This document shows positions 1 to 24,734 of a DNA stretch of 24,734 nucleotides, in pieces (position 1 is the first letter of the stretch; each line of letters opens with the position of its first letter). The notes beneath the pieces were generated by a model. That model saw nothing but the letters and a program-made list of their open reading frames with translations, did not search any database and had not been told where the DNA came from. This stretch comes from Candidatus Dojkabacteria bacterium (GTDB lineage Bacteria; Patescibacteriota; Dojkabacteria; J137): NCBI GenBank assembly GCA_003694175.1, contig RFKV01000056.1, forward strand, positions 1-24,734, written 5' to 3'. Position numbers and translations under genes: made by a program.

Positions 1-53
1 AAACTTAATGTTTAAATTCTTGAATTAAATAAATTATCAGCCAAATTTTTAAC

Positions 54-833
54 TCACATACTTCCCATACCACCATAAATCCACTCAGATATCCTCTGCA
101 GCCACTTATGCTTAGTTCCAGCACTGACTCCACCCAAAACACTCCCCAAGACAACTCTTAAAAACCCAACTCTTCTGTACCTCCTTTCAGATGGAACGTA
201 CATTACATCTAAAATTCCAAATACAAAACCCATATTTTTGCTTCTTTGCACAAAATCAAAATCCTCTCCAACAATTAGCTCAGTGTTAAAACCTTTTAAT
301 CTTTCAAATACTGACTTTTTGATAATCATAAACTGACCATCAGCATCTGGACTTTTTGATTTCTGTCTTAATACTTTAGAAATATTCCAAATGCCATAGA
401 CAACTTTAAAAAAAATAGTCTTTTTAGCGGTATCAAAAAGCCCGCCAGCAATATCCAATCGACGTTGAAGAAACTTTCTCAAAGCTTCCTCCAAAAAATC
501 TTCCTTCACCCTAATATCTGCATCCATAAATACCAACAGTTCATTATTAGCTGCAAAACCTCCATTATTTCTTCCTACCGAAGGTTTACCACCATCAATT
601 ACTTTGGCCCCATAACTTAGGGCTATTTGTCTTGTTTTGTCATTTGAAAATGCATCAGCAACAATAATTTCAAAGTTTTGATAGGTTTGTTTTTTTAAAT
701 CACTCAAAAGACTACCAATAAATCTTTCTTCGTTATAAGTCGGTATAACAACGCTGACACTTAACCTCTGAAAATCAGAACAAAAATTGTTCATTGTTTG
801 TTCCCTACTTCTTCTCAAAAACAAACCAAACAT
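54..833 (-). CDS. Glycosyltransferase family 2 (GT-A fold), possibly GT_2_like_a/TIGR04283-like
   Basis: VSVVIPTYNEE N-terminal motif, IIVADAFSND, GRNNG, DxD motif (FMDAD), GQFMIIKKSVFERLKGF, GEDFDF, SERRY. The true start may be the second ATG at 794. Confidence 0.9.
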   Translation of the reverse strand: MFGLFLRRSREQTMNNFCSDFQRLSVSVVIPTYNEERFIGSLLSDLKKQTYQNFEIIVADAFSNDKTRQIALSYGAKVIDGGKPSVGRNNGGFAANNELLVFMDADIRVKEDFLEEALRKFLQRRLDIAGGLFDTAKKTIFFKVVYGIWNISKVLRQKSKSPDADGQFMIIKKSVFERLKGFNTELIVGEDFDFVQRSKNMGFVFGILDVMYVPSERRYRRVGFLRVVLGSVLGGVSAGTKHKWLQRISEWIYGGMGSM

Positions 834-885
834 AGACGGTCAAAAAAAGTAAAAAACAGGCTATAACACAATAAAAGCTCAATAG

Positions 886-894
886 ATTATACCA
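886..894 (-). promoter_or_regulatory. Extended -10 promoter element (TGGTATAAT) for the GT2 gene
   Basis: The reverse complement of 886-894 is TGGTATAAT, a perfect TGn-TATAAT, in the serS-GT2 gap. No well-spaced -35. Confidence 0.55.
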
Positions 895-913
895 ATCTCA
901 TTAGAACCTAGAT

Positions 914-2272
914 TCAAGGATAAATAACATCCTTTTTTAAGTAGTCTCTCAATGCTTCTGGAATTTTTAAACTGCCATCAGATTGTTGATAATGCTCTAA
1001 AATCGCGATTAAAATTCTGTGCGTTACAGCGGTATCGTTTAGTGTATAAGCGTATCTTAGCCGACCATTCTCATCCCGATACTTAATATTTAATCTTCGT
1101 GCTTGGTAATCCGTTGTTATACTGTTTGACATCAATTCTGTGTAACACTGCTGGCTTGGTGTCCAAAATTCAACGTCATACTTTTTACACGCTGCATAGT
1201 ATCCTAAATCACCAACACACATATTAATCACGTGATAAGGGATTTCCAATGTCTGAAGCAACCACTCATTCAAACTCAATAAATACTCATGCATCTGCCT
1301 TGCTTTTTCATCATCCGCCTCCATTATGATATTCATCTCAATTTTTTCGAACTGATGAGCTCTTTTAATTCCTCTGACATCCTTGCCCCAACTTCCAACT
1401 TCTGTTCTAAAACACGGGCTTTGGGCAGTTATTTTTATTGGCTTAGATAAGTCCAAAATCCTGTCAGCAAAGTAACAAAAATTACTTGGCTCACTTGATC
1501 CAACCAAAAACAAATCGCTTTCTGGATCCTCAGTATTTTTGCTCTCTACTTTATACACCTGATCGGCATCAGCCGGAAAATGAGAAGAACCATACAATGC
1601 CCTTTCTCTAACCAAAACCGGCACTATCAGAGGCGTAAACCCCTCTGAAATTAACTTCTTTAGCATTAAATCAAAAGTAGCATAAATCAATAACGCACCA
1701 TCCCCTTTTAGAAAGTAAAATCTACTTCCTGAAACCTTGGCTCCAGCTTCAAGATCAAAAAGGCCCAACTTAGTGCCTATATCCCAATGCGGGACTGGAC
1801 TAAACTCAGTATCTGCATTGGTACCACACATCGGCATGAACTTACCACTTTCTTCGCTCCTTCCAAGTTTTTCGCTTGAGAAATATCCCACGCCGGGATG
1901 CCACGCCTTAATTTCAACATTGTCTTCAGAACTTCTTCCATCAGGAACCTCGTTATAAGGTACATTTGGTATCCAATCTAGTATTTCTCTCCACCTCGAC
2001 TCTATCCGTTTTAGATCAGCTTCTATTTGTGAAATTTCTTCCTTGAGGTTACTTAGTTTTTCCAATGTCTGCTGATCTGGCCTACTTTTCAATTGAGAGC
2101 TTATTTTATTCCTTTCGAAACGCAACAACTCAACCTTGTGTATTAAGGAACTTCTGTCGTCGTCAAGTTTTAACCACTCATCAACATTTACCTTGCTCGA
2201 ATCTGCCCTACCAATTTTAATTAGATCTCTAATCTTATCGATATTTTTCCTAATATAGTCAATATCTAACAT
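914..2272 (-). CDS. serS: Serine--tRNA ligase
   Basis: N-terminal coiled-coil arm (MLDIDYIR...), PNVP...DNVE, SGSRFY, motif 2 FRTEVGSWGKDVRGIKRAHQFEKIE, motif 3 region DYQARRLNIKYR...TLN...AILEHYQQSDGS. Confidence 0.98.
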   Translation of the reverse strand: MLDIDYIRKNIDKIRDLIKIGRADSSKVNVDEWLKLDDDRSSLIHKVELLRFERNKISSQLKSRPDQQTLEKLSNLKEEISQIEADLKRIESRWREILDWIPNVPYNEVPDGRSSEDNVEIKAWHPGVGYFSSEKLGRSEESGKFMPMCGTNADTEFSPVPHWDIGTKLGLFDLEAGAKVSGSRFYFLKGDGALLIYATFDLMLKKLISEGFTPLIVPVLVRERALYGSSHFPADADQVYKVESKNTEDPESDLFLVGSSEPSNFCYFADRILDLSKPIKITAQSPCFRTEVGSWGKDVRGIKRAHQFEKIEMNIIMEADDEKARQMHEYLLSLNEWLLQTLEIPYHVINMCVGDLGYYAACKKYDVEFWTPSQQCYTELMSNSITTDYQARRLNIKYRDENGRLRYAYTLNDTAVTHRILIAILEHYQQSDGSLKIPEALRDYLKKDVIYP

Positions 2273-2365
2273 GTTAAAATTTTAACCAATTGTTGATTAT
2301 ACACGGTTTTAAAGGTAAATTTGTTGTAATGAATATATAAACTTTCTTCAAGGTACAAGTTTAGT

Positions 2366-2395
2366 TTGATTATATGAATATATTGAATGTAAAAT
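2366..2395 (+). promoter_or_regulatory. Putative sigma70 promoter of the glycolytic cluster (TTGATT-N18-TAAAAT)
   Basis: TTGATT at 2366-2371 and TAAAAT at 2390-2395, 31 nt upstream of the pgk ATG. The AT-rich context lowers specificity. Confidence 0.4.
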
Positions 2396-2426
2396 GTTTT
2401 AGATAAATTTTGTTGTTATTTATTCC

Positions 2427-3638
2427 ATGTATAAGATCCCATCAAACATTGAAAAAAAAGGTTTTTGGAACGTGGATGGCCTGGAGAACAAAAACGTTTT
2501 CCTTAGAAGCTGTTTAAACGTTTCTGTAGACAAGTACGGTAATTTATTAGATGAGTCAAGGCTTAAAGAGTCTATTCAATCAATAGTTGAATTAGCCTTT
2601 AAGTCAAAAAGCCTGATTGTCTGCGGACATCTTGGTAGACCAAAATCTTGTGAACAAAATTTAAGTTTTAAAAAAAATGTACTTCCTTGGATAACGGAGA
2701 ATCTAAACTCTAAGGGTTTCAACGTAATCTTTGCTGAAAGTCTATCTGATATACCTCCGAAAGATCAAAGAAATAAATCAAACATATATTTACTTGAAAA
2801 CATCAGGTTTTTTAAGGGTGAGGAATCAAACGATAGAAAGGAGATGATTAAGTTTGCAGAAAGCTTAGCGGAAACCTCGGATATTTTTGTAAACGACGCT
2901 TTTGCAGACTATAGAGTATCCGCCAGCACATACGAAATTGCTAAATTACTGCCAAGCTATATTGGTAGATCATTTATGAAAGAAATCGAGGCGCTATCAA
3001 AGTTTTACGATCCACCAAGGCCGTTTTTGTGCGTCTTGGGAGGGGCAAAGTTGAGTGAGAAGTTAGAATTTTTAACAACACTGGCAGAAATTTCTGACAA
3101 GGTTTTGATTGGTGGGGCCATGGCTTACACCTTGTTGAAAGCTAAAGGAATTAATATTGGTAAATCATTATACGAAGAGGATAAAGTATCACTGGCGAGA
3201 GAATTGATTAAAAAGCATAGTCAAAAGATGCTGTTGCCAGTTGATCACGTGATCTCGCTGGAGTTTAGTCATTCTTCTCAAGTGACTGTAACAAAGAGCG
3301 CAGAGGTACCGAACGAATACTTTGCGATTGATATTGGGCCAAAAACATTAGAAAAATATCTTGAAGAAATCTCGAATGCAAAAAGTATCCTTTGGAATGG
3401 ACCAATGGGTGTATACGAATGGCCTCAATCAAGTACCGGTACTAGCCAAATAGGTGAATCAATAGTGAAAAATAAAGAAGCATTTAAGCTCGCTGGAGGT
3501 GGAGATACCATCGCAGCGATTAACATGTTTTCTCTAAGCGGTTTTGACCACATCTCAATGGGTGGTGGGGCCATGCTTGTTTTTTTCTCATGCGACAAAT
3601 TTGATACTATTGATGTAATTGTGAATCAATATAGTTAA
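2427..3638 (+). CDS. pgk: Phosphoglycerate kinase
   Basis: GHLGRP, LLENIRF, NDAF, LGGAKLSEK, IGGAM, DIGP, LWNGPMGVYE, GGGDT and HISMGGGA motifs. Basic-patch Arg/His residues are largely retained. Confidence 0.97.
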   Translation: MYKIPSNIEKKGFWNVDGLENKNVFLRSCLNVSVDKYGNLLDESRLKESIQSIVELAFKSKSLIVCGHLGRPKSCEQNLSFKKNVLPWITENLNSKGFNVIFAESLSDIPPKDQRNKSNIYLLENIRFFKGEESNDRKEMIKFAESLAETSDIFVNDAFADYRVSASTYEIAKLLPSYIGRSFMKEIEALSKFYDPPRPFLCVLGGAKLSEKLEFLTTLAEISDKVLIGGAMAYTLLKAKGINIGKSLYEEDKVSLARELIKKHSQKMLLPVDHVISLEFSHSSQVTVTKSAEVPNEYFAIDIGPKTLEKYLEEISNAKSILWNGPMGVYEWPQSSTGTSQIGESIVKNKEAFKLAGGGDTIAAINMFSLSGFDHISMGGGAMLVFFSCDKFDTIDVIVNQYS

Positions 3639-3693
3639 AATCTAACCAAAAAATCAAAACAAAAAATTTACTATAGACTTTAGAAAGATAAGT

Positions 3694-4776
3694 ATGAAAA
3701 AAATTGGATTGGTTGTTTCAGGTGGAGACGCACAAGGTCTGAACGCTGTAATATATGCCGCAGTAACAGTTGGATTAAAAAATAGCGCTCAAATTTATGG
3801 TTTCATTAAGGGCTTCGAAGGTATTCTAGATCAGAAATACTTAATACTTGACTTGAACAATATTAAAGGAATATCAAACCTTGGAGGTTGCATTCTTGGC
3901 TCAACCAACCATGGAAGATTTGCAGCAAAAGCAGGAGAAAACGTAACTATGCAAATTCCTAGTGAAGTAATAAAGCAAACTATCGATAATTTATCTAATT
4001 TAGGAATAGAGTCATTAATTGTTGTTGGAGGAGACGGAACTTTGAGTGCTGCATCACAACTTGCCGAACACGGTGTACGTGTGGTCGGTGTTCCTAAATC
4101 AATAGACAATGACCTTTATGGAACCGATCAAACTTTTGGATTCAACACAGCTGTTCAAATAGCTACTGACATGATTGACAGAATCCATACTACGGCACAG
4201 GCGCACGATAGAATATTTTTTATTGAAACAATGGGAAGGTACTCTGGATGGATTGCAATAGACGCAGGTATAGCTGGTGGAGCTGATGCTATACTAGTGC
4301 CAGAGATAAAATTTGATTATGATAAACTTGTGAGGTTTTTAATTGACAGAAGGAATAAAAACATGAACTATACGATAATAGTAGTTGGGGAGGGGGCTTT
4401 ATCAATCGATGAAAGTAAAAACATAAAAAGAACTGAGAAGGCCGGATCAATGGCTAAACTTGCAGGGACAAGCGAGAGAATAATGAAAAGAGTCGAACAA
4501 ATAATACCAAACACGTTTGATATGAGAAACGTAGTTTTAGGACATATTCAAAGGGGTGGTACCCCAACCGCTTTTGATAGAATCCTGGCAAAAAGTTATG
4601 GAGTTGAAGCTATGAAAGCAGCATTAGATGGTGAAGCTAATGTGATTATTTCGCTTCAAGGCCAAACTTTTACAAGGATAGATATTGCAAAAGCTGTTTC
4701 TCACACTAAACTTGTCCCACTAGACAGTATAAAAATAAATGTAGCAAGACAACTAGGAATATTTCTTGGTGATTAA
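3694..4776 (+). CDS. pfkA: 6-phosphofructokinase, PfkA family (group III / mixed-substrate type)
   Basis: SGGDAQGLN, GGCILGSTN, GGDGT, PKSIDND, TFGFNTA, ETMGR, LGHIQRGG. Confidence 0.96.
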   Translation: MKKIGLVVSGGDAQGLNAVIYAAVTVGLKNSAQIYGFIKGFEGILDQKYLILDLNNIKGISNLGGCILGSTNHGRFAAKAGENVTMQIPSEVIKQTIDNLSNLGIESLIVVGGDGTLSAASQLAEHGVRVVGVPKSIDNDLYGTDQTFGFNTAVQIATDMIDRIHTTAQAHDRIFFIETMGRYSGWIAIDAGIAGGADAILVPEIKFDYDKLVRFLIDRRNKNMNYTIIVVGEGALSIDESKNIKRTEKAGSMAKLAGTSERIMKRVEQIIPNTFDMRNVVLGHIQRGGTPTAFDRILAKSYGVEAMKAALDGEANVIISLQGQTFTRIDIAKAVSHTKLVPLDSIKINVARQLGIFLGD

Positions 4777-4815
4777 GATATTTTACTTTCTTTTTATTTT
4801 TTAAGTACTTGCAAG

Positions 4816-5484
4816 ATGTTAATCCTAAATCTAAAAAACTATGAAGAATCAACTACTACACATCTTTGGAAGTTGCTTGACTCATTAAACACACTTGTTG
4901 AAGAAAGGCCTGACTTCAAAGAGAAACTTTTAATCGCACCTTCCATGGTTTTCCTTCTACTTGCAAAAGAAAGGTACCCAAACCTAAATTTTATATCTCA
5001 ACATGTTGACGATAAAGAACAAGGAAGCACAACTGGTTGGACGCCTGCTGAAGTCTTAGTTTCAAATGGTATTAATTTTTCTTTGATAAACCATTCAGAG
5101 CATAGAGTACTACCCAAAAATTATGTGGATGAATTACAATCAAAAGGTATTAAAGTAATTGCATGCTGCGAAAATCTAGATGAGGCAGAAATTTTTTTAA
5201 AGTCTAAAGCTTGGGCGATAGCCTATGAGCCAAAAGATTTAATTGGTTCAGGTGTTTCAGTAACTAATAGATCAGAGGATGTCAAAAAATTTACAAAGGC
5301 TTTAAAAGGAAAAACGAAAGTTATAGTTGGAGCCGGAATCACGAAAGCAAGTGATATTAAAGCAAGTATCGAACTTGGAGCTGACGGTGTGCTAGTCGCT
5401 TCGGCTTTTGTTAAATCACAAGATCCTTACTCAAAAGGTTATGAATTGTTGAATGTATTTGGAGAAATAGATCCCGAAAAATGA
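4816..5484 (+). CDS. tpiA: Triosephosphate isomerase, short archaeal type
   Basis: 222 aa. NLKNY (K7), INHSEHR (H93), AYEPKDLIGSG (E138), VGAGI, GADGVLVASAFVK. Confidence 0.95.
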   Translation: MLILNLKNYEESTTTHLWKLLDSLNTLVEERPDFKEKLLIAPSMVFLLLAKERYPNLNFISQHVDDKEQGSTTGWTPAEVLVSNGINFSLINHSEHRVLPKNYVDELQSKGIKVIACCENLDEAEIFLKSKAWAIAYEPKDLIGSGVSVTNRSEDVKKFTKALKGKTKVIVGAGITKASDIKASIELGADGVLVASAFVKSQDPYSKGYELLNVFGEIDPEK

Positions 5485-5577
5485 ATTATTAAATTAAAAA
5501 AAGACTGAAAACTTTTGGAAAAGCCTGATTGTTTAAGCATATTTAATCAAATGAAAAAAGTTAAAGTCAGATAAAGT

Positions 5578-7107
5578 ATGAAGCCTAAGAAAGTAGTACT
5601 AATCATAATGGACGGTTGGGGAATTGCTCCACACTCAGAGTACAATGCTATTACAAACGCACGTACACCAAATTTTGATAGACTAGTGAGAGAATACCCT
5701 AACGTTAAACTCAAATCTGATGGATCATCTGTAGGTCTACCTGATGGTCAATTTGGTACGAGTGAAGTGAATCATTTGATAATAGGAGCTGGTAGAGTCA
5801 TACTGCAGGATTTACCGAAGATAAATAATTCTATATTAGATGGAACCCTACAAACAAACGAAGCGTTGAATAAATCTATAGCTCATGCAATCAAAAATCA
5901 GTCCAGACTACATTTAGTCGGTATACTTTCAGATGGCGGTGTACATTCTCACATTTCTCACATGTTTGAGATTATAAGACTTGCAAAGAGTAAAGACTCA
6001 AATCTAAAAATATTTTTACACCTTTTCACAGATGGTAGGGATGTTGCACCTTTTTCAGCTGAGAAATATTTTAAACAACTGGATAGCTTTCTGGTTCAAG
6101 AAAACTTTAAAAGTGTTGAGATATCAACAATCCAGGGGAGAGTTTTTCTAGACAGGGATAGAGACTGGGCAAAAACCGAACAAGCATTTAGGTTGTTATA
6201 CGATGGAGATATGATGCAAGTAAACAACTGGAAGTCAGCATTAAATCTTGCTTATAACCTTGGTGTTAGCTCAGATGAAAAAATAGGACAATACATAGTT
6301 AAAAAAGAAGGTCAAATAAAGAAAAATGATGCAATAATTTTTACCCACTTTAGGACTGATAGAATATATCAATTACTTAAAAGAATTCTTAACGAGAACA
6401 TACCTAATCTGCAAATCACAACTCTAACAAAAGCAAGCGAAGAGTTTGAGTCACATGTAGATGTAGCATTTCCTAGAAATAAAGTAAAGAATACTCTAGC
6501 AGAAGTCGTTTCAAAAGCTGGAAAAACACAACTACACATAACAGAAACAGAAAAATATCCTCATCTAACTTTCTTTTTAAATGGAGAAAGAGAAGAACCC
6601 TTTCCACTTGAGGAATGGAAATTAATAGAATCAAATAGATTCGTTAAACCTAACTACGACTTAGAACCTAGTATGCAAAATTTTAATATTACCAAAGAAG
6701 TATTATCAAGCATCTCGAAGTGTTCTCATGATCTAGTTATAGTTAATTTGTGCAGTCCTGATATGGTAGGACATACGGGAAATTTCCACGCTGCGGTAGT
6801 TTCAGCTGAATCTGTAGACTTTTGTGTTGGCAGAATTTATGAAGAAATAAAAAAGAACTTTGAAGAATATGCTTTGATAGTGACAGCAGATCATGGAAAC
6901 AGTGACATTATGTGGGATACTGAAAACAATCAACCACACACACAGCATACAAACTCTCCAGTTCCTTTTATATTGGTCTCAAACTTACCAGGCATTAAAC
7001 TCAAACAAAGGGAAAGCCTACAGGATGTTGCTCCCACTATTCTTGAGTTGATGAAAATACCAAAACCAGAAGAAATGGAGGGCGAAAGCTTGATTTCAGT
7101 GAAATGA
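5578..7107 (+). CDS. gpmI: 2,3-bisphosphoglycerate-independent phosphoglycerate mutase
   Basis: IMDGWG, GQFGTSEVNH (phosphoserine site), SDGGVHSH, DGRD, FRTDR, ETEKYPH, DMVGHTG, TADHGN. Confidence 0.98.
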   Translation: MKPKKVVLIIMDGWGIAPHSEYNAITNARTPNFDRLVREYPNVKLKSDGSSVGLPDGQFGTSEVNHLIIGAGRVILQDLPKINNSILDGTLQTNEALNKSIAHAIKNQSRLHLVGILSDGGVHSHISHMFEIIRLAKSKDSNLKIFLHLFTDGRDVAPFSAEKYFKQLDSFLVQENFKSVEISTIQGRVFLDRDRDWAKTEQAFRLLYDGDMMQVNNWKSALNLAYNLGVSSDEKIGQYIVKKEGQIKKNDAIIFTHFRTDRIYQLLKRILNENIPNLQITTLTKASEEFESHVDVAFPRNKVKNTLAEVVSKAGKTQLHITETEKYPHLTFFLNGEREEPFPLEEWKLIESNRFVKPNYDLEPSMQNFNITKEVLSSISKCSHDLVIVNLCSPDMVGHTGNFHAAVVSAESVDFCVGRIYEEIKKNFEEYALIVTADHGNSDIMWDTENNQPHTQHTNSPVPFILVSNLPGIKLKQRESLQDVAPTILELMKIPKPEEMEGESLISVK

Positions 7108-7173
7108 AGCTGTAAACCTAAATTAAACCCAGCGAAATGTATGTTCGCAAACTAATAAAAACTTAAATTTTCC

Positions 7174-7182
7174 TGATAAAAT
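7174..7182 (+). promoter_or_regulatory. Extended -10 element (TGATAAAAT) upstream of the FKBP gene
   Basis: TGn-TAAAAT ending 18 nt before the ATG at 7201. Confidence 0.4.
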
Positions 7183-7200
7183 TGTAGATCGGTAGAAATT

Positions 7201-7704
7201 ATGAAAAACTGGAAAAACGTTTTTTTAATGTTATTCATTTTAACGTCATTTCTGATTATTTCAGGAAGGACAGGTCCAGAAAACAGCAATGAAAGAAAGC
7301 CTGTAGTGGTTTCTCAACCCCGGTTGAACACACTAGACTCGACAAATCTACCAACGTTTTCTGAAAAATTTACTGAACTTAAGACTGAAATACTATTACC
7401 ATCTAACCTGGAAAAAACGAGGATTTACAAGGGAGACAAAAATTTTAGAGTTAATTACAGAGGATGGCTTGCAAGTAATGGAAAAATTTTCGACCAGAAT
7501 ATAGCGTCCGGCAATAATGAAAACTTTATTGAATTAAATCCTAAGAATTTAATACCTGGATTTTTTCAGGGGGTGATTGGCATGAAAGTTGGTGAAATCA
7601 GAAGAATTTACATTCCCTCTAACTTAGGATACGGGGAATCAGAGACAGAGACGATACCCAAAAATTCAGATTTGATTTTTGACGTTGAATTAATTTCTTT
7701 TTAA
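7201..7704 (+). CDS. FKBP-type peptidyl-prolyl cis-trans isomerase with N-terminal signal/anchor
   Basis: VNYRGWL..GKIFD, LIPGF..GVIGMKVGEIRRIYIPSNLGYG, IPKNSDLIFDVEL. Basic then hydrophobic N-terminus. Confidence 0.93.
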   Translation: MKNWKNVFLMLFILTSFLIISGRTGPENSNERKPVVVSQPRLNTLDSTNLPTFSEKFTELKTEILLPSNLEKTRIYKGDKNFRVNYRGWLASNGKIFDQNIASGNNENFIELNPKNLIPGFFQGVIGMKVGEIRRIYIPSNLGYGESETETIPKNSDLIFDVELISF

Positions 7705-7710
7705 AGGAAA

Positions 7711-8304
7711 ATGACAGAAAATCCTTTTTTTGAAAAACCCATACCAAAAAAAGAAAATAAAGCAGCTGTTATAGTTACACTGCTTGCGTCTTGCTGTATA
7801 ATGCTTCTTTTTTGTTGGTTTACAATTCTTGGACAAAACCAAGTTGAAGGCCCTTCGATGCAGCCTAACTTTTACTCAGGACAGTTGTTGTTTATAAGCA
7901 AAATTCCACAAATTTTTAACCTAGAGTATCAAAGGGGGGAAGTAATAATTTATCAAAAGCCAAATCATCCAGAATTTGTCAAAAGGATAATAGGATTACC
8001 TGGTGAAAAAGTTTCTATCAAAAATTGCTTTATCTACATCAATGGGAAAAAACTAATTGAAAGCTATTTACCCTCCGGACTATGTACTTTTGGCGGAAGC
8101 TTTGTACAGGACGGAGGAGATCCACTTGAAATCCCCTTAGGTCATTATTTTACCGTAGGTGACAATAGATCCAAAAGCAACGATAGCAGATTTGTAGAAA
8201 TTGGATTCATAAAGAAAGAGTGGATAAAAGGTTCAGTCTTCTTTAGAGTCTGGCCCTTAGAAAATTTTGGCTTTATCAATCCTGGGAAGTACGAACTAAT
8301 CTAA
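7711..8304 (+). CDS. lepB: Signal peptidase I (peptidase S26), single N-terminal TM
   Basis: Catalytic Ser box VEGPSMQPN, catalytic Lys box FVKRIIGLPGE, GDNR..SNDSR. AGGA SD-like sequence before the start. Confidence 0.95.
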   Translation: MTENPFFEKPIPKKENKAAVIVTLLASCCIMLLFCWFTILGQNQVEGPSMQPNFYSGQLLFISKIPQIFNLEYQRGEVIIYQKPNHPEFVKRIIGLPGEKVSIKNCFIYINGKKLIESYLPSGLCTFGGSFVQDGGDPLEIPLGHYFTVGDNRSKSNDSRFVEIGFIKKEWIKGSVFFRVWPLENFGFINPGKYELI

Positions 8305-8478
8305 ATGAAAAAATAAAAAAGAAAAATCAAATTAATTAAGTATTTAAAACATTGGATTTTAATTTGAACTTGACATGAAATTTACTCGAGTTCTTAACAA
8401 TGAATGCAAAACTAAAGAAATTAGGGTAAAATTGCTTAACATAAATAACAAGAAGTCTCATTCTAAGCTCTTGCAACA

Positions 8479-8886
8479 ATGAAAAAAGTAATGGCGATTG
8501 CTTTGAGTCTGACGACAGTTTCATTGGTGATTTTCTTCCTGATTAATTTTACACAAAATCAATACCCCATAGAAGGGAATTCACAACAGATGGACAGTAC
8601 GCAGGTAGGAGACTCTACCCAAAAAAAAAGTGAAAAAGCAGAGGATTACAACTTCAGAGAGAGCCAAAAGATCAACGAAGATAACGACAATTTAAATCAA
8701 TCTGATTTTGGCTCGGACAATAATCGATGTATAATCATAATAGACCAAAACAAATACGATGTTTCAAATCTTAAATACACACACACTGGAGGAAACATTT
8801 TCAAATGTGGACAAGATATGACCAAAGAATTTGAACAAAAACATCGTCTAAACTTAAAAATGATTGAAAAATATAAAGTTAAGTGA
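8479..8886 (+). CDS. Membrane-anchored cytochrome b5-like heme/steroid-binding domain protein
   Basis: N-terminal TM, polar linker, then CIIIIDQNKYDVS..THTGG..CGQDMT..F..KH. This resembles the b5 pattern (HPGG...GxDxT...H), with H102 and H122 as candidate heme ligands. Confidence 0.8.
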   Translation: MKKVMAIALSLTTVSLVIFFLINFTQNQYPIEGNSQQMDSTQVGDSTQKKSEKAEDYNFRESQKINEDNDNLNQSDFGSDNNRCIIIIDQNKYDVSNLKYTHTGGNIFKCGQDMTKEFEQKHRLNLKMIEKYKVK

Positions 8887-8887
8887 T

Positions 8888-9994
8888 ATGGAACCCGTTC
8901 CTGTACCTAAAAATGTTATTGACGCTGAATTTAAGCTTTTTGGCAGTTTCACTGTAAGCCAATTTCTGAAAATATTGGCGGGGGGACTTATTTCATTGGT
9001 GATTTTTTTTGTAGAAATAAACATATTGATTAAAGCTCCGATTATGCTATTAAGCATCGGTGTTGGCTTTCTTATGGCTTGGGTTCCTAGATTTAGCTTT
9101 TTGTTTTGGGGCTTTGTCAAAGCAATATTTATATCTCCTAGATACGTGTGGACAAGAGAAGGATACGTACCAGAGATTCTTATGGAACCACAAAAAACAA
9201 AAAAGTATGAAGATCTAAAGGTTTCTGTTTCTAAAAGTACTAAAAAAGTCGACATAAACAGTCTACCTCTTGCGGAAATTCTCTCTCAAGGATCAAAGGT
9301 AAAAACCTCTGCGAAAGATCCAAGTACTGATTTACTTAGCAACGATCCTCTCGAAATTAGTTATCTGTCTCCAGGTTCTTCAGAAATTATCAATAAATAC
9401 TTCGAACAATACCAAAAAAATGAAGAAGCTAAAGAGAGTTTAAATAATAAAAATCTGAATACAAACACACAATCTTTAAGCGACAGAACATCAGGCGAAG
9501 CATCACTTATTAAAAAAAGGAAATTGCCAACAAATGCCAAAGAACTGGCAGCTGAAATAAAAAGGCTTAAGTTTGAACTTTTTAAACTTAAAAAAGATGC
9601 CAACTACACAGCTAACGAAAAAAAGATTATCGATCAAATAAATGAGCTATACAGAGAAATCAAACTTTTAATAAGTAAACAAGATACCAACAATCTACCA
9701 AATACTTCAATACAAAACCAAACTAAGACTAATAACACAGAAGGTAAAGAAGTATTTGGTATTGTTGTAAATAAAACTAATATTCCAGTAGGTGAATCTA
9801 AGGTGATTTTTATAAGTCAAAATGGTGAAAAAATCGAAACAATTACTGGGACTGATGGGAAATTTTCAACTCATAAAAAACTACCATTTGGAGAATATTC
9901 AGTCAGTATTGAAAAACCTGGTATGAAATTTCACAGCTATAAAATTACGATTGGAACCGAGGTACTACCCGCTTTTAAGTTTAGAGAAAGATGA
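8888..9994 (+). CDS. PrgI-family (VirB3-like) membrane protein with coiled coil and C-terminal carboxypeptidase-regulatory-like beta domain
   Basis: MEPVPVPKNVIDAEFKLFGSFTVSQF followed by two TM helices is the PrgI pattern. The C-terminal GIVVNKTNIPV..SKV....TGTDGKF....LPFGEYSVSIEKPG is CarboxypepD_reg-like. I placed the start at ATG 8888, 1 nt after the upstream TGA, rather than at the track start 8864. Confidence 0.8.
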   Translation: MEPVPVPKNVIDAEFKLFGSFTVSQFLKILAGGLISLVIFFVEINILIKAPIMLLSIGVGFLMAWVPRFSFLFWGFVKAIFISPRYVWTREGYVPEILMEPQKTKKYEDLKVSVSKSTKKVDINSLPLAEILSQGSKVKTSAKDPSTDLLSNDPLEISYLSPGSSEIINKYFEQYQKNEEAKESLNNKNLNTNTQSLSDRTSGEASLIKKRKLPTNAKELAAEIKRLKFELFKLKKDANYTANEKKIIDQINELYREIKLLISKQDTNNLPNTSIQNQTKTNNTEGKEVFGIVVNKTNIPVGESKVIFISQNGEKIETITGTDGKFSTHKKLPFGEYSVSIEKPGMKFHSYKITIGTEVLPAFKFRER

Positions 9995-10005
9995 TCTTTA
10001 AAATC

Positions 10006-10014
10006 TGATATAAT
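10006..10014 (+). promoter_or_regulatory. Extended -10 promoter (TGATATAAT) for tRNA-Leu/secG
   Basis: Perfect TGn-TATAAT ending 15 nt before the tRNA 5' end. Confidence 0.6.
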
Positions 10015-10029
10015 TTTGAGGAAATAAGT

Positions 10030-10112
10030 GCCGAAGTGGTGGAATGGTAGACACTGCGGACTTAAAATCCGTTGCTCGATGGAGCGTGAGGGTTCGAGTC
10101 CCTCCTTCGGTA
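10030..10112 (+). tRNA. tRNA-Leu(TAA)
   Basis: Acceptor stem GCCGAAG/CTTCGGT, D loop with GG, anticodon stem GCGGA/TCCGT, loop CTTAAAA (anticodon 10063-10065), long variable arm GCTC-GATG-GAGC, T arm GAGGG-TTCGAGT-CCCTC, discriminator A. CCA is not encoded. Confidence 0.97.
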
Positions 10113-10136
10113 TGATTTATTTTTGTTTTGTTCATT

Positions 10137-10364
10137 ATGAGAAATATCGTTAAGTTATTAATTGTAGTGGTAGGTTTTGCTTTAGTCACATCTATATTGC
10201 TACAAAACAAAAGCGGAGGTTTAGGAGCGGTGTTTGGCGGATCATCCGGAGGGGAAACCTATAGATCAAAAAGAGGTTTAGAAAGATTTTTACAAAATTC
10301 CTCTATAATTCTAGCAGTGATTTTTGCACTGCTTTCCTTAGCTTTCTTTGTGGTTGAAGATTAA
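10137..10364 (+). CDS. secG: Preprotein translocase subunit SecG
   Basis: Two TM helices flanking [16 protein letters not shown]...[13 protein letters not shown] at 10137; the track uses TTG 10128. Confidence 0.95.
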
Positions 10365-10373
10365 TAATTTGGC

Positions 10374-12320
10374 GTGTCCAAGTTTTTACTATTACTTGAG
10401 AAACTATTTTATTTAGCTAGAGATTTCCTTTGGAGCTATCCTGACCTGTTCTTAGGTAGAGAGTCGCTAGTTTTTCGTTTATCAAAAATCTACAAAAAAC
10501 TTATACCCTTATCCCATATTTTAGTTTCATTTTCCCTGACCATCCTAATCATTAGCTTTATAACGTCAACTCCCTTAAGATTATATATCACGTTAAACAG
10601 AGAAAAGACACTAGTTGAAGGTGTAATAACTGGTGCTAATGAATTTGGTGAGACAAATAAAATTACTAGCATAAATCCCATCATTTCTTCAAGCCTTCAA
10701 GCAGAAAGAGACATCGTAGAATTGATTTATGAGCCACTGCTTAAGGTTGTATTTAAGGCACAACCTGGGGATAAGTTTGATCAGGAGTTTAGACTATACT
10801 TGGCAAAAGAAATAAATACGTTTGCAACAGGTGCGGAATATCAAATAGTACTTAGAGACGATGTATATTGGCATGATGGAACTAAATTTTCAGTTGATGA
10901 TGTCATAGCAACTTTTGACCTGGTTGCATCACTATCAACCCCAAATGCAAACTCACAAGTATTATCGCAGATGTTATGGGAACCTGTTGGAAACAGTATA
11001 AGGATATGCACAAAAGTAACTCAACAATCAAAGTCTTGCAGCGAACCAGGAGAAAAACCCTTTTTCTCAAATTTTTTGGAACTGATTTCCGTCAAAATAT
11101 TACCGAAACATAAAATTGGCGATATAAACAGAGCAAATTTTGATAGCAGTATACCTGAGATATTTAGGTCACCTATCGGAACTGGCCCATACAAGTTTTC
11201 AGGCGTGAGCGAAAATAGCGTGAATTTGACGTATAACGATCTTTATTATCAAAAAGATTTCAAACCCGGCATCAAAAGTATCCAGTTCAAATTTTTTAAG
11301 TCGATTGAAAAAGCCTTAAATGCACTCAAAGCTTCCGAAATACATTCATTCGCAACTCCATCGTCAGAATTTAAGAGAGAGATGTCATCATTTCCGAATA
11401 TTTCCCTAAACGTAAGTCCCGTATTATATAACCAGTATTGGGCTATCTATATAAATCTCAGGAAAGATCCTCTAGGCAACCCTATTGGCTCTAAAGCGCT
11501 GCAGGACCCTAAAGTTCGCCAAGCATTACATTATGCGTTGAATCGTGAAGAAATGATTAGCATATCAATGGATTCTCTGGGTAAACCTGCTAGCGGTCCT
11601 ATACCTTCAATCTCTTCATTTTTCAACCCTGAGGTGGATTTTAGTGAGTACAACATCAAAAAAGCTGAAGAACTTTTAGATGAAGCAGGTTGGTATAGAT
11701 TTAGTACAAATAAGTATAGGGTGAATGAAGCAGGAGAGGAACTATATTTCAAACTCTATTTTGTAGATTCTATAGACAGAAGAAATCTTGCAAACTACAT
11801 AAAAATTGCATATGAAAGAGTGGGAATAAAAGTGGATATATCAAGCAATGAGAGGTCTTTTGGATTAACTCTACAAGAGCTCAACAGTCAATACTTAAAT
11901 AAGGGCCTTTTTGATGCAGTAATCTATGGAGTTTCTACTTTTATTGATCCTGATAGATTTGAACTTTTTCATTCTTCTCAATCAAAGTATCCCGGTCTAA
12001 ACATTTCTGGATACATAAGTTCAGAAGTTTCAAAAGTAGTTGGTCAAAAAAATGGAAAAAAAGATGTAGTAGACGTTCCGAAGGTAGACAAAATTTTGGA
12101 GGAGGCCAGATCATTAGATCCCGTTGAACTGTATAATATCAGAAAGGATAGGTATTACGAATTTCAAAAAATTTTACATAAAGATATGCCTTTAGTGTTT
12201 CTGTTTCATCCACAGTTTATTTACTATACCAACAAAAAAGTTGTAAACGTAAACTTATCAAGAGTAAACTCAATAGAAGAGCGCTTTTTAAATATTTCTG
12301 ATTTCATATTAGTGGAGTGA
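10374..12320 (+). CDS. ABC transporter substrate-binding protein, family 5 (OppA/DppA-like), TM-anchored
   Basis: ELIYEPL, YQIVLRDDVYWHDGTKFSVDDVIATF signature, PIGTGPYKF, DPKVRQALHYALNRE, AEELLDEAGW. Has an N-terminal TM and no lipobox. Confidence 0.92.
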   Translation: MSKFLLLLEKLFYLARDFLWSYPDLFLGRESLVFRLSKIYKKLIPLSHILVSFSLTILIISFITSTPLRLYITLNREKTLVEGVITGANEFGETNKITSINPIISSSLQAERDIVELIYEPLLKVVFKAQPGDKFDQEFRLYLAKEINTFATGAEYQIVLRDDVYWHDGTKFSVDDVIATFDLVASLSTPNANSQVLSQMLWEPVGNSIRICTKVTQQSKSCSEPGEKPFFSNFLELISVKILPKHKIGDINRANFDSSIPEIFRSPIGTGPYKFSGVSENSVNLTYNDLYYQKDFKPGIKSIQFKFFKSIEKALNALKASEIHSFATPSSEFKREMSSFPNISLNVSPVLYNQYWAIYINLRKDPLGNPIGSKALQDPKVRQALHYALNREEMISISMDSLGKPASGPIPSISSFFNPEVDFSEYNIKKAEELLDEAGWYRFSTNKYRVNEAGEELYFKLYFVDSIDRRNLANYIKIAYERVGIKVDISSNERSFGLTLQELNSQYLNKGLFDAVIYGVSTFIDPDRFELFHSSQSKYPGLNISGYISSEVSKVVGQKNGKKDVVDVPKVDKILEEARSLDPVELYNIRKDRYYEFQKILHKDMPLVFLFHPQFIYYTNKKVVNVNLSRVNSIEERFLNISDFILVE

Positions 12321-13081
12321 TATCAGTAATTAAAGATAGACAAGACTATAACAATCTAATACAAGCATGCGAGATATCAAAAAAGATACTAAGGGTAGTA
12401 GTTTCACAAGTTAAAGAAGGAAACACTCCTTTTGAAATAAACGAACTGACAAAAAGTCTTTGTAAACAATATAATTGCAAGCCAGCGTTCTTTGGCGTTA
12501 AAGGTCCTAAGGGCCCTTTCCCAGGATACCTCTGTATTTCAACCAACGATGAAGTTTTACACGGGGTTCCTCTCTCGAAGAGGGAGTTTAAATCTGGCGA
12601 TGTTGTAAAAGTTGACTTTGGATTATATGCCTATGGTATGTATACAGACCATTGTGTTAACGTAATTGTTGGTGATGTTTCCGAGCAAGTTAAGAAACTT
12701 GTTGAGATCTCAAAGTTGTGTATTGAAAAAGGTATAGAAAATGCCATTTCAGGAGGATGGACAGGTGATATTTCAAATGCAATGGAAACTGTCTGTAAAT
12801 TATCAAAAGTAGACTTCGTTAAAACTTTTTGTGGTCACGGCATAGGTAAAAAATTACACATGGATCCAGAAGTACTAACATATGGTGAAAGAGGAACTGG
12901 AACCAAACTTATTGAAGGCATGGTTTTAACGATTGAAAATCAGATCACATCAGGATCTGCAGACCTCTACTTAGACAAAGACGGGTGGACCCTAAAAACT
13001 AAAGACGGAAGCTTAGCATTTATGACAGAACACATGATAATTATCCGAAAAAAACAAGCTGAAGTACTAACTAGAATTTGA
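12317..13081 (+). CDS. map: Methionine aminopeptidase type I
   Basis: CISTNDEVLHGVP, metal ligands in VKVDFG (D), YTDH (D), GHGIG (H), TIEN (E), TEH (E). The GTG start overlaps the upstream TGA by 4 nt. Confidence 0.96.
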   Translation: MISVIKDRQDYNNLIQACEISKKILRVVVSQVKEGNTPFEINELTKSLCKQYNCKPAFFGVKGPKGPFPGYLCISTNDEVLHGVPLSKREFKSGDVVKVDFGLYAYGMYTDHCVNVIVGDVSEQVKKLVEISKLCIEKGIENAISGGWTGDISNAMETVCKLSKVDFVKTFCGHGIGKKLHMDPEVLTYGERGTGTKLIEGMVLTIENQITSGSADLYLDKDGWTLKTKDGSLAFMTEHMIIIRKKQAEVLTRI

Positions 13082-13135
13082 CAATGCTCTAACTGCAAAA
13101 TCATAATAGAATTTCACAAAAAAGAAAAAAACTTT

Positions 13136-14809
13136 TCAAAACCTTGCAGCCGTATAGTGACTGTAAAAGATGTCTTCGGCAATTAACTCTCCTGCTTCAT
13201 AAACTTTTCTTAAAAATGATCCTTTAAATCTCCCATATCCAAAATCATCCCACTTTTTCCAATCTAACAACTCTACTTTCCTTTCAGGCTGTTGAGAACT
13301 TGTTAAAACACTTACTCTTTTATACTCATAACCATTTTCTTGCCATCTATCAACTTTTAGCATAATTGGAAACTTTGTATTATTTATAAATTTCAAATCA
13401 ATCTTAGGATGTGTTTGATACGCGGCATCTACTAGATTTAGTGGATAAGGCCATTCATAGGATGGCACATTTATTGAATGCCACCATCTTTCTGTTATTA
13501 GTAAGCCACTTTCTAAAGCTGCCCTAAATATTGTGGTTGAAGAGTTGCAAATACCAAAATCTATTGGCTTGTGGCTTTTTGTTACCCAACCACCATTGAC
13601 AAATGTGGGTCTAAGGGCATTGAAAAATGAGAATTCTTCTCCAGGCTCAACCACAAAACCGTTTATTTCGTCAAGACCTATACGAGCACTGACCATCGAT
13701 GGATTGATTACTACTACACCATTGTTTTGGTTAAAAACTGAAATCCTCGTTTCTCCAAAACCTAAAACCTTGGTGAAGTCATACACCTTTAGATTTGGAT
13801 TGTTGTACCATTCCGGGTACTTTTCTTCCAGTGAAATAAATTGATAAGCGTTTTTTGAGTTTAGATAAGCCAGTATTACATCAACTGTAAGATCACTGGA
13901 TAGATACACACCTTTGGAAAAATTTCTAAATACATAAACTTTTCCGTTATCATATCTTACGTCTCCTGGATCAAAAGGTTTCACTATCCTCTGTACTGAG
14001 TCTCGTATTAACGAATCTAATAGCTCTTTATTGTACATTAGCCACACATCATGCTGTGGGTTGTAGTCAAGCGAGGCCAGAATTTGGTCTTTTGAATCTA
14101 GGAAATATAATTGCTGTTGTAAATTTGATATACCATTTAAATAAATCTTACAATAAAAGTACAAATTGCTAATAAATTCATTTGTTCCCAAATAAATGGT
14201 TATATTTCCTTTAGATGCTATAAATTTTTTAATTTGAGAATTTATCGAGTAGATCTCATCTGGACTTACGTAATAACTATCTTTTCCACAGTTTTTGATA
14301 TTACCATTAGCATCAATATATGGTGCATTTGATAATTCAGTTGTTAAGTTTAACTTAGGCAGTAGATCATTTATATCAACAAATAACAAAGAATTGATTA
14401 ATTCGTTTAAGCGAGCTTTATCAAATAAATTCAAAAATTCAAATAAAGTTTTAATAAAATTACCTTTACCAAAATTTTTTAGTTTTTCTACGTCAACACT
14501 AAACTTAATGTCGGCAATATTGAGAAATTTATCTTCCCCATATACTCTGAACCTAAACTCATTAGAACCTGCTAAATTGGTAGTCAGAACTAAATCAACT
14601 AAATTAGCCCCATCCAAAGTATCTATATCCATTAAGGATAAGTCACGACCATAGATTTTAATCCCGGGAGGCAGCTTATTTTTTAACGCAATGTTTGAAA
14701 TCCCAAATATTGTTGCAGAAACCAGTAGAAAAGCAAATGCAAAAACAATAAGTGTAGATAAAACAAAATTAAGTAAGCTATCTTTTCTTTTTTTTCTATT
14801 TCTAAACAT
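13136..14809 (-). CDS. VanW-family membrane-anchored cell-envelope protein
   Basis: N-terminal TM. C-terminal VanW core: INGFVVEPGEEFSF, GICNSSTTIFRAALESGL.ITER..HS, DLKFINNT..PI. Confidence 0.88.
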   Translation of the reverse strand: MFRNRKKRKDSLLNFVLSTLIVFAFAFLLVSATIFGISNIALKNKLPPGIKIYGRDLSLMDIDTLDGANLVDLVLTTNLAGSNEFRFRVYGEDKFLNIADIKFSVDVEKLKNFGKGNFIKTLFEFLNLFDKARLNELINSLLFVDINDLLPKLNLTTELSNAPYIDANGNIKNCGKDSYYVSPDEIYSINSQIKKFIASKGNITIYLGTNEFISNLYFYCKIYLNGISNLQQQLYFLDSKDQILASLDYNPQHDVWLMYNKELLDSLIRDSVQRIVKPFDPGDVRYDNGKVYVFRNFSKGVYLSSDLTVDVILAYLNSKNAYQFISLEEKYPEWYNNPNLKVYDFTKVLGFGETRISVFNQNNGVVVINPSMVSARIGLDEINGFVVEPGEEFSFFNALRPTFVNGGWVTKSHKPIDFGICNSSTTIFRAALESGLLITERWWHSINVPSYEWPYPLNLVDAAYQTHPKIDLKFINNTKFPIMLKVDRWQENGYEYKRVSVLTSSQQPERKVELLDWKKWDDFGYGRFKGSFLRKVYEAGELIAEDIFYSHYTAARF

Positions 14810-14929
14810 CTAAAATCCAACAAATACTCTCAATGAATCCTATGAAGTGTAAAACGTTTTTTTTATAATTTCAAATTATCACAATCTCCAATTTAAGAAA
14901 TAAATTAGACTATACTAAACTGCTTATTA

Positions 14930-14938
14930 TGGTATAAT
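14930..14938 (+). promoter_or_regulatory. Extended -10 promoter (TGGTATAAT), likely giving a leaderless transcript of the PGK paralog
   Basis: Perfect TGn-TATAAT ending 6 nt before ATG 14945. Confidence 0.6.
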
Positions 14939-14944
14939 TCGGGC

Positions 14945-16072
14945 ATGAAGTTTTTAGGAGAAGATAAGATCAAAGACTGTACCGTCTTGGTGAGGACGAA
15001 TTTTGATATGGATCTTGATAATGGTACGGTCGTAGATAATACCCCAATCTTAGCAATCCTGCCTACTTTAGAATTTCTGATAAAAGGAAATAACAGGATA
15101 GTAATTTTATCGAGCCTGGGAGATTTTACTGGTGAGGCTAGAGATGAAAGTAGTCTCTTGCCAGTGAGATTCGAAATAGCTAGACAAATTGGAAAAACTG
15201 TCAAATTTGTTTCAGCAAGTAATCCAGTAAACTCAATAAAGTATATGGTTCCGACAGATGTTTTGCTGATCGAAAATCTTTTTTTTCACAATGAAGAGCT
15301 ACCGACGACGTCAGAAGAGCAAAGATTAAGTTTTTTTAAGCCTTTTTTGGATTTTTGTAATGTCTATATAGATGAAAGTTTTGGTGTAGATGAAAATTTG
15401 TCATCTGTGTCTTGGCTGAAAAAAAAGTTTAAAAACGTGTACTATGGGATTCAATACCAAAAAGAGCTAAAAGTATCTAAATCAATCAGTTCTTACCCAA
15501 GTCCCAAAATTGCAATATTAGGTGGTGAGTTGACAAGTTCTAAATTAAACCTAATGATTAGAAACACAGGTAAGTTCGATAAGTTTTTGCTTGGTGGTTT
15601 CCTTGCAAAAGCAATTATTGACTTCATTGAAAAAGGAAGTACTTTTGGGAGTTTCACTAATGAAATAGCACGTGTAGTAGAAAAAATACAAAACAAGGAA
15701 ATTGATGTTTTGCTACCAATTGATCACATCTGCACAGATACAAGTAACAATTCAGTTGAAGTTCAAACTCAATCTTGTCCAAATGAATATGAACCTAAAG
15801 ATATTGGGCCTAACACCCTAATTTTGTTTAGGGAAGTTATTGAAATGGCTGAAACAATTTTATGGTGCGGTCCTATGGGAGCATATAAAGATGAAAGATT
15901 TAACATTGGTACGGAAGCCATAGGCGAATATATTGCACTTTCTGCTTCAAGAAAGGCTAACAAAATAGCTTGTGGGAAAATTACCTTAGAATCTATATCA
16001 AAATTAAAGATAAAACATAAAAGATTCACACACCTTTCTCTAGCTGAAGACAAGTTCCTAGACCTAATTTGA
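14945..16072 (+). CDS. Phosphoglycerate kinase-family protein, degenerate paralog (probable pseudokinase or neofunctionalised)
   Basis: PGK scaffold is recognisable throughout (VLVRTNFD, LLIENL, AILGG, LLGG, LLPIDH, DIGPNT, LWCGPMG). Substrate-binding and catalytic motifs are substituted. The ORF is intact at 375 aa. Confidence 0.88.
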   Translation: MKFLGEDKIKDCTVLVRTNFDMDLDNGTVVDNTPILAILPTLEFLIKGNNRIVILSSLGDFTGEARDESSLLPVRFEIARQIGKTVKFVSASNPVNSIKYMVPTDVLLIENLFFHNEELPTTSEEQRLSFFKPFLDFCNVYIDESFGVDENLSSVSWLKKKFKNVYYGIQYQKELKVSKSISSYPSPKIAILGGELTSSKLNLMIRNTGKFDKFLLGGFLAKAIIDFIEKGSTFGSFTNEIARVVEKIQNKEIDVLLPIDHICTDTSNNSVEVQTQSCPNEYEPKDIGPNTLILFREVIEMAETILWCGPMGAYKDERFNIGTEAIGEYIALSASRKANKIACGKITLESISKLKIKHKRFTHLSLAEDKFLDLI

Positions 16073-16101
16073 TTTCTCAGTTATGGAACACAACACTGAC
16101 C

Positions 16102-17601
16102 TCAAACTGAACCAACAGGCAATACGTCCAAGATGTTGATTCCAATAATTCTCAGGATGACAATGCTAAATATCAAAACTACTAGACCGGTAAAGAGTTG
16201 AATCAAATTCTCCCTAGCTTTTTTTACAGCTTCTTCTTCCCCCTTCATATATTGCAAGCCAGCTATTATTAATAAAACCAACGCTATACCTCCCACTACC
16301 CCAAAAATAATACGTATTACCCCTGTAATAATTCCCAAAGGTGAAGGATCAACACATCCTATTGCCGTCCAGACACCACCTTGTTCTACACATTTTTTAC
16401 ATTGTAAATACCCCTCACTTCCACCTACTCCATTCGGAGAATTGTTTGTTCCAGAATATATACAGGCTTGAGTCAGAGATGCATTATTGGCTACAGAAGA
16501 CAATTTTCTTACAGGTGATTTTGGGCTGGAACCACTCCCACCTCTTCCTCCACCAGTGCCACTTCTAACAGCGTCTGGATCACAAACTATAGCCTGACTA
16601 GTACCCTCTTCTAAACCTATTATTTCCCCTGCAGAATAACATTTCCTACATTCATTATCTTTATTTACGTACAGATCTTCACTTAAAACAACTTTTTTAT
16701 CATCAGTCAAAGTGCATCCCGATTTTTCAGCACAAACAAAACCAGAACCATTGTTGTCGACCTTACTTACTCCGACTTCATTAATTAGGTCTCCGATTGG
16801 AATTCCTTGTACATAAAGAGGCCCATTCTCACCCACCTCTTCACCGTGTGTTATCACATAACCATACGGCTCATCTGTAACTTGGTTTTGCCCAAAGATA
16901 TTTTTATTGACTCGTTCTCTTTCTTCTTTGGGATTACCATTTTTGATTTTAAGTACAAGCTCCTTACTACCATCTTTATTTTTAATATGGTACTCACAAG
17001 CATCATAATATTCATAAATAAGATACTGCGGTCCTGGATCACGACAACAAATTAAAGAAATTTCTGTTCTATCTTGATAATTAGGATTAAAAAGGGTACC
17101 TCCATACCTAACCGTGGCTCTATAGCCCTTTGGACAACAACCCCATGCTGTAATACCATCTTCTGAAGTACCCTTGGATGGTATTAATCCTTGCGGGCAC
17201 ACCCTTACAGCCATTCTATTTCCTATTTTAAAATCAACGCCTAGTACACCAAAGATAGTTATTAACTGTCCAGAAAACTTGCTTGGATCATAACAAATAT
17301 TCATCCAATCATTAGGGTATTTGTTTTTTAAAGCTTCAACAAAATAATCCATCGACATTCCACCATAAAATTCTAGACTTTCTGAAGCCGCAAGATTAAT
17401 GTTTCCGGGAGGGCATTTGCCGTAGTTTGGCGTACAGTTCTTTCCAAAGCCTGCAACTGGTTGCACAATTATCTTTTCTGTTGGTTGAGGTCCTGTCTGT
17501 TGAGCCGACAAAATACGTACAAAGCTAATCGTGACTAGTACACAAAAGGAAATAACCAATACGAAATAAAGTTTTATGTTAACTTTGTATCGCAGTTTCA
17601 T
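16102..17601 (-). CDS. Large Cys-rich secreted protein with C-terminal TrbC/VirB2-type (T4SS_pilin-like) domain
   Basis: N-terminal signal/TM. The C-terminal ~99 aa read GVWTAIGC..., a TM, AGLQYM..EE.VKKARE.L, a second TM, LRIIGINIL, which is the CPR pilin pattern. 19 Cys in total. Confidence 0.82.
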   Translation of the reverse strand: MKLRYKVNIKLYFVLVISFCVLVTISFVRILSAQQTGPQPTEKIIVQPVAGFGKNCTPNYGKCPPGNINLAASESLEFYGGMSMDYFVEALKNKYPNDWMNICYDPSKFSGQLITIFGVLGVDFKIGNRMAVRVCPQGLIPSKGTSEDGITAWGCCPKGYRATVRYGGTLFNPNYQDRTEISLICCRDPGPQYLIYEYYDACEYHIKNKDGSKELVLKIKNGNPKEERERVNKNIFGQNQVTDEPYGYVITHGEEVGENGPLYVQGIPIGDLINEVGVSKVDNNGSGFVCAEKSGCTLTDDKKVVLSEDLYVNKDNECRKCYSAGEIIGLEEGTSQAIVCDPDAVRSGTGGGRGGSGSSPKSPVRKLSSVANNASLTQACIYSGTNNSPNGVGGSEGYLQCKKCVEQGGVWTAIGCVDPSPLGIITGVIRIIFGVVGGIALVLLIIAGLQYMKGEEEAVKKARENLIQLFTGLVVLIFSIVILRIIGINILDVLPVGSV

Positions 17602-18785
17602 ATACTTACTAAAGCTGTAAATGTTAATATATCAGTGTATACACCTTGAGGGACTGACGATGATGATTTGGCTGATACTTCTAAAGCCACTCTGTTTGAT
17701 AAACCTGTTCTTGCCGATACATTAGAGCGAAAGATTTCAGCAGGAGGTGATAGAGCTCCAGGAACCATTCCTACATAACCGGGAGTTAATGAATTGAAAG
17801 GGGGAGTAGGTACAAAGCTACCAAACTCAGCAACACCCAAACTACTTATCCTAAGGCCATAACCACTTGGAACACTGACTGAATTTAGATTTCCATTTAC
17901 AGACTCAATGTAATTACTTCCTGCAACTAAACCTCCCGTTAAGTTGGATCGACTACTACGAACAAATACTTTTAAACCATTTGGTAAATTTGTGCCCACA
18001 TCTACACAAATAAAGTTAACATTTGGACCGCTTGTTACAACCATTCCAGGATAAAGAAATCCTAAGTCAACTGACGAAACTGAAACTTCTGTGCCGTTTG
18101 CACACCCACCACTAACTGTATCTAAATCAAGAATAATTGTACCCAAAATATTTGCAGATATACCAATTTGATCTCCGTCTGGAGTTGACGGATCATTTAA
18201 AATAACTACGGAAGCACGACCGGTATCAATACCTGATGCTGAACTCAAGTTTACAACAAAAGACTGGTCTACTGAAACGCTCGGAGTAATGATCTGGTTA
18301 TTAACTCCATTATCTAAAAATACTATTCTTACACACCTACCTGCAATTATACTGTCAGTTCCTGAAGTAAAGGATAAGGTTAGTCCAGACACCCCAAATC
18401 CCCAGGTTAAACCAGATGGTGCAGCACCAACGCTCTTGGAAGTGTAAGTCGCTGTATCACAATTGCCTGTGTTACCTTGCTCTAAAGTAACATCTGCGAA
18501 ATCAAAACCACTGCCTATAACAAAACCGGCAGGTAACATAATGTCAATACTCTGCCCTGAAGAAACCCCAGATGTAGCTACAAACCTAATGGATATAACC
18601 GATGGAGTACTCTCATTAATTCTGCTTAGATTTATGGATATAGACGAGAGCCTATCAGCATTTGATACATTTACTTTCGACAGGCAAAAGGAAAGGACGA
18701 CAAAACCAAATATGACAGTCAAAAAAATTCCTCTAAACAAGCTTAGACTAAGAGTCATTCTAAAAACACAAAGAATAATTTTCAA
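17598..18785 (-). CDS. Secreted beta-rich surface protein with WxL-like C-terminal domain
   Basis: Signal peptide, Ser/Thr/Gly/Val-rich beta content, TNLPNGLKVFV and terminal GVYTDILTFTA resembling the two WxL motifs. Alternative ATG start at 18758. The stop overlaps the pilin ATG (ATGA). Confidence 0.62.
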   Translation of the reverse strand: MKIILCVFRMTLSLSLFRGIFLTVIFGFVVLSFCLSKVNVSNADRLSSISINLSRINESTPSVISIRFVATSGVSSGQSIDIMLPAGFVIGSGFDFADVTLEQGNTGNCDTATYTSKSVGAAPSGLTWGFGVSGLTLSFTSGTDSIIAGRCVRIVFLDNGVNNQIITPSVSVDQSFVVNLSSASGIDTGRASVVILNDPSTPDGDQIGISANILGTIILDLDTVSGGCANGTEVSVSSVDLGFLYPGMVVTSGPNVNFICVDVGTNLPNGLKVFVRSSRSNLTGGLVAGSNYIESVNGNLNSVSVPSGYGLRISSLGVAEFGSFVPTPPFNSLTPGYVGMVPGALSPPAEIFRSNVSARTGLSNRVALEVSAKSSSSVPQGVYTDILTFTALVSI

Positions 18786-18823
18786 AAACTTTATCTTTAA
18801 TACGTAGGTTATTGTTTTCCTTT

Positions 18824-20041
18824 CTACTTGTTGTCTTCTCTATTTTTCTTCTGCTTATACCCACGCACAAGTTTATAATACACCAGCCCAAAAATTAGAA
18901 CAACAGTAAAGGCCAAATGAACTGGAAAAACAAAAAAACTAGTTGAAGTTTTAATAGGTGGCTGATTACCAACAAACAAGTTTAACTCGGCACTAAAAAA
19001 ACCAATCCTAAAATATCTAGCTTGATAAACTAAGTTTTCGAAGAAAGCGTTAATATTGTAGACGATAGCATAAAAAAAGTTCATAACTTTTTGATCAGCA
19101 TCCAAAAATTTAGGGACAGAGAAAAATAAAAATTTTTGATTTTGATCACCTAAACTGTCATACACATAAGGATAAGTAGAGACTACATCAGACTTAAGCT
19201 TGAGTAATTTACTCTGATCTTGCTTTAACTCTTCAGCATTTAAGTCTCTGTCAAAACCCTCTTCTGTAAACATTGAAAAATACTGTCTTGTTTTTTGAGG
19301 AAATAGTCTACTTCCTTCTGGATTGAACAATGTTCCGTCTTCTCGAATTTTTACCCCGTTTGAATAAATATATATAAATCCTTTGGGTACTACAAACACA
19401 TTACCGTTATTTTTTATACTAGTTTCAAACGTTACTGGCATTGATGTAAAAAAGAACTGATTGTTTTTAGTGCTAAAACTAAGCAATCTTGAGTCATAAA
19501 CTATTTCACCACCCAGATTAATAAAGATCAAATAAACTAATTCTTCACCTAAGGCTACCTGATTTTTTTTATTGTCTTGTGAATGAGAAATGGGATTAGT
19601 GCTTACCAAAATCCCAGCATAGTGCGCCCCGGGAGATGCACTTTGGGGTATGTCTACTAGATACTTAACCTCTACTACGTTACATCCATTACAATCACCA
19701 GAATTTAACGGCTTCCTGATTGACTCATTACCCAGTTTTATCCATTTGTCTAAAGTGTCAATTTCATAACTTACCTGATTTGAAACAATTGGAGCACCTG
19801 TAAAATCTTCAATCTCCAACCTCTTCACACCAAGATAGAGTACCTCAGGATCTTCATCATTAAATATGACATTAAATTTACCCTCATACTTATCCCCAGG
19901 CCTCAAAATTAGCCCAACTGAATTTCTGCTAGTGTTTGATAAGTCTAAGAGTGGTGGAGAAAGTATAACCGCACTAGTTAAGTTGGTAAGTGATATACTG
20001 AAGAAAAAAAACGCCAAAAGGCACGTTTTAAAAAATTTCAT
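18824..20041 (-). CDS. DUF916/DUF3324 (WxLIP/CscA-like) cell-surface protein with C-terminal TM anchor
   Basis: Signal peptide, LSPPLLDL, LRPGDKY, IP.SASPGAHYAGIL, IKNNGNV...PKG.I, then a C-terminal TM and basic tail (KKKNR). Confidence 0.75.
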   Translation of the reverse strand: MKFFKTCLLAFFFFSISLTNLTSAVILSPPLLDLSNTSRNSVGLILRPGDKYEGKFNVIFNDEDPEVLYLGVKRLEIEDFTGAPIVSNQVSYEIDTLDKWIKLGNESIRKPLNSGDCNGCNVVEVKYLVDIPQSASPGAHYAGILVSTNPISHSQDNKKNQVALGEELVYLIFINLGGEIVYDSRLLSFSTKNNQFFFTSMPVTFETSIKNNGNVFVVPKGFIYIYSNGVKIREDGTLFNPEGSRLFPQKTRQYFSMFTEEGFDRDLNAEELKQDQSKLLKLKSDVVSTYPYVYDSLGDQNQKFLFFSVPKFLDADQKVMNFFYAIVYNINAFFENLVYQARYFRIGFFSAELNLFVGNQPPIKTSTSFFVFPVHLAFTVVLIFGLVYYKLVRGYKQKKNREDNK

Positions 20042-20160
20042 AGAGCAAATACGTACGACTTAAAAATTTAATCAAACCGACAAAAACGTATAAGCAAACA
20101 AACTTCGACTATAATAGCACAAAATTGTATTTAAATTAATTTCTTTAGTAAGTTTATGAT

Positions 20161-21252
20161 ATGAATAGAAAAAAAAAGGTTTTTCTAGCACTTTCAGGTG
20201 GTGTTGACTCGGCTGTTTCTGCAGTACTTCTCAAGCAAGAGGGATATGAAGTAGTTGGAGTATTCATGAAAAATTGGTCTGGAGATGATTATGGTATACA
20301 GAAAGATTGTCCCTGGGAAAAAGATCAAAGGGATGCTGAGGAAGTTTGTAAAACCATTGGAATAGGATTCATGTCTGTAAATTTTGAAAAAGAGTATAGG
20401 GAAAAAGTTATAAGTTACTTTTTTGAGGAGTATCGTAAAGGAAGAACTCCAAATCCTGACGTGATGTGTAATAAAGAAATAAAATTCAAACTTTTTTTCA
20501 AAAAATCGTTAGAGCTTGGTTTTGATTACATAGCAACAGGACACTATGCAAGGAAAAAGTTCGAAGTTACCGAACACAAACTATTAAAAGGTCTTGATAA
20601 AAACAAAGATCAGTCGTATTTCTTGTATAACATAAATCAAGAAATTTTGTCTAGAACTCTCTTTCCAATTGGTGAACTACAAAAAACCGAAGTCAGAACA
20701 CTAGCACAAAAATTTAATCTTCCTAACGCATATAAGCCAGACAGTCAGGGTATATGCTTTATCGGAGAAATAAACGTTTTGAAGTTCTTAATGTCGAAAC
20801 TCCCAATCAAACCTGGAGACATTGTTGATATAGACACAATGAAAAAAGTTGGAGAGCATAAAGGCTCATATTTTTATACAATAGGACAAAGAGAGGGTCT
20901 TGGCATTGGTGGCCAGAAAGTGCCATACTTCGTTGTAGCTAAAGATCAGGAAAAAAACATAATCTATGTTGGACATGGGCAAAATCATCCTGCACTAATG
21001 AAAACTATCGTAAAATTGGAATCAATTCACTTTGTATCGGAAAAATATAAAAAATTTTTTGAAAACAATGGATTTCTTAAATGCGAGGCCAGCACACGAT
21101 ATAGACAGTTACCATCTCCTGGAACATTACTCACAGAAAACCATCAGATACTCTTCAAATTCGAGACACCACAAAGAGCAACTGCCCCTGGACAGAGCCT
21201 GGTGATCTATCTTTCCGATGAATGCTTAGGAGGGGGGATAATAAAAGAGTAA
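20161..21252 (+). CDS. mnmA: tRNA-specific 2-thiouridylase MnmA
   Basis: ALSGGVDS, GRTPNPDVMCN, IATGHYA, KDQSYFL, DSQGICFIG, YTIGQR.GL, APGQS. Confidence 0.98.
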   Translation: MNRKKKVFLALSGGVDSAVSAVLLKQEGYEVVGVFMKNWSGDDYGIQKDCPWEKDQRDAEEVCKTIGIGFMSVNFEKEYREKVISYFFEEYRKGRTPNPDVMCNKEIKFKLFFKKSLELGFDYIATGHYARKKFEVTEHKLLKGLDKNKDQSYFLYNINQEILSRTLFPIGELQKTEVRTLAQKFNLPNAYKPDSQGICFIGEINVLKFLMSKLPIKPGDIVDIDTMKKVGEHKGSYFYTIGQREGLGIGGQKVPYFVVAKDQEKNIIYVGHGQNHPALMKTIVKLESIHFVSEKYKKFFENNGFLKCEASTRYRQLPSPGTLLTENHQILFKFETPQRATAPGQSLVIYLSDECLGGGIIKE

Positions 21253-21419
21253 ACTTACCCGCTAGTCAAAAAAACTTAAAACACTGTTTAAGCAAAACAA
21301 AAAACAAAAGTTCAATAAGCTCAAAATTTACTTCCACCAACTGATCCTGATCAAGCCGCAGAAATCCAATTAAACTGTAAAAAATTCTTCACAGAAAAGG
21401 CCAATTGACATCGATTATT

Positions 21420-22241
21420 TTAATCATTATAAGAAATCACCCATACAACTTCTACATTTACTTCAACTGACAATTGCCCTGACGAAAAAGATGTCTGAAA
21501 CGTATCAAACGTCCTAAGAGGCATCGAAGAATCATATTTAAACGGAACAACTGGATAATTTGATTCACCCTGTGAATCTCTAATAGACAAAGGTTTTAAA
21601 AGTTTCACTTTTCCAAGACTAGCTAACTGTGAAGCCTTTTTTTCTGCTTCTTTAAAAGCAAGATCTCTTGCTTGGTTGAACAAGTTTTCTTTATCTTCAA
21701 TATCGAAAGTGACCCCTCCAAAATTAATCTCGGGTATGACAACAAGCTTATCAATAAGCTCGGATACTTTTTTTGCAGTGCTATCTAAACCTTTTACCTT
21801 AACTGATAAAGTCATACTGGCTCTATGACCAAGAATCTTTCTTTGGTTCGTGGAATAATCATATTCAGGATATATCTCAAATTGTGAAGTTTTAACATCT
21901 GAGTCACCAACGCCAGAACTTAGTATTATTTCTTTTGCTTTACTGACCTTTTGATTAAGTTTAGATATAGCTTGTTCGGAACTGTTACCTAACTCAGAAA
22001 AAGATATAGTAATGTTAGCAAGATCTGGAGTACCAAATACTTTTCCTGAGCCATTCACGGTAATCGTGGCAGGGGATGAACGATTTACAAAATCGGATAT
22101 GGCTGAGGAGTTTGAAAAGAAAAAAGAGCCAAAGACTATCAACAATGTACAAACCACAATTGTTGAACATAAGAGAAAAAGAAACACAATTAAAATTAGA
22201 ATTGGGTAATTCGGTCTTAAATTTTTTAAAATACGCTCCAT
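21420..22241 (-). CDS. SIMPL domain (DUF541) protein
   Basis: ITVNGSGKVFGTPDLANI, DVKTSQFEIYPEYDY, AFKEAEKKASQLA..G.VKL, terminal V.VNVEVVW. Confidence 0.93.
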   Translation of the reverse strand: MERILKNLRPNYPILILIVFLFLLCSTIVVCTLLIVFGSFFFSNSSAISDFVNRSSPATITVNGSGKVFGTPDLANITISFSELGNSSEQAISKLNQKVSKAKEIILSSGVGDSDVKTSQFEIYPEYDYSTNQRKILGHRASMTLSVKVKGLDSTAKKVSELIDKLVVIPEINFGGVTFDIEDKENLFNQARDLAFKEAEKKASQLASLGKVKLLKPLSIRDSQGESNYPVVPFKYDSSMPLRTFDTFQTSFSSGQLSVEVNVEVVWVISYND

Positions 22242-22266
22242 TCTTAAGTTAAATCTAAAAAACTAA
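22104..22266 (-). repeat. Copy A of a diverged direct repeat (5' leader plus signal-anchor coding region)
   Basis: Aligns by eye with 24571-24719, with shared blocks such as tgaggagtttga, aaagactatca, caatgtac, aaccacaa, acaattaaaat, gggtaattc and ttaaatct.aaaaactaa. Confidence 0.88.
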
Positions 22267-22274
22267 ATTACCAA

Positions 22275-22283
22275 ATTTTAACA
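22275..22283 (-). promoter_or_regulatory. Extended -10 element (TGTTAAAAT) upstream of the SIMPL gene
   Basis: The reverse complement of 22275-22283 is TGn-TAAAAT, 33 nt upstream of the ATG at 22241. Confidence 0.4.
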
Positions 22284-22352
22284 ATAAACTCAGAATTAAT
22301 CAATATCGCAACTTTAATTTTGCATTAACGAAGATAGCCAAGAAGTGTTTAT

Positions 22353-22584
22353 TCAGATTGTCTTTTAAATAGCCTCAACCAGTAAAAATAAATTTAGCAA
22401 GTAAATCACAAAGTTTTACTAACATAAACTCAATTAATTCAGAAAAACTAAAGACTCTCCACCAAATTACTACTTAAAATAAAAGCCGCAGCTTAAAAAG
22501 CCAGTTGAAGACAAAAATACAAAATTTACCTTAAACTTTTTAGTAAATTTAAGAAGTCTATAAGTCAAGCATAAGACAATCTGA
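22353..22584. repeat. 12-bp perfect inverted repeat pair in the long intergenic region
   Basis: TCAGATTGTCTT at 22353-22364 and AAGACAATCTGA at 22573-22584. Confidence 0.6.
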
Positions 22585-23001
22585 TATTTTCTGCTTAGAC
22601 ATAAAACGCTCGCCCAATTGAGCTGATAAGCTAAATGGAGATTTTATTCCAAATACCTTTTTAAACACAACACTAAAATATAGAATTACGTCAGATCATA
22701 AACGCAAATTTATATAGAAAAATTCAACATTAAGTCATTATTTACAAAAAACAAATCCTCAATTCGAAACAAATATATAAGACAACTTATAAAAAAAATC
22801 AAATCCCAGCAAAGTAAAAAACCCTAATCACTAAACCTAAATTATCATTGCTTACTTATATGTATTTCCATTCAAAATCAAACTTTTTCCTGTGCTTCAA
22901 TTAATTAATAAAACTATCATAAGCTAAGCAATCTGAACTCAAAATGTAATGATAATCTTTTAAAAATCCATCCATAACTGAGATCATAGAAACAAACTCT
23001 A

Positions 23002-24696
23002 CTAGCTTGATCTTATTGCTCTATCTAATTCCTCAAATCTCTCATTACCTTTTCTTATTATTTCATAAGTCAAATTCATTGGATCAATAGGAACACCGGT
23101 GTTGTAATCTTTAACATTTATTACGTAAACGAAATCTTCTAAGTTAAAAATTAAAAAATATCCGTCGTACTCTACTCCTGGCAGTGCTGACCCAAACTTA
23201 GTCGGCTGTTTTATCGCAGTTATGTTCTGATCAGATGTGTTTAACACCACATTAACTGGATCACCATTAATGTTATACCGATACTTTACAACCTTGTTTA
23301 CATCCTTAGTTTGATACACATTAACATTAACATACTCGTTACTGTTCTCATTTAGGAAACTATAACCTGCAACCCTGGGAACCTCTTTGCTTGATATCCA
23401 ATACTTCTTGTTGTAATCAAAAAACTTATCTCCAAACTCACCTTCCGGATAGAAATTTCTATCAGATATGTGGCTTGGCGTGTTAGAAATATCTCCAAAA
23501 GGACCTACTAAAGTTGTGTGTCCCAATTTGAAATTCGAACCATCACGTCCCCTAGGTCTGACAAACACAAAGTTAGCAGTATCATAATACTTCAGAGCTT
23601 CAGTTCTGACTTTCTGCCAGTCATAAGCTCCACTGTCACCATATGACACATTTCTTACATCAACACTTGGATAATCGAATTGGAATAACCGTTCCGCCTC
23701 GTCCCTTGATATTTTTTTACTTTCGACTCTAATATCTCTAGTTAAAACTATGTCATCCGCACTAGTACCACCTAGAAGGATCACAGATCGCAAAAGCTGA
23801 AAATCTTTGGAATCTATAAACATGTCCTCTACAAGATCATAAAGCTGCGTAGTAGGTTGTTGACCAACAACACTCCAAATATCAGGCTCTGTACAAGGAA
23901 AACTAGATATGCTACTAATTATATAAGCATTTCTACCATCTATTTTAGTCTCGCCATGTAAATCTACATTAGAGCCGAATATCGCTTTAATTTTTTCCTC
24001 TAAACTCATTTGATCGTAACCTCTATTCGTTTTCGATAAGTCTCGTGGAAAGGGAAGAGACTGTGGTGGGGTAAGAGTCTTGACGGCATACTTACCACCA
24101 CTGTAATCTATCCTCTCACTACTCCCGTCGCTCGAATTTTTAATCAATGAGTATTCAAAAACCATTCCATTTTGATTTTTTGTATGTGATTTAATCATCT
24201 CAAAGCCCTCATCTCGGTAGACCGAATACGTACTTACTGAAGATGTATATAGTGAACTACTTAACAAAGGGCTTTCCAATTCTAGTAGAGCCTTGCAACT
24301 AGAACTTTTTGGCCCTGTTGACGAAGAAATTGATACAATCAAGAGGTTATCATTCTCATTATTCAGCAAGCTTTCAACCGAATTAATCCTTTCAGGACTT
24401 GTACTTCTGACGACTTTAAGTCTTGAAGCAATATCACTTATCAAAATCCTTTCGAAGATTTCATTCTTTTCTGATTCTGAGAACGCCTTTGCACCAACCC
24501 TAGTCTCTTTAACGCCTAATCTCAAATTTTCCTCTCTTACTACACTTTCTACACTTTGACCTACTAAGGATGAGGAGTTTGAGAAGAAACTAGAGCTAAA
24601 GACTATCAGCAATGTACTAACCACAACTGTTAAACACACAAGGAAAACAATTAAAATCGGGTAATTCAACTTTAAATTTTTAAATACATGCTTCAT
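23002..24696 (-). CDS. Hypothetical membrane-anchored exported protein, central region possibly LolA/RseB-like
   Basis: 564-aa ORF with N-terminal TM. GETKIDGRNAYII, MFIDSKDFQLLR and LFQFDYP resemble LolA-superfamily motifs; this match is weak. Confidence 0.7.
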   Translation of the reverse strand: MKHVFKNLKLNYPILIVFLVCLTVVVSTLLIVFSSSFFSNSSSLVGQSVESVVREENLRLGVKETRVGAKAFSESEKNEIFERILISDIASRLKVVRSTSPERINSVESLLNNENDNLLIVSISSSTGPKSSSCKALLELESPLLSSSLYTSSVSTYSVYRDEGFEMIKSHTKNQNGMVFEYSLIKNSSDGSSERIDYSGGKYAVKTLTPPQSLPFPRDLSKTNRGYDQMSLEEKIKAIFGSNVDLHGETKIDGRNAYIISSISSFPCTEPDIWSVVGQQPTTQLYDLVEDMFIDSKDFQLLRSVILLGGTSADDIVLTRDIRVESKKISRDEAERLFQFDYPSVDVRNVSYGDSGAYDWQKVRTEALKYYDTANFVFVRPRGRDGSNFKLGHTTLVGPFGDISNTPSHISDRNFYPEGEFGDKFFDYNKKYWISSKEVPRVAGYSFLNENSNEYVNVNVYQTKDVNKVVKYRYNINGDPVNVVLNTSDQNITAIKQPTKFGSALPGVEYDGYFLIFNLEDFVYVINVKDYNTGVPIDPMNLTYEIIRKGNERFEELDRAIRSS

Positions 24697-24719
24697 ATAA
24701 TTTAAATCTTAAAAACTAA
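24571..24719 (-). repeat. Copy B of the diverged direct repeat (5' leader plus signal-anchor coding region)
   Basis: Homologous to 22104-22266. The encoded N-termini share 30 of 42 aligned residues by hand alignment. Confidence 0.88.
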
Positions 24720-24734
24720 TAAACAATTGTATTT

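Follow-up and report, generated by a model that had tools for sequence, protein, structure and literature searches.

A degenerate phosphoglycerate kinase encoded beside the canonical enzyme in a Dojkabacteria genome is likely a selected pseudoenzyme descended from the resident enzyme of its family

Phosphoglycerate kinase (PGK; EC 2.7.2.3, PF00162) is represented by the two-domain enzymes of Thermotoga maritima (1VPE) and Campylobacter jejuni (3Q3V) and by human PGK1, and a survey of metabolism in the candidate phyla radiation treats it as a near-universal core enzyme (PMC7304191). Inactive relatives have been described in two settings. The PGK-like proteins of kinetoplastids (PGKL; Tb927.11.2380 in T. 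brucei) are predicted to be inactive, have lost key residues, and are kept beside active PGKs; most of them are large multidomain proteins to which cyclic-nucleotide-binding, HTH, or transmembrane modules have been added, and PGKL is a flagellar protein (PMC7729029). In Mycoplasma mobile, the PGK homolog MMOB4530 (PDB 9IO5) is built into the gliding twin motor; it has kept its catalytic residues and is regarded as the organism's working PGK. In a further homolog, MMOB4490, the residues for binding and catalysis have not been conserved (PMC11864180). The M. mobile proteins provide a bacterial precedent both for the PGK fold as a structural part (MMOB4530) and for a dead homolog (MMOB4490).

Here we describe a PGK homolog, P0001, found together with a canonical PGK, pgk1 (P0002), in the window, by which we mean the whole stretch of 24,734 nucleotides that was analyzed. 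The genome to which it belongs (745 kb in 117 contigs, 82% complete) contains exactly these two PGK genes. The pgk1 gene heads a pgk-pfk-tpi-iPGM run, and the gene of P0001 stands by itself, flanked by a VanW-like gene and a pilin-like three-gene operon that both run on the opposite strand. The features of the window are listed in Table 1.

Table 1. Features of the window that bear on the two PGK genes.
Feature	Position	Strand	Remarks
Extended -10 element TGGTATAAT	14930..14938	+	6 nt (14939-14944) before the ATG at 14945
Gene of the degenerate clade-A PGK homolog (P0001), not expected to be catalytic	14945..16072	+	ORF, 375 aa
N-terminal domain of P0001 (once 3-PG/1,3-BPG-binding), residues 1-170	14945..15454	+	Basic patch destroyed: P34, S57, D60, F113, E150
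C-terminal domain of P0001 (once nucleotide-binding), residues 185-375	15497..16069	+	GGEL, ACGKIT, SLAED; C-terminal return segment shortened
Canonical clade-B pgk (pgk1, P0002), presumed working PGK	2427..3638	+	403 aa; Pfam PGK 351 bits; all key residues present
PFK	3694-4776		Downstream of pgk1
TIM	4816-5484		Downstream of pgk1
iPGM	5578-7107		Downstream of pgk1

P0001 matches the Pfam PGK family with 207 bits across residues 8-373 (gathering cut-off, 27), and solved PGKs in the PDB match it at E values of about 1e-39; chain O of 9IO5 is among these sequence matches. Its identity with the pgk1 protein is 25%. An AlphaFold2 model from a 79-sequence alignment has a pLDDT of 97.1 and a pTM of 0.92, and Foldseek superposes this model on PGK crystal structures with TM scores of 0.8-0.88, slightly better for open than for closed forms. 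The original prediction of a second PGK-fold ORF beside pgk1 is thus borne out by the Pfam score, the model confidence, and the structural match. P0001 shares the two-domain fold of the canonical enzymes and keeps their hinge and core motifs (ENL.F, LP.DH, DIGP, and G.xG), of which DIGP, GPMG, and LPIDH had already been pointed out as persisting. No Pfam domain other than PGK is found in this single PGK unit. The fused cyclic-nucleotide-binding, HTH, and transmembrane modules that mark the eukaryotic PGKL type are absent, and in contrast to the multidomain PGKL, which is of independent origin, P0001 is a stand-alone bacterial PGK unit.

In contrast to its fold, the active site of P0001 departs from that of canonical PGKs, since it lacks the basic 3-PG patch, the Lys of GGAK, the GGGD(T/S) and STGGGA motifs, and the last 15-20 C-terminal residues. 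In the N-terminal domain, we find the motifs RTNFD (N19/D21), TPI, SSLGD, ENLFF, and GVDE, so that Arg38, His62, Arg65, Arg122, and Arg170 of the human enzyme, which make up the patch for 3-PG and 1,3-BPG, correspond to Pro34, Ser57, Asp60, Phe113, and Glu150, respectively. In the C-terminal domain, GGEL (L196) takes the place of GGAK with its catalytic lysine (K215), GAYK carries Lys315, and ACGKIT (342-347) and SLAED (365-369) stand where GGGD(T/S) and STGGGA are expected. All the substitutions that had been listed for P0001 were recovered from the ORF, the alignment, and the residue table. One of them does not belong to the degeneration: DFN>NFD is a form of the N/D-x-D variant, which also occurs in intact, presumably active clade-A PGKs (see below). 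Two others, R>P34 and E>K315, are confined to the close lineage of P0001, and most family members have Lys34 and Glu315. The HR loop is one residue shorter in P0001 and pgk1 alike, as had been noticed, and this shortening is common to both Dojkabacteria-type PGK clades. Overall, 11 of the 12 key catalytic and substrate-binding residues are replaced, which places P0001 among the most eroded of the degenerate proteins described below. Judged from these replacements, P0001 is not expected to catalyze the PGK reaction.

Relatives of P0001 were sought among 5.8 billion proteins, where about 17 were found at 34-50% identity, one of them labelled Candidatus Dojkabacteria by NCBI; an exhaustive HMMER search of cluster representatives added further ones. 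The relatives align in two sets, which have the lineage motifs NSIK(F/Y)M, GEYIALS, and LKIKxKRF in common and differ in the active site. We also searched 60 related genomes for PGK, extracted all PGK ORFs, and built a tree of 97 sequences. P0001 falls in clade A (52 rows, support 100) and pgk1 in clade B (20 rows, support 100), and the two clades are sister groups (SH-aLRT 96). Within clade A, 35 degenerate proteins form one clade, which is present in the best tree with moderate support (SH-aLRT 88) and is nested among the intact clade-A PGKs of one family of the candidate phyla radiation. The Pfam PGK scores follow this division, at 410-447 bits for intact clade-A PGKs that are the sole PGK of their genome, 340-375 for clade B, and 191-338 for the degenerate proteins.

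The intact clade-A PGKs (for example, P0015-P0019) represent the direct ancestor type of P0001. They share with it the lineage motifs, the shortened HR loop, and the N/D-x-D variant. Unlike P0001, they have all catalytic residues, and none of the genomes that encode them has a clade-B PGK. The loss of the active site, in turn, is a property of the whole degenerate clade, from which the GGAK lysine and both the GGGD(T/S) and STGGGA loops have gone. In a residue table keyed to the canonical motifs, R65, K215, and the G394-396 loop are absent in 35 of 35 members, and R122, R170, and D374 are also gone in most of them. All clade-B, all intact clade-A, and most outgroup PGKs retain R38 (or Lys), H62, R65, R122, and R170, together with GGAK...K, NGPxGxxE, GGGD(T/S), and STGGGA. 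The C-terminus differs as well: intact PGKs run on for 22-27 residues past STGGGA, and since the degenerate proteins stop 8-11 residues past the corresponding position, they are without the segment that returns to the N-terminal domain. This returning segment is part of the hinge-closure apparatus of PGK.

The degenerate copy occurs in at least 17 related genomes and in further metagenomes. All 18 genomes with such a copy, that is, the genome of P0001 (G000) and 17 relatives (G001, G002, G005, G006, G007, G009, G011, G012, G014, G016, G018, G019, G020, G022, G023, G024, and G026), also carry a canonical clade-B PGK. An intact clade-A PGK, on the other hand, is the sole PGK in 12 of the 13 genomes that have one (E values up to 0.001); seven of these 12 genomes are of the same family and five of a sister family, and they are 82-96% complete. 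In the thirteenth (G015), the second PGK lies on a 1.7-kb contig and groups with the outgroups, and is probably a contamination. The dead copy is therefore found only where a second PGK exists, and mostly at the ancestral locus, which is an unusually clean pattern. Since it accompanies a second working PGK in all 17 related genomes, we consider the degenerate proteins a real pseudoenzyme family, each a homolog without catalytic residues beside an active paralog. The subtrees of the degenerate clade-A and clade-B proteins are broadly congruent; the two copies have therefore been passed down as a pair from the common ancestor of about ten genera. As far as the literature was searched, no description of this bacterial dead-PGK family was found. 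The statement that no bacterial PGK pseudokinase family has been described thus holds to that extent, with MMOB4490 as the single bacterial case on record. MMOB4490 is lineage-restricted, whereas the degenerate clade-A family spans many genera and has neither motor genes nor fusions.

The gene neighborhood indicates which of the two copies is the older resident. Around intact clade-A genes (for example, in G013 and G004), the order is SerRS>pgkA>c5>RNase HI>c7>HD-protein, and the same order surrounds the degenerate copies in G001, G005, G007, G012, G014, G020, G024, G026, and G009. Since the degenerate copies mostly lie in the context of the intact clade-A genes, the dead copy is the displaced resident gene. 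P0001 is the positional ortholog of the sole PGK of its single-copy relatives, which makes it the old resident whose part pgk1 took over. Clade-B pgk genes, for their part, lie directly downstream of GAPDH at 16 of 20 loci. The suggestion of a lineage-internal duplication therefore stands in part: clades A and B are sisters and share the shortened HR loop, but the paralog is no recent duplicate of pgk1.

How clade B entered the lineage can be read in two ways. In a third family of the class, a clade-B gene is the only PGK, and this family could have been the donor; alternatively, clade B may go back to an old duplication. To test for transfer of a gap-pgkB cassette, a tree of GAPDH was built; there is one GAPDH per genome, and the tree is poorly resolved and mixes the groups.

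The degenerate gene has been relocated at least three times (contexts g1, g7, and g12). P0004, the nearest relative on a long contig, is 45% identical to P0001, and its gene occupies the same site beside the pilin-like operon and mnmA. The neighboring proteins at this locus are 45-69% identical, so that the paralog is among the faster-evolving proteins there without exceeding their range. At the ancestral locus, the neighbors are SerRS, RNase HI, a 345-aa protein, an HD-domain protein, and the 205-aa protein c5, which has no Pfam or NCBIfam match and uninformative Atlas neighbors. No operon partner is conserved across the contexts compared. The intact copies have these neighbors too, and the dead gene has changed its place repeatedly, so that no lead to its function comes from the gene context.

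Upstream of P0001, the extended -10 element TGGTATAAT and its short spacer look like a promoter arrangement of the leaderless type. The element sits exactly 6 nt before the start codon, as originally observed, and the paralog was rightly described as separately promoted. The layout TGnTATAAT, 5-9 nt, ATG recurs upstream of nearly all or most degenerate genes and of many intact clade-A pgk genes, including 5' of the P0004 and P0054 genes, and is rare upstream of clade B. Genome-wide, -10-like hexamers show a small peak at a spacer of 6, and Shine-Dalgarno-like sites are few. The TGnTATAAT promoter and the SerRS>pgk>c5>RNase H synteny are common to intact and degenerate clade A, and the promoter of the paralog is inherited from its active clade-A ancestor. 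With this conserved promoter-like element, the dead PGK is an expressed-looking gene. The sequencing runs listed for this DNA are all DNA runs from a hot-spring metagenome, and none is an RNA run.

The degenerate copies evolve under strong purifying selection. Between the G022 copy and P0054, the one unsaturated pair, 11 of 82 nucleotide differences are non-synonymous (dN 0.013, dS 0.356, omega 0.038). For G011 and G023, omega is 0.073 for the degenerate copy and 0.065 for clade B. Most other pairwise dS values are saturated, so that omega is reliable for one or two pairs; the saturated pairs give 0.05-0.19 for the degenerate copy and clade B alike. In the same genome pairs, omega of the degenerate copy equals that of the active PGK. 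The proposed check by orthologs and dN/dS gave orthologs in the related genomes and, for the pairs compared, dN/dS well below 1.

Within the protein, the constraint has shifted. In the degenerate clade, mean column conservation (mean pairwise score) is 2.22 for the N-terminal and 1.74 for the C-terminal domain, the reverse of the situation in intact PGKs. The most relaxed segments are residues 181-285, 301-315, and 361-375, and the best-kept parts are the core of the N-terminal domain and the clade-A motifs already present in the intact enzymes. These motifs could be purely structural; NS, for example, may cap the N-terminus of a helix behind a loop that has lost three residues. In the genus g2, the first half of the C-terminal domain has been lost, and a frame of 326 aa remains open; the truncated G001 copy keeps the N-terminal domain. 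The columns of R65, R122, R170, K215, N336, D374, and G394-396 lie in the 62nd-98th percentile of entropy of the degenerate family. Since the old catalytic columns are among the most variable, the pocket appears to have been abandoned and not re-specified.

These observations bear on the possibility that the protein has been neofunctionalized, with a remodelled, partly acidic pocket that binds a new cationic or non-phosphorylated ligand, so that it would serve as a sensor or catalyze another reaction. Among the 35 degenerate members, 21 have an acidic residue in place of R65 and 17 in place of R170, and the R170 position is mostly preceded by Asp. In addition, N/D19, D21, K34, H57, K200, T347, and E315 are fairly to moderately conserved. 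All of this, like the strong purifying selection, would suit such a ligand binder. However, the acidic residues are far from fixed, the replaced positions fall in the variable columns noted above, the cleft has gained no invariant polar residue, and constraint is weakest in the nucleotide-binding half, part of which is missing in genus g2. To our knowledge, there is also no PGK-fold enzyme with another activity. We therefore regard a new ligand binder or enzyme as unlikely. The charge-inverted pocket for a cationic ligand, which the original prediction had put forward, was rejected for the variability of the substituted positions, and the acidic substitutions did not prove conserved. The acidic replacements perhaps neutralize the remaining basic residues. 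Some residual ligand binding may persist through the residues retained on the glycerate and nucleotide sides. No shift in charge or pI hinting at nucleic-acid binding was seen, with a median pI of 6.4 in the degenerate and 6.3 in the intact clade-A proteins.

A second possibility is slow decay, in which a redundant resident pgk has been drifting to loss since the second PGK arrived. The gradient of Pfam scores among the degenerate copies (338 to 191 bits), the internally deleted version in genus g2, and the advanced erosion of P0001 itself are what such a decay would produce. Against it, the reading frames are intact in 17 of 17 related carrier genomes, which cover about ten genera with genomes of about 1 Mb; omega is about 0.04-0.1 and matches the value of the active paralog; the promoter has been conserved along with its exact spacing; and the gene has been kept after relocation, with its position conserved between the window and L059 at 45% protein identity. 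Decay thus seems highly improbable, and the orthologs, the low omega, and the conserved promoter arrangement agree with the earlier view that P0001 is not a decaying pseudogene. Least probable of all is a still-active, highly divergent PGK isozyme, for which speak the full-length PGK fold and the label 'phosphoglycerate kinase' that pipelines give to the orthologs, since the replaced residues are those for 3-PG binding, phosphoryl transfer, and Mg-nucleotide binding, the replacements differ between family members, and the window also has a canonical PGK within a run of glycolytic genes.

The evidence of homology, fold, loss of catalytic residues, co-occurrence with clade B, positional orthology, and selection leads us to consider it likely that P0001 is a selected, non-catalytic pseudoenzyme descended from the resident clade-A PGK of the family. 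In the sequence of events that we propose, a second canonical PGK of clade B, usually beside GAPDH, would have become available in one sub-lineage. The resident copy would then have lost its phosphate-binding arginines, its catalytic lysine, the Gly-rich loops for Mg and phosphate, and the C-terminal return segment. The gene itself has been kept: it encodes an intact two-domain PGK fold, has its own inherited leaderless-type promoter, and is constrained no less strongly than the gene of the active enzyme.

A genome of about 1 Mb is quick to lose genes that serve no purpose. Since the dead PGK has been kept over about ten genera with genomes of this size, it must do something important that is not catalytic, and we infer that it would act by binding. 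In a case of subfunctionalization, it probably still performs a second, non-catalytic role that the ancestral clade-A PGK already had; this role would be carried mainly by the N-terminal domain and by NSIK(F/Y)M, GEYIALS, and LKIKxKRF, which intact and dead copies conserve alike. More tentatively, the dead PGK could be a dedicated binding protein that keeps a moonlighting role dating from before clade B took over catalysis from the ancestral clade-A PGK. It might attach to GAPDH, the active PGK, or some other partner by way of its conserved N-terminal domain and so serve as a regulator or scaffold, or it might sense a metabolite with the residues that remain on the glycerate side.

The members of this family are annotated as ordinary PGKs in databases, and a simple residue check would separate dead from working PGKs in annotation. 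The pseudoenzyme reading, originally made for one gene, is supported for a whole family with a clear evolutionary origin, in which catalysis passes to an incoming or paralogous enzyme and the former resident is retained as a pseudoenzyme. If the dead PGK is indeed a binding protein, it would be a clean natural case of subfunctionalization of a glycolytic enzyme in a minimal genome.

Upstream of the clade-A pgk genes, which comprise the resident PGK lineage in its intact and degenerate (dead) forms, many genera carry TGnTATAAT followed, after about 6 nt, by the ATG, and this layout is the same for intact and dead copies. The sequence conservation implies that clade-A pgk transcripts would be leaderless. 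In genome-wide counts, −10-like hexamers show a small peak at a spacer of 6, and a Shine-Dalgarno-like site precedes just ~11% of long ORFs.

Features compared in the window and in related loci
Feature	Locus	Positions	Remark
TGnTATAAT and ATG layout	window	14930-14947	sequence conservation
	L059 (nearest long-contig relative)	5970-6003	sequence conservation
	L062	2040-2064	sequence conservation
	L004-L031		sequence conservation
Inverted block	window	7201-14809	
	L059	164-5814	
VanW-like gene	window	13136-14809	
Dead PGK of genus g2	L032 (G001:C1)	2935-3915	326-aa open frame
	L033 (G016:C37)		326-aa open frame
Clade-B PGK	L042 (G046:C2)	2944-4707	587-aa open frame

The block of FKBP, S26 peptidase, cytochrome b5-like, CarboxypepD_reg, SBP_bac_5 and M24 genes lies in opposite orientations in the window and L059, and the VanW-like gene of the window has no counterpart in the L059 region compared.

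The dead PGK of genus g2 no longer has the initial half of its C-domain, and its frame is still open. Its two copies share 52% identity over 151 aa, close to the level seen between the active PGKs from G001 and G016 (53%).

The clade-B (canonical) PGK of G046 exceeds the usual length by ~180 residues and may be a fusion. The second PGK of G015, on a 1.7-kb contig (L038, G015:C195), scores 548 bits against Pfam PGK, a very high value; it clusters with outgroup bacteria and is probably a contaminant of this bin, whose contamination is 5%.

PGK and GAPDH gave no matches in 26 genomes spread over 12 further families within the same class (G032-G060 without G037, G046 and G055; most >90% complete), and central glycolysis seems, from these genomes, to be absent from most of the class. 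GAPDH occurs once per genome but in two distinct types overall (loci L064-L093), one in the sister family, G013 and G007 and the other in the remaining genomes. Since these types do not track family boundaries, gene exchange is suggested.

Residue scoring also revealed four PGK homologs (P0146, P0098, P0175 and P0089) in which 4-9 of the 12 residues key to catalysis are missing. These proteins belong to other metagenomic lineages and not to the degenerate clade-A family, and thus dead PGKs may have arisen independently several times.

Follow-up and report, generated by a model that had tools for sequence, protein, structure and literature searches.

Locus organization

On the minus strand of the window, by which we mean the whole stretch of DNA analysed (24,734 nucleotides), the ORF listing gives three genes for exported proteins in one orientation, A (405 aa), B (395 aa) and C (499 aa), each product beginning with a hydrophobic signal-like segment. 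The source is an ultra-small hot-spring bacterium of a Dojkabacteria-type order, known from a MAG. The first-pass annotation had described three co-oriented secreted-protein genes with a 38-bp gap followed by an ATGA overlap, and the open reading frames agree with this to the nucleotide:

20042..20160, minus strand: divergent A/mnmA intergenic region, with a promoter-like hexamer pair at 20135-20108
20041..18824, minus strand: gene A, ORF of 405 aa starting with ATG
18786..18823, minus strand: A-B spacer of 38 bp, with a AAAGGAAAA purine run
18785..17598, minus strand: gene B, ORF of 395 aa from a TTG start or 386 aa from an ATG start
17598..17601, minus strand: ATGA overlap of the B stop and the C start, read from the sequence
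17601..16102, minus strand: gene C, ORF of 499 aa starting with ATG

The second in-frame start of gene B, an ATG, lies 27 nt 3' of the TTG, and the ESM Atlas record begins at that ATG. On its two sides the locus is bordered by mnmA and by a PGK paralogue, and it holds no further gene. For the hexamer pair at 20135-20108 the evidence is a match to the consensus alone, and shuffled sequence has no fewer sites of this kind than the region.

The order A-B-C recurs in a JGI metagenome (L001) and in three genomes (G049, G062 and G063), with protein identities of 33-57%, and is therefore not a chance arrangement. At the B/C junction of these recurring loci, the two genes overlap by 1 to 4 nt or are separated by an 8-bp gap; the overlap is 4 nt in L001 and L017, like that of the window, and 1 nt in L018. 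The linkage with a pilin-like gene, suggested earlier from the window, is thus found in related genomes.

Protein A, a membrane-anchored relative of WxLIP

The product of gene A can be divided as follows:

18824..20041, minus strand: A architecture, comprising a signal peptide, two Ig-like domains, a helical insert, two closing strands, a membrane helix and a basic tail
19514..19558, minus strand: A residues 162-176 (VALGEELVYLIFINL), a G1-like strand closing domain 1, predicted donor strand complementing B
18854..18922, minus strand: A residues 374-396, C-terminal transmembrane anchor, within AF2 helix 374-404 and followed by the tail KLVRGYKQKKNREDNK

Searching with the A-family profile (A1) returned the solved E. 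faecium WxLIP structure, EfmWxLIP1 (9i25_C/9i1y_A), at E = 1.9e-9 and 40 bits, with the runner-up at E = 0.67. The alignment pairs profile positions 41-217 with residues 23-225 of the chain and sets the G1-like strand of A on the AQIKNRIAYNLAVVL region of the solved protein. The AF2 model of A (pLDDT 82) places strands at 26-147 and at 168-258 plus 347-371, a helical insert of about 85 residues within the span 260-342, and a helix at 374-404, which is the WxLIP layout of a tandem Ig-like pair followed by a C-terminal transmembrane helix. Foldseek likewise ranked WxLIP (9i1y/9i25_C) best for this model at 8e-9, followed by CfaA, CsuC, FimC and DraB.

Pfam models are blind to this particular member: six-frame searches of the genome with PF06030, PF11797 and PF13731 were empty at E <= 1, and A405 itself has no Pfam match. 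A-family relatives elsewhere do pass the PF06030 cut-off at the coordinates of their A-profile matches, for example at G066:C1:1055245-1055541 within the A-profile match 1055134-1056030, G066 being a member of the window's own family. We regard the homology of A to WxLIP as established, and the first-pass view of the gene as DUF916/WxLIP-type and membrane-anchored is upheld by both profile and fold: A is a divergent WxLIP (DUF916/DUF3324) relative or PamC/D-type membrane-anchored chaperone.

Protein B, a two-domain subunit

Protein B consists of two beta-sandwich domains joined by a flexible linker:

18192..18656, minus strand: B residues 44-198, N-terminal Ig-like beta-sandwich, BslA/YweA-like by fold alignment and Pfam
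18147..18191, minus strand: B residues 199-213, inter-domain linker, pLDDT < 50 over 201-213
17601..18146, minus strand: B residues 214-395, C-terminal pilin-like beta-sandwich ending in GVYTDILTFTALVSI, from profile, fold and interface

Its AF2 model (pLDDT 85) shows ten strands in 47-195 and a C-terminal domain at 217-393, and orthologues with 39-57% identity are present in seven genomes. The N-terminal domain aligns in VIA-align with YweA (Z 10.4) and BslA (Z 10.2), and three members of the B family match Pfam BslA at 2.3e-5. The first strand belongs to this domain in the monomer model, and B lacks the N-terminal S-T-N-Y-x-L strands of small B-type proteins. The linker runs into an amphipathic strand, QIGISANIL, that is kept across alignment A3 and is, by analogy with Pam pilins (PMC13278184), a candidate donated strand. 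Mature B, of about 36 kDa, contains four cysteines, two in the N-terminal domain (Cys109 and Cys151) and two in the C-terminal domain (Cys228 and Cys260).

The profile of the C-terminal domain gathers 1985 cluster representatives, in which the domain always sits at the protein's C-terminus below variable N-terminal parts; the proteins that carry it span 164-1781 aa. In fold it resembles subunits of the donor-strand kind, with Z scores of 8.2 for TLP-1b and 7.6 for the pilin domain of CfaE. Its Atlas matches include SCPU and Saccharimonadota models. The B profiles A2 and A3 matched none of the PDB chains.

This domain had earlier been read as WxL-like. B does share the setting typical of WxL proteins, namely a C-terminal domain, variable N-terminal parts and an adjoining WxLIP-type gene, and 79 of its 100 named Atlas feature matches are clusters with PF13731 (WxL), a lead rather than proof. 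No PF13731 match was found, however, in B395, 35 family members, 102 representatives or a six-frame search of the genome; hhalign of the C-terminal alignment A3 against A5, built from 20 CPR proteins that match PF13731, returned a probability of 2.9%; and the Trp-x-Leu motif is absent from residues 214-395, which contain no tryptophan and read NGLKV and LTFTA at the equivalent places. On these sequence tests, the assignment of B as a WxL-domain protein is not supported. A secreted subunit with the two-domain architecture of Pam pilins is a better fit to the model.

Predicted A-B complex

That A binds the second protein, as had been proposed, is now also predicted structurally: modelling of A with B gave an ipSAE of 0.69 against 0.00 for the best control, and the predicted complex was stable across all three runs. 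Of 80 solved complexes, 58 reach the mark of 0.69, as do 2 of 110 mismatched pairs. The prediction used alignments built for this analysis and may partly echo memory of solved chaperone-subunit complexes. On the side of A, the interface comprises the N-terminal strand at 24-31 together with residues 157-169, 171 and 173, and on that of B residues 214-221, 233-244, 259-274, 344-356 and 382-395, with the first and last domain-1 strands of A contacting the C-terminal strand of B (382-395). A is thereby predicted to clamp the C-terminal domain of B in the manner of a pilus chaperone, and similar contact geometry has been reported for ElrE-ElrD (10.64898/2026.10.17.759780) and for PamC/D with pilins (PMC13278184).

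The pairing extends well beyond this locus. Of 401 Patescibacteria genomes sampled, 209 carry A-type genes and 116 carry B-type domains; the two are mostly adjacent, with B usually directly upstream of A, and lie within 10 kb of each other on one contig in at least 60 sampled genomes, as read from the rows listed. The window genome itself carries further A-type and B-type genes scattered over other contigs.

Protein C and its relocation

The product of gene C has, after its signal peptide, a head of about 310-390 residues that is rich in cysteine, a Gly/Ser-rich linker and a two-helix hairpin, whose hydrophobic segments start near residues 422 and 469 and are preceded by a CxxC...GC motif. The hairpin coincides with a borderline Pfam match:

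16147..16332, minus strand: C residues 424-485, match to PF18895 (T4SS_pilin), 25.7 bits in hmmscan against a cut-off of 26.6, and 30.5 bits in the six-frame search

Homologues of C score 20-23 bits against PF18895, and 69 of 100 Atlas feature matches of C, with 202 features shared, are PF18895 clusters. The mature form of C carries 18 cysteines, spread over positions 56-416. This bears out the disulfide-rich head, and the first-pass picture of a pilin with such a head holds for a protein whose C-terminal hairpin is T4SS_pilin-like. With 499 aa and a large head, C departs from the usual T4SS_pilin form, which is small, consists of a signal peptide and hairpin, and lies by virB4 or in an array. 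In the window genome, contig C94 carries a VirB4-like AAA_10 gene and contig C101 an array of six small pilin-like genes.

C belongs to the core genes of the order: homologues occur in 32 of 32 genomes, usually at another locus than A and B. Its usual context is that of a 400-aa membrane protein (fam2), C and a DNA ligase, in this order, as in G045, G054, G066, G070 and L009. The ancestral site is intact in the window genome, where fam2 overlaps the ligase gene and C is absent, and only about four genera have C behind A/B genes. C was therefore relocated in this sub-lineage from the membrane protein/ligase site to a position behind A and B, and its link to the A/B pair is probably the outcome of recent gene shuffling.

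Comparison with known systems

Two preprints of 2026 have re-read the role of WxLIP as that of a donor-strand chaperone, one on Elr and one on Pam (10.64898/2026.10.17.759780; PMC13278184). Pam is a pilus system type of CPR bacteria first described in that year; in Ca. Mycosynbacter amalyticus, it comprises the pilins PamA/B/E, the chaperones PamC/D, the anchor PamR and the tip PamT (Troman et al., 10.64898/2026.03.03.709456, PMC13278184). The A model and the Pam chaperones are both PapD-like with a C-terminal membrane helix and are operon-mates of a subunit. For B, the two-domain pilin layout is found in the model alone, likened to Pam through architecture and the published description. Mature B is close in size to PamB (38.7 kDa), and the two systems further share paired pilin cysteines, the lack of an usher and the host phylum. 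Unlike Pam, the A-B-C locus has a single chaperone gene and a single subunit gene, has no equivalents of PamT (tip), PamE (adaptor) or PamR (membrane terminator), and couples a T4SS_pilin-like gene to the subunit gene. The Pam paper makes no mention of the Dojkabacteria-type order.

In the Elr/WxL system of Enterococcus faecalis, the DUF916/DUF3324 chaperone ElrE serves the WxL pilins ElrC/D, with ElrA as tip and the LPxTG protein ElrB as base (Sleutel et al., 10.64898/2026.10.17.759780); the WxLIP structures 9i1y and 9i25 belong with this work. [quoted passage not shown] B differs in having no WxL domain, and the locus has no LPxTG or sortase-linked partner, the two sortase genes of the genome both lying elsewhere. 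Whereas the Elr preprint reports the system as restricted to Bacillota, 92 of the 401 sampled Patescibacteria genomes have matches above cut-off to Pfam DUF916, and 10 have such matches to Pfam WxL.

The Csc clusters of Lactiplantibacillus plantarum, with CscA (DUF916), CscB/C (WxL) and CscD (LPxTG) (Siezen et al. 2006, PMC1534035), are similar in that a DUF916-type anchored protein adjoins a secreted anchorless partner and that paralogous arrays of the two occur in related genomes; they differ in the WxL motif, the LPxTG member, the sugar-utilisation context and the Firmicute host, none of which applies here. Finally, C shares its C-terminal two-helix hairpin, the CxxC...GC motif ahead of it and Sec export with the VirB2-like/T4SS_pilin (PF18895) proteins of CPR (10.1101/2025.01.22.634366), but these are typically about 100-200 aa long, as against 499 aa for C with its 18-Cys head, and C lies outside pilin arrays and away from virB4.

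Interpretation of the locus

Taken as a whole, the first-pass interpretation survives in its WxLIP-type A, the predicted A-B binding, the pilin-like C and the linkage, and fails on the WxL identity of B. We consider it probable that A and B together make up a minimal module of chaperone and subunit, of the Pam type in CPR and the Elr/WxL type in Bacillota, and that C is a separate surface protein. A static display without a fibre, in which A anchors one B and B is a monomeric surface coat or an adhesin by virtue of its BslA-like domain, as in the model published for WxLIP (Hassan et al. 2023, PMC10599100), strikes us as less likely. It accords with the stability of the predicted complex in all three runs and with the resemblance of the N-terminal domain to the surface-layer proteins BslA and YweA, and the presence at the locus of one A, one B and no tip or terminator gene speaks for it and against a fibre. 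The missing S-T-N-Y-x-L strands of B, and the place of its first strand within the N-terminal domain, likewise lend a fibre no support. Yet in the homologous Firmicute system polymerisation has been shown to proceed through donor-strand exchange, the DUF916 protein serving as chaperone (10.64898/2026.10.17.759780), CPR proteins of the same two-domain layout make filaments (PMC13278184), and the conserved amphipathic strand behind the flexible linker of B suits donation to a neighbour.

The other two alternatives turn on C. The first-pass annotation had proposed a hybrid apparatus in which C stands where csc clusters have their LPxTG protein. As an integral part of such an A/B machine, C could be a membrane-embedded base or terminator replacing the LPxTG proteins ElrB/CscD or PamR, or a pilin whose large head is mounted by A/B. 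C is indeed membrane-anchored and extracytoplasmic, and no PamR-like or LPxTG gene lies at the locus. The B/C start/stop overlap (ATGA or 1 nt) is kept in four genomes (the window, L001, L017 and L018) despite different surrounding genes, a point against the independence of C, and C directly follows A-type genes in differing gene orders, A-C in G064 and B-A-C in G067; together, the overlap and these orders hint at selection for co-expression. The idea is nevertheless unproven, and it is weakened because C, a core gene throughout the order, is normally unlinked to A and B, standing mostly beside an unrelated 400-aa membrane protein. Moreover, close B orthologues in G045, G047, G048 and G073 precede an A-type gene instead of C, the mature N-termini of C homologues have no common donor-strand-like motif, and A alone can anchor B, which leaves the hybrid apparatus doubtful in our judgement. 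Still more improbable is that all three proteins serve the VirB4-type system of this genome, with C as its pilin and A/B as adhesin parts of a mating or attachment structure. The T4SS_pilin match of C, the genes on C94 and C101, and the report that T4SS genes of CPR are essential for epibiotic growth (10.1101/2025.01.22.634366) would suit such a role, but the 24.7-kb window is devoid of any T4SS gene, half of the Patescibacteria genomes sampled have A/B modules, which lie in clusters of their own without pilin genes, and next to C one normally finds a solute-binding protein and a DNA ligase, not VirB4.

For the chaperone-subunit module that we favour, the following course can be proposed. [quoted passage not shown] In the predicted donor-strand complementation, A strands 24-31 and ~162-176 would fill in the beta-sandwich, presumably open, of B's C-terminal domain, so that A would fold B and keep it at the cell surface, with the BslA-like Ig domain of B as the outward-facing part. 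B may then either remain tethered on A or pass into a short thin fibre, in which, after the manner of PamA/PamB, each B would donate its linker strand to the groove of its neighbour, while A holds the base. C, apparently independent of the A/B module, would be a cysteine-rich surface protein that uses its VirB2/T4SS_pilin-like hairpin as an anchor and is co-translated with B in this sub-lineage. Whereas the spread and adjacency of A and B over the phylum are observed directly, polymerisation of B is something we infer, and the module may serve in surface adhesion.

Genes A and B probably form a stripped-down two-gene example of a chaperone-assembled surface system known from two 2026 preprints, one on Pam pili in the CPR bacterium Ca. 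Mycosynbacter amalyticus (PMC13278184) and one on the Elr/WxL system of enterococci. Chaperone A ties these two systems together by sequence. The third gene of the locus, C, adds the smaller surprise of a probable relocation.

Locus and genomic setting

The locus (16102-20041) comprises three co-oriented genes for exported proteins:

20041..18824, minus strand, gene A, 405 aa, WxLIP-like membrane-anchored protein
18785..17598, minus strand, gene B, 395 aa from a TTG start, two-domain subunit
17601..16102, minus strand, gene C, 499 aa, T4SS_pilin-like hairpin under a Cys-rich head

The anatomy described in the first-pass annotation holds, with all three open reading frames exactly at the coordinates reported there, a 38-bp A-B spacer and an ATGA common to B and C at their junction. 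Hydrophobic, signal-like N-terminal segments are found in all three products. An alternative ATG of B lies 27 nt downstream of the TTG, and the ESM Atlas record begins at this ATG. A promoter and terminator scan returned a number of sites not above that in shuffled sequences.

Housekeeping genes flank the locus, namely mnmA (20161-21252) and a phosphoglycerate kinase (PGK) paralogue (14945-16072), and the remainder of the window encodes glycolysis enzymes, seryl-tRNA synthetase, signal peptidase and similar products. The PGK paralogue, directly downstream of the A-B-C operon, is the second such gene, scoring 207 bits on PF00162; the copy at 2427-3638 scores 351 bits. The genome itself (745 kb, 82% complete) stems from a hot-springs metagenome, and its homologues bear Dojkabacteria names. 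A search for RNA evidence of co-transcription found the sequence in no RNA run, the hot-springs metagenome being the one dataset that contains it in full. Two sortase genes (PF04203, 87 and 62 bits) reside on other contigs (C64:4035-4457 and C20:7872-8252) and none at the A-B-C locus; sortase-anchored surface proteins are thus possible in this organism.

Protein A

Searched alone against Pfam and NCBIfam, A matched no model, and a borderline pilin match was the sole result for A, B and C; PF06030, PF11797 and PF13731 had zero matches in the window's genome at E <= 1. Word-indexed homology searches gave only 2-6 relatives each, and deeper alignments were built from genome searches, which gathered 29 relatives for the A family. 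The resulting profile has its top match, at E = 1.9e-9, in the WxL-interacting protein of Enterococcus faecium, a solved structure (9i25_C, 9i1y_A); the next match is at 0.67. The AlphaFold model of A (pLDDT 82) shows two Ig-like domains, a helical insert (residues 260-342) and a C-terminal membrane helix, and in Foldseek it matches those WxLIP entries best (8e-9), then the chaperone-usher chaperones CfaA, CsuC, FimC and DraB, and RbmA. Among 401 sampled Patescibacteria genomes, 92 have a PF06030 match above that model's cut-off, at coordinates inside A-profile hits, for example in G066, a genome from the window's own family. Profile, model and PF06030 overlap together establish A as a divergent member of the DUF916/WxLIP family, in agreement with its initial description as a DUF916-type protein.

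The helical insert of A (about 85 residues; window 19018-19264) is lineage-specific, separates the strands of the second Ig domain from the two closing strands, and is absent from most A-family members, which measure 300-350 aa.

Protein B

The model of B (pLDDT 85) consists of an N-terminal Ig-like sandwich (residues 44-198), a linker modelled with low confidence (201-213) and a C-terminal sandwich (214-395). YweA and BslA best match the N-terminal sandwich (Z 10.2-10.4). Among solved structures, the C-terminal sandwich is matched best by donor-strand subunits, namely the pond fibril TLP-1b (Z 8.2; see PMC11494351 for TLP-1) and the CfaE pilin domain (Z 7.6), both at middling Z values only. 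Whole-chain Foldseek was uninformative, with two-domain adhesins and integrins dominating at TM below 0.25. Searching 1.84 billion cluster representatives with a profile of the C-terminal domain gave 1985 matches; the matching proteins are 164-1781 residues long, and in all of them the domain is C-terminal.

The first-pass annotation had called B WxL-like, which holds for function and fails for family. Pfam WxL matched 0 of 35 B relatives and 0 of 102 representatives, the C-terminal domain contains no tryptophan, and hhalign of this domain against 20 CPR proteins matching PF13731 gave a probability of 2.9%. On Pfam, a PDB profile search and hhalign, B is rejected as a WxL domain; in the structure comparison against the PDB, the WxL chain of 9i25 is not among the best 50 matches listed. 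Weaker evidence suggests that B belongs to the functional class of WxL: PF13731-carrying clusters make up 79 of 100 named Atlas feature hits, WxL-domain proteins occupy ranks 12 and 22 in AFDB clusters, and among the structural neighbours are Saccharimonadota proteins (TM about 0.8), LRR/DUF285 proteins that terminate in a B-type domain, and Spore-Coat-U pilins. By membership, B is therefore no WxL protein, yet it fills the place of one.

Small B-type proteins of other Patescibacteria (200-240 aa; loci L062-L070) carry three short N-terminal S-T-N-Y-x-L strand motifs before the shared C-terminal domain, and the motif also opens B-type proteins of 410-433 aa in the window's class; these motifs, which B of the window lacks, may be donor strands. 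A third B-type C-terminal domain in the window's genome (contig C19; L037:6040-7334) is encoded by a 172-aa ORF overlapping the end of a 262-aa ORF read in a different frame, a pair that may represent a frameshifted or split B-type gene.

Predicted A-B complex and proposed assembly mechanism

An interaction between A (residues 24-373) and B (residues 40-395) was modelled in three runs, alongside three controls. The ipSAE was 0.69 in the three A+B runs versus 0.00 in all three controls, a mark that 58 of 80 solved complexes reached, as did 2 of 110 mismatched pairs; these counts apply only approximately, since custom alignments were used. Predicted contacts on A involve the first strand (24-31) and the last strand of domain 1 (157-173), which aligns with the strand-donating region of WxLIP/ElrE; on B they involve the C-terminal domain, including its C-terminal strand (382-395). 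The predicted clamp has the geometry described for ElrE-ElrD and predicted for PamC/D with Pam pilins. The modelling thereby supports binding of B by A, consistent with the pairing initially proposed.

How such a pair would work has been viewed in two ways. DUF916 proteins were first read as WxL-binding anchors (PMC10599100), and the first-pass annotation read A and B as a csc-like anchor/WxL pair. According to an October 2026 preprint, the Enterococcus faecalis DUF916 protein is instead a membrane-bound chaperone preparing WxL pilins for donor-strand exchange. Structures of Pam pili had been solved in an earlier preprint of that year, with two-domain pilins that donate a linker strand; the Pam chaperones resemble PapD and end in a membrane helix, the system includes an RbmA-like membrane terminator, and the paper mentions neither WxL nor DUF916. 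A and B match the Pam architecture in domain layout, size, two cysteine pairs and anchored chaperone. The Pam/Elr chaperone-pilin mechanism is the best current frame, in preference to a static Csc anchor.

Distribution across Patescibacteria

B matched in 26 of 221 genomes of the class, where the fetched loci hold arrays of A-type and B-type paralogues. Of the 401 genomes in the phylum-wide sample, 116 carry the B domain and 209 a member of the A family (the sample includes the unpublished genome G368, on which no claim rests). A and B types lie within 10 kb on one contig in at least 60 genomes among the matches listed, usually with B immediately upstream of A, both on one strand. Additionally, the window's genome holds two further A-type and two further B-type genes, each solitary on other contigs.

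Pfam WxL (PF13731) is above cut-off in 10 of 401 genomes, often adjoining a PF06030 gene (G239:C8:18270-19108, G531:C1:43281-44308, G353:C27:3328-4145 and G290:C14:8495-9328). The members of the G531 locus (L047) are one B-type gene, one A-type gene, a small Pfam-WxL gene, another A-type gene and a gene for a protein of 1177 aa whose end is WxL-like. The October 2026 preprint states that the Elr system is confined to Bacillota. Since DUF916 exceeds the Pfam cut-off in about a quarter of the sampled Patescibacteria genomes, and true WxL does so in a few, this confinement does not hold once metagenome-derived genomes are counted.

Large membrane proteins near A/B clusters of other genomes were considered as 'giant pilins' and rejected, as they carry Big_5, CarboxypepD_reg or DUF2207.

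Protein C and its link to A/B

The original description of C as a pilin with a large disulfide-rich head is supported. On PF18895 its C-terminal hairpin reaches 25.7 bits in hmmscan (cut-off 26.6) and 30.5 bits in a six-frame search, and PF18895 clusters account for 69 of 100 Atlas feature hits, with 202 shared features. Its head, with 18 cysteines, lacks a confident fold, the ESM Atlas model (pLDDT 0.42) being too poor to read it. Homologues are found in 32 of 32 genomes of the order, most with 43-62% identity over the last ~100 residues. No shared donor-strand motif was seen at the mature N-terminus of C homologues.

The usual site of C is between DNA ligase and fam2, an uncharacterised membrane protein of 400 aa (G045, G054, G066, G070, L009), often with a 4-nt fam2 overlap. 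In the window's genome this site is intact and empty (C108:3727-6734, L078; fam2/ligase overlap 4 nt), which suggests that C has relocated to the A/B locus, where it lies behind B. A 397-aa protein upstream of C in L009 was rejected as a hidden B or A relative, its HMM scores being below zero.

Linkage of C to A/B genes takes the order A-B-C in the window, L001, G049, G062 and G063, A-C in G064, and B-A-C in G067; in G045, G047, G048 and G073 the genes that follow close B orthologues are A-type, not C. The linkage proposed at the outset is thus real but lineage-restricted, and its recurrence in three gene orders makes a functional tie possible. Elsewhere the genome carries a VirB4-like gene and an array of six small pilin-like genes, which fits the CPR T4SS survey. 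This array (C101:300-4107, L040) encodes two-helix proteins directly beside groES/groEL; four of its six genes match PF18895 in the genome search, and no T4SS ATPase is nearby.

A reading that takes the first-pass proposal of a hybrid apparatus further would have the order-wide, Cys-rich, VirB2-like C recruited to the chaperone-subunit module in this Dojkabacteria-type sub-lineage, as membrane base or displayed head of the A/B structure. We regard this as improbable; if true, C and A/B would join a donor-strand fibre system to a T4SS-type pilin, a hybrid undescribed in any organism. Ultra-small CPR bacteria live attached to other microbes, and the coupling of C bears on whether they combine parts of two surface machineries.
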